A program made the position numbers and the translations under genes. From Negativicutes bacterium (GTDB taxonomy: Bacteria > Bacillota > Negativicutes > UBA1444): DNA of 64,000 nucleotides. Within the stretch, counting starts at the first letter, position 1, and each line of letters begins with the position of its first letter. This document shows, in pieces, positions 1 to 64,000 of this stretch. The notes under the pieces are model-generated. The model worked only from the letters and a program-made list of their open reading frames with translations, had not been told where the DNA came from and made no database searches. The stretch is taken from positions 224,001 through 288,000 of the forward strand of contig CAXXIN010000013.1 of the NCBI GenBank assembly GCA_963665275.2, in the 5' to 3' direction.

Positions 1-59
1 GCGGCAGTCAACGCATCGACCATATCATGCAAATCAAAAGTATCATAAATTTCAATCAT
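1..59 (-). CDS. 5' end of a gene running off the window, possibly an HD-GYP domain protein
   Basis: AAAGGAAG RBS, then ATG and MIEIYDTFDLHDMVDALTA...; resembles the helix preceding HD-GYP domains; only 19 codons visible. Confidence 0.4.
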   Translation of the reverse strand, partial: MIEIYDTFDLHDMVDALTA

Positions 60-111
60 TCAAGTATAGCTTCCTTTCTCGCTCATTCATCATTCCACCA
101 GATCGTCGAAA

Positions 112-150
112 CCCTTCGCGACGTTCCACCGTTACTCCGGCATAATTTTC
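112..150 (-). pseudogene. feoB: micro-remnant of the feoB G2 motif
   Basis: Translates ENYAGVTVERREG (FeoB consensus GNYPGVTVEKKEG) with no surrounding ORF. Confidence 0.5.
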
Positions 151-268
151 CGCAGGCGGCCTTGCGCCATTAATATTGTTAATTTTGCATTCTATTCATT
201 GCATCTACAGCAGCCGGTTTCAATATAGCAACGTTCGCCTTCATTATTTGTGCCTCCAATTATTTAAT

Positions 269-283
269 TGATAATTTATTTCA
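269..283. promoter_or_regulatory. Fur-box-like site
   Basis: TGATAATTTATTTCA versus the 7-1-7 consensus TGATAATnATTATCA; one perfect half-site; upstream of a feoB remnant. Confidence 0.45.
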
Positions 284-460
284 TTTACTATAATGCTATT
301 GTTTTTTTCACCTTCTGTCAATTCGCTTATATACTCGTAGCAGTATTTATTACAAGTCTGCAAAAACAAAACTAGACGGAAAAGCATCCCCTCAAGGGCA
401 CCCTTCTCCGCCTAACTCACATCCACTCAGTATTTACCTTTTACATGATATATATTATCT

Positions 461-770
461 ATTACATATTGCGTGCTTGAATCCAAATCAGATAGATAAC
501 GCCGAGCAAAATGACCGACCCAAAAATCCGATCACAAACAACCTTGTCAATTCTACCCTCGCCGGATGTCAAACTATAAGTTCCCGGAAAGTCAATCACC
601 TCCATCATTTTTTCGGCCTTGGCGAGTGTACCAGCCGCTCATTTTTTCGACCGTTACCCCCGGATAATTCGCAACAAACTGCCTGGTGCCGGCAAGTGCA
701 TTAAAAACAGTCGATTTTCCGCCATTGGGCTGCCCTGCACGAGCAATCAAAAAAAATGCAGTTTCGCCAC
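461..770 (-). pseudogene. feoB: feoB pseudogene with large internal deletion
   Basis: Not in the ORF track. Reads LIARAGQPNGGKSTVFNALAGTRQFVANYPGVTVEKMSG (G1/G2), then after a frameshift MEVIDFPGTYSLTS (G3), joined directly to RIDKVVCDRIFGSVILLGVIYLIW (first TM region), then stop. Confidence 0.85.
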
Positions 771-772
771 GA

Positions 773-1720
773 TTAAAACTCGTGCTTCAACCAAATTTCA
801 AGTTTAGAGTTTTTCGCGTTATCACCCAGGCGGACCTGATCTTTATAAATCACTTCCAACGCAAGCTTGTCATTGATCGCGTGTGTCAACCCGTAATAAA
901 AGCCTCGATTTCCACCATCAAAATCACTTTGTCCTCCCATCGCCGCATTTTCTTCTACACGAAAATTAGTTAGATACAAAGCGGTTTTACCATCAAAATC
1001 ATAAGTCCAATTAATCGCGTAAGCTCTATTGTCCTGGCTGGCAGTCGATTGCGTGTACTCGGCAACAAAGGTGCTCTTACCCCAGGTTGTACCAGCATCG
1101 ACGGCCCAGTGATTGGTCGTGTCGCCGTCAACCACTTGATATTTACCCCAAGTCACCCCCGCATTGGTCACTTTCGAAAAATTATAGCCTGCCCGCAAAG
1201 CGAACAAATCATTGTTTGTCATGCCGACATTATTCTCACGGGCAGCAATACCGGAGAATTCATACTGGCCCGATGCGCCCGAAAACGTTAATCCGTCAAC
1301 GAACTTTCCATAACCGACATTAGTATCGGCACGACTGTACAGCAACGCGGTTTTCCCGATCATTGCCTCCTGGCGGCCCAAGTTGAACGAGAAATCACCC
1401 GGCTTGTACAAAAGACCAAACTGATCAATTTGGGCAACGAACTTATTATCAGTACCATGAGCATCCAGATTGTAGTCCGATAAGGATGGATTACTGGCGT
1501 ACTGCGCAGCCAGGCGGGCATAAACAGACAGATTTTTCCCAATAAGCTGCCTTCCCCGAATTGTCAGCGTTGTCATTGTTCCTGATTCGGTCGCGCCATC
1601 CGCAGTAACTGATTGATGCTTGACCGTGGCTGTCCCTGTAATTTCAAGCGGCTCGGCATGAGTCGGTGTCGTCATCGTCAGCAGGAATCCAACTGCGAAG
1701 ACTGCAATGATGGTTTTCAT
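773..1720 (-). CDS. outer-membrane porin-like beta-barrel protein
   Basis: Signal peptide MKTII...PTHA, amphipathic beta-strand pattern, C-terminal aromatic BAM signal WLKHEF. Confidence 0.75.
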   Translation of the reverse strand: MKTIIAVFAVGFLLTMTTPTHAEPLEITGTATVKHQSVTADGATESGTMTTLTIRGRQLIGKNLSVYARLAAQYASNPSLSDYNLDAHGTDNKFVAQIDQFGLLYKPGDFSFNLGRQEAMIGKTALLYSRADTNVGYGKFVDGLTFSGASGQYEFSGIAARENNVGMTNNDLFALRAGYNFSKVTNAGVTWGKYQVVDGDTTNHWAVDAGTTWGKSTFVAEYTQSTASQDNRAYAINWTYDFDGKTALYLTNFRVEENAAMGGQSDFDGGNRGFYYGLTHAINDKLALEVIYKDQVRLGDNAKNSKLEIWLKHEF

Positions 1721-1906
1721 AAAACACTTCCCTTTCAATTGAAACAAATTATCGTTTGTATAATATATCAGGAATATATTGATGTCAAGTCACTTTATAA
1801 TAATCCAAGGAAAACAAAAGCCTTATTTGCTAATTATTTAGCCTTTCATCAGCTTTATATCCGCTCTCGTTTTCTAGCTAAAATTACAATTTCATTTTTA
1901 TTTAAA

Positions 1907-1921
1907 TGAAAATATTTATCA
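1907..1921. promoter_or_regulatory. Fur-box-like site upstream of the porin
   Basis: TGAAAATATTTATCA, 13/15 match to TGATAATnATTATCA. Confidence 0.55.
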
Positions 1922-2000
1922 TAATTAACGTATATCATTATAAATAGCCCGTCAACCTTTTGAACCCGCCAACAGTTTGGGACAGGAGTTGCAAAACAGC

Positions 2001-2052
2001 AAAAAGGAGCTGTTTCGAACAGATTTTCATCTATCCGAAACAGCTCCTTTTT
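2001..2052. terminator. intrinsic terminator-like hairpin
   Basis: AAAAAGGAGCTGTTTCG ... CGAAACAGCTCCTTTTT inverted repeat. Confidence 0.65.
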
Positions 2053-2266
2053 TCATCCTGCCCAAATGAAGGAATTATGGATTCGTCACGCCCATGAAGG
2101 CGATATCCTAAACATCTACCGCCTGCAGTTTTGCGAAGGCTGGCTGCTCGAGCGTAGCGAGATCGCCCCTGTATGCCCCGGCGGTCCATCCCCTGTTTCC
2201 GCAAAAAGCGGTCGAAGAAGAGCTGCTGCCGGCGTGAAGCTGCTGGAGGCAGGGGTGAATGGGTGA

Positions 2267-2656
2267 TCAACCGCCTATCAATTGCACCCATACTTGCCGG
2301 GTCCGGGGTCCGTCAAATTCGCAAAAGTATATCCCCTGCCACGTTCCCAGACATAACCGCCCGTCTACAATCGGAATGGTCATGGAGCAGCCAACAAGAG
2401 TGCTTTTTACATGAGCAGGGGAATTTCCCTCGCTATGGCGATACGGCAAGTCCGGCACCATCCGTTTCAATGCTGCCAACATATCCGTCACGACATCCGG
2501 GTCGGCGTTTTCATTGATCGTCACCCCAGCTGTGGTATGCGGCACAAAGATCTGGCATAGGCCGTTTTGGATTTTTCCTGCTTCCACGATCTGGCGGACT
2601 TGCTTTGTAATGTCGACAAAATCCTCCGCAGGTGTGTGCAATGTGATTTGTTCCAT
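2267..2656 (-). CDS. yjbQ: YjbQ/UPF0047 family protein
   Basis: Motifs HTTAGVTINENADPDV, H.EGNSPAHVKS and LGTWQGIYFCEFDGPR. Confidence 0.92.
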   Translation of the reverse strand: MEQITLHTPAEDFVDITKQVRQIVEAGKIQNGLCQIFVPHTTAGVTINENADPDVVTDMLAALKRMVPDLPYRHSEGNSPAHVKSTLVGCSMTIPIVDGRLCLGTWQGIYFCEFDGPRTRQVWVQLIGG

Positions 2657-2715
2657 GATTATTCCACCTCATGATAGTCGTTAAATGGGGAAAACGCCCA
2701 ACTCAATACCTTCTT

Positions 2716-3003
2716 TTACCCACCGAATTCTGCATTGCTGAAAACCTGCTGTTGCCAATATTCTCGGGCCCGATCAAGCGAACGGGCCGGATCGGCCATG
2801 TCCTGTATGCGTTCATAGCCAACCTTGGCCAGCCATTGTTTGAACGGTTCCGCTTTGGGCGATGGAATGGACTGGATAATTCGCAACAGCCCTTGAACAT
2901 TCGACGTATCGGTAAGTCGCATTTTCCCGTCCGGCGCTTTCATTTTGAACTGTCGACAAATTGTCGACAGTTCAACTCCATCTTCACTCTTTACCCGCAA
3001 TTT
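2716..3003 (-). pseudogene. Bro-N domain (phage antirepressor-like) gene fragment
   Basis: KMKAPDGKMRLTD...LLRIIQSIPSPKAEPFKQWLAKVG; begins exactly at the intron 3' end with no N-terminus and ends prematurely. Confidence 0.8.
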
Positions 3004-5384
3004 GTTACCCTAAGCCAGCAAGTCGCCCTACTGACTCGGCTTCAAAACCGGACTTGACAGTTTCCCGTCATCCGGCTCCTCAACTTTCCATACTTTCTGA
3101 AGAGCGGCTCCTATTTCGACAATGCTCATGTGCCAGTTGACTGATCTCCCGTTGTCTACCATTCTTACTTTTGCCGATTCGCTCCATGACGGCTACCGGT
3201 TCCGACATCCGGGTAAAGTACAAACCACATATCGCGCAGCATCCCTTTTGTTTCTTGAGAAGCCTTGCGACGTAATTGTCCAGTTCCGGATGCCGCCCCA
3301 TCCGAGTGGCCCAGTACAACCAGTCCCCATCATAAGGACTGCGTTTTCTGTCCACTTTGATGTGACGACGAATCGGTGTTTCACCGTGCAGGTACAGGGT
3401 CGCCCCCTCCGAAGAACGGAATTGCCATCGCTTGCCGTTATGATGCCAATACTTTCGGTAGATCCATTGCTTCGCTTTGTTTGGGTGTCTGCGTTTCATC
3501 CAGGCCCACAGCTTTTCCCACAGAACGTGCTGCAATTTGCTGAACATTCTAGATGAAGCCTGGGTGGAATAGTAGCGACACCAGCCCCGAATAATCGGGT
3601 TGAGTATGCGAATCAGTTTCTCCTGTGTACCGGCTTGGAGGCTGTCGATGACTTCTCCCATTCTATCTTGGTGGCGAAGGACACCATCCTTGCTGGGACG
3701 AATCAGTGGGAGAAACGTTAATCGCTCCTCACTGTTCGTATACCGTCGGGTATGGGTTTGCCCCGCTGGTACCTGTTGTATATGGAAGCCGAGGAAATCA
3801 AATCCCGGCGGCTGCCCGTTGATCGCTTCCAAGGTATGGACGATGCGGGTTTTGGTCGGACTTAATTCCAGACCCATCGTTGCCAGCCATTTCTCCGTAA
3901 CTTTGCGGAGATTATGGATGACTTCCAAGTCGCGATGCATGATCACAAAGTCGTCCGCGTACCGGATGACCCGAGGCCACCACGTCACGTCTTCTCCTGC
4001 AATCATACGGCGATAAGGGATTTGACGCTTGATCTCCTCTTCCAACCCATGCAGCGCGATGTTTGCCAAGAGCGGAGAAATCACCCCTCCTTGCGGCGTC
4101 CCTCGCTCTGCCCGCTGGAAGACGTCTCCTTCCATTACTCCAGCTTTTAACCACCTTCGCACGATGCGACGCACCCGTGGGGCTGCGTCCATCTTATTGA
4201 GTAGCGCGCGGTGGTCGATGCGGTCGAAACATTTTGCAATGTCCGCATCCAGTACATATTTCGGTTGATGAGCAATTTGTCCGAATATGTATTGAATCGC
4301 ATCATGGCAGCCCCTGCCGGGACGGAAGCCGTAGCTGTTTGGTTCAAACCGGGCTTCCCATTCCGGCTCCAGAGCCTGCTTGACCATCGCCTGTGCCGCC
4401 CGGTCTTGAAGGACCGGGATTCCCAGCGCTCGTCGCTCCGTTTTCCCCGGTTTGGGGATGTATATACGGCGCACGGCCTGTGGCACAGGAATCTGCTTGA
4501 GCTGTTTGGCCAACTGGATTTTGTCTTCCTGGCTGATGGAGGCTATCTTATCCACGCCGGGCGTTTTCTTCCCGGCGTTGTCTTGAGCCACGCGCCGCAC
4601 GGCGAGTAACCGGGCGGGCCACGAGGCGATAAGCAGCCGCTGCAGCCGTTGAACATTTCGCTTGTCGCCCTTTAGAGTCGCTTGGTAGATTCGTTTTTGA
4701 AGCTTGAAAACCGCCCGCTCGACTTGCGGCCAGCAAATGGTCTTCCATTCATCCATCGGCAGTTGTGCCGTGTCCATGACATATCCACTCCTACTATCGA
4801 AATACCATTTGGAAAACCGGGGCCACGTCTGCTTATCCGTCGGCTTTCCCGACGGCATTTGCTTCTTGGCCCATCCTGCCCTCCGTTGGCATACGGTTGA
4901 CTGCCTGCTCCGAAAAGAATCCGGAGAGCCAGCGGAGAGTTACCCCGTTCCTGAATATCGTTTTGCGTAAAGGGTAGAACCGCACTATCCACCGGGTTTC
5001 TGTGAGTGTGGAACCGGTCGCAACTCGAGACGCCGGCCTCGTATCCTTGTCCGTTTTGGACCAAGCCCTTCGGTCCGCGTTGGGGGCTTGTTCTGGTTGA
5101 CGGTGGTTCACGCATGCGTTCGCTTTCGCTGTTCTTGCTTTACCTGCTTGCGGGAGTTCCCGAGTCGGACTCCGGGTTACCCGCGTTTCGCCCATGCTGG
5201 CACCGTTCGGTTTGTCACTTCCGCACAGTGTGGGCGATGATGTTCCCTGTCCACCACAGGGGCTGGGAATTGAGTTTCCTCGCGCCCAGCTTCGATATTC
5301 AAGTTGTCGCTGAAGGCCTTCTGACCTTCACTGCCTCCCATCCCTTCAAACCCATGGCTTGAATTTCAGGAGAACGGGTCGCAC
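3004..5384 (-). mobile_element. group II intron (IIB, chloroplast-like class), apparently full length, ~2.38 kb
   Basis: 5' end GTGCGACCCGTTC at 5384; domain V GAGCCGGATGACGGGAAACTGTCAAGTCCGGTTTTG and domain VI ending GGGTAAC at 3004; RT ORF inside; EBS1 CGAGUU (5022-5027) pairs with the exon end AACUUG. Confidence 0.92.
3080..4777 (-). CDS. ltrA: group II intron reverse transcriptase/maturase
   Basis: RT0 (VFKLQKRIYQA, N.GKKTPGVD), GTPQGGVISPLLANIALHG, RYADD, domain X (LNPIIRGWCRYY), degenerate HNH tail; AGGAG RBS before ATG 4777. Confidence 0.95.
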   Translation of the reverse strand: MDTAQLPMDEWKTICWPQVERAVFKLQKRIYQATLKGDKRNVQRLQRLLIASWPARLLAVRRVAQDNAGKKTPGVDKIASISQEDKIQLAKQLKQIPVPQAVRRIYIPKPGKTERRALGIPVLQDRAAQAMVKQALEPEWEARFEPNSYGFRPGRGCHDAIQYIFGQIAHQPKYVLDADIAKCFDRIDHRALLNKMDAAPRVRRIVRRWLKAGVMEGDVFQRAERGTPQGGVISPLLANIALHGLEEEIKRQIPYRRMIAGEDVTWWPRVIRYADDFVIMHRDLEVIHNLRKVTEKWLATMGLELSPTKTRIVHTLEAINGQPPGFDFLGFHIQQVPAGQTHTRRYTNSEERLTFLPLIRPSKDGVLRHQDRMGEVIDSLQAGTQEKLIRILNPIIRGWCRYYSTQASSRMFSKLQHVLWEKLWAWMKRRHPNKAKQWIYRKYWHHNGKRWQFRSSEGATLYLHGETPIRRHIKVDRKRSPYDGDWLYWATRMGRHPELDNYVARLLKKQKGCCAICGLYFTRMSEPVAVMERIGKSKNGRQREISQLAHEHCRNRSRSSESMES

Positions 5385-5457
5385 CAAGTTTGATCAAGAG
5401 CCAAGCGGCCACTGCAATCGGGAATCCCACCTGGGATATGAGCTGCGCCCAGTCCAT
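5385..5457 (-). pseudogene. yvrJ: YvrJ-family small membrane protein, 5' exon interrupted by the intron
   Basis: Not in the ORF track. MDWAQLISQVGFPIAVAAWLLIKL| matches the YvrJ signature GFPIAVA..LL and follows DUF2922, as is usual for the family. Confidence 0.8.
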
Positions 5458-5461
5458 CGGA

Positions 5462-5674
5462 CTACGCCAGCACCGTGGTGTCCTGAGTCAGGATGATCGG
5501 ATCGACTGCCGAGATGAGATCTCCGCCGCTCGATGCGAACAGGTTTCGGGCGATGATCATGGTTTGTGTGGCAACGGCTTCCGCTTTGGTGAGGTTTTCT
5601 TTTGGATTGGCGATGAGGATGTTCACATCCTTGCCTGCCGCGTTCTTGAAGCCGAGTTTGGCTGTTCTAGTCAT
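5462..5674 (-). CDS. DUF2922 family protein
   Basis: 70 aa, L.F.NAAGK.V.I.I.NPKENLT..E...M.II..NLF..SGGDL; AGGAGG RBS. Confidence 0.85.
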   Translation of the reverse strand: MTRTAKLGFKNAAGKDVNILIANPKENLTKAEAVATQTMIIARNLFASSGGDLISAVDPIILTQDTTVLA

Positions 5675-5710
5675 CGGTTGCTCCTCCTTTCGCCAGATTT
5701 TTTACCGGCG

Positions 5711-5935
5711 TTACTCGCCGATCAGGTTGGCGCTGTCGGTGCGAACGATCGCAACGAGCGATTTCGCCTGCAGTCCCGCGAGACTGGCGCCGACATCATA
5801 GATGTCCTGGTCGGTGGCGGTCGGTTTCACGTTGGAAAAGCTCAGCGTCTTGAAGACGTTGGCCCCGGTGGCGCTGACGCCATTCACGACTTTGATGCCG
5901 ATCCGGGATTCCTGGGGTGCTTTCGTAACAGCCAT
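5711..5935 (-). CDS. DUF1659 family protein
   Basis: 74 aa, G....G..VFKT.SFSNVKP.ATDQDIYDVG..LAGLQ; AAGGAGG RBS. Confidence 0.85.
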   Translation of the reverse strand: MAVTKAPQESRIGIKVVNGVSATGANVFKTLSFSNVKPTATDQDIYDVGASLAGLQAKSLVAIVRTDSANLIGE

Positions 5936-6047
5936 GAGGATCCCTCCTTCCTGGGTAACGCGGATTTCGCGCTCCCAAACATTCTATGAAAAACGGGACT
6001 CAGTGCCCCGATTTTCCGGTTGTGCCCACATCCCTCTTTTTTTTCCT

Positions 6048-6172
6048 TCCGGCGGTTCAGCAAGGTCCAGATACAAGGCACGGCGAGGCTTGTACTGCGC
6101 CGCGTACAGGTCGTACGCAAGCAGTGCAAACACAGTCGTAACGCCGTAGATGGGCCTTGCTGGGCCGCCGGA
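6048..6172. repeat. 125-bp long imperfect palindrome, MITE-like
   Basis: Arms TCCGGCGGTTCAGCAAGGTCCA (6048-6069) and TGGGCCTTGCTGGGCCGCCGGA (6151-6172); inner CGTAC...GTACG hairpin. Confidence 0.6.
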
Positions 6173-6175
6173 CAA

Positions 6176-6327
6176 ACAAAAAAGGACACGCCATGGCGAC
6201 GTGTCCCGAAACGGGGATGGAGGTACTATATGGCAGCCGCAAGGTAATTAGTCCTGCGGGTGAGCCCGGTATCGTGCGCCCCATCCCCATAGAGCCTATG
6301 TAGTTTTCAAGGTTTGTTTTTGTCTAC
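6176..6327 (-). ncRNA. candidate structured small RNA
   Basis: TTCACG-N16-TATAAT promoter (6334-6361), closing stem GGGGATGG/CCATCCCC, inner hairpin CCGCAGG..CCTTGCGG, own terminator; no credible ORF. Confidence 0.45.
6178..6207 (-). terminator. intrinsic terminator
   Basis: GGGACACGTCGCCATGGCGTGTCC followed by TTTTTT on the minus strand. Confidence 0.75.
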
Positions 6328-6346
6328 AGTCTTATTATACGTCGGT

Positions 6347-6919
6347 TTATTCGTCCGTGAACGCCTCCGGCGGAAATTTTTTCAGTTCTTTTTCATAGTC
6401 ATCCACTGCCACCGCGATGGCGGCTCCCATCCGCCATTGCTCCAGCGAATCGGTGAGCATTTCTCGGTCCACCACATTGGATATAAAGCCTCCTTCGACG
6501 AGCACCGCCGGGCAGTCAGTCTCCCTCAGCACCTGGAAGCTCGCTTCCTTGACGCCCCGGTCGTCGGTAAGCATGGCGTCGGTCATGCAGAACTGGATGC
6601 AGCGGGCCAGCTGCCGCCCTTTGATACTGCCGGGATAGTAGTACGTTTCTGTCCCGTCGGCATCTAGGTTCTCCGAACTGTTACAGTGGATGCTGATGAA
6701 CAGGTCGGCGCCCCACTGGTTGGCCCGTTCCGCCCGAAAGGCCAGCCCATCGCTTTCGATGTGCTTGGATCGAGTCAGAACGACCGCGTGTCCGCGCAGC
6801 TTGAGCTCCGCTCTGGCAAAGCGGGCGATGTACCAGTTGATGTCGGCTTCATTGAAACCGCCGGCGCACGCCCCAGGTTCCACGGGGCCGCTATGCCCCG
6901 GATCAAGTACGATTTTCAT
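6347..6919 (-). CDS. N-acetylmuramoyl-L-alanine amidase (Amidase_3), catalytic domain only
   Basis: IVLDPGHSG, E..IN, FISIHCN and PAVLVEGGFISN zinc motifs; GGGAGG RBS; no signal peptide or binding domain. Confidence 0.92.
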   Translation of the reverse strand: MKIVLDPGHSGPVEPGACAGGFNEADINWYIARFARAELKLRGHAVVLTRSKHIESDGLAFRAERANQWGADLFISIHCNSSENLDADGTETYYYPGSIKGRQLARCIQFCMTDAMLTDDRGVKEASFQVLRETDCPAVLVEGGFISNVVDREMLTDSLEQWRMGAAIAVAVDDYEKELKKFPPEAFTDE

Positions 6920-6955
6920 AACACAACCTCCCGCATATTTTTTTATTCCTGTCGA

Positions 6956-7089
6956 TTTATCCATCGCACAGCCTGTAAGACCCCGCCCTCTTAGGCCTTC
7001 GGATAAACAGGCTGTAGTTCGAAGTAAATTCGACTAAGATTCAGGTGGCGTTAAAACACCATCTGAATCAAGTCTACATTTATTTACCG
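6956..7089. repeat. 134-bp palindromic MITE-like element, copy 1
   Basis: Identical to 45932-46065; hairpins ACAGCCTGT..ACAGGCTGT, TCGAAGTAAATTCGA and GATTCAGGTGG..CCATCTGAATC; TTTAT at both ends. Confidence 0.9.
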
Positions 7090-7605
7090 GTTTCCCAGAT
7101 TTCCTGCCAAGGCGCGAATTACGGCGCCCATCCCGGATAGCGCGAGCACTTTCTCGTTTTCCTGGTTTTCCCGCCGGCGGCTGCGCATCGACTCATAGAG
7201 CCGTAGGAAATGAGCCCGGTCCGCTTCGGGATTTTCTCCCCTACAGAGCTGCGGCCAGCCAATCGACTGCGCCGCCCGCTTAACCGTATCGCAGCTGTAT
7301 TTCGGCGCCCTATACGGTCCGATCTCTTGAATCAACCTGCCAACTTCCTCCCAGGCTTCGGCGGCAGTCGGCAACTTTTCATTCCGTGGATCAAGTTCAT
7401 TCGCCGCCGCCACAACCTGGGCCACGCTGGGGAAGAACTGTGATTCGCGGCACACCTTGATGATCGCCGCCTTGGCTACGATGACATCGAGATCGGAGAG
7501 CATCAACGTCCAGGCCTCGACAATCGGCCGAGGATCCCGGGCCTGCATTGCAGGATAGGAGCTGGATGCCATCGCCACCAGTGCCAAGGTTTCCTGTCGG
7601 GTCAT
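7084..7605 (-). CDS. phage replicative helicase loader/inhibitor (G39P-like)
   Basis: MTRQE...SYP...W..ML.D......A.......S.FFPSVAQV followed by TA.EAW; ATGA overlap with the rep stop. Confidence 0.8.
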   Translation of the reverse strand: MTRQETLALVAMASSSYPAMQARDPRPIVEAWTLMLSDLDVIVAKAAIIKVCRESQFFPSVAQVVAAANELDPRNEKLPTAAEAWEEVGRLIQEIGPYRAPKYSCDTVKRAAQSIGWPQLCRGENPEADRAHFLRLYESMRSRRRENQENEKVLALSGMGAVIRALAGNLGNR

Positions 7606-8462
7606 GCCGGCGCGCCCTGACGCGCCATCTCAGCCAACTTGTCAATGAAAGTTTGCGGGCGCCCAGTCTGCGGCTGCGGACTGGCCCGTTCCTCCAGGTA
7701 GCGGGAAATCACCCAGGTCGTGATGACTTTATAATCATCCCTGTATTCGCTGCATTTCCCCGGATGATTGGTTTTGTAAGCATCCAAAAGAGCGATGATC
7801 CGCTCTGCCCCGATCGCGCCATGCTCCAGGCACAGCCGTTCCCGCTCGTTCGGTTTCAAATAGACGGTATCCGCCTGCCGTTCGACTCCTTCGCGCAGCA
7901 TGGACGGGCAGGCTGTCTCCCGGTTTCGTCTGTTGCTCTGTTTTGGTTTCTCTCCTTCCCTCTCCTTTGCTTTAGTCTCTTCTGCTTTCCTTTCCTTTAC
8001 TTTGTCGGTTTCTGTCGGAATAGTTGCCGTTTCGGCGGAGTTATTCGCACAGAAACTCGCCGAAGGTTCATTTTCCAACGGTTTTTGCATACCGAAACCC
8101 GGCTTTTGCGGGGCGGCGCTTTTACGCCGATCAAACACCGGCTCCAGATTGCTGACGAAATGATCGCTCCAAACGATTTTCTCCGCCCACAATTCGGCAT
8201 CAATGGCTTCAATCTCTGACAGTTTGTCCAGAATGGCGGTGGCGACGGTTTCTGTCACCCGAGCCTTGGACAGCAGGTATTCCCAATCCGCCGAGCTGTT
8301 GCAGTTGTATGAAAAATCATTGGAGTCCCCCAGCAGCTCCAGCAGCTTGAACCAAAATGCATATCCGTCATTACCCCAGCGGGCTTCCAGAATCGCGATA
8401 GTTTTGCCGGTATGGGTCACATGAGGAAAATAGTCCACCTTCACTTTTGTCGGTCGTGCCAT
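7602..8462 (-). CDS. phage replication initiator (DUF4373 / Lin1244-Lin1753-like N-terminus)
   Basis: MARPTK.KVDYFPH...LEARWGNDGYAFWFKLLE; KE-rich spacer; C-terminal helical domain ending Y.DDY..I..WV; GGGAGG RBS. Confidence 0.82.
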   Translation of the reverse strand: MARPTKVKVDYFPHVTHTGKTIAILEARWGNDGYAFWFKLLELLGDSNDFSYNCNSSADWEYLLSKARVTETVATAILDKLSEIEAIDAELWAEKIVWSDHFVSNLEPVFDRRKSAAPQKPGFGMQKPLENEPSASFCANNSAETATIPTETDKVKERKAEETKAKEREGEKPKQSNRRNRETACPSMLREGVERQADTVYLKPNERERLCLEHGAIGAERIIALLDAYKTNHPGKCSEYRDDYKVITTWVISRYLEERASPQPQTGRPQTFIDKLAEMARQGAPA

Positions 8463-8668
8463 GTTGCGCCTCCCGGATCTATCAAAAATACCTGTGCGAC
8501 AGTTTTTCCCAGCGCCGCCGAAATTTCCCGCATCGTCTCCGCCCCCGGATTCCGCCGCTGTCCTTTGGCCAGCATGGAAACGTATTGCGCGGTAGTTCCT
8601 GCTAGTTCCGCAATGTACCGGTAGGTCAGTCCTTGCCGCACACGCCAATAATCAATCCTATTCTTCAC
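8441..8668 (-). CDS. XRE/Cro-like HTH regulator
   Basis: KNRI..WR...GLT...IAELAGTT.QYVS.L.KG.RRNP; GGAGG RBS and GTG start. Confidence 0.85.
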   Translation of the reverse strand: MKNRIDYWRVRQGLTYRYIAELAGTTAQYVSMLAKGQRRNPGAETMREISAALGKTVAQVFLIDPGGATWHDRQK

Positions 8669-8700
8669 ATGTTCACCTCCCAATTTATAACAATGAATTC

Positions 8701-8729
8701 ATACTATCACGTTGGTTTTGTTCAAGCAA
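8701..8729 (-). promoter_or_regulatory. sigmaA-type promoter for the cro-rep operon
   Basis: TTGCTT-N17-TAGTAT with an extended TG. Confidence 0.5.
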
Positions 8730-8821
8730 AACCGCTAACCACAACATAATTACCCCTCACAATGTCACACAATCGACGATAATCAAATACGTTTCAAATT
8801 ATTAAAATTACGCCCATTTAC

Positions 8822-8851
8822 TTGAAGATAAGTAAACTAATAGTTTATAAT
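8822..8851 (+). promoter_or_regulatory. repressor promoter with palindromic operator
   Basis: TTGAAG-N18-TATAAT; palindrome TAAACTA-A-TAGTTTA (8833-8847) between the boxes. Confidence 0.6.
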
Positions 8852-8893
8852 GTGATTGATCCCCTACTGGTAATAGTAAAGGAGAAGGTGAAC

Positions 8894-9289
8894 ATGTTCG
8901 GTGAAAACTTGAGACGAATTATGAAGAAAAAAAATATAACTTCTCGATATTTGGCAGCGAAAATCGGCGTCACGGAAACGTATATCAGCTATTTATTGAC
9001 CGGCAAAAAGAAACCCAGCTTAAAAATCGTGGAAACCCTGACCGAGTTTCTCGACGTGAGCGTTTCTGATTTGATCACGAAAAAAGAACCTCCGCCTAAT
9101 GTAAAGCTGGAGGCTCTAGCCCAAAAATATGAGTCGGTACTTTTGGCAATGGAATCGATGAGGCCTGAGCTTGTCGCGGAGTTGTCTTCTCGAATCGAGG
9201 CCGCTGCCTGTTTGTTCCCGCGCACGGATGTATCAGCGAAAACGGACCAGGGCGGCGCCGCCTATTTGCGCAAGAAAAAAGTTGGCTGA
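8894..9289 (+). CDS. XRE family CI-like repressor (no peptidase domain)
   Basis: MFGENLRR.M....IT...LA.KIGVTE.YIS....GKK.PSL; divergent from the cro-like gene. Confidence 0.88.
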   Translation: MFGENLRRIMKKKNITSRYLAAKIGVTETYISYLLTGKKKPSLKIVETLTEFLDVSVSDLITKKEPPPNVKLEALAQKYESVLLAMESMRPELVAELSSRIEAAACLFPRTDVSAKTDQGGAAYLRKKKVG

Positions 9290-9305
9290 AAGGCTGGGGT
9301 GCTTA

Positions 9306-10004
9306 ATGAAGTTGTTTCAAATCAGATTTTGGGTTATAGCAGTATTGGTTGCCGCAACTTTCGCATTGGGTCTCATGGAACAAGCTCAAGCGGCTCCTTC
9401 GAAAGCGGGGCAAACCATTACTTTGGAAAAACTGCTCAAGCAAAGTGCCACCCCTGTATATTTTAAGATGCCGGATAGTTTTTTCTACAAATTGACCATC
9501 GAAGGCGCTCCGATTGCTACCAAAGCGCAATGTGTCGCTTATTTACGTAAAACGAATCCTTTCCCCCTTATCTCAGTAAGTGTTGAGAAACTGGTCGATA
9601 TTTATTACCGGGAAGGCCAGAAAGAAAATGTGCGGCCGGACTTGGCGTTTGCACAGGCATTGTTGGAAACAGGGCATTTCAGTTATGGCGGGGATGTTTA
9701 CCCCCAGCAAAACAATTATGCCGGGATTGGCGCTACCGGAAACAAAGTTAAGGGAGCCTATTTCCCAACTGCAGAAATCGGGGTGCGAAGTCAGATACAA
9801 CACCTTCTGGCTTACGCTTCGGAACGACGGCCCCGCGAAAAAATCGTTGATCCGCGCTATGAGCTGCTGGCCAAGATTCCGGCAAAGCATGGAAAAATAA
9901 AGACGTGGATGGCACTTGGGGGTAATTGGGCGGTCCCGGGGGCAAATTACGGCGTCAACATCTTTAAAATACATAGTCGAATTCTAAATATGCCTGTGCT
10001 ATGA
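9306..10004 (+). CDS. secreted glucosaminidase-domain (GH73-like) peptidoglycan hydrolase
   Basis: Signal peptide; EG..E.VRPD.AFAQALLETG.F.YGGDV...QNNYAGIGA, HL.AYA, VDPR and L.G.WA.PG..YG. Confidence 0.85.
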   Translation: MKLFQIRFWVIAVLVAATFALGLMEQAQAAPSKAGQTITLEKLLKQSATPVYFKMPDSFFYKLTIEGAPIATKAQCVAYLRKTNPFPLISVSVEKLVDIYYREGQKENVRPDLAFAQALLETGHFSYGGDVYPQQNNYAGIGATGNKVKGAYFPTAEIGVRSQIQHLLAYASERRPREKIVDPRYELLAKIPAKHGKIKTWMALGGNWAVPGANYGVNIFKIHSRILNMPVL

Positions 10005-10055
10005 TCTAATTGAATGAATGCAAAAAAGAGCGAGTGTTGTAGGAGGTGCAGAAGG

Positions 10056-12500
10056 ATGGATCCAGTGAGAAAAACGGTTACGGTAGAAGAGGTCAAAGAG
10101 GGAATTTTGAAGCATCTGTTGACTACGCAGGGACAGATTCCGGAGATCGCGTCGACTAACGATTACTATCAAGCGGTCGCCCACGCTGTACATGACATCA
10201 TCCTGCTCAAACTTGGCGAGAGTCTCAAATGGATGGTTCACAATAAAGACCACCGACTGATGTGTTATTTATCGGCGGAGTATCTGATCGGACCGCAACT
10301 GGGCAACAGCCTGATCTGTTTTGACGCTATGGATTTGGTGCGGCAGGCGGTAACCGAATTGGGCGTCGATTTTGATAAAATGCTTGATTGCGAAGATGAG
10401 CCCGGCCTCGGGAATGGAGGACTCGGCAGACTGGCGGCGTGCTATATCGATTCCTGCGCCACCACCGGCGTGCCAGCGATCGGCTATGGCATCCGCTATG
10501 AATTCGGCATTTTCAGCCAGGAGATTCACGAGGGCTGGCAGGTGGAAAAGGCCGATAAATGGCTGCGCCAAGGATTCCCCTGGGAAACGGCGAGGCCATC
10601 TCTGGCCCTTGATGTCGGTTTTGGCGGTCACACTCAATTCAGCACTGACGCAGAGGGACGAACCGTGGCCGTATGGCAGCCACAGGAGCGAGTCAAGGGA
10701 ATCCCTTGCGACATCGTCGTTCCAGCCTACGGTTCGAATTCAGTGAGCCTTTTGCGCCTGTTCAAAGCGGAAGCTACCGAGGCTTTCCATTTTGACGCCT
10801 TTAATTTCGGCAATTATTATGGTGCAGTCAACGACAAGGTTTTATCGGAAAACATTTCAAAAGTTCTCTATCCCAATGATGAGCAGTTTGAAGGAAAGCA
10901 GTTGCGATTGAAGCAACAGTATTTTTTTGTTAGTTGCGCGCTGCAGGATATGCTGCGGATTTTGGCGCTCCAAGGCCTCGGCGTGGAACATTTTGCGACC
11001 AAGTTTGCCGTGCAGCTCAACGACACGCATCCGTCGATTGCGGTGGCCGAGCTGATGCGTTTATTGGTAGATCAGCACCGCCTCCCCTGGGAAGAGGCGT
11101 GGGAAATCACCCGGGACGCTCTTGGTTATACGAATCACACCTTGCTGCCGGAAGCCTTGGAATGTTGGCCGATTTCTCTGTTTGCTCAGCTGTTGCCGCG
11201 TCATTTGGAAATCATATATGAAATCAACCAACGCTTCCTCGACTCCATACGCCCGCTATACCCAAACGATACGGGGAAAATCCAGCGCCTATCGTTGGTG
11301 GATGATGAGGGAAAGAAGATTCGCATGGCCAACCTGGCTTGCGTTGGCAGCCACGCCATCAACGGGGTTGCCGAGCTTCATTCCACGCTTCTCCAACAAA
11401 CGGTCTTGCGAGACTTTTACGAACTTTATCCGGAAAAATTCTGCAATGTGACGAACGGTGTCACGCCTAGGCGTTTCCTGGCCTTGGCCAATCAGGAGTT
11501 GACCGCGTTGATCAACGAGAAAATCGGCCAGGGCTGGATCAAAGATTTATACAAACTGAAAGAATTGGAGTCATTTGCCAAAGATGCCGATTTTCAACGC
11601 CGCTGGGCTGCAATCAAGCTGAATAACAAAAAGCGGCTGGCAGCGCTCATTGCCGAGCGAACAGGAATCAGCATCGATCCGAATTCGATGTTTGATGTGC
11701 AGGTCAAACGGATCCACGAATATAAACGCCAGCATTTGAATATCTTGCAGCTGATCGCGCAGTATAATCGGCTGAAACGCGGCGAGACAGCCGGGTTCGC
11801 CCCGCGCACCGTGATTGTCGCCGGCAAGGCGGCGCCGGGATATTATCTGGCAAAATTGATCATCAAGCTCATCAATTCTGTGGCGGAAGTCATCAACAAC
11901 GATCCAGATACGAATTCGCTGCTGAAAGTCGTATTCTTCCCCAATTACAGCGTTAAAAACGGCAACGTGATCTTCCCTGCCGCAGATCTATCGGAACAGA
12001 TTTCCACCGCAGGCAAAGAGGCTTCCGGCACAGGCAATATGAAACTGTCATTGAATGGGGCTCTTACCATCGGCACATTGGATGGTGCGAACGTTGAAAT
12101 CCGCCAGGAGGTCGGCAGCGAGAACTTCTTCCTGTTTGGCCTCATCACCGAAGAAGTAGAGCGGATCAAGCGGGAAGGCTATCGCCCCAGAAGCTATGTC
12201 GAGGGTAATCCGCTGCTGCAGGAAGTCATCGACCAATTGTCCAGCGGCGTTTTCTCGAGCGGCGACCGCGAATTGTTCCGCCCGTTGGTGGACTCCCTGC
12301 TGAATTGGGATGAATATATGGTGTTGGCTGATTTTGACGCCTATGACAAGTGCCATCAGCAGGTCGACCAGCTTTATCTGAATCAAAAAAAATGGACCCA
12401 AATGTCCATTTTCAATGTCGCACGCATGGGCAAGTTTTCATCGGATCGGGCAATACGCGAATATTGCCGTGATATCTGGAAGATAACCCCGCAATTGTAG
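10056..12500 (+). CDS. glgP: glycogen/maltodextrin phosphorylase
   Basis: GLGNGGLGRLAAC, QLNDTHP, KRIHEYKRQ and the PLP motif EASGTGNMK. Confidence 0.97.
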   Translation: MDPVRKTVTVEEVKEGILKHLLTTQGQIPEIASTNDYYQAVAHAVHDIILLKLGESLKWMVHNKDHRLMCYLSAEYLIGPQLGNSLICFDAMDLVRQAVTELGVDFDKMLDCEDEPGLGNGGLGRLAACYIDSCATTGVPAIGYGIRYEFGIFSQEIHEGWQVEKADKWLRQGFPWETARPSLALDVGFGGHTQFSTDAEGRTVAVWQPQERVKGIPCDIVVPAYGSNSVSLLRLFKAEATEAFHFDAFNFGNYYGAVNDKVLSENISKVLYPNDEQFEGKQLRLKQQYFFVSCALQDMLRILALQGLGVEHFATKFAVQLNDTHPSIAVAELMRLLVDQHRLPWEEAWEITRDALGYTNHTLLPEALECWPISLFAQLLPRHLEIIYEINQRFLDSIRPLYPNDTGKIQRLSLVDDEGKKIRMANLACVGSHAINGVAELHSTLLQQTVLRDFYELYPEKFCNVTNGVTPRRFLALANQELTALINEKIGQGWIKDLYKLKELESFAKDADFQRRWAAIKLNNKKRLAALIAERTGISIDPNSMFDVQVKRIHEYKRQHLNILQLIAQYNRLKRGETAGFAPRTVIVAGKAAPGYYLAKLIIKLINSVAEVINNDPDTNSLLKVVFFPNYSVKNGNVIFPAADLSEQISTAGKEASGTGNMKLSLNGALTIGTLDGANVEIRQEVGSENFFLFGLITEEVERIKREGYRPRSYVEGNPLLQEVIDQLSSGVFSSGDRELFRPLVDSLLNWDEYMVLADFDAYDKCHQQVDQLYLNQKKWTQMSIFNVARMGKFSSDRAIREYCRDIWKITPQL

Positions 12501-12543
12501 CAACTCCGTTACTGGGAAAAATGAACTTTGCGAGGTCGCCGTT

Positions 12544-13791
12544 ATGACCCCATCGATTAAGGCTAGCAACGCCGCCTTCCCCTTTGAAGATTCCATCCGG
12601 TTTATTTATGCGCTGGCCATGGCGATCGAGCAATACGCCGGTCATTCTCATGACACAGACCAGTTTTTGCACCGGATCATTCGGGTCCTGGAACTTCACG
12701 CCAATATCCACGCGACACCCAACTCCATGGTGATTGGACTTTGGCAGGAAGACGAGCTTCAGCAAAAAGTTTTCACTGTGACGAAACGGAATACTCAGTA
12801 TGACATGTCCCGACTATCCGAGATCATGGAAGTCGCCGCAGAACTGGAGGATAGGCGGATCAGCCCCGCCCAGGGATTAGCTCGGCTGCAACGGATCGAA
12901 GCCGCGCCAGCTCTCTATGGCTCTTGTTACAACGCCCTCACGTTTCTGGGCAGCGGCATGGCGTTCGGCGTGATCATGGGTCTGCCTTGGTTGGACGTTC
13001 TGCTCGGCGGATTTTTCGGTCTCACAGCCTATGGTTCTGAGGTTTTGGCCCGTCGCATCCCCGGAACAGGGTACGCCCTGGAGTTTCTCGTCGCCGCCGC
13101 TTCGGCGTTTTTGGCCGCCATCGCAGCCTTTCTGTCGCCAGGAATCCATGCGATAGCCTTGACAATCTGCGCCATCATCATCTATGTGCCAGGCTTCGGC
13201 CTCACCATCGCCCCGCGCGAAATCGTTCTGGGCGATACGCTGTCAGGGATCATCTATTTCACCAACGCGTTCTTCGTTTCCATCAAACTCTTGTTCGGCG
13301 CTTTCGCCGGTTTCGGCATCGCCGGCACTCTGTTCGTCCTGCCGGCAGTCGAAAAAGCAGCAGGAGTCCCTCATCTGTTCACCTGGATTTTTGCACCGAT
13401 TCTGCCGCTTTGCATCGCCATCCAGTTTGGCGTCTCCCCGCGCAGACTGTGGTTGGTCGTATCAGGCGCCCTGCTGGTTTGGGCCGGTGTCCAATTGGGC
13501 GGATTGCTGGGTTCCTGGCAAGGCGCTTTCCTGGGCGCGGTCATTCTGGCCGTTTTCTCCAAGTTGGCGGCTCTGCGGTTCAAAACGACGTCATTGACCG
13601 TCATTTTGCCAGTCGTCATGATCCTGGTTCCCGGCTTCGCTTTTGTCTCATTCCTATATACACTGCAAACGCAGGGAATTATCGTTGGGATCGATATGGG
13701 CTTGCAGGTATTCGCGACCCTCGCCGCGATCATTGGCGGATTTTTTCTCGGTGAGTTCATTGTATCGGCGGTCACGCCCAAAAAAAAATAG
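12544..13791 (+). CDS. threonine/serine exporter (ThrE family)
   Basis: Soluble N-terminal region, about 10 TM helices, two IxxVPG repeats. Confidence 0.8.
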   Translation: MTPSIKASNAAFPFEDSIRFIYALAMAIEQYAGHSHDTDQFLHRIIRVLELHANIHATPNSMVIGLWQEDELQQKVFTVTKRNTQYDMSRLSEIMEVAAELEDRRISPAQGLARLQRIEAAPALYGSCYNALTFLGSGMAFGVIMGLPWLDVLLGGFFGLTAYGSEVLARRIPGTGYALEFLVAAASAFLAAIAAFLSPGIHAIALTICAIIIYVPGFGLTIAPREIVLGDTLSGIIYFTNAFFVSIKLLFGAFAGFGIAGTLFVLPAVEKAAGVPHLFTWIFAPILPLCIAIQFGVSPRRLWLVVSGALLVWAGVQLGGLLGSWQGAFLGAVILAVFSKLAALRFKTTSLTVILPVVMILVPGFAFVSFLYTLQTQGIIVGIDMGLQVFATLAAIIGGFFLGEFIVSAVTPKKK

Positions 13792-13863
13792 ACGGTCCCG
13801 CAATCGTCGAATCCTTCGCTGCGGGGTCGTCTATTTTCATGTCCAAATAATTTGTGCGGCGGC

Positions 13864-15099
13864 TTAGGCCGACTTGTAGACCTTGCCTGCTTTCATTACG
13901 AAGTTGACTTTTTCCATCACCGTGATATCCGTGAACGGATTGCCCGGCACAGCGATGATATCGGCGGTTTTCCCTGGAGCGAGGACTCCGAGATCGCTTT
14001 TCTGCAGCAACTCGGCAGCGACGCTGGTCGCGGCGCGCAAAGCTCGAAGCGGAGCTATGCCGTTGGTCACCATCTCGCCGAACTCCACTGCTCCGTTGGT
14101 ACTGTAGGGCAAGATGCCCATATCCGTGCCAAAGGCGATTTTTACGTTGCTTTTCGCGAGTATGGCAGCGGCCTCCAGCAGTTCTTTCCGGTATTTCCGC
14201 ACCTTGATTTTGCAGAAGGGGCTCATGCCACTGGACGTCCAGTAATCCTCGTCATTGGCGAACCGCGCCGATCTGGCGCCGGCATACTGGGTAGGAACCA
14301 CGAAAATCCCCTTGTCTTCCATGAGGGCGAACGTCTCTTTCGTTGCCATGCTGCCATGTTCAACGGAACGGACACCGGCGAGTACGGACATTCTGATGGC
14401 ATCATTCCCCACCAGATGCGCGGCAACCGATCGACCGAACTGGGTGGCGGTGGCAACGAGGACATTCATTTCTTCTTGCGTGTAGGAAACTTGGACCGGA
14501 TCATCGGCAGGCGAGGAAAAGCCGCCGGATGGGGCAAACTTGATCCATTCTGCGCCCCAGGCGATCTCTTCCCTCACCACCCGGCGAATCTCATCAGGAC
14601 CGTCCGCCAGGCAATTCTGCCAAGGACGGCAGTCCGGCGCAAGAATCATGGTAGCGTCCATATGGCCGCCTCTGGCGGAGATCATGTGCCCCGAGGTAAT
14701 CAGCCGCGCTCCTTCGATGATGCCATTTTCCAAGGCGCTCTTCACGTCCCTGATCGTGTAGCCGTGAACATCCATGTCGCCGCAATCCCGCACGGTAGTA
14801 AACCCGTTCATCAGGTGGATTTTCAACGCCGCAGCGCCCAGAATGGCTTTGTAACCGGCGCCAATCCCCCAGAAATTAGCCGTTCCCTCCGGCCTGCAAG
14901 TGATATGAACATGACAGTCGATGAGTCCAGGCATGACCATCCGGTCGGTCAGATCAATGTGCACGGCCTCTGGCGGCGCGGCGACAAAGGCGCCCACTTC
15001 CTGGATCACGCCATCCTTGACGAGAATCTTCGCAGGTCCCATCGGAGCATCGGCGACACCGTCCCAAAAGCCGCCTGCCGAAATGATGGTAGTTGTCAT
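13864..15099 (-). CDS. metal-dependent amidohydrolase (prolidase-like)
   Basis: MPGLIDCHVH, GFTTVRD.G, GA.WIK, SVEHG, AFGTD and GKTADIIAV.GNP. Confidence 0.9.
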   Translation of the reverse strand: MTTTIISAGGFWDGVADAPMGPAKILVKDGVIQEVGAFVAAPPEAVHIDLTDRMVMPGLIDCHVHITCRPEGTANFWGIGAGYKAILGAAALKIHLMNGFTTVRDCGDMDVHGYTIRDVKSALENGIIEGARLITSGHMISARGGHMDATMILAPDCRPWQNCLADGPDEIRRVVREEIAWGAEWIKFAPSGGFSSPADDPVQVSYTQEEMNVLVATATQFGRSVAAHLVGNDAIRMSVLAGVRSVEHGSMATKETFALMEDKGIFVVPTQYAGARSARFANDEDYWTSSGMSPFCKIKVRKYRKELLEAAAILAKSNVKIAFGTDMGILPYSTNGAVEFGEMVTNGIAPLRALRAATSVAAELLQKSDLGVLAPGKTADIIAVPGNPFTDITVMEKVNFVMKAGKVYKSA

Positions 15100-15239
15100 G
15101 AAATTTCCCTCCCTTAGTAATCAAACATTTTTCTTCGATTTTTCGTTTTATCGCAGTATCTCACATTGATCGTGTCGAGCAACTCTTCGGTTAGACTGTG
15201 TTTGCTGGTCGCGATGTGGTTTTGGGGTATAGAAACGCT

Positions 15240-15380
15240 GGGTCTATGCCCTCAAGGTAAAATCCAATTTGACTGCCCCGACTCTCCATGTTATGTGAAC
15301 TTGATTTGTTTTGGGATGGTTACTTGTCCCTTATGTGTCACGGTTGCCCATGATTGCAGATTCGTCGCCAACATATCCAT
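15240..15380 (-). pseudogene. AbrB/MazE/VapB-type antitoxin remnant
   Basis: Not in the ORF track. AGGAGG RBS, MDMLATNLQSWATVTHKGQVTIPKQIKFT*, continuing in another frame as GSQIGFYLEG; no toxin follows. Confidence 0.7.
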
Positions 15381-15390
15381 TACCTCCTGC

Positions 15391-15427
15391 ATTTATCATT
15401 ACTCTTTACTGTATAGTAATGATAAAT
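15391..15427. promoter_or_regulatory. palindromic operator of the antitoxin remnant
   Basis: ATTTATCATTACT-N11-AGTAATGATAAAT, perfect 13-bp arms, next to a TTGACG -35 box. Confidence 0.65.
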
Positions 15428-15507
15428 TGCCGTCAATTCCTTGAATTTTGCAGCCTATTAACTTGGCCGATTTCTATTCTCACTTTTTATTCCAACTCGA
15501 ACGCAGA

Positions 15508-15604
15508 CAAAAAGATATTCGCCAAAAGTAGAATTTTTTCGTATTCGTAACGAATCTTCACAAAATGAAAAACCCCTTATACAAAAATTGTACAGGGGAT
15601 TTTT
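15508..15604. repeat. ~97-bp direct repeat, left copy (includes a terminator-like hairpin)
   Basis: CAAAAAGATATTCGCCAAAAGTAGAA...TGTACAGGGGATTTTT, near-identical to 19889-19984. Confidence 0.9.
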
Positions 15605-15723
15605 GCTACTTTATACTACCCACCGGGTAGTCTTTGGGGAAACTTTGTTTGCCGGATTTTTATATTACCCAGAGAAAAAAGCGCGCAAAAAAAGCGAGAA
15701 GTGTTGTCAACACATTCCCTGGA

Positions 15724-15993
15724 TCACCGAGTATATATTTCGCGTCGATGTCCGATATTCAGCACCAGGACGATAATGCGATCATCCTCGATGGAGCAAA
15801 TTATTCGGTAATCTCCCACGCGATAACGCCATAATCCGGATAGGTTAGCTTTTAGAGGCTCGCCAAAGTGACGGGGGTTTTTGCAACCGTCAATTCGTTC
15901 TGACAAATAGTCCAATAGTCGTTTTTGCGTGGCTCGGTCCAAGGCCGCTAGTTGTTTTTGCGCAGTAGGACTGATCTCAACAGTCCAGCCCAA
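15724..15993 (-). CDS. relE: RelE/ParE family toxin
   Basis: A.KQL..LD...Q.R, NPR..G.PL...LSGLWRYRVGDYRIIC.I.D....VLVL.IGHRREIY. Confidence 0.93.
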   Translation of the reverse strand: MGWTVEISPTAQKQLAALDRATQKRLLDYLSERIDGCKNPRHFGEPLKANLSGLWRYRVGDYRIICSIEDDRIIVLVLNIGHRREIYTR

Positions 15994-16189
15994 GCTCGCG
16001 CCTCACTTCCGACAGTGATTTTGTACCATTCATATCGCGCAAGGACTTTTCAGCTAGGGCTGTGTCCTCCAAGTCTTCAAAATAGCGGACGAGGGCTTCC
16101 CTTACAATCGCGCTGCGGTTTCTTTTTTGTGCTTTTGCAGTTGCCTCCAAAACATCTTCCAGTTCTCGATCCATTCGTATGGCCAACAT
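15977..16189 (-). CDS. ribbon-helix-helix antitoxin (RelB-like)
   Basis: MLAIRMDRELE..LE..AK...RNRS.IVREAL..Y.EDLED...A...SL.EV..ELGL; overlaps the toxin start. Confidence 0.88.
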   Translation of the reverse strand: MLAIRMDRELEDVLEATAKAQKRNRSAIVREALVRYFEDLEDTALAEKSLRDMNGTKSLSEVRRELGLDC

Positions 16190-16293
16190 GATTGCTCTCC
16201 TCCTCCTACTCCGTATAACAAAGTATAACATCTGGGTGATGAAAAAAAGCAATAAATCGCATTTTAAAAAGAGCTTAATGCGTTATCGCCCAA

Positions 16294-16325
16294 GAATCCA
16301 ACGCTTTTAGGCGTGTGGAGTGTCA
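16294..16325 (+). mobile_element. orphan IS200/IS605-type right-end hairpin
   Basis: GAATCCAACGCTTTTAGGCGTGTGGAGTGTCA resembles the GAATCCCACG.CTTTAG.CGTGGGAGTGTCA end motif; no tnpA/tnpB adjacent. Confidence 0.5.
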
Positions 16326-16712
16326 TTAGGGATTGCCTGAGAATACTCCAATGCTGACGCATCCGCCTGATGAAGTGACTACGTGTTATGGTTTCTTAAA
16401 AAACAATCCGATGATGTATGAGCGGTGCAAAGATAGGCGGTTGGGGAAAGAAGGCTACCGCAAAGCGGTGATCAAAAATTATTGAAGCTTCTCAAACGAT
16501 CAGCATTATGCGCTCTTTTACTGTGCTCAGGACTATCTGAAATTACGATTCCAGCATTCATCCGCCGACCTCAGGTTAGGGCCTACTTCGCATTGACGGT
16601 ACGTTGCGCGTTGGGTAAGCTATATCCGGGGCGGACTGAAAGATTTACTATCACTGGCTGGCGGCATTCGCAAAGTTTGGGGTTATGTATTAAAAAGTAT
16701 AGAACACGCCAA

Positions 16713-16742
16713 AGAGCAGGTCAGTTGTCTTTGACCTGCTCT
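16713..16742 (-). terminator. terminator-like hairpin after the autotransporter gene
   Basis: AGAGCAGGTCA ... TGACCTGCTCT. Confidence 0.55.
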
Positions 16743-16831
16743 TCCGACTAGTTGTTTATACCGGGTTTGCCGTAATTTTGCAAATATTGGTTAAAAAGAA
16801 AGATTCATCAATGTTGTTTCTATTTTTAAAT

Positions 16832-19810
16832 TTAAAGAGGATTCAATTTACCATTGGCTAACTCGAACTGCGCATTATAAATTGGCATAATGAACGTCGT
16901 CACATCAAGGGACGTAGCCTGCGACACTAACCGTATCGTGTGCCCGGGTAACGCATGAAACGTCCCGGCATTCATGTACGAAATGGTCGTTAACTTCGAC
17001 GCTATCGTGTCGTCCCATATGTCTATACCAAGATTAATGCTATCTTTATTGTATAGGTAAATTGTTGGGAATGGGCTGAAAATCGCAGAAACTGACGTGT
17101 TCGCCGTCGGCTTGCTAAAAGTCTTGATGCAACCATCATATTCCGTTGTAGCTGCTGCCGTTATGACCCCATTCACAACAAGGCCTGAGAAGTAATAGTT
17201 TCCTGTATGTGCAATCGTATAGGTGACCGACCCCTCCGAGGTGCACGTCGTGCTGCCGCTGGGGGATATCGTACCGCCCGTACTCGCGCTGCTATAAAAT
17301 ATGTATGATTCAGCGCTGAGCTTGACGCTGGCGCTGCCGCCGCTGCTTGTAACGGCGACCGTGTCCGTGCCGCCGCTGGTCACATAGCCTGTGGCGCTGG
17401 CCGTGAAGTTATAGTTCCCCACTGGAATCCCGGTGAAGGTCGCCACCCCGGAGGTGGTCGTCGTCGTCTGCACCGCCGAGCCTACCGCGAGACTGACTGT
17501 CGCGGTTGTTAGCGGGGTTGAGCTGCCTGATGGATAGACGGTGATGGTCACCGTGCCGCTTTGGCGGGCGAGGGCGACGGCGACCGGGGTGGTCGTCCCC
17601 CCGGCGATGGTAACGCTGAGCGTTTTACTTACGTATCCGTCGAGCGCCACAGCGAAGTCGTAGGTTCCCACGGTCAGGCCGGTAAAGGTCGCCACACCGG
17701 AGACCGCTGTCTTGGTCGTACCGCTCGGCGATTGGGTCACGACGGCATTGAGCGCATTGCCGCCGGTATCGGTAATGGTGAAGCTGGCATTGCCGATCTG
17801 ATTCGTCAGCGCGATCGTGGCGGTTGCCGTTGCGCCGCTGGCGATGGTGACTCCGGCGGTCATCGTCGGATACCCGGTCTTACTCGCCGTGAACGTCTGC
17901 GTTCCTGTCGGCAGGTTGCCAAGGACGGCGACGCCGCCCGGATCGGTCACCACCGATTGAATCACGCTGCCGACGGTGACGCTCACTGTCGCCCCGGAGA
18001 TTACATTCGTTCCGTCAGTGACTTTGATCGCGGCGCCCCCGGCGCCGCTGCCGGACATCACCACATAACTCGTAAGGTTGCCGCCTCCCGTGGGTACGGT
18101 GACGGTGCTGGAGGTGATGGTTTGGGTCCCGGAAGCCGCGGTGAAGATATACGAACCGGCGGGCAGATTGCCGAAGCTCGCCGTACCGGCGGCGCCAGTG
18201 GTCCGTGTGATGCTGTAGCTGCTGACGGCGGCGTATGCCGTTTTGACTCCGAATAGGAGATCGAAGAAGTTTTTCTCGCCTTGAGCGGAAGAGCCGCTGG
18301 ACTGGATCGTGACGATCGCCCCGGCGATCGGGTTGCCGGAGGCGTCGGTGACGGTGACGGTAATTCCGCCGCCGGTAATCGAGAGGGTAATCGCCGCCTG
18401 CGCGGTCTGGTCCTTGACGACCGTTACCGCGCTGCTGTCGGCGGATAGGTTGAAGTACGTGGCTTTCACGGTATAACTGCCAACGGTAAGCCCGCTGATG
18501 GTTCCCTTGCCGGAGGCATCGGAGGTAACGGCAGTTCCTACGGCGTTGCCGTTTTGGTAAGCCTGCAGGCTAACGCCCTGCAGGGCTCCGCCGCTGGTGT
18601 TGGTGACGCTCACGGCGATGGAGCCGGTATAGGCGACGAACTTCGTCCATTTCTCGGTTTTGATGTCGTTTTCCCGTTCTACTTTCTGCAGCATTTTATG
18701 TGAGACATCGTTCGCAGACCGCAGCGCCAGATCCGAGGGATTGACCGGCGTGGCTTTGGCGGTGAAGCGGTCGGTGAGTTTGGCGGCGTTGACCAAGATG
18801 GGTTCGCCGATGGGTTTGCCGTTTTGGTATAGCTGGACCAACACGGGGATGGGTTTGCCGTCTATTGTCGGCAGGCTGCCCCAGAAGGCGGGACCTAACG
18901 CATCGGCGAGTTGGTAGGAGATTTTGCCGTAGAGGTTGCCGCTGGCAAGGTTGGAGCTTTGGTAGCCGATCTCCACTGCCACGCGTGGAGTGAGCTGCAT
19001 GTTGCTGCGCAAGCGAAAGCCGTTTTCGTCGGGGTTGTGCTCGTTGTCCCAGTGATAGCCCCCGGCGTAGACTTTCCACCACGGGGCTTTGGGCAGGGAG
19101 GTTCCCAGTTCGTAGTCGAAACCTTCGACGGCCCGGATGTAGGAATAGAGAATACCGCTGGATTGATACTCCTGTCCGGTTTGTTTCTCCCCGGAGAGGG
19201 GACGGTAATAGTTGAAGCGGTATTCCATTTGTTTGTGGAAGTATTCCGCGCCGAAGCCGACGCGCTGGAGATCGTACTGGAAACCGTAATCGTAGAAGAG
19301 ATTGAGGCCGACGAGGGAGGTCTTGTCGGAGGAAAGTTTGCGCCAGCCGAAGCCGAGGTTGGCGGTGCTGCCGTTATCTGCACTGAGGTGGGCGTAGCGT
19401 CCCTGCCAGAACCAGAGGCTGCCGTCTTTCCCGACTTCTCCGAAGGGTTGGACGGTTTCGAAAGAATAGAGGGGCCGGTTGTCTTGATCAAATCGGAGCT
19501 GGATGTCCGTGGTCTTCAGCCAGGAGGGTCCGCCTTTTTGGCCGCGCTGGAGGTAGTAGGCGAGGAGGCGGTTGCCGAAGCTATTCAGCTTTTCCTGATC
19601 ACTGATGCGTTTGCCGCTGGCGGAGGAGTCTGATGCGGCATCAGAAGAGGCTGCCTTCTCCCCCGTTGTCTCCGCAGTGGTCTTGTCTACCGTAAAAGTA
19701 ATGGGATCGGCACTGTCTGCCGCCGAAGCCGCAGCTAGGCCGGGATTGGCAAGCATCAGTAGAATGAGCAGCTGCGCCAATCGCTGTTTGAGGTTTCTGG
19801 AGATCTCCAA
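16832..19810 (-). CDS. inverse autotransporter (intimin/invasin-type, type Ve) adhesin with Ig-like repeats
   Basis: Signal peptide; barrel motifs TANLGFGWR, G.N.FYDY, R.GFGAEYF, Y.PLS, GFD.E.G and VERENDI; about five T/S/G-rich carboxypeptidase-regulatory-like repeats; InlB-B-repeat-like domain near the C-terminus; TTG start after a GGGGAGG RBS. Confidence 0.88.
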   Translation of the reverse strand: MEISRNLKQRLAQLLILLMLANPGLAAASAADSADPITFTVDKTTAETTGEKAASSDAASDSSASGKRISDQEKLNSFGNRLLAYYLQRGQKGGPSWLKTTDIQLRFDQDNRPLYSFETVQPFGEVGKDGSLWFWQGRYAHLSADNGSTANLGFGWRKLSSDKTSLVGLNLFYDYGFQYDLQRVGFGAEYFHKQMEYRFNYYRPLSGEKQTGQEYQSSGILYSYIRAVEGFDYELGTSLPKAPWWKVYAGGYHWDNEHNPDENGFRLRSNMQLTPRVAVEIGYQSSNLASGNLYGKISYQLADALGPAFWGSLPTIDGKPIPVLVQLYQNGKPIGEPILVNAAKLTDRFTAKATPVNPSDLALRSANDVSHKMLQKVERENDIKTEKWTKFVAYTGSIAVSVTNTSGGALQGVSLQAYQNGNAVGTAVTSDASGKGTISGLTVGSYTVKATYFNLSADSSAVTVVKDQTAQAAITLSITGGGITVTVTDASGNPIAGAIVTIQSSGSSAQGEKNFFDLLFGVKTAYAAVSSYSITRTTGAAGTASFGNLPAGSYIFTAASGTQTITSSTVTVPTGGGNLTSYVVMSGSGAGGAAIKVTDGTNVISGATVSVTVGSVIQSVVTDPGGVAVLGNLPTGTQTFTASKTGYPTMTAGVTIASGATATATIALTNQIGNASFTITDTGGNALNAVVTQSPSGTTKTAVSGVATFTGLTVGTYDFAVALDGYVSKTLSVTIAGGTTTPVAVALARQSGTVTITVYPSGSSTPLTTATVSLAVGSAVQTTTTTSGVATFTGIPVGNYNFTASATGYVTSGGTDTVAVTSSGGSASVKLSAESYIFYSSASTGGTISPSGSTTCTSEGSVTYTIAHTGNYYFSGLVVNGVITAAATTEYDGCIKTFSKPTANTSVSAIFSPFPTIYLYNKDSINLGIDIWDDTIASKLTTISYMNAGTFHALPGHTIRLVSQATSLDVTTFIMPIYNAQFELANGKLNPL

Positions 19811-19888
19811 ACCACATACCCTCCCCTGAATTGCAACAAAAAATACTACAATTTTAATCGTCACTTCTAATCCTAAAACGAACTCAGG

Positions 19889-19984
19889 CAAAAAGATATT
19901 CGCCAAAAGTAGAATTTTTCGTATTCGTAACGAATCTTCACAAAATGAAAAATCCCCTATACAAAAATTGTACAGGGGATTTTT
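19889..19984. repeat. ~97-bp direct repeat, right copy; its hairpin could terminate the hbd gene
   Basis: Near-identical to 15508-15604; AAAAATCCCCT..AGGGGATTTTTT hairpin. Confidence 0.9.
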
Positions 19985-20025
19985 TTGCGAGTTTAGCTTT
20001 TATTATTGCTTTCTTTATATGAATT

Positions 20026-20979
20026 CTATTTTTCGTTTTTGTCTCTTTGCAGCCAATCGATCAATATGGCTTCCCGTTGTTTCTTCAGCTTGCTCAGCAC
20101 TTCCGGCGATGTCCAGTCGTAGAACCCCTTGCCGGTTTTCGCGCCGAGATCGCCGCGAGCCACCGTCTCCGCCATCATCGGAGAAGAAACAGGATCGTTG
20201 CACAGATCCTTGTACAGATAGCCGGAAATGTTCTGGAAAATATCCAGTCCACCGAGATCGGCGCTTTCCAGTGGGCCGGTGACGCCGTAGCGACGGCCCA
20301 GGCTATACCGAACGGTAGCATCGACCGCTTCCGGGGTAGCGATGCCTTCCTGCACGATATATAGAGCTTCCCGCAGCATGGCCAGTTGCAGCCGATTGCC
20401 GATGAAGCCGAGTGCTTCGCGTTTCAGCGCCACTGGTTTTTTGCCGATTTTCTCCATGAGCGCCCACGTTAGGTTCACCGTTTCCTGTGAAGTATGTTTC
20501 CCAGGCACTACTTCTACCAAAGGCACCAGATGCGGTGGGTTCCAAAAATGTGCGACCACGAATTTATCCTTGCGCGATACCGCCTCAGCCACTGCCGTGG
20601 GGCTCAAGCCGGAGGTATTGGTGGCGAAGATGGTGTGCGCCGGACAAAGCTTGTCCAACTTTTTAAAAACGTCTTGTTTAACTGCGAGTTCTTCTGCGAC
20701 TGATTCGATAACAAAATCCGCGTCTTTCGCAGCTTCCTCCAGGGTCGTCACGCCGGTGATCCGCCCCAGGATCTCGGGGATTTCCGCTTCGGAAATCAGC
20801 TGATGCTCCTTGTAAGTCTGTAACGCACCGCGAACGCCTTTGATTCCCTTCTCAATGCTTTCTTGGCTGCGACCGTACATGCGGACGTTATACCCGGCTT
20901 TGGCGAAAGCGACCGCAGTGCCATGGCCCATGGTCCCCGTGCCCAGGTTGCAGATATTCCGAATGTCTTTGAGTTCCAT
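20026..20979 (-). CDS. 3-hydroxyacyl-CoA dehydrogenase, predicted NADP(H) type
   Basis: GTGTMGHG, ESVAEEL..K, TNTSGL, HFWNPP and GFIGNRLQ; beta2 ends in YGRS rather than Asp. Confidence 0.88.
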   Translation of the reverse strand: MELKDIRNICNLGTGTMGHGTAVAFAKAGYNVRMYGRSQESIEKGIKGVRGALQTYKEHQLISEAEIPEILGRITGVTTLEEAAKDADFVIESVAEELAVKQDVFKKLDKLCPAHTIFATNTSGLSPTAVAEAVSRKDKFVVAHFWNPPHLVPLVEVVPGKHTSQETVNLTWALMEKIGKKPVALKREALGFIGNRLQLAMLREALYIVQEGIATPEAVDATVRYSLGRRYGVTGPLESADLGGLDIFQNISGYLYKDLCNDPVSSPMMAETVARGDLGAKTGKGFYDWTSPEVLSKLKKQREAILIDWLQRDKNEK

Positions 20980-21017
20980 CGTTTTTCCTCCCTCTATCTT
21001 TTTGCTTTCGCGTGTTC

Positions 21018-22388
21018 TTAGCTCAGGCCGCAAATTGCCTTGGCCGCCTGTTTCCCAGCGCCCATGGCGCTGATGACGGTTGCCGCCCCGGTGACGATGT
21101 CGCCGCCGGCATAGACCCCGTCGCGCGAAGTCTCGCCCCGCTCATTGACAACGATCGTGCCGCGCCGCGTCACTACCAGGCCCGGAGTGGTCCGGGGGAT
21201 CAGAGGATTGGGCGTGTTGCCGATGGCGATGACCACCGTATCGACAGGCAGAATCGTTTCCGAACCAGGAACTTCTACGGCGCAACGCCGCCCGGATGCA
21301 TCCGCGGCTCCAAGCTCCATACGCTGGCACTCCAAGCCCTGGACCCATCCCTTTTCATCACCGATGATCCGGCTCGGGTTCATCAGGAACTGGCAGATAA
21401 CCCCTTCGGCCTTGGCATGCTCGAACTCTTCGTGTCGGGCGGGGATCTCCGCTTCCGAGCGCCGATATACCAGATAGACCTTTTCCGCGCCCATCCGCAG
21501 CGAGGTTCGCGCAGCATCCATCGCCACGTTGCCGCCGCCGACAACTGCCACGATTTTGCCCACCTTAACGGGGGTATTATACTCAGGGAATTGATAGGCT
21601 TTCATCAAATTGATCCGGGTCAGGAATTCATTGGCGGAATACACGCCGTTGCAATTTTCGCCCGGAATACCAAGAAACTGGGGTGCACCGGCGCCAGACC
21701 CGATGAATACGGCTTCGTACCCTTGTTCGAACAGCTCGTCAATGGACAGCGCTTTGCCAACCACCGCGTTGGTGATGATTTTGACGCCGAGCGACTTGAT
21801 GTGCTCGACTTCGGCGGCCACGATGTCCTTGGGCAGGCGGAATTCCGGAATTCCGTAAATGAGAACGCCGCCCGCGCGATGCAGCGCTTCGAAGATCGTC
21901 ACGTCATAGCCAGCCATCGCCAGATCCGCAGCGGCGGTCAGCCCGGCCGGTCCCGCGCCGATGACGGCGGCTTTGCGACCATTTTTCGTGATTGTCGGAG
22001 TTTCCGACGACGCCGTCGCCCGATCACAGTCAGCAACATAACGTTCCAACCGTCCAATGGCGACAGCTTCGCCTTTTTTGCCGAGAATGCAGTGGCTTTC
22101 GCACTGTTTCTCCTGCGGGCATACCCGGCCGCACACTGCGGGCAGGTTATTTTTTTCCTTGATCTTGCGGGCCGCATCGCCTATTTTTCCGTCACGAATA
22201 CAATGTATGAATGCGGGAATATCTACTTCCACCGGACAGCCGCTCCGGCAGGGCGCAGTCTTGCACTGCAGGCATCGGGATGCTTCCAGCGCCGCAGTGG
22301 CGGCGTCATAGCCGACGGCCACTTCACGGAAATTCTGAACGCGTTCGGCTACTGGTTGTTCGGGCATGGGGTGTCGATTCAGTGACAT
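21018..22388 (-). CDS. nfnB: NfnB / GltD-like NADPH-dependent flavoprotein (large subunit)
   Basis: RCLQC..APC..GCPV, CGRVCPQE.QCE, GAGPAGL, GGGNVAMDAAR and YRRS. Confidence 0.9.
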   Translation of the reverse strand: MSLNRHPMPEQPVAERVQNFREVAVGYDAATAALEASRCLQCKTAPCRSGCPVEVDIPAFIHCIRDGKIGDAARKIKEKNNLPAVCGRVCPQEKQCESHCILGKKGEAVAIGRLERYVADCDRATASSETPTITKNGRKAAVIGAGPAGLTAAADLAMAGYDVTIFEALHRAGGVLIYGIPEFRLPKDIVAAEVEHIKSLGVKIITNAVVGKALSIDELFEQGYEAVFIGSGAGAPQFLGIPGENCNGVYSANEFLTRINLMKAYQFPEYNTPVKVGKIVAVVGGGNVAMDAARTSLRMGAEKVYLVYRRSEAEIPARHEEFEHAKAEGVICQFLMNPSRIIGDEKGWVQGLECQRMELGAADASGRRCAVEVPGSETILPVDTVVIAIGNTPNPLIPRTTPGLVVTRRGTIVVNERGETSRDGVYAGGDIVTGAATVISAMGAGKQAAKAICGLS

Positions 22389-23230
22389 GAGCAGGTACCT
22401 CCTCCGTGGCAAGTGTGGGCGCCGTCGCAGGTTTTCTCCATGTCAACGTAGGTCTTTTGGCGTGCCATCAGTCCTGCGAAGTCGATTTGGTGCGCGTCGA
22501 ATTCCGGTCCATCCACACAGGCGAATTTCGTTTCCGTGCCGATACTCACGCGGCAGCCGCCGCACATGCCGGTGCCATCCACCATGATGGGATTCAGGCT
22601 GGCGATGGTCTTGATGCCGTGAGGCCGGGTCACTTCGGCTACCGCCCGCATCATGACGACCGGTCCGATGGCAATGACTTCGGCGATGGGTTCGCCCTGG
22701 GCGATCAATTCTTTAAGAACATCGGTGACGAATCCTTTCCGCTGGTAGGAGCCGTCATCCGTGGTAATTTTCAATTCTGTACTGGCACTCTGCATCTCCT
22801 TTTCGAGAATCAGGAGGCCATGGTTGCGGGCGCCAACGATGCTGATCACTTTATTGCCGGCCTGTTTCATTCCCCGCGCGATCGGGAAGATGGGAGCTAC
22901 GCCGATCCCGCCGCCTACACAGACAACGGTTCCCTGTTTTTTCTCAACATGGGTCGGATTCCCCAGGGGCCCGACGAAATCCAGGATGCTTTCCCCTTCG
23001 GCCAAGCGTCCGAGAGCTTTGGTTCCCGCGCCAACTTCCTGAAATATGATGGTGATGGTTCCCGCCGCCGCGTCAAAATCAGCGATGGTGAGGGGAATCC
23101 GCTCTCCCTTTTCATCCACCCGCAGAATGATAAATTCTCCCGGTTGGGCTTTGCGGGCCACCATCGGCGCTTTCACAACCATTTGCTGCACACCTGGTGA
23201 CAGAGTCTTTTTCGTGACAATCTGATACAT
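22379..23230 (-). CDS. nfnA: NfnA (small subunit, FAD/2Fe-2S)
   Basis: GERIPLTIAD, GPLG.P, GGGIGVAP and NPIMVDGTGMCGGCRV...FACVDGPEFD. Confidence 0.92.
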   Translation of the reverse strand: MYQIVTKKTLSPGVQQMVVKAPMVARKAQPGEFIILRVDEKGERIPLTIADFDAAAGTITIIFQEVGAGTKALGRLAEGESILDFVGPLGNPTHVEKKQGTVVCVGGGIGVAPIFPIARGMKQAGNKVISIVGARNHGLLILEKEMQSASTELKITTDDGSYQRKGFVTDVLKELIAQGEPIAEVIAIGPVVMMRAVAEVTRPHGIKTIASLNPIMVDGTGMCGGCRVSIGTETKFACVDGPEFDAHQIDFAGLMARQKTYVDMEKTCDGAHTCHGGGTCSCH

Positions 23231-23275
23231 GAACATCCCTCCTGTCGATAATCGATCCAATCAGCACAATGTTAA

Positions 23276-23291
23276 TGCAATTATTGTGCCA
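23276..23291 (-). promoter_or_regulatory. sigma54 (-24/-12) promoter of nfnA-nfnB-hbd
   Basis: TGGCACAATAATTGCA. Confidence 0.8.
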
Positions 23292-23444
23292 AACCGAAAC
23301 GATTGCCGCCGATTGGCAAGAAAAAAGTCCGGCTCCTGCCGGTCTCCCGGACGCTATCAGACACCCGGGCTCATTTCCGCTTGCCGCCAAAGAAAGTCTC
23401 CCATTGCCTGGAGTGCGCATTTTTTTGCTCTATCGTACCAGCGT

Positions 23445-24857
23445 TTACTCAATTCCTTGTAGTCCACCGTCCTGAATGTTTCGCCCCAGACCGTGTTCAT
23501 CGATCTTATATAGCAACGCTCTGCGGCTGATGTCCAGAGCCTTGGCCGTTTTCACCCGGTTGCCCTGATTTTGCCGCAGGGCATTTTCGAGGATCTGTTT
23601 TTCCACCTGCCGCATCTGTTCGCGGTAGGTCCCGTTCTCGGGAACGGCGATGACAGGCAGTTCCGTCGCCGGCAGCACACCAGGGAGGTCCATGACATCG
23701 ATGACGCCCTGTGACATGATAACGGCCCGTTCCATCACGTTGGCCAACTCCCGGACATTGCCGGGCCAGGGACAGCGGCACAAGAGCTTCATGGCCTCCG
23801 GCGTGACGATCGGCACTTCGGCATGCGCCTCGTCAGAGAAGCGCCGCACAAAATAGTTCACGAATTCCGGGATATCCCCCATCCGCTCCCGCAGCGCGGG
23901 AACATGGATAGGCACCACTTTCAGCCGATAATACAAGTCTTCGCGGAACAGACCCTGCTGGACGCGTTCCTCCAGGTTCCGGTTGGTCGAGGCGATGATC
24001 CGCACATCGACTTTGAGGGTTTCCGTGCCGCCTACCCGGTCGAACGTCTTTTCCTGCAGCACGCGCAGCAATTTAACCTGCAGTGACAAGGGCAAATCGC
24101 CGATCTCATCGAGCAGCATCGTGCCGCCATTGGCCAGTTCGAACCGGCCCGGCTTGCGGGCCACTGCGCCGGTGAAGGCGCCTTTTTCATGACCGAACAA
24201 TTCGCTTTCCATGAGTCCTTCCGGCAACGCGCCGCAGTTGACCTTGATGAAGGGATTGTCGCGCCGGTTGCTGTTCCGGTGGATCGTCTGCGCGATCACT
24301 TCCTTGCCGCTGCCGCTTTCACCAGTGATCAGCACCGTGGCATTGGTCTGGGCCACCCTGCCGACAACTTTGTATACGGCCTGAACGGTAGGACTGTCGC
24401 CGATGATATTCTCGAGGCGAAAATGCTTCTTCAGCTCAAACCGCAACTCAGTCAGCTCCGAGCGCATGCAGTGCATCTGAAAGGCCCGGTCAAGCATGAT
24501 GCGTAGTTCGTTGACATTGGAAGGCTTGACCAGATAGTCGAAAGCGCCCAGTCGCATCGTCTCGATCACGGTATCAATCGTGCCATAGGCAGTCATCAGG
24601 ATTACCGGAATCTCGGGAAATTCCTGATGGATGAGGCGAAATGCCGCCAATCCGTCCATGACCGGCATTTTGATATCCATGATGATGACTGACGGCTGCA
24701 CTTCGCGGGTCATTTCTATCGCCCGCAGCCCATTCTCAGCCAAGTGCGGTTCATAGCCCGATTTTTTCGCCACCTCATAAAGCAGTCGGCGTACGGTTAC
24801 TTGATCGTCAGCGATCAGCACGGATTTATTCAAAGTTGTTGTCTCCACTGCTTGCAC
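23445..24857 (-). CDS. atoC: AtoC/NtrC-type sigma54 response regulator
   Basis: Receiver domain (IADD, MDIKMP), GESGSGKE, GAFTGA, Fis HTH; context of atoS, CoA transferase and atoE. Confidence 0.88.
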   Translation of the reverse strand: MQAVETTTLNKSVLIADDQVTVRRLLYEVAKKSGYEPHLAENGLRAIEMTREVQPSVIIMDIKMPVMDGLAAFRLIHQEFPEIPVILMTAYGTIDTVIETMRLGAFDYLVKPSNVNELRIMLDRAFQMHCMRSELTELRFELKKHFRLENIIGDSPTVQAVYKVVGRVAQTNATVLITGESGSGKEVIAQTIHRNSNRRDNPFIKVNCGALPEGLMESELFGHEKGAFTGAVARKPGRFELANGGTMLLDEIGDLPLSLQVKLLRVLQEKTFDRVGGTETLKVDVRIIASTNRNLEERVQQGLFREDLYYRLKVVPIHVPALRERMGDIPEFVNYFVRRFSDEAHAEVPIVTPEAMKLLCRCPWPGNVRELANVMERAVIMSQGVIDVMDLPGVLPATELPVIAVPENGTYREQMRQVEKQILENALRQNQGNRVKTAKALDISRRALLYKIDEHGLGRNIQDGGLQGIE

Positions 24858-26328
24858 CTCCTGCCATGGGGAAAATCAACGTGAAGGCGCTGCCCTTGCC
24901 GAGCACCGATTTCACTTCAATTGTTCCACCCCAAATTTCCATAATATGATGGGCCACTGACAAACCGAGGCCCGTCCCTGTCTCCTTGGTCGTGAAGAAC
25001 GGATCGAATAATTTATCCAGATTCTCCGGTGCGATGCCGGATCCGGAGTCGGTGACCGTGACCTGCACCCGCCCGGGGTCAAACCGGGATACGATCCGGA
25101 TCAGACCTTCCTTGGGGATAGCCTGAATCGCGTTGATCAAAAGATTGAGGAAAACCTGTTCGAGTTGTTCTTCGTTGGCACGGACCAGCGGCAACTCCGC
25201 CTCCAATTCCGTAGCAAAGAGGACACGGGAGGATTTGGCCCGCATGTCCACCAGAATCAGCGTGTTTTTCAACACGTCGTTGACGTTGACATCAGCCAGC
25301 TGCGCCAGTGTCGGCCGGGAAAAATATAGCAGTTGCTCGATCAGCTGATTCATACGGTCGACTTCACGGACGATAATATCATTATATTCCTTTTGCTCCT
25401 GCGATGTACTCTCCTCGCCCTGCAACTGCGCAAAACCCCGGATCGCCATGAGGGGATTCCTGATCTCATGCGCCATGCCGGCCGCCATCTCGCCGATCAA
25501 GGATAGCCGGTCAGCGCGTTGCACTTGCTCTTCCAGCTTTTTTTGCAACACCAGAGCCTGCGCCATCTCATTGATTGCATTGGCAATTTCGCCGACCTCG
25601 CCATTAGGCGGCTGCAAACGAAACGACAGATCCCCCCGTATCCGCCGCACGCCGCGATTGATCCCCTCGATATCTTCGACCAGGTGGTCGACCACGAATG
25701 CCACGCCGATGCTGCCGATAACGAGGCAGAGCAGGATGGTCAGGGCAATTTGCCAGCTGATCACGTTAATCTGCGCGATGATATCCGCAGTCAGCTCATT
25801 GGCCCAGACATAGCCGATGACCCTGTCGCCGCGTTTCACCGGATGCATGGCATTCATGATCTGGCCTCGAACCAAGTCGCCCTCCTGCACGCGGGGGATT
25901 CCCGTTTCCATGACGATCCGCCCCTGGTGGCTCGGACTGATGGGTAAACCAACCTTGTCCGCATAAATATCGCTCGGCCCATAGGTGATAATAGCATCCA
26001 GATCGATACTGTAGTATCCCACGCCAATGCCCGGATAAGCATCAGCAACGGCATCGGTGAAATCGGCCAACTCTTCATTGAGGACTGCAACTTTGGCAGC
26101 CTTATCGGCATTTCCCGCACCCTTTCGGCGCAGTATGTCGTCATAGGATCCACTCAGGTGCTGGTCCAGCATGCGGGCGGCGCCAAACAATTTCTGCTGC
26201 TTCTCCGCCACGATGGCATTGATGGAGGTTCGGGCGATCAGATAGCCGGAAAAAATGACCGGAATCCCCGCCACGAGCAATATCAACAAAAACAAACGAT
26301 TTCTCAGGGTCCCCGGCATAATGCGCAA
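24826..26328 (-). CDS. atoS: AtoS-type sensor histidine kinase
   Basis: Two TM helices, periplasmic AYPGIGVGYYS..LDAIITYGPS, HAMP, HEIRNPL and N/G/F boxes. Confidence 0.85.
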   Translation of the reverse strand: MRIMPGTLRNRLFLLILLVAGIPVIFSGYLIARTSINAIVAEKQQKLFGAARMLDQHLSGSYDDILRRKGAGNADKAAKVAVLNEELADFTDAVADAYPGIGVGYYSIDLDAIITYGPSDIYADKVGLPISPSHQGRIVMETGIPRVQEGDLVRGQIMNAMHPVKRGDRVIGYVWANELTADIIAQINVISWQIALTILLCLVIGSIGVAFVVDHLVEDIEGINRGVRRIRGDLSFRLQPPNGEVGEIANAINEMAQALVLQKKLEEQVQRADRLSLIGEMAAGMAHEIRNPLMAIRGFAQLQGEESTSQEQKEYNDIIVREVDRMNQLIEQLLYFSRPTLAQLADVNVNDVLKNTLILVDMRAKSSRVLFATELEAELPLVRANEEQLEQVFLNLLINAIQAIPKEGLIRIVSRFDPGRVQVTVTDSGSGIAPENLDKLFDPFFTTKETGTGLGLSVAHHIMEIWGGTIEVKSVLGKGSAFTLIFPMAGGASSGDNNFE

Positions 26329-26537
26329 TATTCTTCCCCACTTTAACCTTGTTTTGTCCTGTTTTAATTATATAGCAAAAACCATACCAATACAGGTGTC
26401 GATTTTTCTATACACCTATCGGGTAGTGAGCAACCGACCAAACTTCCCCGGATCGCCTGCGCCAAATTTTATGCCGCCTGCTATTTCAAGCCTTTTCCGG
26501 CTTATTCATTGTCTCAATTTTCAAATTCACTGCATTT

Positions 26538-26553
26538 TGGCACATTTTATGCA
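26538..26553 (+). promoter_or_regulatory. sigma54 promoter of the CoA transferase-hbd operon
   Basis: TGGCACATTTTATGCA. Confidence 0.7.
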
Positions 26554-26588
26554 AGTAAATCTAAAAGTAAAATAATATTCTGGAGGAG

Positions 26589-28154
26589 ATGGTGAACTTG
26601 GTCAAAGTAATCACCGCCCAGCAGGCGGCCCAACTCATCAAGAACGGCGACATGGTCGCAACAACAGGCTTCGTGGGGTGTGGACACCCCGAGGCATTGA
26701 CCGATGCACTGGGAAAACGCTTTCAGGAGGAAGGTTCCCCTCGGGCGCTCGGTCTGATTTATTGCGCAGGTCAGGGCGACGGCAAAGATCGCGGATTAAA
26801 CCATCTGGCCCACGAAGGCCTGTTGAAGCGGGTCATCGGCGGCCACTGGAACTTGTCGCCGAAACTGGGCAAACTGGCAGTAGAGAACAAAATTGAGGCC
26901 TACAACTTCCCGCAGGGGACTCTGGCCCAATGGTTCCGAGCCGTCGCAGGCCGCAAACCCGGCGTCATCACCAAAGTTGGCCTCGGCACCTTCGTCGATC
27001 CCCGGATCGAAGGCGGCAAAGTCAACAGCGTAACACACGATGATCTGGTCAAAGTGCTGGATCTCGAAGGGGAAGAATGGCTGTGGTACAAGGCGTTTCC
27101 GGTGAATGTCGCCCTGATCCGCGGTACCAGCTCCGATGAGAACGGCAATATCTCCATCGAACGCGAAGCGATGTCGCTGGAATCATTATCGATGGCGCAG
27201 GCCGCCAAAAGCTCGGGCGGCATTGTCATCGCGCAGGTCGAACGCATCGTCGCCAATGGATCTCTGGCCCCAATGAGCGTGAAAATCCCGGGGATCAGCG
27301 TAGATTATATCGTAGTGGCAAGTCCCGAACAACACATGCAAACCTTCAGCGAACAATACAATCCCGCCTATAGCGGCGAAACCCGGATACCCATGTCCAC
27401 GATCAACACAATGGAAATGAGCGAACGCAAGGTGATCGTGCGCCGGGCAGCGATGGAACTGATCCCTGATGCAAAAGTGAACCTCGGCATCGGTATGCCG
27501 GAGGGCGTGGCGATGATCGCCGCCGAAGAAGGGGTGGGCGATGCCATGACATTGACGGTGGAAAGCGGCCCCATCGGCGGCGTTCCTGCCGGCGGACTCA
27601 GTTTCGGCGCTTCCGCCAATGCACAGGCGATTCTCGATCATCCTAACCAGTTCGATTTTTATGACGGCGGCGGCCTGGATCTCGCCTTTTTGGGGTTGGC
27701 CGAAACCGACATTCATGGCAACATCAACGTCAGCAAATTCAAGGGCCGGGTCGCCGGTTGCGGCGGGTTCATCAACATCACGCAGAACGCCAAGAAAGTC
27801 GTTTTCTGCGGGTCTTTCACCGCAGGCGGACTGAAAGTGGCAGTCGCCGATGGAAAACTAGCCATACTCGAAGAAGGAAAGGCGAAAAAATTTCTCAAAC
27901 AAGTTGAACAGATCACTTTCAGCGGCGAGTATGCGAAAGAAATCCGTCAGCCGGTTCTATACATCACCGAGAGAGCGGTATTCGAACTGCAGCCTGCCGG
28001 AATGGTGCTGACCGAAATCGCGCCGGGTGTGGATCTGGATAAAGACGTTCTGGGCCTCATGGAATTCAAACCCATCATTTCTCCCACGCTGAAATTGATG
28101 GACGAACGGCTCTTTAGGCCTGAACCCATGAAACTGGTCCTGAATAAACAATAA
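26589..28154 (+). CDS. family I acyl-CoA:acetate/3-ketoacid CoA transferase (YdiF/Pct type)
   Basis: [30 protein letters not shown], catalytic TVESG and [10 protein letters not shown]. Confidence 0.93.
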
Positions 28155-28177
28155 AAAATAAGGGGGAAGAAAATCAC

Positions 28178-29035
28178 ATGGCAATCAAAAAAGTACTCGT
28201 AATCGGGGCCGGTCAGATGGGCAGCGGTATCGCCCAGGTCATGGCGCAAGGCGGCAGGGATGTCGTCATCAGGGATATCAAGGACGAATTCGTCCAGAGA
28301 GGTATCGCCGGAATCAATAAAAACCTGACCAAGTCCGTCGAAAAAGGCAAGCTCTCCGCTGAAGAAAAAGAAGCGATCATGAAGCGGATCTGCGGCGTCG
28401 TGGACCTTGATGCAGCGGCCTGCAACGTGGACCTAGTGGTCGAAGCCGCCGTGGAAAACCTGGTGCTGAAAAAAGAAATCTTCCAGACCCTGGACAGCTT
28501 GTGTCCGGCGCATACGATCCTGGCCTCGAACACGTCTTCCCTACCGATTACGGTGCTGGGCTCGCTGACGAAACGTCCGGCTCAGGTCATCGGCATGCAT
28601 TTCTTCAATCCGGCCCCGGTGATGAAGCTGGTGGAAGTGATCAGCGGCCTGGCTACATCGACGGAAACTTTTGAAGCCGTCAAAGAGCTGGCCGTAGGGC
28701 TGGGCAAATCCCCCGTCAACGTATCGGATGCGCCGGGATTCATCGGCAACCGGATCATGATCCCGATGATCAACGAAGCGATCTTCACGCTGGCCGAAGG
28801 AGTAGGCAGCGCGGCGGACATCGACACGGTGGCCAAGCTGGGCTTCAACCATCCGATGGGACCGCTGGAACTGTCGGATTTGATCGGCAACGACACGATC
28901 CTCTACATCATGGAAGTGCTGTATGACGGATATGGCGATACCAAATACCGTCCCTGTCCGCTGCTGAAAAAGATGGTGCAGGCCGGCTATCTGGGACGCA
29001 AGAGCGGCAAGGGCTTCTACGACTACAACAAATAA
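28178..29035 (+). CDS. hbd: 3-hydroxybutyryl-CoA dehydrogenase (NAD type)
   Basis: [18 protein letters not shown] (Asp), [16 protein letters not shown] and G.NHPMGPL. Confidence 0.95.
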
Positions 29036-29106
29036 ATTCCATGCCAGAGTGTTAAAAAGCCAAGGCAGGCCCGCAAAAGCAGGCCTGCCTTTTGGCAGTA
29101 ATCGAT

Positions 29107-29142
29107 AAAAAAACCGCCTGCATTTTACGCAGGCGGTTTTTT
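29107..29142. terminator. bidirectional terminator between hbd and atoE
   Basis: AAAAAAACCGCCTGC..GCAGGCGGTTTTTT; a second hairpin lies at ~29060-29097. Confidence 0.8.
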
Positions 29143-29153
29143 AGGTAAACAGA

Positions 29154-30575
29154 CTACTTCATAATGGGCGGTATGTACGGCAGAGTTTCCGCCATCAGCC
29201 ACAGTAGGAACAGCACGACGGGAGTGTGGAAGATTAGCTGCAGCACGGAGAATCCGGCCAGATCGCGCGCTTTCACACCGGTAAGTCCCATGAGGGGCAG
29301 CATCCAGAAAGGATTAACGAAGTTGGGCAACGCTTCGGCCGCATTGTATACCTGAACCATCCAGGCGAGATTGACTTTGAGCTCGTTGGCAGCCTGCATG
29401 ATATAGGGTGCTTCAACGATCCATTTGCCGCCGCCGGAAGGCAGGAACAAGCCAAGAATGGCGGAGTAGGCGCCGACGATCGGAGCCAGGGTGTCTTTGT
29501 TGGAAACATTGACAAAGAAATGTGCCAGTACGTCATTGAGGCCCGATCCCATCATCATGCCGAAAATACCGGCATACAGAGGAAACTGGATCAAAACGCC
29601 GCCAGTGGCAGGGATCGACTTGGCCGCCGCTTTGAGGAACGCCCGCGGGGTCCAGTGCAGCGCCATACCGGCAATCAGGAACATGAAATTGTAAACGTTC
29701 AGGTCCAGCGCGGCCAGGCCGCCTTTGGTGGAGAAAATGAAGTACAGATAACCGATGCCGAGAAGCACCATGATAATTGTAAGGATAGGGCTGAATTCGA
29801 GCCATTCACCAGGAGTTTTCGGTTTTTCGTTTTCGTCGCTGGGGGGGTCCTGCAGGCTGATACCAGCCATTTCAAACGTTTTGGTACGATTGGGACTGGG
29901 ATGAGACATATAGCAGATTGCGCAGGACATGACCACAAGCACGGTGATCATGGCCAGATTTTGCCAGGTAAACAGGGTTTGATCCAGACCGATTGTGCCG
30001 GTGATTTTGTACATGGCAGGCGGAATGGACGCCTTGGTGACCATGAGCAAAGCTGCCGAGGAAGACAGTCCCAATGCCCATACGCTGCCTAGGCCCAGAT
30101 AACCGGCTGCGCTGATGGCGCGAAAATCGACGTTGGGAACGCGACGCGCCACTTCACGCATCAGGAACCCGCCGAAGATCAGGCTGAAGCCCCAGCTGAT
30201 CAAGGATGCCAGCATGGCCATGAAAGCCACATAGGCGACGGCAACTTTCGGCGTTTTTGGCACTTCCGCCAGCCGAATGATGAGTTTTTGCACAGGCTTG
30301 GCCACTGCGACAATATAGCCGCCAATAACAACAAAGGCCATTTGCATGGTGAAGGGGATGAGGGTCCAGAACCCGTTGCCGAAGTCGGTGGCAATTTTCA
30401 ACGGAGTCTTGCCCATGGCCAGCGAGCCGAGGGCAACAATGACAACGGCGATAAGTGCGAAAACGTAGGCGTCAGGGAACCATTTTTCGCTCCAATCGGC
30501 CAGCGCAGCCCCCATTCGGGCCAAAATTCCCTGTTCTTCCTCGTCAGCTAGATTCATCTTTTTCGATTGTTCCAT
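29154..30575 (-). CDS. atoE: short-chain fatty acid transporter
   Basis: W.EKWFPDAYVFA, F.MQMA, IQFPLYAGI, PSGGGKW and NPFWMLP. Confidence 0.9.
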   Translation of the reverse strand: MEQSKKMNLADEEEQGILARMGAALADWSEKWFPDAYVFALIAVVIVALGSLAMGKTPLKIATDFGNGFWTLIPFTMQMAFVVIGGYIVAVAKPVQKLIIRLAEVPKTPKVAVAYVAFMAMLASLISWGFSLIFGGFLMREVARRVPNVDFRAISAAGYLGLGSVWALGLSSSAALLMVTKASIPPAMYKITGTIGLDQTLFTWQNLAMITVLVVMSCAICYMSHPSPNRTKTFEMAGISLQDPPSDENEKPKTPGEWLEFSPILTIIMVLLGIGYLYFIFSTKGGLAALDLNVYNFMFLIAGMALHWTPRAFLKAAAKSIPATGGVLIQFPLYAGIFGMMMGSGLNDVLAHFFVNVSNKDTLAPIVGAYSAILGLFLPSGGGKWIVEAPYIMQAANELKVNLAWMVQVYNAAEALPNFVNPFWMLPLMGLTGVKARDLAGFSVLQLIFHTPVVLFLLWLMAETLPYIPPIMK

Positions 30576-30699
30576 AAAATGTAACGCTCCTTTCAGACTT
30601 TTAATAAAATGAGAATGATGCCGCTACGATCAATAGTTTGCTTTCCTCCTTTTGATTTTATTTGTTCCGGTCGGAAACCAATGTTTCAAGTATTTATAG

Positions 30700-30715
30700 T
30701 GCATTTTTCGTGCCA
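30700..30715 (-). promoter_or_regulatory. sigma54 promoter of atoE
   Basis: TGGCACGAAAAATGCA. Confidence 0.75.
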
Positions 30716-30821
30716 AGCAGCGCCAAAGGCTGCGTCTCTCCCTAGGAAGCCTGATGCAGAGCATAACGAAAGCCAAATCGCAGTGCGCGGCAGTCAAAAT
30801 CCCCAGCAGTTACTCAAATTA

Positions 30822-30859
30822 TTCGCACAATTTTGCACAGCTGCGCAGCATTTTTCACA
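30822..30859. promoter_or_regulatory. candidate AtoC upstream activating sequence
   Basis: TTCGCACAATTTTGCACAGCTGCGCAGCATTTTTCACA, tandem TGCACA/TGCGCA boxes ~110-145 bp upstream of the sigma54 site. Confidence 0.5.
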
Positions 30860-30983
30860 TCTAGGCCTTTATTGCTGTGGCAAAATGCACATTACCTGAA
30901 AACATTTTTCACTCCCAACGAAAAAACGCCCCCGAAGAACTGCAAGTCCTTCGAGAGCGTTTTGAAATTTGGCAAACGTCTTC

Positions 30984-31724
30984 TTATCCTCTTTGTCGCG
31001 TCAGCTCCCAGAATCGTTGCAGCAGCCGGCCTCCGAATGGATTTTCCTGCACGGAAGATCGGATGGCTGCCACATCGCGCCCCGCCCGCAAGAGCGCCTG
31101 CTCATCCTCGGCGATGCAAGCCTGCTCAATCTCCGCCGTGAACTCCGGGTGAAACTGCACTCCCCACAGGTTGCCGTTCACAACGAAAGCATGATGCGGT
31201 TCGAATTCGTTCCGGGCCAGCAGCATAGCCCCCTGCGGCAGCCGCAGGACCGTCTGGGCATGGGCGACATGGGCCATAAATCGCTGCGGCATCGCACCCA
31301 GCAGCGGATCGCGCCGGCCGGCCGCAGTCAGCTCGATTGCGGCCGTGCCGATCTCAACCCCTTGCGGATGGTAACCAACTTCTCCGCCCAACGCGTATGC
31401 CAGCAACTGGTGCCCGTAGCAGATGCCCAGCACCGGCAGCGAACCGGCTGGAATTCCGCGCAGCCATCCGGCCGTGAATTCGCTCCATTCCGCCCGGTCC
31501 GTGACCATGGCATGCGATCCGGTGATCACAACCCCGCTGATTTCCTCATAAGCCGGCAGCCAGAGCCGCTCGGTCACCGGCGCCACCAGCGTGTCGGTGA
31601 TTCCCGGCAGCTGGTTCAGGATGTATTCGTCAAAATCTCCTATCTGTTCGATAAGCGTGGGCAGCGCCGACCCCGTCTTGATGATCAGCAGCGGCTTTCT
31701 GCCTGATCGTGATGTTTGTTCCAT
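30984..31724 (-). CDS. class I glutamine amidotransferase
   Basis: ITGS, LGICYGHQLLA.ALGG and VQFHPE catalytic triad motifs. Confidence 0.9.
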   Translation of the reverse strand: MEQTSRSGRKPLLIIKTGSALPTLIEQIGDFDEYILNQLPGITDTLVAPVTERLWLPAYEEISGVVITGSHAMVTDRAEWSEFTAGWLRGIPAGSLPVLGICYGHQLLAYALGGEVGYHPQGVEIGTAAIELTAAGRRDPLLGAMPQRFMAHVAHAQTVLRLPQGAMLLARNEFEPHHAFVVNGNLWGVQFHPEFTAEIEQACIAEDEQALLRAGRDVAAIRSSVQENPFGGRLLQRFWELTRQRG

Positions 31725-31819
31725 CAATTTCCCCTCCGAATGAACAAAGCCCAAAAACATCCCTGTTTTTGAGCTCCATTGCTTATTATATAAATTATAT
31801 ACCACGTTTGGCATTTATT

Positions 31820-32371
31820 TCAAGACTCTATTGCCGCGATCCATTCGTCCGTGGGAAGCACTCGGGAGAACCGCATCGCCTGTGTAATGAGGATTGCCTT
31901 GTGCAGCTGGGCCGCAGTGATCGCACCGGCATAGTTGGTGATATCGAGGGTTCCGGTGGCATCGGACAGAAATTCCACCGCGAATCCGAGATGAACCGCC
32001 TGACGGGACGTAGTATCGCAGCACATCTGCGTCATGTAGCCGCAAATGACGAGTGTATCGACTTCCAGTCCGCGCAGCGTCGCTTCCAGCTCCGTGCCTG
32101 TGAAACTACCTGGCAGCTGCTTGTCGATAATACACAAATGTTCTTTGTTCTGCAGCTCGTCATGGATTTCCCAGCCGTTGCTGCCCTTCAGGAAAACCGC
32201 CGCATCTTTTTGCGGAGATCCGTGGCGAATCAGAATGACCGGTATTGCATTGCGGTTCGCTGCATCCACGGCCGCCAGGATATGAGCAAAGCTTCCCTCG
32301 GGATATGTCACCGGCATTTTCCCGGTAAAGTATTCATTTTGAACGTCGATTACGAGCAATGCTCTTTTCAT
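31820..32371 (-). CDS. cysteine hydrolase (isochorismatase family)
   Basis: ALLVIDVQNEYF, K....SF.GT.L and GYMTQMCCDTT.R. Confidence 0.9.
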   Translation of the reverse strand: MKRALLVIDVQNEYFTGKMPVTYPEGSFAHILAAVDAANRNAIPVILIRHGSPQKDAAVFLKGSNGWEIHDELQNKEHLCIIDKQLPGSFTGTELEATLRGLEVDTLVICGYMTQMCCDTTSRQAVHLGFAVEFLSDATGTLDITNYAGAITAAQLHKAILITQAMRFSRVLPTDEWIAAIES

Positions 32372-32386
32372 TGATTTCACTCCCAT

Positions 32387-33026
32387 TCATTTATTTTCGC
32401 TCTTTCTCAGGGATAACCCGTCGTTGCGAATATCCTGCGCCCGCTTGCCCATGATGCGAAACGCCAGCTGTATCGACGGGCCCAGTGTGAATACCACGAT
32501 GATCGTCCCCACTCCAATCGGCCCTCCCAGAAGAAATCCCAGCAGCGTGACGGTCGCTTCGATCGCGGTTCGGACTTTCCACAGCGGCCAGCCTGACCTA
32601 CGGATAGCCCCGACCATGAAGCTGTCGCGCGGACCGGCGCCCAAGGAAGCCGACAAGTAGAAAAAGCTCCCCCCAGCCAATCACGAGAACTCCCGCCAGC
32701 AAAAGAGCAAGTTGGCTGGCCATCTGTCCCGGCAACGGGATGAAGTTACTACTCATAAACATGTCAATAAAGACCCCGATAAAATAAAGATTGGCAATCG
32801 TTCCCCAGCCAGGTTTGATTCCGAGAGCCAGCCCCAAGCCAACCACGATGACCCCTGTCAATTGGGATACTTGACCAACAGTAACCGGGAAATAATTGAT
32901 GAGTCCCAGGTGCAGCACATCCCATGGAGCGGTACCCAGGTTACTCCGGATCGTCATCACGATGCCCAGACCAAACAACAGCAAACCAAAAAACAGATAC
33001 GCAACTCGTTGAAACACTTGATCCAT
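32387..33026 (-). CDS. YczE/YyaS/YitT family membrane protein (one frameshift, probably a sequencing error)
   Basis: LG.APWDVLH.G...PGWGTI.N in one frame and LGAGPRD..M...GGP.GVGT in the next; switch at a G6 run (32669-32674). Confidence 0.8.
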
Positions 33027-33229
33027 CCCTTCGCAACAAACGTCATTTTCCCTGAGCAATAGCAAAATTATACCATGTGCGCCGCAAGGTTTTCCTATTT
33101 ATTATCACGATATGATAATAATCCGCTCCACTGTTTGTATTTCTACGCTATTGAAACCGCTCATCAGCCGGTATAAGCTGAACTTGAGTAACCGTCAAAA
33201 GAGTTGGACTCCCAGAGGAGGTAGCAGCC

Positions 33230-33871
33230 ATGCTGATCAACTACTTGTCCGGTGGATGTTTCATTGCCAGCATCTTTTTTATTATCGGGTTATGGTTCGG
33301 CACTCTTCGAGGGCACGAAATTTATCAGCACAAACGGGCATTATTGATCTTCATCACGTTGGTGACGATTGCACTGCCTGTTGTGACGTTTCTGGCGGTT
33401 AGCACCAGCAGTCAGTCAAACCATGCAGAAACATTTGCGAGATATGGCGCGATTGCCGGCTTTTTGATCGCCGCTCTTTATGTCGAATATTTAATGCTCC
33501 CCAAGAAGGTTAGGCGTGCGCCGCTCGCCTCTCCAGCCTCCACGGAGCAATCACAGTCCCCGCCCAATAAGCCGCTCGTTATTTATCGCGACCTGCGTCT
33601 CAGTCTCTATTTTATCATCTTGCTGTTACTTATTTTGTTCCCGCCCTATTATGAGAGCTGGACCCATAATCGCGCCTGGGTGTTTATCGGTTCAGGCAAT
33701 GTACGGCCATTCTTTGTTTTGGATCTCACGTTTCTCCTCTACGAGTTAATACTGACGGCAGCCGTGTGCTCAGGACTCGAATTCTGGATGGTCAAGAGTC
33801 AAAGCGGCACTGAAACCCCAAGGGAGGTCAAACGAATAAAAAACCCTCGCTCGCACTGGCGACCACTGTGA
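33230..33871 (+). CDS. hypothetical membrane protein (~5 TM)
   Basis: GGAGG RBS; several hydrophobic segments; no family recognised. Confidence 0.6.
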   Translation: MLINYLSGGCFIASIFFIIGLWFGTLRGHEIYQHKRALLIFITLVTIALPVVTFLAVSTSSQSNHAETFARYGAIAGFLIAALYVEYLMLPKKVRRAPLASPASTEQSQSPPNKPLVIYRDLRLSLYFIILLLLILFPPYYESWTHNRAWVFIGSGNVRPFFVLDLTFLLYELILTAAVCSGLEFWMVKSQSGTETPREVKRIKNPRSHWRPL

Positions 33872-33925
33872 CGGCAATCACAAGATTTCTTATGGTCGCC
33901 GCGCAAACTTCGGCGTTTACTTCCA

Positions 33926-34519
33926 CTATTTCGCCAAATAGCCCTTGTCGATGCACTCCTCTATGATAGCGTCCACCAAATCCCCCAGGGGGCCGGATAC
34001 CTCGCGGGTCGCCTTATTGCGTTCCCTGACCTTGTCGCTGGTTATTCCGTGTTCTTTCCAGGACTGCCCCTGTGTTGAGTAGTGGAGCAACAGTGGTTGC
34101 AGGCGGTCCAGCACGCCGGCGAAACGGGCTTCCGGTGTCTCTCCGGCTTCGAACTCCTCCCATAGTTGCAGAAGCTCCTGCGCCTGATCCGGAGGCAGTA
34201 TGGGGAATACCCGTGCCGCCGCCACTTTTTCACGCGCGATCTGATCAATGCCCGACTCCACATCGTAGCAGTAGGTGTCTCCCGCATCAATCTCCACGAG
34301 GTCGTGAATGAGCGCCATTTTCATCACCCGTAGCACATCGAGAGAGCTGTCGCCGCCAACATGTTCCGCGAGCAGCACGGCCATCAGCGCCAGGTGCCAG
34401 GAATGCTCAGCGTCAGTCTCATGTCTGGATTTGTCCGTTATGATATTCTGTCGGTATATCCGCTTTAATTTATCTACTTCTATAATAAATTCGATCTGCT
34501 GTTTGATGCGCGTTTCCAT
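33926..34519 (-). CDS. HD-domain hydrolase (HDDC2/YfbR-like)
   Basis: DKLK.I.RQ, ETDAEHSWHLA, HDLVEIDAGD and DRLQP. Confidence 0.88.
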   Translation of the reverse strand: METRIKQQIEFIIEVDKLKRIYRQNIITDKSRHETDAEHSWHLALMAVLLAEHVGGDSSLDVLRVMKMALIHDLVEIDAGDTYCYDVESGIDQIAREKVAAARVFPILPPDQAQELLQLWEEFEAGETPEARFAGVLDRLQPLLLHYSTQGQSWKEHGITSDKVRERNKATREVSGPLGDLVDAIIEECIDKGYLAK

Positions 34520-34645
34520 TGATTTTTCTCCTATTGCTTCTGGTCTCTGCGCTAAATATTACACAAGGTTCTCTTTTTGTCAATTTGTGTATGAGTAAAA
34601 AGAAGACCTGATCCCCAGTGAAGGGGTCAGGCCTTCTTTTTACCG

Positions 34646-35113
34646 TTATTTGGCTACTGTGGCGGACTCGAGGCTCTCAACATCTTCGATTGACAGGATT
34701 TTTTCCGGGTCCAGTATAACAATCAACCGGTCATCCACTTTGCCAATCCCTTTGATATAGCTGTTATTGACGCCGGTTATAAAGGCGGGCGCATTTTGCA
34801 GTTCAGCATCATCGATTCTCACAATATCCGTGACTTCGTCGACGATCCATCCACATACCGAATCATTGACATTCAACATAATAAACTTACTTTCGTCTGA
34901 AAGCGCCTTTTCGGCAAACCCGAATTTCATGCGCAGATTGTAAATAAACTTAATTTGTCCCCGTAAATTAATCATGCCGGCGATTTCTTTGGGCATGCCC
35001 GGCAGAAACTCTATTTTGAACTTCTTCGAACGCAATATGCCGTTTACGGCTGAAGCGTCGATGCCATACTCCTGGTTGTCCAATGCAAACACGACCAATT
35101 GAATATTCGCCAC
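34646..35113 (-). CDS. cheW: chemotaxis adaptor CheW
   Basis: QLVVF.L..QEYGI, GMINLRG, G.IVDEV and IKGIGK.D.RL..ILD. Confidence 0.9.
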   Translation of the reverse strand: MANIQLVVFALDNQEYGIDASAVNGILRSKKFKIEFLPGMPKEIAGMINLRGQIKFIYNLRMKFGFAEKALSDESKFIMLNVNDSVCGWIVDEVTDIVRIDDAELQNAPAFITGVNNSYIKGIGKVDDRLIVILDPEKILSIEDVESLESATVAK

Positions 35114-35139
35114 AAGCCTATCCTCCTCCCCTGTTATCG

Positions 35140-36210
35140 TTACACTTCGCCTGCGAGATCGTTCAATTGTTCCGTTAAACTCAGCAATTCTTGAACACTG
35201 GCGGTAACTTCTTGAATGGCGGCGGCCTGCTGTTCGACGATCGAAGTGGTTTCATTTCCCATAGACACGGTTTTATCAACCGATTCTTTGATGCTTGTGG
35301 TTAGTTCTTTAATTTTGCCGACAGTTTGTTTGGAATCCCCCGAAAGTTTTCGGATTTCCTGGGCCACCACGCCAAATCCCAGACCGGCCTCACCGGCGCG
35401 GGCCGCTTCAATCGCCGCATTCAACCCCAACAAGCGGGTCTCATCGGCAATATCTTTGATGAACTCCATGACTTCGTCAATCTTTCCGGTTACGGCATTA
35501 ACATTTTTGATTTCCTGATTCAAACTGCTTTGAGTACCACTAACACTAGTAGCCGTTGCCGCTAATTCTTCCATGGTCGCAGAAATTTGGCTGACCCCGT
35601 CACTGAGGGTTTCCACAACCGCTTTCAATTTACGCTGGTGATAAGCAGACTTCGACATGCTGTTCGCAACATCGAATAACACATTGGCAGCCGCTTCAAT
35701 GCTCTCCTTGGAAAGTTTGCGGATCTCATGCACCGCTTCAATATAGCCGTCCTCGTCGACTCCAATTTCGCTCGCAATTTTTCGATACTTGGCATCATCC
35801 GGCAATGTTGTCAAGACTTGTCCGCCCAGAATGGTGCCAATGAGCCGCCCTTCCAACATAATCGGCGCCGCGAAATCAATCAGCCCCGCATGGCATTCAT
35901 AAACGACCGGTTTACCGGTTCTGGCCGCTTCTTCTCCGCCCTTGCGGTGAGATTCCGCACACCGCTTGTCGCCGCATTCCGTCGAATGCGTATAATCCAT
36001 ACAGAAACGGGTATAACTGCTGGGATTGGTAACGGGAGTTCCGTCCGGATCGACCGTCACGCTGGCCAATCCGACTCCTTTGGCAAAATCGTCCTGAAAT
36101 CGTTGAAGAAATTTAAGATCAATCACATCTGCCAGCTTAATGTTCTGAATATCTGAAGTCTGCCGCCCCCAGTTATTATTTTGTTGTCCCTTAGCGCTGT
36201 TCGCTTGCAT
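35140..36210 (-). CDS. soluble methyl-accepting chemotaxis protein with a PocR ligand-binding domain
   Basis: LQRFQD.FA, FC...[16 protein letters not shown] (PocR); [30 protein letters not shown]; no TM helix. Confidence 0.9.
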
Positions 36211-36374
36211 CCTTTTTTCCTCCTCAATGCTTATGGGTGGGTCACAATTGATTATTGTTTTAATATTCGCCGTATTTAAGCATATTCCTGCTTTAGCTCA
36301 TAAAGAAGCCCCCATACCCATCAGGGCTTGGGGGTTCTTCTATTATTGAGGAAATGCTTTATTTATTTCCAGTC

Positions 36375-36845
36375 TTATCCTCTGCGTTGGTAGGGATTTT
36401 CGTCCTTTTTCTCCTTGCTGGTCCGATAGCGCGTCCATGCATACCGCAAGCCGAACACAACGAGGAATACAAGCATGAGGTTAAAGAGGACCCCGATAAT
36501 CTCGGCGAACATGCCGTTGGAACCGAAGCCGAACATATTGCCCAGCATACTGCCTAGCAGCATGCCGCCGCCGATCATCGCGGCATTCCGCAGGAAACTG
36601 CTGCCGGTCGAAGGCTGCGCCGCTTGCTGCGGTTTGGCTGGCGTCGCTGGTGCTTTGTTATTATAGCTGTTGGCAGGCGCTGACGGTTTGTAGCCCGGGG
36701 CCGTGCTGGGTGATGTCGGGGCCGCCGGCCGCGAAACGCTTGGCGTTCTGGGTGCCGAGCTGCCTTTGGAACCGCTGACCGCAGCAAAAGTCATGGACTG
36801 AAACGCGAACAGTAACAAGAATGTGAATAGCAGTATCTTTTTCAA
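36375..36845 (-). CDS. hypothetical exported/membrane protein with Pro/Ser-rich linker and Gly-rich helix
   Basis: AGGAGG RBS and TTG start, signal peptide, GGGMLLGSMLG, C-terminal TM helix. Confidence 0.65.
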   Translation of the reverse strand: MKKILLFTFLLLFAFQSMTFAAVSGSKGSSAPRTPSVSRPAAPTSPSTAPGYKPSAPANSYNNKAPATPAKPQQAAQPSTGSSFLRNAAMIGGGMLLGSMLGNMFGFGSNGMFAEIIGVLFNLMLVFLVVFGLRYAWTRYRTSKEKKDENPYQRRG

Positions 36846-36846
36846 G

Positions 36847-37125
36847 TTATTCCTCCTTGTGGGTTTTGACATCTTCGGGGAAGGCATAGATGTCGGCCAA
36901 CGTTGACAATTCCCCCGACAGATACCGGTCGATATCATGCACATCTACATAGAAAGTGCAGGCGACTTCCAGATAACCCTGCTCCTTTCCCTGACTGGCA
37001 TCGCGAATTGCCAGTAATTTTTCCCTCAGCTTCAGGCATTCTGCTTCCGATGCCTGAACCCCAAGTGTGACCAGGGGCGTTCCATAGTCGTGAAGTACAT
37101 CAAGCAAACTGAGTCTTTCGGACAT
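36847..37125 (-). CDS. hypothetical protein
   Basis: AAGGAG RBS, 92 aa, abuts the next gene. Confidence 0.6.
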   Translation of the reverse strand: MSERLSLLDVLHDYGTPLVTLGVQASEAECLKLREKLLAIRDASQGKEQGYLEVACTFYVDVHDIDRYLSGELSTLADIYAFPEDVKTHKEE

Positions 37126-37259
37126 CGTTCATTCTCCTTTTTCATCTTACCTATAGCATACAATTTTCATTGTACGCCACTCCATTATTAAAGCATACTT
37201 ATAGCCCTCTTGGCAAAGGGAGCGAATACTCCAAACGGCATTGAAGTGCGGCGCCCTCT

Positions 37260-37757
37260 TCAATATTTGAGCGCCAGATCCCAGCGCTGTTCGATCAGCA
37301 GGTCTTTCCATTCATGGTTTTCTTTTTCCTCGGTCAGGGTGAATCCATCCTTCTGGTACAGATGGACGGCGGCATCCAATCCTTTAAACGTCCATAGCAT
37401 GATGTGCGTGTAGCCTTTCTGCCGGCAATAGTCCATCAAGGTCTCCATCAGTCTGCGGCCGAGGCCGATACCGCGAAACTCCGGTTCCATCAGGAACCAG
37501 CGCAATTGCGCGGTAGTCTTGTCGATTTCCACCAGCCCGATAAATCCGGCGATAACGCCGCCGACTTCAGCCATCCAGATTTCCCCCTTGGCTGGCTCCT
37601 CCAGAAACTTGCTCAAACTCTGCAGCACATATTTTTCAAAGACATGGTCAAACCCGTATTCCCGCGCATACAATACGCCGTGCCGATAGGCGACGTATCC
37701 GGCATCTCCGGGTTGATAGGTTCGGATGGTAATGGGAGGATTTTTTCTTAAGGGCAT
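37260..37757 (-). CDS. GNAT acetyltransferase
   Basis: HG.LY..EYG, AQLRWFL..P..RG.GLG and A..LY.K.GF. Confidence 0.88.
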   Translation of the reverse strand: MPLRKNPPITIRTYQPGDAGYVAYRHGVLYAREYGFDHVFEKYVLQSLSKFLEEPAKGEIWMAEVGGVIAGFIGLVEIDKTTAQLRWFLMEPEFRGIGLGRRLMETLMDYCRQKGYTHIMLWTFKGLDAAVHLYQKDGFTLTEEKENHEWKDLLIEQRWDLALKY

Positions 37758-37782
37758 GGGTTCCCCCTCCTTCTATGATGAA

Positions 37783-38496
37783 TTAAAACAGGATTTCCTG
37801 CCCCTCATGTGTGATCTCCACTGTCGGCGCAGAAAGTTTCTTTGCCCGCAGCGCAAAAGCCTTGGTCGCTGCGAAATCAACGCCAAAATGCATGGGAATC
37901 AATAGTTTCGGCTTCATCATCGCCGCAAAATACTCAGCCCCCAAGCAATAATGTTCTTCCAACCGGCGGTCTACCGGGAAAAAGGCAATATCAATCTTGC
38001 GTCCGGCGATTTTATCCATCTCCGCTTTAAAAATCTTTTCCGCATAATCTTGTTCGTCCTGCGTTTCACCGCTCCACCGCCACCAGTTCAAATCGCCGGC
38101 ATGAAAAATCGCCAGTCCGTCCACCTGAACCAAGAAAGAAATGCCCGCATCCGTTGAGCCGAACGTTTCCACTTCGATACTCTGATCAGCCCACTGTTCG
38201 TAGGCGGACAGAACCTGACACCGAATGGCGCTGCGATCAACAAGGATGTCACTGCTGAAAACATACGTAATCGCCGGATTCGCCTTGGCCCATCGCAAAA
38301 TAGCCGGGTCATAATGGTCGCCGTGGCTGTGCGAAACAAATACATAAATATTTCGTTTGGTCTGCAGTAACTCAGGGGTAATGATCGGCTCTTTCACGAG
38401 TGAAGGGCAATAATCAAAAAGAAAAAAACAATTCGCCGTTTCCACCGCAAAACCGCTGTGCGCCAAAAAAGTAATTTTCGCCTGTGGTTTTTCCAA
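37783..38496 (-). CDS. MBL-fold metallo-hydrolase
   Basis: HSGF, SHSHGDHY, STDAG, FHAGDLN and IPMHF. Confidence 0.88.
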   Translation of the reverse strand: MEKPQAKITFLAHSGFAVETANCFFLFDYCPSLVKEPIITPELLQTKRNIYVFVSHSHGDHYDPAILRWAKANPAITYVFSSDILVDRSAIRCQVLSAYEQWADQSIEVETFGSTDAGISFLVQVDGLAIFHAGDLNWWRWSGETQDEQDYAEKIFKAEMDKIAGRKIDIAFFPVDRRLEEHYCLGAEYFAAMMKPKLLIPMHFGVDFAATKAFALRAKKLSAPTVEITHEGQEILF

Positions 38497-38514
38497 ACCG
38501 ATCCCCTCATTTCA

Positions 38515-39972
38515 TTAATAATTTTTGTTGCGAAATCCGACTTGACGGACCGTATAAATCTTCCCCTTGATCTTGGCGCGCGAAAGAGTCTCCAAGACCA
38601 TATCTCCCTTATCGCCCAGGATCTCCACATACGAGCAGGTCTCCTGAATGTCGATAATCCCGATATCCGCCGCGACCACCCCGGCGATAGCCGTAACGGC
38701 GCCCACGATGTCGCCCGGCCGCATTTTCGCCTTGCGTCCGGCATTGATCCGTATCCGGGTAATCTCCCGGTTGATGATTTCGCTCCGATCGACGGGAAAA
38801 GCCGGCATGGCGGTATCTGCGGTGAAGATCAATTTCCCTTTCTCAACAGCCGCTGCATTCGGGGCTTCCCGTCTAAGGATCCGATAACCCAGATATTCTT
38901 CCAGCTCCGCCAGACGCCTCTGCTCCTGCGGCGGCACGAAGGTAATGGCTTCTCCCTCATTGCCGGCGCGTCCGGTCCGGCCGATGCGGTGCACGTAATT
39001 CTCAGGTTCCAGCGGCAGGTCATAGTTGATCACCAGCGAAATATCGTCCACGTGAATGCCCCGGGCCGCCACATCTGTCGCGACCAGGAATTGGAGCCCG
39101 CCGAGTTTGAAGCTCTGCATCGTGTTCAGCCGTTCCCGCTGCTCCATGCCGCCATGCAAACTCCCCCACAGTTTCCCGTCCCGCTTGAATTCCGCAAACA
39201 AAGACACGACCCGTTCCCGCGTATTGCAAAATATGAGACAGCGGTCCGGTCTCATCGTATAGATCAGCTTTCGCAGCAAGCCGGCTTTTTCGGGTTCCGG
39301 GATCAGATAGTAGCCCTGTCGAATCATTTCCGTCGTCGGCTTCACCGACTCCACTGCAATCCGCACCGGATTTTGCATGTACTGGTTGCAAATCTCCTGC
39401 ACCGACTCAGGCAGCGTGGCGGAAAAGACCAGGGTGACCCGATCTCTCGGCAACAGTCTGATAATCGCCCCAACCTGTTCGATGAATCCCATGTCCAACA
39501 TTTTATCCGCTTCGTCGAGAATGAGATAGCGGATCTCACTTAACTCGATATTGCCTCGTTCAATATGATCGAAGGTTCGCCCCGGCGTCCCGGCAATCAC
39601 ATGCACCCGTTGCCGCAGCTCTCTCTTCTGCGTTTCCATTGGTTGTTTGCCAAAAATCGCCGCACAGCGGATTCTTTTGAACCGGCCGATATTGGAGATA
39701 TCCTGCTTGACCTGCACTGCCAATTCCCGGGTCGGTGTGAGCACGAGCGCCTGCGGACGACGCTGGTCCAGTTGGATCCTTTCGCAGACCGGAATGGCGA
39801 AGGCCGCCGTCTTGCCGCTGCCGGTCTGGGAGCTGACGATGACATCCTGCCCGGCCAAAACCGCCGGGATCGCCAGTTCCTGCACCTCTGTCAGCGTTTC
39901 ATACCCCAGATTCTCCAGAGATTTCACCATTTCCTCGCTGAAACCGCAGGAGTCCAGACCTCTTCCATCCAT
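38515..39972 (-). CDS. dbpA: DEAD-box RNA helicase, DbpA type
   Basis: QTGSGKT, PTRELA, DEAD, SAT, HRIGRTGR and a C-terminal G.K.KMRPGDIVGA RNA-binding domain. Confidence 0.92.
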   Translation of the reverse strand: MDGRGLDSCGFSEEMVKSLENLGYETLTEVQELAIPAVLAGQDVIVSSQTGSGKTAAFAIPVCERIQLDQRRPQALVLTPTRELAVQVKQDISNIGRFKRIRCAAIFGKQPMETQKRELRQRVHVIAGTPGRTFDHIERGNIELSEIRYLILDEADKMLDMGFIEQVGAIIRLLPRDRVTLVFSATLPESVQEICNQYMQNPVRIAVESVKPTTEMIRQGYYLIPEPEKAGLLRKLIYTMRPDRCLIFCNTRERVVSLFAEFKRDGKLWGSLHGGMEQRERLNTMQSFKLGGLQFLVATDVAARGIHVDDISLVINYDLPLEPENYVHRIGRTGRAGNEGEAITFVPPQEQRRLAELEEYLGYRILRREAPNAAAVEKGKLIFTADTAMPAFPVDRSEIINREITRIRINAGRKAKMRPGDIVGAVTAIAGVVAADIGIIDIQETCSYVEILGDKGDMVLETLSRAKIKGKIYTVRQVGFRNKNY

Positions 39973-40111
39973 GCCTTTGCCCTCTTTTCTCCGACCTTCC
40001 GCTGCCGCGTTTGCCCATTGTTTCTATCTATTATATTCACCAATCGATTATGGAAACCCTTGAATTTGGGCACATAGCATGAATCAAAAAAACCAGTCTA
40101 TACCATAGCAC

Positions 40112-41469
40112 CTACTCATTCGCAGTCATCTGCGCAAGTTCCTCGTAAAGCTTCGGAATTCCCTTCTTAATCTCATCTACCGTTGTTCTTGCCACGCTAA
40201 TTCTTATGCCCTTTTTATAGTACCGGCTATGAATATAACATTCGCTGCCCGGTGTCGTAAGAATCCCTTTCCTGCGCAAATTCTCCACGAACTTATTTTC
40301 GTCGACACAGTCAGGCAGTAGCAAATAGCAATAAAATCCGCTTTCACCACCGATCCACTCAGCTCCATATTCTTCTGCTATGACAAAGTATGTTTTTAAA
40401 CACTCAAGTCTTGCCTTTAGCTCACGTTTTATCGATGCGGTATGCTTTTTCAACATCTTACTGCGTATATAAATTTCCAACGTTGCCTGGGATAGCAATG
40501 ATGGTGAAAAATAGGCGTTGGGGTAGGAGCCTCCCACATGTTCGGCAAAAACCGGCAATAGGTGTGAGGGGAGAACCGTTATGCCGATTCTGATCCATGG
40601 TATTATTTTGATAAAACTTTTTAAATAGATATGATGCCTGTGATCGCCGTAAGAATATATAGGATCGCTGTGGTCGCCAAATTGGATGTCGCCGAAGTAA
40701 TCATCTTCAACAATATAGACATCATGTTTTTCCGCCAGTTGTGCAATTGTTTTGCGCTGCGCCTTGGAATAGCAAGTTCCCAACGGATTGTGGCTGTTGG
40801 GAATCGTATAAAAAAATTTAGTTTTTCCTTTTTTAAAAATGCTTTCCAGCAAGTCAACGTCGATTCCATCAGCCGTGCGGGGGATACCCAACGTTCTGGC
40901 AAAATTACTCTTCAAGAACTTATTGTAATACCTATATGTCGGTTGTTCGACTAAAATAACCTCTTTTTTTATTCGGGAAGGGCATACTATTCAAAACACT
41001 GAGTGCATGCTGAACACCAAGGTTAACAAGAATATTTTCGGGGCAATGCAAATATTTTAAAATCCGCCAAATACTTTGGCAGCAATTTCCGTAATGACGG
41101 CGCCCCGTAAAGTTCATGCCATTCAGAACTATTTACAGTACACATATCGATTGCCTGATTCAGGCAGTGTTTAATGTCAGGCATAAAAAAATTGTCCAAC
41201 AAGGGATTGCCACGAGAAAAATCGATTATCTCCGGGTCGGGCTGCATCGGGCGAAACCGATTCTCAAGAATATACCATCCACTCCGAGGAATAGAGTAAA
41301 CCACATGTTCGTTCTTCAATACATCGTATGCTTTCACAGCAGTGCTTGCACTTACATTATAAGCAATGCACAATGCACGAATGGAGGGTAATTTCTCCCC
41401 GCGTTTATATCTGCCTTCCCGTATATCCGCCTTCATGATATCGGCAATTTTCTGATAGGATTTTTTCAA
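40112..41469 (-). CDS. MocR/GntR PLP-dependent regulator (two +1 frameshifts)
   Basis: GEKLPSIR wHTH; VEQPTY in a shifted frame; HNPLG, EDDY and SF.K..P..R.G; breaks at the C4 (41040-41043) and A7 (40964-40970) runs. Confidence 0.85.
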
Positions 41470-41482
41470 CGCGCTCCCACCC

Positions 41483-41500
41483 ATCTGTATCGATACAGAT
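41483..41500. promoter_or_regulatory. palindromic operator between the MocR regulator and the MFS gene
   Basis: Perfect 18-bp palindrome ATCTGTATCGATACAGAT. Confidence 0.6.
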
Positions 41501-41572
41501 AGACTATAACATAATTATAATCGATTCTTCCATGCTATTATAAACTCAGTTTAGTTGTGGGAGAATTGAAAG

Positions 41573-42770
41573 ATGCGATCTCGGCGGTTCTTGCTTAATA
41601 TTTCCACATTCGCCATTACTGACGGCTTATTCGACAGCGTACCCATACTACTTTCTTTTATAATCGTATCGTTCGGCGCTGGGGAAAGGGAAGCCGGCAT
41701 TATTATCTCCCTTGCAATGATGGGCAGTACCCTTTGCGGACTATTTACCCGTTATCTTTTGCGGCGCCTTCGATTGAACCATATTGTAAGCTTAATCACT
41801 GCATTATATGGTATCGGTTTTTGCGCTAATGCCTTTGCGAAAAATATTTTTTTCGCAGGATTCGGCTTTATCCTTTCTCTCTCAGGATATGGCCTCTTTC
41901 ACAACGCAGCATTTACATATTTGGCTTCAAATTCGGCCAGACAATCTATCGGCAAAACAATAGGTGAATTTACGGCCATAGGTGACCTAGGCAGAATTCC
42001 ATTTGCTTCGCTTGCCGGCTTCATCGCTGCGTTCTCAATTTGGGGATTTCCCGGTTGGCGAATTGCGTGTTTGTCCTATGGCATAGGTGCTCTTCTCATG
42101 GCCGGATGGCTATTTTTTTCACCTCGCCATCCGCCGGTAGATGCCGCGCCTACGCCTCTCATAACGCCGGAATCGAAAGGATCCGTTTTGCCTTTTTCAC
42201 TTTTGCGTCACCGGCAATTTGCATTGCCAATAGCTGCAAACATACTTGACGCCCTCGGAAGTGACCAAGTTTTCATTTTCCTGCCCTACCTGCTTTTTGC
42301 CAAAGGTATTGATGCCAATTTTTTGGGCCCTTTTGCACTCGTTTTCACAGCTGGGTGTTTGGGTGGAAAAATAGTGTGCGGAAGAATCGTTGATTGCTAT
42401 GGCCCACGCAGGACTTTTGTCGCAGCGGAAGCTTGTTTGGCGATATTGCTTCTAACCATTATGTTGGCGCAGAAACCCTTTATCATCCTTGGAGTTTCCT
42501 TTTTACTTGGCATTGTGACCAAAGGCACAGTTCCAGTAATTCAGGCTATGATCACGGAACCCTGCCAAAAACAGGGGCAACATAACCGACGTGATTACTA
42601 TCAGCTCCTTTGCTCGCGGAACGGTCAATATACTGGCGCCGCTGCTATTCGGTTTTATTGCTTCACGAACTCATATCAACTGGATTTACTGTATCATGGC
42701 GGCAATGACCGGATGCGCCATATTGCCGGCATTGAAAATGGACAGCAATAATACGAGCGATTCCGTCTAA
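41573..42770 (+). CDS. MFS transporter (one frameshift near the 3' end)
   Basis: Multiple TM helices, G.I.D.YG.R motif; removing one G at 42574-42577 restores the last two TM helices to a stop at 42770. Confidence 0.8.
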
Positions 42771-43130
42771 ACTCATGCCAACTCAACCACCATTTCAATC
42801 ACCAAATGCCAACATTCCTTTTGCTAATAATCAAGTTTAAGCCATTACCCGTTTTCCTTCCTGTTTTTTGCTTGCGAATCTGTGTTTCCTCCGCCTCCAC
42901 ACTTCTTCATAGTCGCGCTTCTTGGTTGGGAGGCCCAGTCCCGTCACGTCCCTCCGCTTTTGGAAATTTCCACCCTCCTGAGGTTAGGGTCTGTTTCTAG
43001 CAAAAAACGGCACTTTACGTTTCGCGTAAAATGCCGTTTTCGTCTGCAGTCTGAAAGGCAGCACACGATCGTGCTGCCTGTTCCAGTTCGGAAAACCAGT
43101 TTGCCTGATTGGTGAGATATAGCCTTAAAT

Positions 43131-43717
43131 TCAATAGTTCTCGACAAACACTTCGAAATAGCCCTGGGGATGCGCGCAAGCTGGGCAGATATTGGCGCGC
43201 GCTGTCGCCGCAATGGATATAGCCGCAATTGTCGCACTTTCCATTCCTTCACCGCCGGTTTCTTGAATACTTCGCCAGCGACTAGGTTCGCATGCAATTT
43301 TCGATAGCGAGCTTCGTGATGCTTTTCGATTTCAACCAACTTTCGGAACAGAAAGGCAACCGCAGGGAATCCTTCTGTCTCGGCAGTTTCAGCAAAAGCG
43401 GGATACAATTCGCCCCACTCTTCTTTTTCCCCTTCCGCCGCAGCCAACAGATTGCTTTTGGTGTCGCTGAGCGCCACCGGGAATGTGGCGGTGATTTCGA
43501 CCATTTCCCCATTCATAGCTGCCGCGAGATGCTTAAACAACAACTTGGCGTGTTCTTTCTCATTTTCCGCCGTCTCCGTAAAGAGATTGGCGATTTGCAC
43601 GAAGTTCTCTTTTTTTGCCACGGAGGCGTAAAATGTGTAGCGGTTTCGGGCCTGCGATTCTCCGGCAAATGCCTTCATCAGGTTTTCCGCTGTTTTAGTC
43701 CCTTTCAATTGGTTCAT
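43131..43717 (-). CDS. rbr: rubrerythrin (indels in the rubredoxin tail)
   Basis: [27 protein letters not shown] and EKHHE; WKC.NCGYIH and [10 protein letters not shown] in shifted frames. Confidence 0.92.
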
Positions 43718-44160
43718 GTTGTACCCTCCTGTTTTCTTTCATTTTTATCTTTCAAACACCTGGGACAGGCGCCTGTAAAATAAACATTTTTCTCTTTGAC
43801 TTCAAAAGCATCGAGTTCCTCCACCACGAAATCATCAATGCGAATTGCAAAATTGAAAATGGTTTCACAGACTTCGCATTTAAAGTGTCCATGATTCTCC
43901 ATGATGATATCGTAACGGGTCTCATTGTCCTCAATGGTCAGAATTCTTGCCAATTTCGCCTTGATAAACAAGTTTAAGGTATTGTAGATCGTAGATTTGG
44001 ACAGCGTGGGATTATCCTTGGTCAGGTCCGTGAATATCTGATCAACAGTAGGGTGGCATTGATGAGTGATAAGATATTCCAACACTTTAATCCTTGGATG
44101 GGAAGGACGTATAGCTCGGTTTGAAAGGTCATCCGCCAGGACTTTTAATGACGGTTTCAT
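43714..44160 (-). CDS. perR: PerR/Fur family repressor
   Basis: HPT...I, LS..TIYNTL, HGHFKC.VC and G.C..C; coupled to rubrerythrin. Confidence 0.88.
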
Positions 44161-44216
44161 CGATACCTCTCCCATCATGCATAGTCGGACAATGCCAATT
44201 TATTACTATTCTATAT

Positions 44217-44231
44217 TTGTAATGATTACAT
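44217..44231. promoter_or_regulatory. PerR-box-like operator
   Basis: TTGTAAT-G-ATTACAT 7-1-7 repeat upstream of perR-rbr. Confidence 0.6.
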
Positions 44232-44428
44232 ATATAGATTAGTCTGATAAAAATATTTTGTCAATGCCATATTCCAGACTGTATGCAACCATACCCTGTT
44301 GAATAACGGGCGCCTGCTATTTGGAGATCGAAGCGCAGATTATTTTCGAGGCTTCTATATCTCATCTATTTTATTTACTTGGAATTGGCGAGACGCGCTC
44401 TAATTAATCCAGCTCGTAGCAAAAAAAC

Positions 44429-44457
44429 GAATAGCTCCCTGCGCGGGAGCTATTCGG
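44429..44457 (-). terminator. intrinsic terminator
   Basis: CGAATAGCTCCC..GGGAGCTATTCG followed by a T tract on the minus strand. Confidence 0.75.
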
Positions 44458-44492
44458 GATGGCTTTTCAAGCCCATTGAAGAATCTTGAGGA

Positions 44493-45884
44493 TCAGAGGA
44501 TCGGCAGGAATGTCGCCAACAATACCATGAGCAACGCAACTGTAGTCTTCAACATGGTAAGGGCAAAAATGTCCTTATACGATTGGCGGTGCGTCAGCCC
44601 GCAGATTGCCAACAGCGTGATGACCGCGCCGTTGTGCGGCAAGGTATCCATCCCGCCGGCCGCCAGTGAAGCAATCCGATGCAGCAGTTCCGGACTGACG
44701 CCAGCTTTGACGCCCCATTCCAGATAGGTTTTTCCCATCAGTTCCAATGCAATTCCGAGACCGCCTGACGCGGAACCGGTGATCCCTGCGATGACATTGA
44801 TCATCACGGCTTCCGAGAGCAGGGGACCGTTGCCGATATGAATTCCCATCAAGAAAGTCGACACCTGCTTGAAGCCTTCCTGGGTGGCAATAACGCCGCC
44901 ATAACCGACTTCCGAACCGGTGTTCATGACGGCCAGCAAAGAGCCCATGATTGCAATCTGCGTAGATTTCCCCAAAGCGGTTCCATCCCTAAACTTGTGG
45001 AAATTAACGATTAGACAGGTCACAATCGCTGTTGATAAAGCGATAATCAAGGCCCATATGCCTGTCACCTGTTTCAGGGTTACGCCTGTAGTGAAGCCCT
45101 TCAAAACCGACGGATCCCAGGTTGCAATCCACTTCGTCAGGAAGAAGTTCCCGACCAGCACGATCAATAAGGGCAGCACGGCGATAAATCCGCTGGGCAG
45201 CTTGGTGTCGTCAAGTTTGCTCAAATCCGGCTCATTGGTATGGCCCTCGCCATAGCCTTCACCGGAGGCAACCAGTTTCTTGCGACGCCACTCCATGTAG
45301 CCGACTCCGCCCGTGTAGAGAAGAACGGCGGCAATCAGTCCGGTCACAGGCGCCGCATAGGCATCGGTGCCGAAATACATGGTAGGGATGATGTTCTGGA
45401 TCTGCGGCGTTCCAGGCAGCGCATCCATGGCCAGGCCAAAGCCGCCGAATGCGATACAGGCAGGAATCAAACGCTTCGGATAATCCGCTTCACGAAACAG
45501 GGCTGCGGCAAGCGGATACAGCGCAAAAGAGATTACGTGAGTGCTGATGCCGCCGTAACAAAGTACGATGCCGGAAGTGATAATGGCCATGATCGCCCGC
45601 TCTTTTCCCAATACCTTGATGATCATTAAGGCTATCTTGCGAGCTGAACCGGAGTCCTCCATTACTTTCCCCAGAACAGCGCCCAACAGGAACAGTGGGA
45701 AAAAGTTTTTGACGAACCCTACTGTTTTGGGCATGAATACCTCAGTGTACGTCGGTAAGACGGCCTGCCCGGATAACGCTGCCGCCAACAGGGCAAAAAC
45801 CGGCGCAAACAAAACCACGGAAAAACCCCTGTAAGCAAAGAACATGAGCAGGAACAAACTTACCATAATGGCCAAAACTTCCAT
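44493..45884 (-). CDS. GntP family permease (3-hydroxybutyrate permease-like)
   Basis: LLM.FAYRGFSV.LFAP, LPGTPQIQNIIP, GITGSASGG and DTLPHNGAVIT. Confidence 0.85.
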   Translation of the reverse strand: MEVLAIMVSLFLLMFFAYRGFSVVLFAPVFALLAAALSGQAVLPTYTEVFMPKTVGFVKNFFPLFLLGAVLGKVMEDSGSARKIALMIIKVLGKERAIMAIITSGIVLCYGGISTHVISFALYPLAAALFREADYPKRLIPACIAFGGFGLAMDALPGTPQIQNIIPTMYFGTDAYAAPVTGLIAAVLLYTGGVGYMEWRRKKLVASGEGYGEGHTNEPDLSKLDDTKLPSGFIAVLPLLIVLVGNFFLTKWIATWDPSVLKGFTTGVTLKQVTGIWALIIALSTAIVTCLIVNFHKFRDGTALGKSTQIAIMGSLLAVMNTGSEVGYGGVIATQEGFKQVSTFLMGIHIGNGPLLSEAVMINVIAGITGSASGGLGIALELMGKTYLEWGVKAGVSPELLHRIASLAAGGMDTLPHNGAVITLLAICGLTHRQSYKDIFALTMLKTTVALLMVLLATFLPIL

Positions 45885-45931
45885 GAAAATACGGGCCTCC
45901 TTTATTTTTCGGATCGTGAAGCGTGAGGACT

Positions 45932-46065
45932 TTTATCCATCGCACAGCCTGTAAGACCCCGCCCTCTTAGGCCTTCGGATAAACAGGCTGTAGTTCGAAG
46001 TAAATTCGACTAAGATTCAGGTGGCGTTAAAACACCATCTGAATCAAGTCTACATTTATTTACCG
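45932..46065. repeat. 134-bp palindromic MITE-like element, copy 2
   Basis: Identical to 6956-7089; sits at the crt stop codon. Confidence 0.9.
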
Positions 46066-46841
46066 ACAAACATTGCTTTGCGTTTTTCCACGAAGGCTGC
46101 CATCCCCTCGGATTGGTCAGCTGTAGCGAAGCACAGGCCGAACACTTCGGATTCGTAGGCCTGGCCCGATTCAAAGTCCATATCCAGGCCTTCGTTCACA
46201 GCCGCCTTGCATAGCTGAACTGCCACCGGACCGCGTGAAAGAATCACTTTTGCCCATTCTCTCGCCACATCCATCAATTGTTCGGCGGGAACCACCTTGT
46301 TGACCAAGCCGATGCGATAGGCTTCGGTCGCATCAATCTGGTTGCCTGTGAAAAGAAGCTCTTTAGCGCGGCCTTTGCCGATGAGTCGGGGCAATCGCTG
46401 TGTGCCGGCAAACCCGGGAACGACGCCGAGCAACACTTCCGGTTGCCCGAATTTGGCTTTTTCCGATGCGATACGCATATCACAGCACATCGCGAGTTCG
46501 CAGCCGCCACCCAGAGCATATCCATTCACGGCGGCAATAACAGGTTGAGGCAGATTTTCAATGGCATTGAAGACACCTTGGCTGAAACGGCCCCATTGCC
46601 GTCCTTCAAGGGCTGACATCGACTGCATTTGGCTGATATCGGCTCCGGCAACGAAGGATTTTTCGCCGCTGCCTGTGACGATCACTACGCCGACGGTTTT
46701 GTCGATGGCGATTCTTTCCACCAGATCCTTTAGTTCCTGCATGGTTTCCTGATTCAACGCATTGAGAACCTTGGGACGATTGATGGTGAGAACGCCGATG
46801 GAATCCTGAACTTCAAATGTGAGATTATCATACTGGCTCAT
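46056..46841 (-). CDS. crt: crotonase / short-chain enoyl-CoA hydratase
   Basis: INRPK.LNALN, FVAGADI, GYALGGGCELA and FGQPEV.LG..PGF.GTQRL. Confidence 0.93.
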   Translation of the reverse strand: MSQYDNLTFEVQDSIGVLTINRPKVLNALNQETMQELKDLVERIAIDKTVGVVIVTGSGEKSFVAGADISQMQSMSALEGRQWGRFSQGVFNAIENLPQPVIAAVNGYALGGGCELAMCCDMRIASEKAKFGQPEVLLGVVPGFAGTQRLPRLIGKGRAKELLFTGNQIDATEAYRIGLVNKVVPAEQLMDVAREWAKVILSRGPVAVQLCKAAVNEGLDMDFESGQAYESEVFGLCFATADQSEGMAAFVEKRKAMFVGK

Positions 46842-46861
46842 ATTCTTCCCTCCCCGGATGA

Positions 46862-47302
46862 TTACTTTTTCATGATCATGACGACAGCTTTGCCGTCGAC
46901 AACGACTTCGTCGCGCTGGTTTTTGATCACCGTCTTGAGGACCAGACGCTGCTTGGCATCGATTTTTTCAGTCACTTCCGCATACGCGGTGATGGTATCG
47001 CCGATTTTGACCGGCTTGACGAATTTGATGTCCTGTGACAGATAGAGCGCGTTGATGCCGGGTAGACAACAGCCGACTAGTGTGGAGATAAACGATGCAG
47101 TCAGCATGCCGTGGGCGATCCGTTCGCCGAACATGGTGGTTTTGGCATATTCGGGATTGATGTGCACCGGGTTGAAATCGCCGATGATTCCTGCGAAATT
47201 GACAATATCGGCCTCACTGATCATTTTTGTGATGGATGCGCTTTCCCCGATTTCGATCTCGGCATAGGGGCGTTCTACAACAAATGCGGTGTGAATAGGC
47301 AT
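46862..47302 (-). CDS. MaoC/PhaJ-type (R)-specific enoyl-CoA hydratase
   Basis: FA.I.GD.NPVH...YA..T.FG.RIAHGML and F.KPV.IGDTI. Confidence 0.9.
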   Translation of the reverse strand: MPIHTAFVVERPYAEIEIGESASITKMISEADIVNFAGIIGDFNPVHINPEYAKTTMFGERIAHGMLTASFISTLVGCCLPGINALYLSQDIKFVKPVKIGDTITAYAEVTEKIDAKQRLVLKTVIKNQRDEVVVDGKAVVMIMKK

Positions 47303-47319
47303 AATTTTTTCCTCCCTTA

Positions 47320-48456
47320 CTATTTCAAAATATGTCCGGCAATGACCACACGCTGAATCTGATTAGTTCCTTCGTAGATCTGGGTTATCTTGGCATCGCG
47401 CATCATGCGCTCCACTGGATATTCACGGGAATAGCCGTACCCGCCCATGACCTGAATCGCGTCAAGCGTCACCTTCACTGCCATATCGGACGCGAAAGTC
47501 TTGGCCATGGCCGCTTCTTTGCCATATGGCAATTTGGCATCCTTCAGCGCCGCCGCGTGATAGACCAGATGACGGGCTGCTTCGATCTGAATGGCCATAT
47601 CCGCGAGCATGAAAGCAACAGCTTGCTGCGCAGCGATCGGTTTACCAAACTGCTCCCTGACCTTGGAATATTGCAGAGCCTCTTCATATGCTCCCTGGGC
47701 GATTCCGACAGCCTGGGCGCCGATACCAATACGGGCCCCGTCCAGCACGATCATGGCGATTTTGAAGCCTTCGCCCTCTTTACCCAGCATGTTTTCGCGC
47801 GGAATGCGGCAGTTTTCGAAGATCAGTTCGGTGGTTGAGGAAGCGCGGATTCCCATCTTTTCTTCTTTCTTGCCGATGGTGAAACCGGGTGTGCCTTTTT
47901 CCACGATGAAACCGGTGATCCCTTTGATGCCCTTGCTTTTGTCGAGGCTCGCGAATACACAATAGATTTCGGCGGCGCCGCCATTAGTGATGAAGCATTT
48001 GCTTCCGTTCAGCACGAAGCTGTCGCCGTCCAGTTCCGCCGTTGTCGCAACCTTGGAGGCATCAGAGCCGGCGCCAGGCTCGGTCAGGGCAAATGCGCCT
48101 ATTTTCTCTCCGCTAGCCAGCGCCGGGATATATTTTTGTTTCTGCTCTTCCGTGCCAAACAGATAGATCGGCACGATTCCGGCTGAAGTATGCACCGCCA
48201 TGATAGCGCCGGTTGATGCGCAAGCCTTGGAGATCTCTTCGATGGCGGCTGCGTAGCTGACGCTGTCAACACCTGCTCCACCGTACTGTTCGGGAATCGG
48301 TAGGCCCATCAGTCCCAGTTCGGCCATCTTCGCAACATTGTCGTAGGGGAATTCTTCGGTGTGGTCGTAATGCGCAGCATGCGGAGCGATCTCTTTTTTT
48401 GCAAATCCAGCGACCAGTTTTCGCAGATCTTCCTGTTCAGCACTAAGCAAAGCCAT
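47320..48456 (-). CDS. bcd: butyryl-CoA / short-chain acyl-CoA dehydrogenase
   Basis: [38 protein letters not shown] and [23 protein letters not shown]. Confidence 0.92.
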
Positions 48457-48475
48457 AATATTATCCGTCCCTTCC

Positions 48476-50047
48476 TTATTTCGCTTTGGCTGCGAACTCA
48501 GCCTTGATGCCCATGAGCGACTCGCCAAAAATCCGTGGGTCCATGACTTTCATATCAGCCGCAACTTTGACCGGAAAATCGATCTGGTCCAGCACTTCTG
48601 TTTGCAAATCAATGCCTGGCGCGATTTCGGTCAACACCATACCTTCGGGACGCAGTTCGAACATGGCCCGCTCCGTTAGATAAATGACGGCTTGTCCGAC
48701 TTCCTGCGCATAGGCGCCGCTGAAAGTAATCTGGTCGACTTTTTTGACGAACTTTTTGCTTTTGCCTTCTTTGACAATTCGTAGTTTCCCGTTCTCCACA
48801 GCCACTTCCAGGCCGCCTGCAGTCAGTGTGCCGCAAAATACGACTTTCTTCGCGTTCTGCGTAATATTTACGAAGCCGCCGCAACCAGCGATGCGGTTGC
48901 CGAATTTGCTGACGTTGATATTGCCTGCTTCGTCGGCCTGCGCCAGACCCAGATAGGCTACATCCAATGCGCCGCCATCATAAAGATCGAACATGTTGGG
49001 ATGCTCCAGAATTACTTCCGGATTATATGCACAGCCAAAATTGAGACCGCCGGCAGCCACGCCGCCCATTGGACCGGATTCCAGCGTTAGCGTGATATCT
49101 TCCAGCATTCCTTCTTCATTCGCAACCACGGCCACGCCGTCCGGCACACCGATCCCCAGATTGACGATGGCATCAGGCGTCAGTTCCATTGCGCCGCGGC
49201 GGGCAATCACCTTGCGTTCGCTCAATTCCATAACAGGCAGATTATCTAAAGGTCGACGGGTTTCGCCGCACAAGGATGGATCAAACTGAACTTCGTTGGT
49301 CTGCCAGTGATATTCAGGTTGGGCGACGACGATGGCATCCACCAGGGCGCCGGGCACCTTGACTTGCTGCGGCGGCAGCGTTCCTTTGGCGACCATGCGC
49401 TCTACCTGAACGATTACGATACCGCCATGGCGCTTCGTAGCCTGCGCAAGATGAAACGCTTCCAGCAGTACACATTCCTTTTCCATCGTCAGATTGCCTT
49501 TTTCGTCCGCGCTCGTTCCTCGAATGAACGCCACGTCGATTTTTTGCGGCAAATAGTGCAGATATTCTTTGCCTTCGATATTGATTACTTTGACGATGTC
49601 TTCCGTCGTTTTGGCGTTCAGTTTGCCGCCTTCAACGCGAGGATCGGCAAAAGTCTTCAGCCCGACATGGGTGATGACGCCAGGCTTGGCGCCGGCCATG
49701 TTGCGGATCATATGCAGAATGACGCCCTGCGGCAAATTGTAGGCTTCCACCGCATTATCGGATATTAGTTTCCCCAGTTTGGGCGCCAGGTTGTAATGAC
49801 CGCCGATAATGCGCTTCAACAATCCGGCGTGACCATAACGGTTCACGCAACGATCCTTGCCATCACCCTGTCCAGCGGCATAAAGCAAGGTGAGATTGTT
49901 CGGCGCGCCTTCTTCCAGAAAACGCTTTTCCAGCATGACGCTGAGTTCTTCCGGATGGGAGAAGCCCACGAATCCTTGGACAGCCAGCGTATCGCCGGAC
50001 TTGACCAATTTGACGGCCTCTGCTGATGAGATTACTTTGTTCTTCAT
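48476..50047 (-). CDS. family I CoA transferase (Pct/YdiF type), paralog 2
   Basis: [36 protein letters not shown] and [10 protein letters not shown]. Confidence 0.93.
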
Positions 50048-50099
50048 TGATACCCTCCATTCGCACCACGTGCTTGTTCTTATTTTCACAATCTAATAA

Positions 50100-50115
50100 T
50101 GCAAGAACAATGCCA
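50100..50115 (-). promoter_or_regulatory. sigma54 promoter of the CoA transferase-bcd-maoC-crt-permease operon
   Basis: TGGCATTGTTCTTGCA; TGCAA-rich candidate activator sites at ~50217-50243. Confidence 0.75.
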
Positions 50116-50345
50116 AGTCTTATTCACTGGTTGCCAAAAACGCGAAAGCGCTTTGTTTACAGGATATTTAAATTATTTAGCGAACCATTTTACTGCATTC
50201 AAAAACAAAATCGGCGTGCAATTTGCAATATTGCCAATTGCATTAATACCAACCTGCAGTAATATGCAAGAAAACCTGACCATAAAAAAGAACACTGCCC
50301 CCAAGCAGTGTTCGTCATTCATCCTTACGCGTGATTCAACCTTCT

Positions 50346-52082
50346 TTAGACGGCAGGAATCCCTTTCGTTTTGCGGTTGCGCTTGCGTATCAGCGTGGTT
50401 ACATCGACGCCGAGACTGCGGGATGCTTCTTTCAACGAACCGCATTCTTCCACGGCCTCTTCGATGATCTCTTCTTCTACCGCCTGCACCAAGTCTTTCA
50501 GTGATGCGGTCGGATGCCAGAGTCGCTTCTTGTCTTTGACCTGCGCCTTCCGCTCCCCCACGGTCTCAATGATCTTGAGCAAATCCGAATTCGCGGCAAC
50601 TTCAGCCAAGTGCCGAAGTTCGATCACCGGTGAGTCCACGATCACAACGATCCGTTCAATCACATTCATCACTTCTCGTATGTTACCGGGCCATTTGTAT
50701 TTCAGCAAAATATCAATAGCTTCCGGTGCGATGGTCTTATTTCGTTTATATCGTTGATTCGATTTTTCCAGATAATGCGTGATTAGCGGCAGCAAATCAT
50801 CCCGTCGTTCCGAGAGCGGCGGAATCCGCACCGGAATAACATTCAGCCGATAAAACAGGTCTTGGCGGAATAAGCCTTTGGCAATCAGTTGCTCCAGATT
50901 GGTATTAGTCGCTGCAATAATGCGAACATCAACCGCCACCTCTTTGGTCCCGCCAACGCGATAGAAGCTGCGTTCCTGCAGCACATTCAATATTTTTGCC
51001 TGCAAGGGCAGCGGCATATCGCCAATCTCATCGAGGAACAACGTGCCTTTATTGGCCAGTTCGAACATGCCGGCCTTGAACTTCTTCGCGCCGGTGAACG
51101 AACCTTCTTCATAGCCGAACAACTCGGATTCCAACAGGGATTCAGGTATCGCACTGCAATTGACATGGATAAAATTGCCGGTGTGTTGCCTTTCACTCGC
51201 CGCATGAACAAACTTGGCCATGGCAGTTTTTCCGACGCCGGATTCACCGGTAATCAAGAGCTGCAGATCCGTATCCGCCACTTTCATGATCAGCTCGTAC
51301 AGGGTCTCCATCACACGGCTGCGTACCAGGGCGCGATTCGCATCCGAACTGGCGATCTGCATCGCTTTCAGTTCCCGTTGGTAGCCTTTGGCGATCCCTT
51401 TGATATTGTTCAGTTTTTCATGCAGCCCGTTCAGCTCCGAAATATCCCGTACATTGGAAATCACCCGAATGATCCGTCCCGCCTCATCAAACAGCGGCGT
51501 GCTGGAAACGATCGCGTCCTTGCCCTGAAAATACTTGACGGCAGCGCTGACCGACTGACGTTGCTCCACCGCATGCACTGTACAGGAATAGGGCAGGATT
51601 TCCTCATTCACGAGTTCCTGCAGATTACGTCCCACCATTACCTCGCGCGTCAGCCCTGAAATATGAATGAATGCCTCGTTGATGGCCAGAACCTTGCAAT
51701 GTCCATCGGCAACCAGCATTCCGTCATAGGAAGTATCAATGAAGCGCTGCACCCCGATGATCGCATCAGCCGCCTCGCACCACAGATGATCCAGATCCTG
51801 GTATTCATAATAATTTCTAAAATAAATATGAAAGCCGGAGCCCGGGCTTTTGTCCGCAATCACATCCAACAGGTATTTTTCCGAAATGGAAGTCTTGACG
51901 ATGCGGGACGACAATTCGTGACGAAACCAGCTTTTTCGCAGCCACGGCAATGCGGTCGCGACCGGGCTTCCAATCGTCAAGGCATCCCCCAATAGAACGC
52001 CGGCGCGTTCGTTTGCCGCTAAAATAATCCCGGCCGCATCAATTTGTAAGTACGCCCAATGTTGGCAACGACCTTCTGCCAT
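50346..52082 (-). CDS. PAS-domain sigma54-dependent activator (Fis family)
   Basis: PAS (SYDG..V.D, N.AF..ISG), [29 protein letters not shown] and HTH. Confidence 0.9.
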
Positions 52083-52198
52083 TCGAATTCCTCCGCAGTA
52101 CATATTTATATTAGTGAAATTTATCACAAACTTATCTAATATATAATTCGACACAAAAAAACAAAACCCTGCTGACTAAATAGCCGGCCTTGCACTTC

Positions 52199-52429
52199 CT
52201 ATTTTGTGACGAACTCCAGAATCTCACTGATGGCGATGGAGACTTCTCCCGGCCAGTGAATCGATTTCCCGTCAGTGGTCGCCGCCGCAAACACCGCTTC
52301 TTTTTTGAGCCCTGAGAATCGGATCGTATGCAGCTTTCCGTTCATATCGAGAGTCACCGAATGATGGTTGTCAAAATGAACCGTAATACAATGTTCAGCC
52401 CCAGGAGTTACGCTTACAATTCTCATCAC
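52199..52429 (-). CDS. DUF2442-like small protein
   Basis: RI.SV.P....I.V.FDN..S..LD...KL...RF..L.....F....TDG..I.W; AAAGGA RBS. Confidence 0.75.
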   Translation of the reverse strand: MMRIVSVTPGAEHCITVHFDNHHSVTLDMNGKLHTIRFSGLKKEAVFAAATTDGKSIHWPGEVSIAISEILEFVTK

Positions 52430-52514
52430 AAAATATCCTTTCGCTAATAGATTGTTTGAAAAGAGGATTCATGTTCATCATATGTTGAATCAGCTATTTG
52501 TGATATTATCCACG

Positions 52515-55043
52515 CTAATAAATTTTGCGCGTATTATCAGGCATTTTTTGTTCAATGATTAGCCTCGCCAATACGCTCCTGCTGCTAATGCCCATTTTGG
52601 CAAAAATGTTCTGCAGGGTCTTTTTCACAGTCGCCTCTTCGATCAGAAGCCTTGCTGCGATCGTTTGATTCGGCAAACCGGCGGCGACCAGACTGGAAAC
52701 TTCCATCTCTCTCTCGGAAAGGCTGGCCAACTTGCCAAAAGTCCTCGTTTCACCTTGCATCGCTGCGATCTTCCCGGCGTACGCAGCATAAAAAGTTGCA
52801 ATCCTGTCGATAAATCCGGCATGCCGTCCTCTTTGCCCCAGCGTCTGCAGGATGGGAAAGACATACTCCCCGTTTTCGACGAAAGGCATGATCAGTTGGT
52901 CGGGCGCCGCGATATCAAGAGCCCGTTTCAGTGAAGTATGGGCTTCTGCGAACTGTTCCAGTTGATACTGCGCCGCCGCTGCATAAATATTGATATACAC
53001 TTGCCCCTGCATATTATGAGCAGCTGTTGCTATTGCGGTGAATGGACCGATCCGCTCGAGGAGTTTCCGGTAATGACCACCCAACAATAGCGCTTTGCCT
53101 TGGACAATATTAAAAAAAGTGTGCGTCGTTGCGTAGAGGACGCTGGACTTGGCTTCTCCTTGCGCAATCCATGCGGGAATTTTTCCTGTCTGGTTCAGGC
53201 ACGCATAAATAAAGCCCTCGCACAAATCGACGGTGTAATTATAGGAATATAATTTCTGCCGCTTGAGTTCTTCCCGCGTTTGCGCCAGAGTGCTTTGCAT
53301 GACCGCCAAGTCTCCTCTTACGAGCGCCAATCGCATCTGAAGAAATACCACACATAGCACGATGGCTGTCTGCTCCCGTGACTGCGCCGCATGCAGCGCT
53401 TCATACGCTGTGATTTCCGCTTTTTCGAAATCACCAATCACGTAATAGCGTTCCGCCTGCATCACCAGTTCCGCTCCAAAACCGTGGCCGCCGGTTAGAC
53501 GATAATAGTGCGGCATGGCTTGCGCCATTTCCACGACTTCCTTCTCCAGCTGTCCGCTCTCGCGATAATACATGTACAAAACCGAGGGCGCGCCGAAGGT
53601 CCACGGGGCGCGGTTGCTGATGAACTTTGACGGTCCCTGTAACAATCGGGCAGCTTGCTGGTGATGCCTAGTCATCCCTGCTATGCAATTAAACTGGGTG
53701 AAACTGAGCAGTATTTCGAGTTCTCCCGCCAGCTGCTGTTTCGTCCGTTGTTCATCTTCCTCCATCAGTGCAATATAGCCGCCAATTTCAGCACATTGTC
53801 CGGAAAACAACTCCATTTCGTTAAACACAAACAGATACATCGCATATACCAGGCAAGCCCAGGGGTGGGTACGTCTGATTCGCGAGGGGCAATCATGGAA
53901 ATAGCGGATCATCCTGTCTTTATGTTCGTTTTTTATGCTGTGCCCCTTATCCTCTTCCATGATCATAAGCAACCTGTCATAATCAGCCGCCTGGAAAAAA
54001 CAATCAATAGCATGGATATAGTCGCGGCTCCTTGCATACCATTCCCCGGCCAGCCGCCAGACAGCTTGCTGCCGTTCCCGTTCTTGAAGTCCCAGGAGTT
54101 CCCGCAGGTACGTCGTGAAAATATTATGCATTTGATAGGTTTTTTTGCTGCCATCATATTGAATCAGAGCATTATTTTCGACAAGTTCGTCCAAAATCGC
54201 TGCGGCATCCTCGCCTTGCCACATTGCCTGGGCCTGGGCCAAAGTAAATCTGTCGAACACGCTGACTGTTAATAGAAAATCTTTCACTACGGCTGTGCAC
54301 TGCCGATAGACAACTTTCTCGATCAGCTCATGCAGACTGGCTTGGCGGTCAACCCGACCCTCCCGCGCAAAACTCAGCATGCTCAGATACAGCGCACTGA
54401 TCCAGCCTTCGGTATAGGCATGTAGCTGGGCAGCTTCATCCGTTGTGATACGCAGACCGCACAATTTGTAATACTCCATAATTTCAGCTTGCGTGAATTC
54501 AAACTGTTTTTTGCCAATAACGATGCAGTAGCCTTTGAGTGCGAGCTCTGTCGTGTTTTCGCCAAACCGCGCTCTCGATATGATAACAATATGAAACCCT
54601 GGCGACGCGTTTTTGACAACAAGTTCAATAAATTGCTCGATGGTATCGGACGACAGTAAATGGTAATCATCCAGCACCAAAACCGACTTTTCCGGCCACA
54701 CCACATTTTTGACCAGTTCAACTGCGGATGCCATGAGTTGGCTGTCGCACGGACTTTCCAGCTCACTCAACCCTTCTGCGCATCGTGGAGCTATGTGCTT
54801 GAACAACTGGCTAAAATTCCGCCAAAATTCGCTCGCGGAATCACTAGCTACTGTGTGCCACAAAAGGTTCGCCTGACACTCGGTTAGATATTCTCTCACG
54901 GCTGTAGTTTTACCATATCCCAGAGGCGCTTCCACAACAGTCAGCGGATATTCCCAAATCTGCTTCAGAATTTGCCGAACGGGAACACGCATATACAAAG
55001 CCGCAGGATTGAATCGGTATGCTGAATTTTCCCGACGACGCAT
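52515..55043 (-). CDS. MalT-like ATP-dependent LuxR regulator, copy 1
   Basis: VEAPLGYGKTT, VLDDYH, TEGWISALYL, helical repeats and LSERE...GL.NQ.IA..L.I...TVK HTH. Confidence 0.9.
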   Translation of the reverse strand: MRRRENSAYRFNPAALYMRVPVRQILKQIWEYPLTVVEAPLGYGKTTAVREYLTECQANLLWHTVASDSASEFWRNFSQLFKHIAPRCAEGLSELESPCDSQLMASAVELVKNVVWPEKSVLVLDDYHLLSSDTIEQFIELVVKNASPGFHIVIISRARFGENTTELALKGYCIVIGKKQFEFTQAEIMEYYKLCGLRITTDEAAQLHAYTEGWISALYLSMLSFAREGRVDRQASLHELIEKVVYRQCTAVVKDFLLTVSVFDRFTLAQAQAMWQGEDAAAILDELVENNALIQYDGSKKTYQMHNIFTTYLRELLGLQERERQQAVWRLAGEWYARSRDYIHAIDCFFQAADYDRLLMIMEEDKGHSIKNEHKDRMIRYFHDCPSRIRRTHPWACLVYAMYLFVFNEMELFSGQCAEIGGYIALMEEDEQRTKQQLAGELEILLSFTQFNCIAGMTRHHQQAARLLQGPSKFISNRAPWTFGAPSVLYMYYRESGQLEKEVVEMAQAMPHYYRLTGGHGFGAELVMQAERYYVIGDFEKAEITAYEALHAAQSREQTAIVLCVVFLQMRLALVRGDLAVMQSTLAQTREELKRQKLYSYNYTVDLCEGFIYACLNQTGKIPAWIAQGEAKSSVLYATTHTFFNIVQGKALLLGGHYRKLLERIGPFTAIATAAHNMQGQVYINIYAAAAQYQLEQFAEAHTSLKRALDIAAPDQLIMPFVENGEYVFPILQTLGQRGRHAGFIDRIATFYAAYAGKIAAMQGETRTFGKLASLSEREMEVSSLVAAGLPNQTIAARLLIEEATVKKTLQNIFAKMGISSRSVLARLIIEQKMPDNTRKIY

Positions 55044-55089
55044 ATTTCGCCTCCCTTTTTTATAAAGAATCAGTCCGCGGCAAATCAGC

Positions 55090-56379
55090 TCAGTCCGGCC
55101 AATATCCTGCCATAAATTCCAAAAACCGATCCGTCAAGGCCGGATCAAACTGTGACCCTTTCCCTGCGGCGATTTCGTTCAATGCTTCCTGTTGCGTCTT
55201 GACCGTGCCGTAAGGACGCTCGTGCGTCAGAACGTCATAGACGTCAACCAATGCAAACATCCGGGCCAAAAAAGGGATCTGTTCCCCAGCTGCCTTGGCG
55301 GGATATCCGGTTCCATCCCAGCGTTCATGAATTGCCAATACCACCTCGGCCAGTTTGGGTTCACCAATGGCTTGCGCCATTCGATAGCCAATTTCGCCGT
55401 GCCGTTGAACGATCTCCCACTCATCTGCCGAAAGCGGATCGCGTTTGCCCAGTATTTCACCAGAAATCGCAACTTTGCCAATATCATGCAAGGCAGCCAA
55501 CTGCTTCAGCAATTTCACCTCCGCCGGTGCAGAAGCCATTCCCAGAAAAGCAGCGAATGCGATGGCCCAATCTTGAATCCGCTCACTATGCCCCGGATTT
55601 TCGAAACACCAGTGATGCAGCTTATGTTCCATATCGGCGATGAGATTCACCCTGACATCTCGGCTTTGCGCCAATTTGTCGCTATACATGCGGTTTTCGG
55701 CGACAACGAACAGCTTCGCAATCCCTTTGCCGCTTTCGCTGGTGGCAGCGCCAATCGCCGCACTCAAACGGACAGAAAGATTGCCCTCCTGTTCGCACGC
55801 TTCACGAATTCGCTTGCATACTTGTTCGCAGGCTATGCTGCCGGTTTGCGGCAACAAAACCAGGAATTCATCACCGCCCCAACGCGCGATGATATCGGTT
55901 TGCCGGCATACCTTTAGCAGAACCTGCCCCATGGCGGCCAACAGGCGGTCGCCCTGCACATGTCCGAACACGTCATTGGTAAGTTTAAGTCCATTCATAT
56001 CAATCATAATCAAACTCAACACAGTTTTATTGGTCTGTTCCAGCTCGAATATGATTTTTTCGATATATGCGCGATTATACAGGGATGTCAATTGATCGTG
56101 ATAGCCGATGTAATTAATTTCCGCCTCGGTTTGACGCTTTTCGACGAGGTCATGCAAGATGATTCTGGGCAGTTCCGACTCGCTCATTTTGCTGGAACGC
56201 GAAGCAAACTGGATGACCTTGCAGCCGGAGGGTCTTTGAGAATCTCCAGCTACAGCTTCCTGTTGCGTGTAGACAGCTCCTCTCAACGCACCTTTCAGAT
56301 CTACCGTCAGCGAGTAATTATTATCAAAATACACCGTAATACAAGACTCAGACTCGGGAACGACTTGCAAGATTTTCAT
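55090..56379 (-). CDS. GGDEF + HD-GYP c-di-GMP enzyme with a DUF2442-derived N-terminus
   Basis: HD.LT.LYNR, RQTD I-site, RWGGDEF, HDIGK and HERWDGTGYP; first ~33 aa align with the 52199-52429 protein. Confidence 0.9.
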   Translation of the reverse strand: MKILQVVPESESCITVYFDNNYSLTVDLKGALRGAVYTQQEAVAGDSQRPSGCKVIQFASRSSKMSESELPRIILHDLVEKRQTEAEINYIGYHDQLTSLYNRAYIEKIIFELEQTNKTVLSLIMIDMNGLKLTNDVFGHVQGDRLLAAMGQVLLKVCRQTDIIARWGGDEFLVLLPQTGSIACEQVCKRIREACEQEGNLSVRLSAAIGAATSESGKGIAKLFVVAENRMYSDKLAQSRDVRVNLIADMEHKLHHWCFENPGHSERIQDWAIAFAAFLGMASAPAEVKLLKQLAALHDIGKVAISGEILGKRDPLSADEWEIVQRHGEIGYRMAQAIGEPKLAEVVLAIHERWDGTGYPAKAAGEQIPFLARMFALVDVYDVLTHERPYGTVKTQQEALNEIAAGKGSQFDPALTDRFLEFMAGYWPD

Positions 56380-56514
56380 TGATCCATCCCTTTCGTCAAA
56401 AACTTGTCCAAGTTACACTCAAATAAATATCCTGTCGGGATAAAACAAAAAACTACTTCACCTTTATCATAAAGTGAAATAGTTTTTTGTGATATTATCC
56501 AAAAGTATAATTTA

Positions 56515-59001
56515 TTATTTCTTTACCCACTTTCGTTCCAATACCATCCGCATCAGCTCCGTTCTACGGGTGATGCCAAGTTTGGCGTAGATGTTCTGCA
56601 AAGTTTTTTTAACCGTCGTCACTCCGATATACAACCTTGCCGCAATGCCCTGATTCAGCAGGCCGTTTGCCACGAGTTCGGCGATTTCAAGTTCCCGCGC
56701 TGAAAGGCGGGACAGCGGAGCATCCTGCTCTTCGGCAGTTCTCATGATGGCTACGTTTTTCGCATAGGCGGCGTAGGCCGTTCTGATGCGATCAATAAAT
56801 TTCGTGTGTTGATCGTCTATGTCGAGCGGTGCGAGGAGCTCTTGAATATATTCTCCGTTTTCGACAAACGGCATGAGCAGTTGATCCGGCGCCGCGATAT
56901 CGAGCGCCTTTTTGAGAGATTCTTGCGCTTCCTCCAAGTGCTGTAGCCGGTATCTCGCCACCGCCACATAGATATGAGTATAGACCTGCCCCAGCAGATT
57001 CGGGAAAACACCCGCAATATCATTGAAATGTCCAGCCAAACCGAGCAATTTCATATATTGCCCGCTGATCAACAACGCCTTGCCATAGATTATATTAAAG
57101 TACGCATGGCTGGGAAAATGCAGTCGACTTTCATGTAAATTGCCGGCGGCAATCCATGCAGGGATTTTTTCCTGTATGTTTAGTTGCGCATAAATCTGGG
57201 CTTCGCACATATCGACAGTATGAACAACCTGATACTGTCCATACGCCTCAATCTCCGAACGCATTTGTCGCAAAAAATTTTGCACCGCCGGCAACTCTCC
57301 CCTGACAAACGCCAGCCGGGTTTGCAGAAACAATGCGCATAATAGGATGGAAATCTGGCGGTGAGAACGAGCTGGCTCCATTGCCTCAGAAATCCCCAAG
57401 TCGGCTTGTTCAAATTCTCCCCGATAAAAATGCCACTCGGCCTGCATCACATATTCGGCGCCGGCGCCGTGGCCGGAAGTGATCTGGCCGTAAAGGGGCA
57501 TAAACGCAAGCAGATCCTTGACTTCCTGCGCAACCCGTCCGCTTTTTCGGTAATACATATAGAGAATGGAGGGCGAGCCAAAAGTCCAGAAACTCTTATT
57601 GTCAAAAAGCCTGGTGGGTCCGTCAAGCAATTCGTAGGCTTTTCGCTGATGTCCAGCCATCCCCTCGATATCGTTGTATCTGGCAAAGCTCTTGATCAGT
57701 TCAAGTTCTCCCAACAGCTGATTGCGGGTTTTCACATCGTGAATCTCGTTGATATAGTCCCCGACCTCCTGGCATTGGGCAGTATACAGCGCTCTTTCAT
57801 TAAACGAGAACATCTTGCGCGCAAAAGTCAGACCTGCGATTGGATGCTTTCGTTTAATCTCCACCGGACATTTAATGAAATACCCCTTTAACATTTCTTT
57901 TCGCTCCATGTAAATACTATTGGCATTGTCCAGTTCCAGAGCCGTGAATAGTTCGTCAAAATCCCCGACAGCTTCAAAACAGTCCATGGCATTGAGATAG
58001 TCCCCGATTTTGATATACCAGGCTGCCGCCAGCCGCAATACCGCGTGCTTTTTCGGAGTCCCTTGCCGCTCCAGCAACTCCCTCAGGTAAGCGGTCAATA
58101 TATTGTGCATATGATAGGTTTGGCTGTAACTGTCATATTTGATAAAGGCATTGTTGGCCATCAGGTATTTTAGAGCCGCTTCGACCTTTTCCGCGCTCCA
58201 CATCTCTTTGGCCTGAGCTAGGGAAAAGTTGTCAAAAACGCAAAGCGTCAGTAGAAATTCTTTCACTTCCGGCGGGCACTGACGGTAGACAACTTTTTCG
58301 AGCAACTCTTGCAAGCTGGCCTGTTGCTCGACCCGACCCTCTCGCAAAAAGCTTAGCATGCTGAGATATAGTGCGCTAATCCAACCCTCGGTATATTCAT
58401 AAAGAGCAGCGGCTTCACTTGCTTTCAGACGAATCCCGCACAGTTTGTAATATTCGCCAATCTCCTCTTGCGTGAGTTCAAAAGAGCTTTTATCGATCGC
58501 ATGGCAGTAGGCTTTATGCTCTGTTCCCATTGTAGTTTCGCCAAACATGGCGCGGGATATGATGACGAGGTGGAGATTGGGAGGCAGGTTTCTGGCCAAT
58601 AGCTCAATGAAGCGGTCCAGCTTCGCTTCGCTCAGCAAGTGGTAATCATCGAGAACTACGACAGATCGATCAGGAAATTCAATCCCATGGATGAGCCGCA
58701 GAGCCGTTTCCGCATAGAGGCTGTTATCCGGCGCACCCAGGCCCATCAGGCCCGCGGCGGATTTGGCATCTATCCGACTGAACAAGCGGCTGAACTCCTG
58801 CCAAAACGAGGTCACCGAGTCATTCGCTATGGTTTGCCAATAGACATTCGCGCCTGAATCCGACAAATATTCTTTCACAGCGGTCGTTTTGCCGTAGCCC
58901 ATCGGTGCTTCCACAAGCGTCAACGGATAATTCCAAATTCCATTCAGCTCCTGCTGGATTGAAGTGCGCATGTACAGGGCCGCGGGGTTATATCGAGACA
59001 C
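56515..59001 (-). CDS. MalT-like ATP-dependent LuxR regulator, copy 2
   Basis: Paralog of 52515-55043 (NPAALYMR, VEAPMGYGKTTAV, TEGWISALYLSMLSF.REGRV); GGAGG RBS and GTG start. Confidence 0.9.
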   Translation of the reverse strand: MSRYNPAALYMRTSIQQELNGIWNYPLTLVEAPMGYGKTTAVKEYLSDSGANVYWQTIANDSVTSFWQEFSRLFSRIDAKSAAGLMGLGAPDNSLYAETALRLIHGIEFPDRSVVVLDDYHLLSEAKLDRFIELLARNLPPNLHLVIISRAMFGETTMGTEHKAYCHAIDKSSFELTQEEIGEYYKLCGIRLKASEAAALYEYTEGWISALYLSMLSFLREGRVEQQASLQELLEKVVYRQCPPEVKEFLLTLCVFDNFSLAQAKEMWSAEKVEAALKYLMANNAFIKYDSYSQTYHMHNILTAYLRELLERQGTPKKHAVLRLAAAWYIKIGDYLNAMDCFEAVGDFDELFTALELDNANSIYMERKEMLKGYFIKCPVEIKRKHPIAGLTFARKMFSFNERALYTAQCQEVGDYINEIHDVKTRNQLLGELELIKSFARYNDIEGMAGHQRKAYELLDGPTRLFDNKSFWTFGSPSILYMYYRKSGRVAQEVKDLLAFMPLYGQITSGHGAGAEYVMQAEWHFYRGEFEQADLGISEAMEPARSHRQISILLCALFLQTRLAFVRGELPAVQNFLRQMRSEIEAYGQYQVVHTVDMCEAQIYAQLNIQEKIPAWIAAGNLHESRLHFPSHAYFNIIYGKALLISGQYMKLLGLAGHFNDIAGVFPNLLGQVYTHIYVAVARYRLQHLEEAQESLKKALDIAAPDQLLMPFVENGEYIQELLAPLDIDDQHTKFIDRIRTAYAAYAKNVAIMRTAEEQDAPLSRLSARELEIAELVANGLLNQGIAARLYIGVTTVKKTLQNIYAKLGITRRTELMRMVLERKWVKK

Positions 59002-59179
59002 GGGAACACCTCCAGGCAATACCGATTCCTTCCCTCATTATATTCCGATTTTGTTTCGATTTCATTTGCTGACAAAATATTTATGCAAAACAATCACTCC
59101 TAGGACCAGGGGAAGGAATATTCACCGTCAACCAAGAAACTCTAGGAAACATTTCACATAATACTAAGGGGGCCACATT

Positions 59180-60250
59180 ATGGGCAATTATGTTGATATT
59201 AAGAGGGAAGACTATCAGTGTGTAATCAATGGCAAACAGGTGGACCTTTACATCCTGCGGAACAAGAATGGCATGGTCGCCAAAATCACCAACTACGCGG
59301 GAAAACTGGTCCAATTGTTGGTTCCGGACCGGAATGGAACAATGGGCGACGTGTTGCTTGGCTACGAGACCCTTGCGCAGGCAATACAGGGTCAGGTATC
59401 CATGGGTTCAGCCATCGGCCGTTTTGCCAATCGGATCCGCAAGGGAAAATTCACCTTGAATGGGGCGGAATATCAGCTTACCATCAACAATGGCCCCAAT
59501 CATCTCCATGGTGGGACCAAAGGTTCACGTTTTGTGGTATTTGATGCCCTGCAAATCGATGACAATACATTGCAACTGAACTATTGTTTTAAAGACGGCG
59601 AAGAAGGTTATCCGGGCAATTGCAGCTTGAAATTGATCTACACATTGACTGATAACAACGAGTTTGTTATTTCATATGAAGCAAAAACCGAAAAACCGAC
59701 CATCGTCAATTTTACGAACCACGCTTTTTGGAATCTGGCCGGGGAAGGATGCGGCGATATTTTAAACCATATTCTTACGCTCAACGCCGACGCTTTTACA
59801 CCAGTGGACGATACATTGATCGCTACTGGAGAAATCCGTCCTGTGGCTGGAACTCCGCTTGATTTCACCTCGCCACATGCAATGGGCGCTAGGATCAATA
59901 GTGATTATGAGCAGATGCAATATGGGCAGGGTTATGATTTCAATTGGGTCCTCAACAAGGGCGCTGCCCAAGAAATGAGTTTTGCCGCCAGGGTATGCGA
60001 GAAAACTTCTGGAAGAGTCATGGAAGTCTACACCACTGAGCCGGGTATGCAATTTTATTCCGGCAATTTCCTTACCGGGAAAACGCCGACAGATATCGGC
60101 AAAGGCGGCAAACCATACGTCCACCGAAGTGGATTCTGTTTAGAAACGCAACATTTCCCGGATTCTCCGAACAAACCGCAGTTCCCTACCACTGTTTTAA
60201 ATCCTGGCGAAGGGTTTTCAAGCACCTCGATTTATAAATTTTCCATATGA
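59180..60250 (+). CDS. galM: aldose 1-epimerase (galactose mutarotase)
   Basis: GRFANRI, NHLHGG, DGEEGYPG, N.TNH..WNL, G.D.N.VL and FCLETQHFPD. Confidence 0.93.
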   Translation: MGNYVDIKREDYQCVINGKQVDLYILRNKNGMVAKITNYAGKLVQLLVPDRNGTMGDVLLGYETLAQAIQGQVSMGSAIGRFANRIRKGKFTLNGAEYQLTINNGPNHLHGGTKGSRFVVFDALQIDDNTLQLNYCFKDGEEGYPGNCSLKLIYTLTDNNEFVISYEAKTEKPTIVNFTNHAFWNLAGEGCGDILNHILTLNADAFTPVDDTLIATGEIRPVAGTPLDFTSPHAMGARINSDYEQMQYGQGYDFNWVLNKGAAQEMSFAARVCEKTSGRVMEVYTTEPGMQFYSGNFLTGKTPTDIGKGGKPYVHRSGFCLETQHFPDSPNKPQFPTTVLNPGEGFSSTSIYKFSI

Positions 60251-60312
60251 CCTTCGCCAGCAGTAAGTTCGTCGACAAAAAGCCAGGTAGGACGCTTCAT
60301 TTTTTACAAGCC

Positions 60313-60368
60313 CGAAAATGGATCAAGGCTCTTCGAATAATTATTCGAAGAGCCTTGATCCATTTTCG
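60313..60368. repeat. perfect 56-bp palindrome, probably a bidirectional terminator
   Basis: CGAAAATGGATCAAGGCTCTTCGAATAA|TTATTCGAAGAGCCTTGATCCATTTTCG between convergent genes. Confidence 0.85.
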
Positions 60369-60372
60369 CCGC

Positions 60373-61599
60373 TTATTCAGCTGGGACTTTTTTTACCAGC
60401 GGCCATTTGTCGAAGAAAGTATTCATTAACAGGTAAACCATCATAAAGGCAAACTGGCCGGCCAGCGGCCCCATGACCGGGAACATCCCGCCCAAACTGT
60501 TTCCGCCGAAAGTCAGCAACGGGAATGTTTTGAGCCAAACCACACCGAGAACCGAGCCCAACCCGATCCAGATCGCAAGCCGCGTGAACAGGCGTGTTTT
60601 GAGATCCGGCACCATCTGGGCCGTCGGATAGTCGTCAAACATGTGATGCCAGAGCAGCAACGTGAAAACGACCGAAAGCTCGAGTGATGCAATAACGAGA
60701 TCCACAGGGGCGCCGGGCAATAAATTCAGGGGGCCCACTATGGGACGAAGGATCATCGGAGTGATGATTCCCATCGGCAATGCGATGGCCAGGCCGACCA
60801 GTCCCATGTATGGCTGTTTTTTTGCAAAAAGTTTCATCGGGTAGTGTTCCAGCCCTTCGGCCGGGAGCAGGAAAAAGAAGATGAAGGCTTGCGCAAAAGC
60901 CAGGAAGCCGGTCCACGAGCCGAAAGGCTTGACGACAACCACGTGTCCGTCCAGTGATAAATTCATCAGGCTGGGAAAGAACATGGCGATCCATACGATT
61001 AATGTAAAAACCGTACTTGTCATCATGACGGCGACACCATCCAGCGGCGCGGGGACTTTGCCGGCAAAGGGCCATTTGTGAAAGCAGGCCACATAGACGA
61101 TCTGGACCATGATGACCGCGAGGCAGTAAAAATTGCCAACTTCCCAGCCTTCTATAGACATCTGTACTTCCGCGGCTGTGCTGGGCATGAACAAAATGCC
61201 CATGCTGAAAGGTTTCCACCAAATGCCGATAAAACCAACCAAGATCAAGAATCCGATAATCCCTGACAAAAAGCCAATCAAAGTGTATCGGACGCCTGCT
61301 GTCGGTTGAAGCTCAGACACGGCATACTTGTTGTAGTTGCCAAAAATCAGGGTCTGCCAGATCCAGGGGTTGATGACCAACCAAAAGAACGTTCCCTCAG
61401 CCAGAACCGAAAGATACTTGGTCACGACCTTTGCATCCACCAGCTTCAGCCCTTCACCCGCGAGTGTCATGCCAACGGATTTCACGATGAGTCCCCAGAT
61501 CGGCCAATAAATCAGGGCTACGACGAAACAGATGGTAGTAGCGACGACTCCTGTGGTGAAGATGCTCGGGAACTGTCTTTTTACTAAATATTGGCTCAT
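60373..61599 (-). CDS. polytopic membrane protein, putative transporter in the fix operon
   Basis: About 10 TM helices with internally repeated F.KWP and QP..G motifs; AGGAGG RBS. Confidence 0.7.
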   Translation of the reverse strand: MSQYLVKRQFPSIFTTGVVATTICFVVALIYWPIWGLIVKSVGMTLAGEGLKLVDAKVVTKYLSVLAEGTFFWLVINPWIWQTLIFGNYNKYAVSELQPTAGVRYTLIGFLSGIIGFLILVGFIGIWWKPFSMGILFMPSTAAEVQMSIEGWEVGNFYCLAVIMVQIVYVACFHKWPFAGKVPAPLDGVAVMMTSTVFTLIVWIAMFFPSLMNLSLDGHVVVVKPFGSWTGFLAFAQAFIFFFLLPAEGLEHYPMKLFAKKQPYMGLVGLAIALPMGIITPMILRPIVGPLNLLPGAPVDLVIASLELSVVFTLLLWHHMFDDYPTAQMVPDLKTRLFTRLAIWIGLGSVLGVVWLKTFPLLTFGGNSLGGMFPVMGPLAGQFAFMMVYLLMNTFFDKWPLVKKVPAE

Positions 61600-61628
61600 A
61601 TGCACCCCTCCTGTTTTTTAGGCCCGCC

Positions 61629-61919
61629 TCAACCGTAGCGGTACGAAATCCCGAAAGTCCCGCGCGGATACTCCCATTTGGTGATCCCCTTATCCTTGCA
61701 CATCACGCGGCAGGTGCCGCATTCGAGACAACCGGCATAATCAAAATGAACTTCGCCGTCCTGCAAGGTGTACAGAACCGCCGGGCAAACGACCAGGCAG
61801 GCTTTGTCCGCGCACGTCGCGCAGATGGCTTTATCGATGGTAATATGAGCCTCTTCCTCGTCCACCTCGAATTTGTCGAGGCCAAGGAGTTCTTCGGGAG
61901 TCATGCTTCGAATCGTCAC
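61629..61919 (-). CDS. fixX: FixX ferredoxin-like protein
   Basis: C..C..K.C..VCPA.LY and DYAGCLECGTCR..C.....W.YPRG.FGI.YRYG. Confidence 0.92.
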   Translation of the reverse strand: MTIRSMTPEELLGLDKFEVDEEEAHITIDKAICATCADKACLVVCPAVLYTLQDGEVHFDYAGCLECGTCRVMCKDKGITKWEYPRGTFGISYRYG

Positions 61920-63199
61920 AGTGACCGCCACCCTTTCCACGCATCCGCCAGCAATCTTCCCACGCCGCCGTGAGCTCCAATCGCTTGCCGGATAACGTCC
62001 GTGATCTTGTCCGGCACCCGTCCGTCAACAGTGAAGGCCCCCTTGAAGACAGCCCGCCCCAGTGCCGGATATTCGGTGAACATGCGAGGGTTCGCCAGCA
62101 GGTCCGGATAGCCTGCAAAACGTTTCATCGTTCCAATCAGGCCTATTTTCTCCAGCTCCGCCATGTAAGCCGGACCCGTCGTCGCTGCGTCTTTGGCGGC
62201 CAAAATCCCTTCTGCCGCCGCAATACCGCTGGCAATCGCCAAATCGATCCCGCGCACCACAAAGCCGCCGTTGATGGCGAATCCAGCTGCGTCCCCGATG
62301 ATGAGCAATCCCTCGCGGTAAAGCTTGGACGGAACTCCCCGCCAACCGGCTTCCGGAATCAGATGGGCGCTGTACTCGGCCGTCTCGCCGCCGTCGATGA
62401 GAGGGCGTACTGCCGGATGCAGTTTAAACTCCTGGATGATTTCCTGAACTTTTTTTCCGTGTCGGGCCGCCTCTTCCGGTGAAAAGACCAGCCCGAGCGA
62501 AATGGAATCCTTGTTGGTGTAAAGAAAGCCACCGCCCTGAATTCCTTCGGTGCAGCCGAGGAACAGGCGCGTTGCCCCCTGCCCGCCTCCTACTTGGAAA
62601 CGGGCTTCGATAGCCGCTGCGTCCAGCCGGATCACTTCTTTCACGCCAACCGCAACGGAATGCGGGGTAAGCTCACCGCACAGACCGGCTTTTTGTGCAA
62701 TAAGAGAATTGACTCCGTCAGCAGCAATAACCACATCGGCCAGAATTCGGTCTTCACCGGCCTGCACCCCGATGATCCGTCCCCCTTCCTCAACGAGGCC
62801 GTCCACACGAATTCCGGCCGCCAGCATCGCTCCGGCGGACTCGGCCTGCCCGGCCAGCCACTCGTCGAAAGTCGCCCGGAGAATTGTGTAAGAATGGGGC
62901 ACTTCCCCGTCAAAGGCGGGTTCGAAATAGTCTACGGTCGTTGCCGAACCGCCGCTCATCAGTGTGATCTGTTCCCGAATCACTTTTCTTTCCAGCGGAG
63001 CTGCAGCATGCAGACCCGCTTCCAGACGCTCCAGCGCCCAGGTATAGACCCGGCCGCCGGTGACATTTTTCGTCCCGGCCGATGCCCCGCGTTCCACCAG
63101 CAGCACACTCCGGCCGGCCCGGGCCAGCACCAGGGCACAGGCGGAACCTGCCGGTCCCGCCCCGATCACGATAGCATCAAATCTTTCTTCTTCTGCCAT
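61916..63199 (-). CDS. fixC: FixC FAD-dependent oxidoreductase
   Basis: GAGPAGS, ERG...G.KNVTGG, ADGVNS, GGGFLYTN, EYSAHLIPE and GDAAG...RG.DLAI.SG. Confidence 0.92.
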   Translation of the reverse strand: MAEEERFDAIVIGAGPAGSACALVLARAGRSVLLVERGASAGTKNVTGGRVYTWALERLEAGLHAAAPLERKVIREQITLMSGGSATTVDYFEPAFDGEVPHSYTILRATFDEWLAGQAESAGAMLAAGIRVDGLVEEGGRIIGVQAGEDRILADVVIAADGVNSLIAQKAGLCGELTPHSVAVGVKEVIRLDAAAIEARFQVGGGQGATRLFLGCTEGIQGGGFLYTNKDSISLGLVFSPEEAARHGKKVQEIIQEFKLHPAVRPLIDGGETAEYSAHLIPEAGWRGVPSKLYREGLLIIGDAAGFAINGGFVVRGIDLAIASGIAAAEGILAAKDAATTGPAYMAELEKIGLIGTMKRFAGYPDLLANPRMFTEYPALGRAVFKGAFTVDGRVPDKITDVIRQAIGAHGGVGRLLADAWKGWRSL

Positions 63200-63210
63200 G
63201 TCCGCCTCCC

Positions 63211-64000
63211 TCAGCCTATCCGGGCCTTCAGTGCGGCCGTCAGCAAAGGCGCCGCTTCGTTGAGATCGCCCACGATTCCGTAATCTGCTGCGGCAAAAAT
63301 AGGCGCATTTTCGTTGGTGTCAACCCCAACGATGATCTTGGAATCCCGAATTCCGGCCACATGCTGGACCTGCCCGGAGACGCCAAGTGAAATGTACAGT
63401 TTGGGCCTGATTTTACGACCCGACAAGCCAATGTAGGTTTCTTCCGGCATCCAGCCGTAGTCTTCTGCAATGGACCGAGTGCAGCCGACTGCACCGCCGA
63501 GAAACCGACGCCAGGTCTTCTGCCAGCTTTAAGTCTTCCTGTTTCCCCATGCCGCGTCCCACGCAGACCACGCGTTTCCGCCTCTGCAATATCGGCGCCG
63601 CCGCGCTCTACGGGACACACTTCACCGACGACGGCGCGGCTGGCTGTGTCCGCCTGAACTGTAACCACCTGGGCCGTGCGGGACTGATCCGGCGCAGGCG
63701 ACTCATAGTTTGCCGCCGGCACAGTTACGAGGGTCATTTCGTTCAGTGTCTCAGTGCAGACAGCCAGTCCGTCCGTACATCAGCCGTTCGGTATCTCGAA
63801 CCCGGTTGCGCCGCGGCGAACCGAGAAAGCCTCCGATACCAGGCCTGCCCGAAGATGTGCCGCAACCGTCGCGGCGATCTCCTTGCCCCGCAGCGTTGCC
63901 GCTACGAGAAAAAGTTCCGGGGTATGTTCTGAACAAAGTTTAGCCATTGCCGGTGCGTAACTTTTCCGGCCAAGAACTGGCGCCGGTCAGCACATAGACC
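63211..64000 (-). CDS. fixB: FixB / ETF alpha subunit (partial, several indels)
   Basis: VVCVGRG, VGCTR.IAE, YIGLSG.K..P.LY..LG.SGQVQH..G and NAPIF..ADYGIVGD spread over shifting frames. Confidence 0.85.

Follow-up and report, generated by a model that had tools for sequence, protein, structure and literature searches.

Gene content of the window copy

What kind of element couples a phage-type repressor switch and replication genes to a bare amidase and three very small genes, with no virion genes? The question is raised by a locus in a 64,000-nucleotide stretch of a Negativicutes contig (the window), which a preliminary description presented as a compact 4-kb phage-like replicon. Profile matches to Pfam and PHROG located every gene named there, in the order and places given. 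The features are as follows.

8894..9289, plus strand: CI-like XRE repressor, 131 aa, frame open from 8822 (HTH_3 2.6e-12, PHROG repressors)
8714..8847, no strand: divergent control region with three short inverted repeats (8714-8733, 8817-8836, 8833-8847)
8441..8668, minus strand: Cro-like HTH protein, 75 aa (HTH_3 2.8e-10)
7602..8462, minus strand: phage-type replication initiator (Rep), 286 aa (Lin1244_N 9.4e-7, phrog_2562 1.2e-26)
7084..7605, minus strand: helicase loader (G39P/P-like), 173 aa (Inhibitor_G39P PF11417 1.3e-5, phrog_2289, phrog_109)
6955..7085, no strand: dispersed host repeat, 130 bp, hairpin-rich, inserted in the loader/amidase gap
6347..6919, minus strand: bare, endolysin-like Amidase_3, 190 aa (PF01520 2.6e-43, phrog_435 endolysin 8.6e-50)
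6334..6361, minus strand: sigma-70-like promoter at the amidase stop, upstream of the RNA (10/12 consensus; promoter and terminator scans by themselves do no better than on shuffled sequence)
6178..6306, minus strand: conserved structured RNA with a long closing stem, inner stems with conserved CAUA and an intrinsic terminator (6207-6183)
5936..6177, minus strand: variable 245-nt spacer with a second hairpin ahead of the DUF1659 ribosome binding site
5711..5935, minus strand: DUF1659 (SroA family), 74 aa (PF07872 1.2e-23; predicted beta-beta-alpha-beta, pLDDT 67)
5462..5674, minus strand: DUF2922 (SroB family), 70 aa (PF11148 1.5e-15; predicted beta-beta-alpha-beta, pLDDT 82)
5385..5457, minus strand: yvrJ 5' exon, 24 codons, hydrophobic helix (PF12841 8e-7, phrog_4898 holin 6.7e-4)
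3004..5384, minus strand: group II intron homed into yvrJ, with RT/maturase (3080-4777)
2716..3003, minus strand: internal fragment of a Bro-N gene, joined to the intron 3' end
2267..2656, minus strand: YjbQ (UPF0047), which lies inside the insertion in genomes G007 and G003

The window copy is a damaged member of a recurring Negativicutes family of phage-like islands without virion genes. This genome holds three copies, the window copy among them, which differ in Rep and CI and share the same late block. The CI start codon is preceded by a ribosome binding site, and the three inverted repeats are candidate operators. The repeat at 6955-7085 lies outside the element core; four more full copies and one split copy occupy unrelated intergenic sites. 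A glucosaminidase gene at 9306-10004 was considered as a core gene and discarded, being present in one of 12 relatives and unlinked. The amidase, the loader and both DUF genes are under purifying selection (amidase dN 0.011 and dS 0.242 against the C7 copy; loader dN/dS ~0.15 against two relatives; dN/dS 0.19-0.46 for DUF1659 and 0.13-0.34 for DUF2922).

The assignment of a YvrJ gene at 5385 holds for the family match, but only the 5' exon is present: the gene is split by the group II intron and its 3' exon is gone, so a spliced YvrJ of 30 residues is predicted instead of 64. An intact 64-aa form is found on C14 and an intact 3' exon on C7. The intron has the GUGCG start, domains 5/6, the RT/maturase and EBS-IBS pairing, with candidate EBS1 pairing 6/6 and EBS2 4/6 with yvrJ; an identical copy lies on C7 and an 86.6% copy in G003 at the same yvrJ site. 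The element extends left past 5385, with the Bro-N fragment and YjbQ as cargo remnants. The fragment matches at 91% an intact 286-aa gene in G019, and Bro-N is a cargo gene in intact elements, where it follows ORF118 (G009) or precedes YjbQ (G003). YjbQ itself is likely cargo. The insertion site of the G007/G003 copy is empty on C11 of this genome.

The reported absence of an integrase was borne out by the lack of PF00589 and PF07508 matches on the window contig. Its suggested loss at the intron junction is not supported, as in intact copies the integrase sits past CI, at the opposite end. No direct repeat was found flanking the window copy, and att sites are absent. Contig depth is about 2x over the block common to C7, at flank level over Rep and CI and flat over the C14 copy, depth not being equivalent to copy number; it gives no sign of amplification.

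Intact copies, cargo and contexts

The picture of a 4-kb unit or free replicon does not survive comparison with intact copies, which are integrative islands of 23-32 kb with defence cargo, inserted at tRNA genes between direct repeats; an integrase belongs to the family and is missing from the window copy. The C14 copy is intact and lies at tRNA-Lys; a 45-bp repeat recurs without mismatch at a distance of 31.8 kb. The window copy is a poor experimental subject. Six further copies have 22-23-nt tRNA-end repeats spaced 22.6-32.3 kb apart. No att repeat lies within 9 kb because the cargo is longer. The family order is (integrase), CI, Cro/Xis, a swappable Rep/loader, amidase, leader RNA, DUF1659, DUF2922, yvrJ and a small ORF, followed by cargo. 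Among 35 picked cargo proteins, 25 match PADLOC at 1e-15 (RM-I/II/III, CBASS, Gabija, Kiwa, Druantia, Lamassu, Upx). A set of 73 proteins, to which six att-bounded copies contributed 59, gave no match to a head, tail or connector PHROG and none to a packaging-redirect PHROG (terS, ppi, sid). Packaging ATPase or terminase genes were not found in intact copies, nor was Terminase_6N, the one terminase family searched, in this genome.

A script tally covered 83 class loci, hand-picked from top matches with multi-copy genomes over-represented. It gave 34 Rep-type loci (the Rep calls at L011, L072 and L073 being doubtful), 29 of them with an amidase, 12 with an integrase in view and none with a sigma factor; 23 loci were sigma-type and 26 other. 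The remaining 22 Rep-type loci have no integrase in view and many are visibly decayed. Switch, replicon, amidase and trio without virion genes thus form a recurring design (34/83), not a one-off stump, and five or more host families show the same short join, flanked by intact att repeats and with differing initiators.

Neighbourhood analysis of the DUF trio, proposed in the preliminary description, gave a divided answer: Rep and amidase contexts recur within the class, but phylum-wide the DUF pair mostly has no Rep neighbour. Of 151 Bacillota genomes sampled, 83 have DUF2922, and of 201 genomes from the Negativicutes class, 171 have DUF1659. Phylum-wide the pair is single-copy in 70 of the 83 positive genomes, and a Rep-like gene lies within 1.5 kb at one of the 30 best-scoring loci; mostly single-copy and without adjacent Rep, the pair is a portable module. 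The trio is also independent of a local hydrolase, since the arrangement sigma-DUF-DUF-(YvrJ) stands without a neighbouring amidase at 21 of the 83 class loci. YvrJ and hydrolases of three different families repeatedly join the DUF pair. A tree (76 rows, 144 columns, hand labels) indicates at least four switches between mobile and resident context, their direction being beyond its reach.

The leader RNA

The small RNA reported ahead of DUF1659 is real: its fold is more stable than expected (z = -3.55), it covaries in relatives, and promoter and terminator are in place. The promoter position is the same in relatives, and 26 of 29 pairs show change on both sides, across families. No Rfam family matched at threshold and no RNA holder was listed. 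Model R1 of this RNA matches 28/34 Rep-type, 0/23 sigma-type and 4/26 other loci of the class sample; nothing credible was found in 30 phylum loci and three plasmid loci. No antiterminator pairing common to the RNA groups was seen by eye. The spacer behind the RNA contains a 63-aa ORF that is probably no gene: it matches in only four other loci and has no Pfam or PHROG match. The leader RNA is probably undescribed and probably controls the downstream genes. The amidase is outside this gate because it sits upstream of the RNA promoter.

DUF1659 and DUF2922

The two small proteins likely pair with each other, as suggested by two-hybrid work on S. aureus and a weak complex prediction. The prediction scored 0.48 against 0.00 for the best control, with 100% agreement between runs over contacts and a pLDDT of 77 or more. 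Of 157 solved pairs, 116 attain this mark, as do 2 of 215 mismatched ones; only 18 of the solved pairs, but both mismatches, do so at 0.60 or below. Mean net charges are near zero (+0.1 and -1.1), with no basic RNA-binding bias. Profile alignment of the two families gave none (probability 0.3%), so paralogy is unsupported.

That the pair acts as coat or filament subunits, as first proposed, found no positive evidence. Fold searches, run with monomer models only, did not rise above noise. The DUF2922 model reached a best Z of 4.9 (PurS, rmsd 3.4, 52 aligned) and a best BFVD E of 0.023; the DUF1659 model had no Foldseek match at 1e-3 and a best Z of 4.7 (T4 Dmd, rmsd 2.8, 51 aligned). Among the weak fold rows, small phage inhibitors come up repeatedly (Dmd, T7 Gp2, phi29 p56, p6), which is a lead only. 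Shallow searches for DUF1659 relatives came back empty for IMG/VR, queried with the window protein or alignment A1, for 50,697 phage records and for viral loci picked by RNA pattern (88 stretches, 80 with flanks). Some phages or prophages do carry these DUFs, since PHROG families exist for both. An atlas search returned clusters for DUF1659 only, ORF118 being unmatched; none of DUF1659, DUF2922, YvrJ and ORF118 matches PADLOC.

Possible roles of the late module

The amidase catalytic domain runs from residue 3 to near the end of the protein, which has no export signal or binding domain; a holin-endolysin cassette calls for such a signal-less peptidoglycan hydrolase. From its sequence, YvrJ is likely a membrane pore or holin. 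This earlier suggestion is favoured by its one hydrophobic helix and a weak phrog_4898 match (6.7e-4), but the 64-aa form on C14 is unmatched at 1e-5.

Four explanations can be considered. The one we prefer, to which we give about even chances, sees a family of phage-derived islands that likely behave as satellites or defence islands and carry a probable release module of holin and amidase, with the DUF1659/DUF2922 heterodimer as its likely payload; the window copy is an integrase-less, intron-truncated example. What is shown of this is the gene order, its recurrence with at least four initiator types, the tRNA-end repeats at intact copies, the defence cargo, the conserved RNA with its terminator and the purifying selection on amidase, loader and DUFs. 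In the proposed mechanism CI would keep the element silent. On induction, intact copies would excise and replicate, with the Cro-Rep transcript also yielding the amidase. The short RNA would come from a constitutive promoter of its own, and DUF1659, DUF2922 and YvrJ would be expressed only when transcription continues through the terminator of that RNA. YvrJ, as a TpeE/BhlA-like one-helix holin, would release the signal-less amidase and the abundant DUF pair. Resident chromosomal copies would use a dedicated sigma factor in place of the RNA gate. The window copy is incapable of self-excision, and its YvrJ would be cut short.

The same island could instead use the DUF pair inside the cell, as effector and neutraliser in a switch of SroA/SroB or toxin-antitoxin type. 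By stabilising RNA or stalling the host, such a switch, expressed through low-level read-through of the RNA terminator, would serve addiction, abortive infection or lysis-gene control. We regard this as possible but rather unlikely. Type III toxin-antitoxin loci have a promoter-RNA-terminator-genes layout, which the leader region resembles, the cargo is rich in defence, and the trio persists without an amidase in 21 loci. In S. aureus, SroA acts on mRNA stability and SroB cancels this, a behaviour as compatible with a regulator as with a payload. The absence of PADLOC matches and the near-zero charge of the pair speak against such a switch, which also leaves YvrJ and the joining of three hydrolase families to the pair unexplained.

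A minimal tail-less virus, in which DUF heterodimers polymerise as coat or filament round the element DNA while YvrJ anchors or extrudes and the amidase opens the wall, is improbable. It would account for the obligate hetero-pair, the strong ribosome binding sites, the late position behind replication genes, the retention of the DUF pair and trio alone while Rep, CI and loader swap, the multi-copy spread and the three switch-like control modes, with sigma-driven resident copies as domesticated particles. Against this, intact copies have no packaging ATPase or terminase, their cargo is free and their length ranges between 23 and 32 kb, the subunits are not basic, and most phylum copies have no adjoining replicon. 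Hardly credible, finally, is the stump of a tailed prophage with deleted structural genes, or a host operon beside a decaying early module. The damage to the window copy (no integrase or att, cut yvrJ, Bro-N fragment), the prophage families to which Rep, loader, CI and amidase belong and the frequency of the pair as a resident operon would suit it. The short join, however, is repeated across five or more host families, flanked by intact att repeats and free of virion remnants, dN/dS is far below 1, and the RNA covaries across families; a stump is unlikely because six att-bounded copies carry defences and no head or tail match.

Placement in a release module, with either a sigma factor or a new structured RNA in control, offers testable roles for DUF1659, DUF2922, YvrJ and S. 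aureus SroAB; DUF1659 and DUF2922 are widespread in genomes, yet their names are rare in the literature. The islands carry RM, CBASS, Gabija, Kiwa, Druantia and Lamassu systems and would be missed by current satellite definitions. As a long shot, the heterodimer would be the coat or filament of undescribed tail-less, self-releasing elements ferrying defence islands, the leader RNA would act as their late-gene switch or as an assembly signal, and the resident copies driven by sigma- or ComK-like factors in over half of sampled Bacillota, S. aureus sroAB included, would be its domesticated form.

Relation to known systems

Outside subscription-only papers and bioRxiv supplements, no published description of this element family was found. 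To our knowledge, known satellites are not usually described with a wall hydrolase of their own.

Temperate tailed Bacillota prophages (lambda/SPP1-type) share with the family CI/Cro, an initiator with a G39P-like loader, an endolysin-type amidase and, in some copies, a Bro/ANT antirepressor, whereas terminase, portal, capsid and tail genes are absent here. PICI and PICMI, in the available text (PMC10803314), integrate site-specifically, have an integrase with divergent regulators, possess replication genes of their own, lack virion genes and are a defence hot spot, and all these traits are found in the family. AlpA, a primase (DUF3987/DUF5906) and fis are given there as mandatory PICMI genes, and PICMI also lack packaging-redirect genes. 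The present family differs from PICMI in its initiators (Lin1244_N/phrog_2562 and O/DnaD types with loaders, no PICMI primase), its tRNA rather than fis sites and its 23-32 kb size. Unlike both, it brings along an amidase, a holin-like gene, the DUF pair and the leader RNA. No packaging-hijack gene was found in it.

The resident SigS-sroAB locus of S. aureus, as two reports describe it (10.1101/2022.10.19.512975, PMC13192611), resembles the late block in its tandem DUF1659-DUF2922, strong ribosome binding sites and tight gating, and likely also in the hetero-interaction of the two proteins. According to the former, SroA-SroB is two-hybrid positive with self-pairs negative, SigS is induced 1000-fold after DNA damage, and SroA alone stabilises sigS mRNA, unlike SroB or both together. 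The present genes belong to a mobile replicon, in the company of YvrJ and an amidase, and their probable gate is an RNA with a terminator, not a sigma factor; an adjacent sigma occurs at none of the 34 Rep-type loci and at 23 others. The clostridial UviA-UviB-amidase-Bcn5 system combines sigma factor, holin, amidase and exported product, and TpeE is a one-helix holin (PMC9527704, available text). On that account the one-helix holin-like protein, the signal-less amidase and, in resident loci, the sigma factor are shared, whereas our family has no bacteriocin or large toxin gene, its YvrJ belongs to another Pfam family, and its candidate payload is the pair of 70 and 74 aa.

Gene content of the window copy

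The preliminary description listed CI/Cro, Rep, loader, amidase, DUF1659, DUF2922 and YvrJ, and gene calls and Pfam/PHROG profiles bear this list out. The initiator is of the Lin1244 type, the loader is G39P-like and the amidase is a bare Amidase_3. Two features had been overlooked: a group II intron interrupts yvrJ behind its 24th codon, and the 130 bp separating loader from amidase are a dispersed host repeat. Window positions are:

592-750, FeoB N-terminal fragment
3004-5384, group II intron in yvrJ
6955-7085, host repeat
8441-8668, Cro, divergent from CI
8894-9289, CI, divergent from Cro
15724-16252, ParE/RHH toxin-antitoxin pair
16832-19810, inverse-autotransporter-like gene

The window also holds a porin-like gene, which together with the inverse-autotransporter-like gene and the gene content of relatives indicates a member of the class Negativicutes; this class is also the label of one close homologue. 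The host repeat is a two-hairpin, MITE/REP-like sequence of intergenic sites with five or six copies in the source genome (including loci L026-L029) and one in a relative, G007 (L009:10815-10937). A profile search of the whole contig found no integrase. A loss at the intron junction had been suggested as possible, which does not agree with the intact copies: these carry the integrase beyond CI, where the window copy has 16 bases followed by an unrelated gene.

The source genome contains three element copies, in the window (contig C13) and on contigs C7 and C14. The C7 copy is 98.5% identical to window 3003-6946 (58 differences, none in the intron), has a different Rep, SSB-like gene and CI, and retains the yvrJ 3' exon and a 116-aa ORF. 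The C14 copy lacks the intron and reads tRNA-Lys, integrase, CI, Xis, HTH Rep, ankyrin, Bro/ANT, amidase, DUFs, yvrJ, ORF and cargo (type I RM, CBASS and more), with a perfect 45-bp copy of the tRNA end 31.8 kb away. A second island on this contig (94121-108240), at tRNA-Gly, has the same early logic (integrase, CI, Cro, Xis, DnaC-like gene, cargo) without amidase or DUF trio.

Group II intron

On the 3' side of the intron, the window has an internal Bro-N gene fragment, 91% identical to an intact gene of the relative G019; in G009 an intact Bro-N gene comes after the post-yvrJ ORF, and in G003 one lies ahead of YjbQ. Candidate EBS1/EBS2 positions were assigned by eye and with the help of L008; to these, the G019 sequence preceding the junction pairs at 4/6 and 6/6 positions and the yvrJ site at 6/6 and 4/6, and equally good pairing occurs at 188 of 1,134,906 sampled genome positions. 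The simplest history would be a second intron insertion, in Bro-N, followed by recombination between both introns. Contigs from two samples contain the intron/Bro-N junction. Since C7 and C13 carry identical introns, the pairing of left and right halves of these copies is assembly-dependent. A divergent copy in G003 (L008:10697-13075) has an 86.6% identical intron at the same yvrJ position; yvrJ, a multi-copy gene of the element, thus apparently serves as the intron's homing site. An unrelated RT (30% identity) in four copies (C13:27419, C7:160952 and 284371, C3:73373) is probably another group II intron.

Leader RNA and locus contexts

A sigma-70-like promoter overlapping the end of the amidase gene precedes a set of nested stems, about 100 nt long, and a terminator. 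A model built from 14 family sequences and searched against 88 sources (E under 0.003) gave 32 matches, all upstream of DUF1659 (in L006 with an intervening insertion); 28 are in loci with an adjoining initiator (Rep-type) and none in 23 sigma loci. Within the source genome it found the three element copies and nothing else. The model-fitted alignment favours its own structure and consists of related, non-independent sequences; in it, 97% of cells are paired (42-52% when the alignment is slid as a control), and both partners vary in 26 of the 29 pairs. Rfam gave no match at threshold.

DUF1659 was matched in 9 of 13 family genomes and 171 of 201 class genomes. A script whose sigma test overlooks some divergent sigma genes classed 83 loci (23 from the family, 60 picked among 150 class matches listed): 34 as Rep-type, 21 as sigma only, 2 as sigma plus amidase, 12 as amidase only and 14 as neither. 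The initiators of the Rep-type loci belong to at least four families, and amidase-DUF-DUF-yvrJ is retained; ten of these loci lie behind tRNA genes, with integrase. Sigma-only loci are resident; most of them lie between an ABC-F gene and recD2. RNA and sigma factor are mutually exclusive in the sampled loci, which suggests that they are alternative gates on the same operon. At sigma-type loci such as L035, L040, L053 and L057, a conserved GGAATGTAT motif directly before the DUF1659 RBS is a possible promoter element of the dedicated sigma. A separate sub-type within this genus (L008, L013, L017, L019, L023) has XRE-Xis-Rep-DnaC-like, RNA, DUFs, yvrJ and a small ORF; its amidase lies downstream, not upstream. 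An acidic 110-140-aa ORF always lies 3' of yvrJ in the family (L025:13348-13773 and 13 other loci), with no match in Pfam, PHROG, PADLOC or Atlas; other families have smaller counterparts at this place.

Across the phylum, 83 of 151 genomes match DUF2922, 70 of them in single copy. Within 1.5 kb on each side of the 30 best loci, DUF1659 adjoins in all 30, sigma and Amidase_2 in six each and a Rep-like gene in one; ComK matches weakly in two, with about nine look-alikes by eye. The ComK-like gene, found after yvrJ in about a third of phylum loci (L216-L245), is a possible third control mode; several of these loci have a small CxxC protein gene between DUF2922 and yvrJ. Three clostridial and bacillus plasmids carry the trio with amidase, with M15 peptidase, integrase and Rep, or with sigma. 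Given these varied contexts, the trio is a portable module; the tree requires at least four context switches and does not give their direction.

Interpretation

Six copies besides that on C14 have tRNA-end repeats 22.6-32.3 kb away. Gene calling over the full length of six copies gave 140 ORFs, and 25 of 35 picked cargo proteins matched defence models. The element family is most probably a satellite-like defence island. The cargo of several elements includes a recurring pair of 72-aa genes (L062:5897-6323; L061:18738-19164; L097; L098), one gene of which we take, by eye, to be SymE-like. Metabolic cargo also occurs: porin-like, nitrogenase-like and ABC genes in one element (L045:1190-6927; L052) follow what by eye resembles a cobalamin-riboswitch leader.

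The late block would act as a gated release module with a DUF dimer as payload; for island, module and payload together we put the chances at about even. Structure models of DUF1659 and DUF2922 are both beta-beta-alpha-beta; the proteins are near neutral in charge and under purifying selection, and a complex prediction (score 0.48; best control 0.00) weakly supports their association. YvrJ, one hydrophobic helix with a polar tail, resembles the TpeE/BhlA holins of PMC9527704, where sigma, holin, amidase and exported product share a locus. That the DUF pair instead forms an intracellular switch is possible, if rather unlikely. A minimal virus coat built of the two small proteins we consider improbable, and a prophage stump more so: head, tail and connector PHROGs were matched by none of 73 scanned proteins (59 from the gene-called copies; core and evident RM/transport genes omitted).

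A literature search found no description of this element family. It works like PICI and PICMI and lacks the genes that define PICMI. It also has its own hydrolase module, together with an RNA absent from Rfam.
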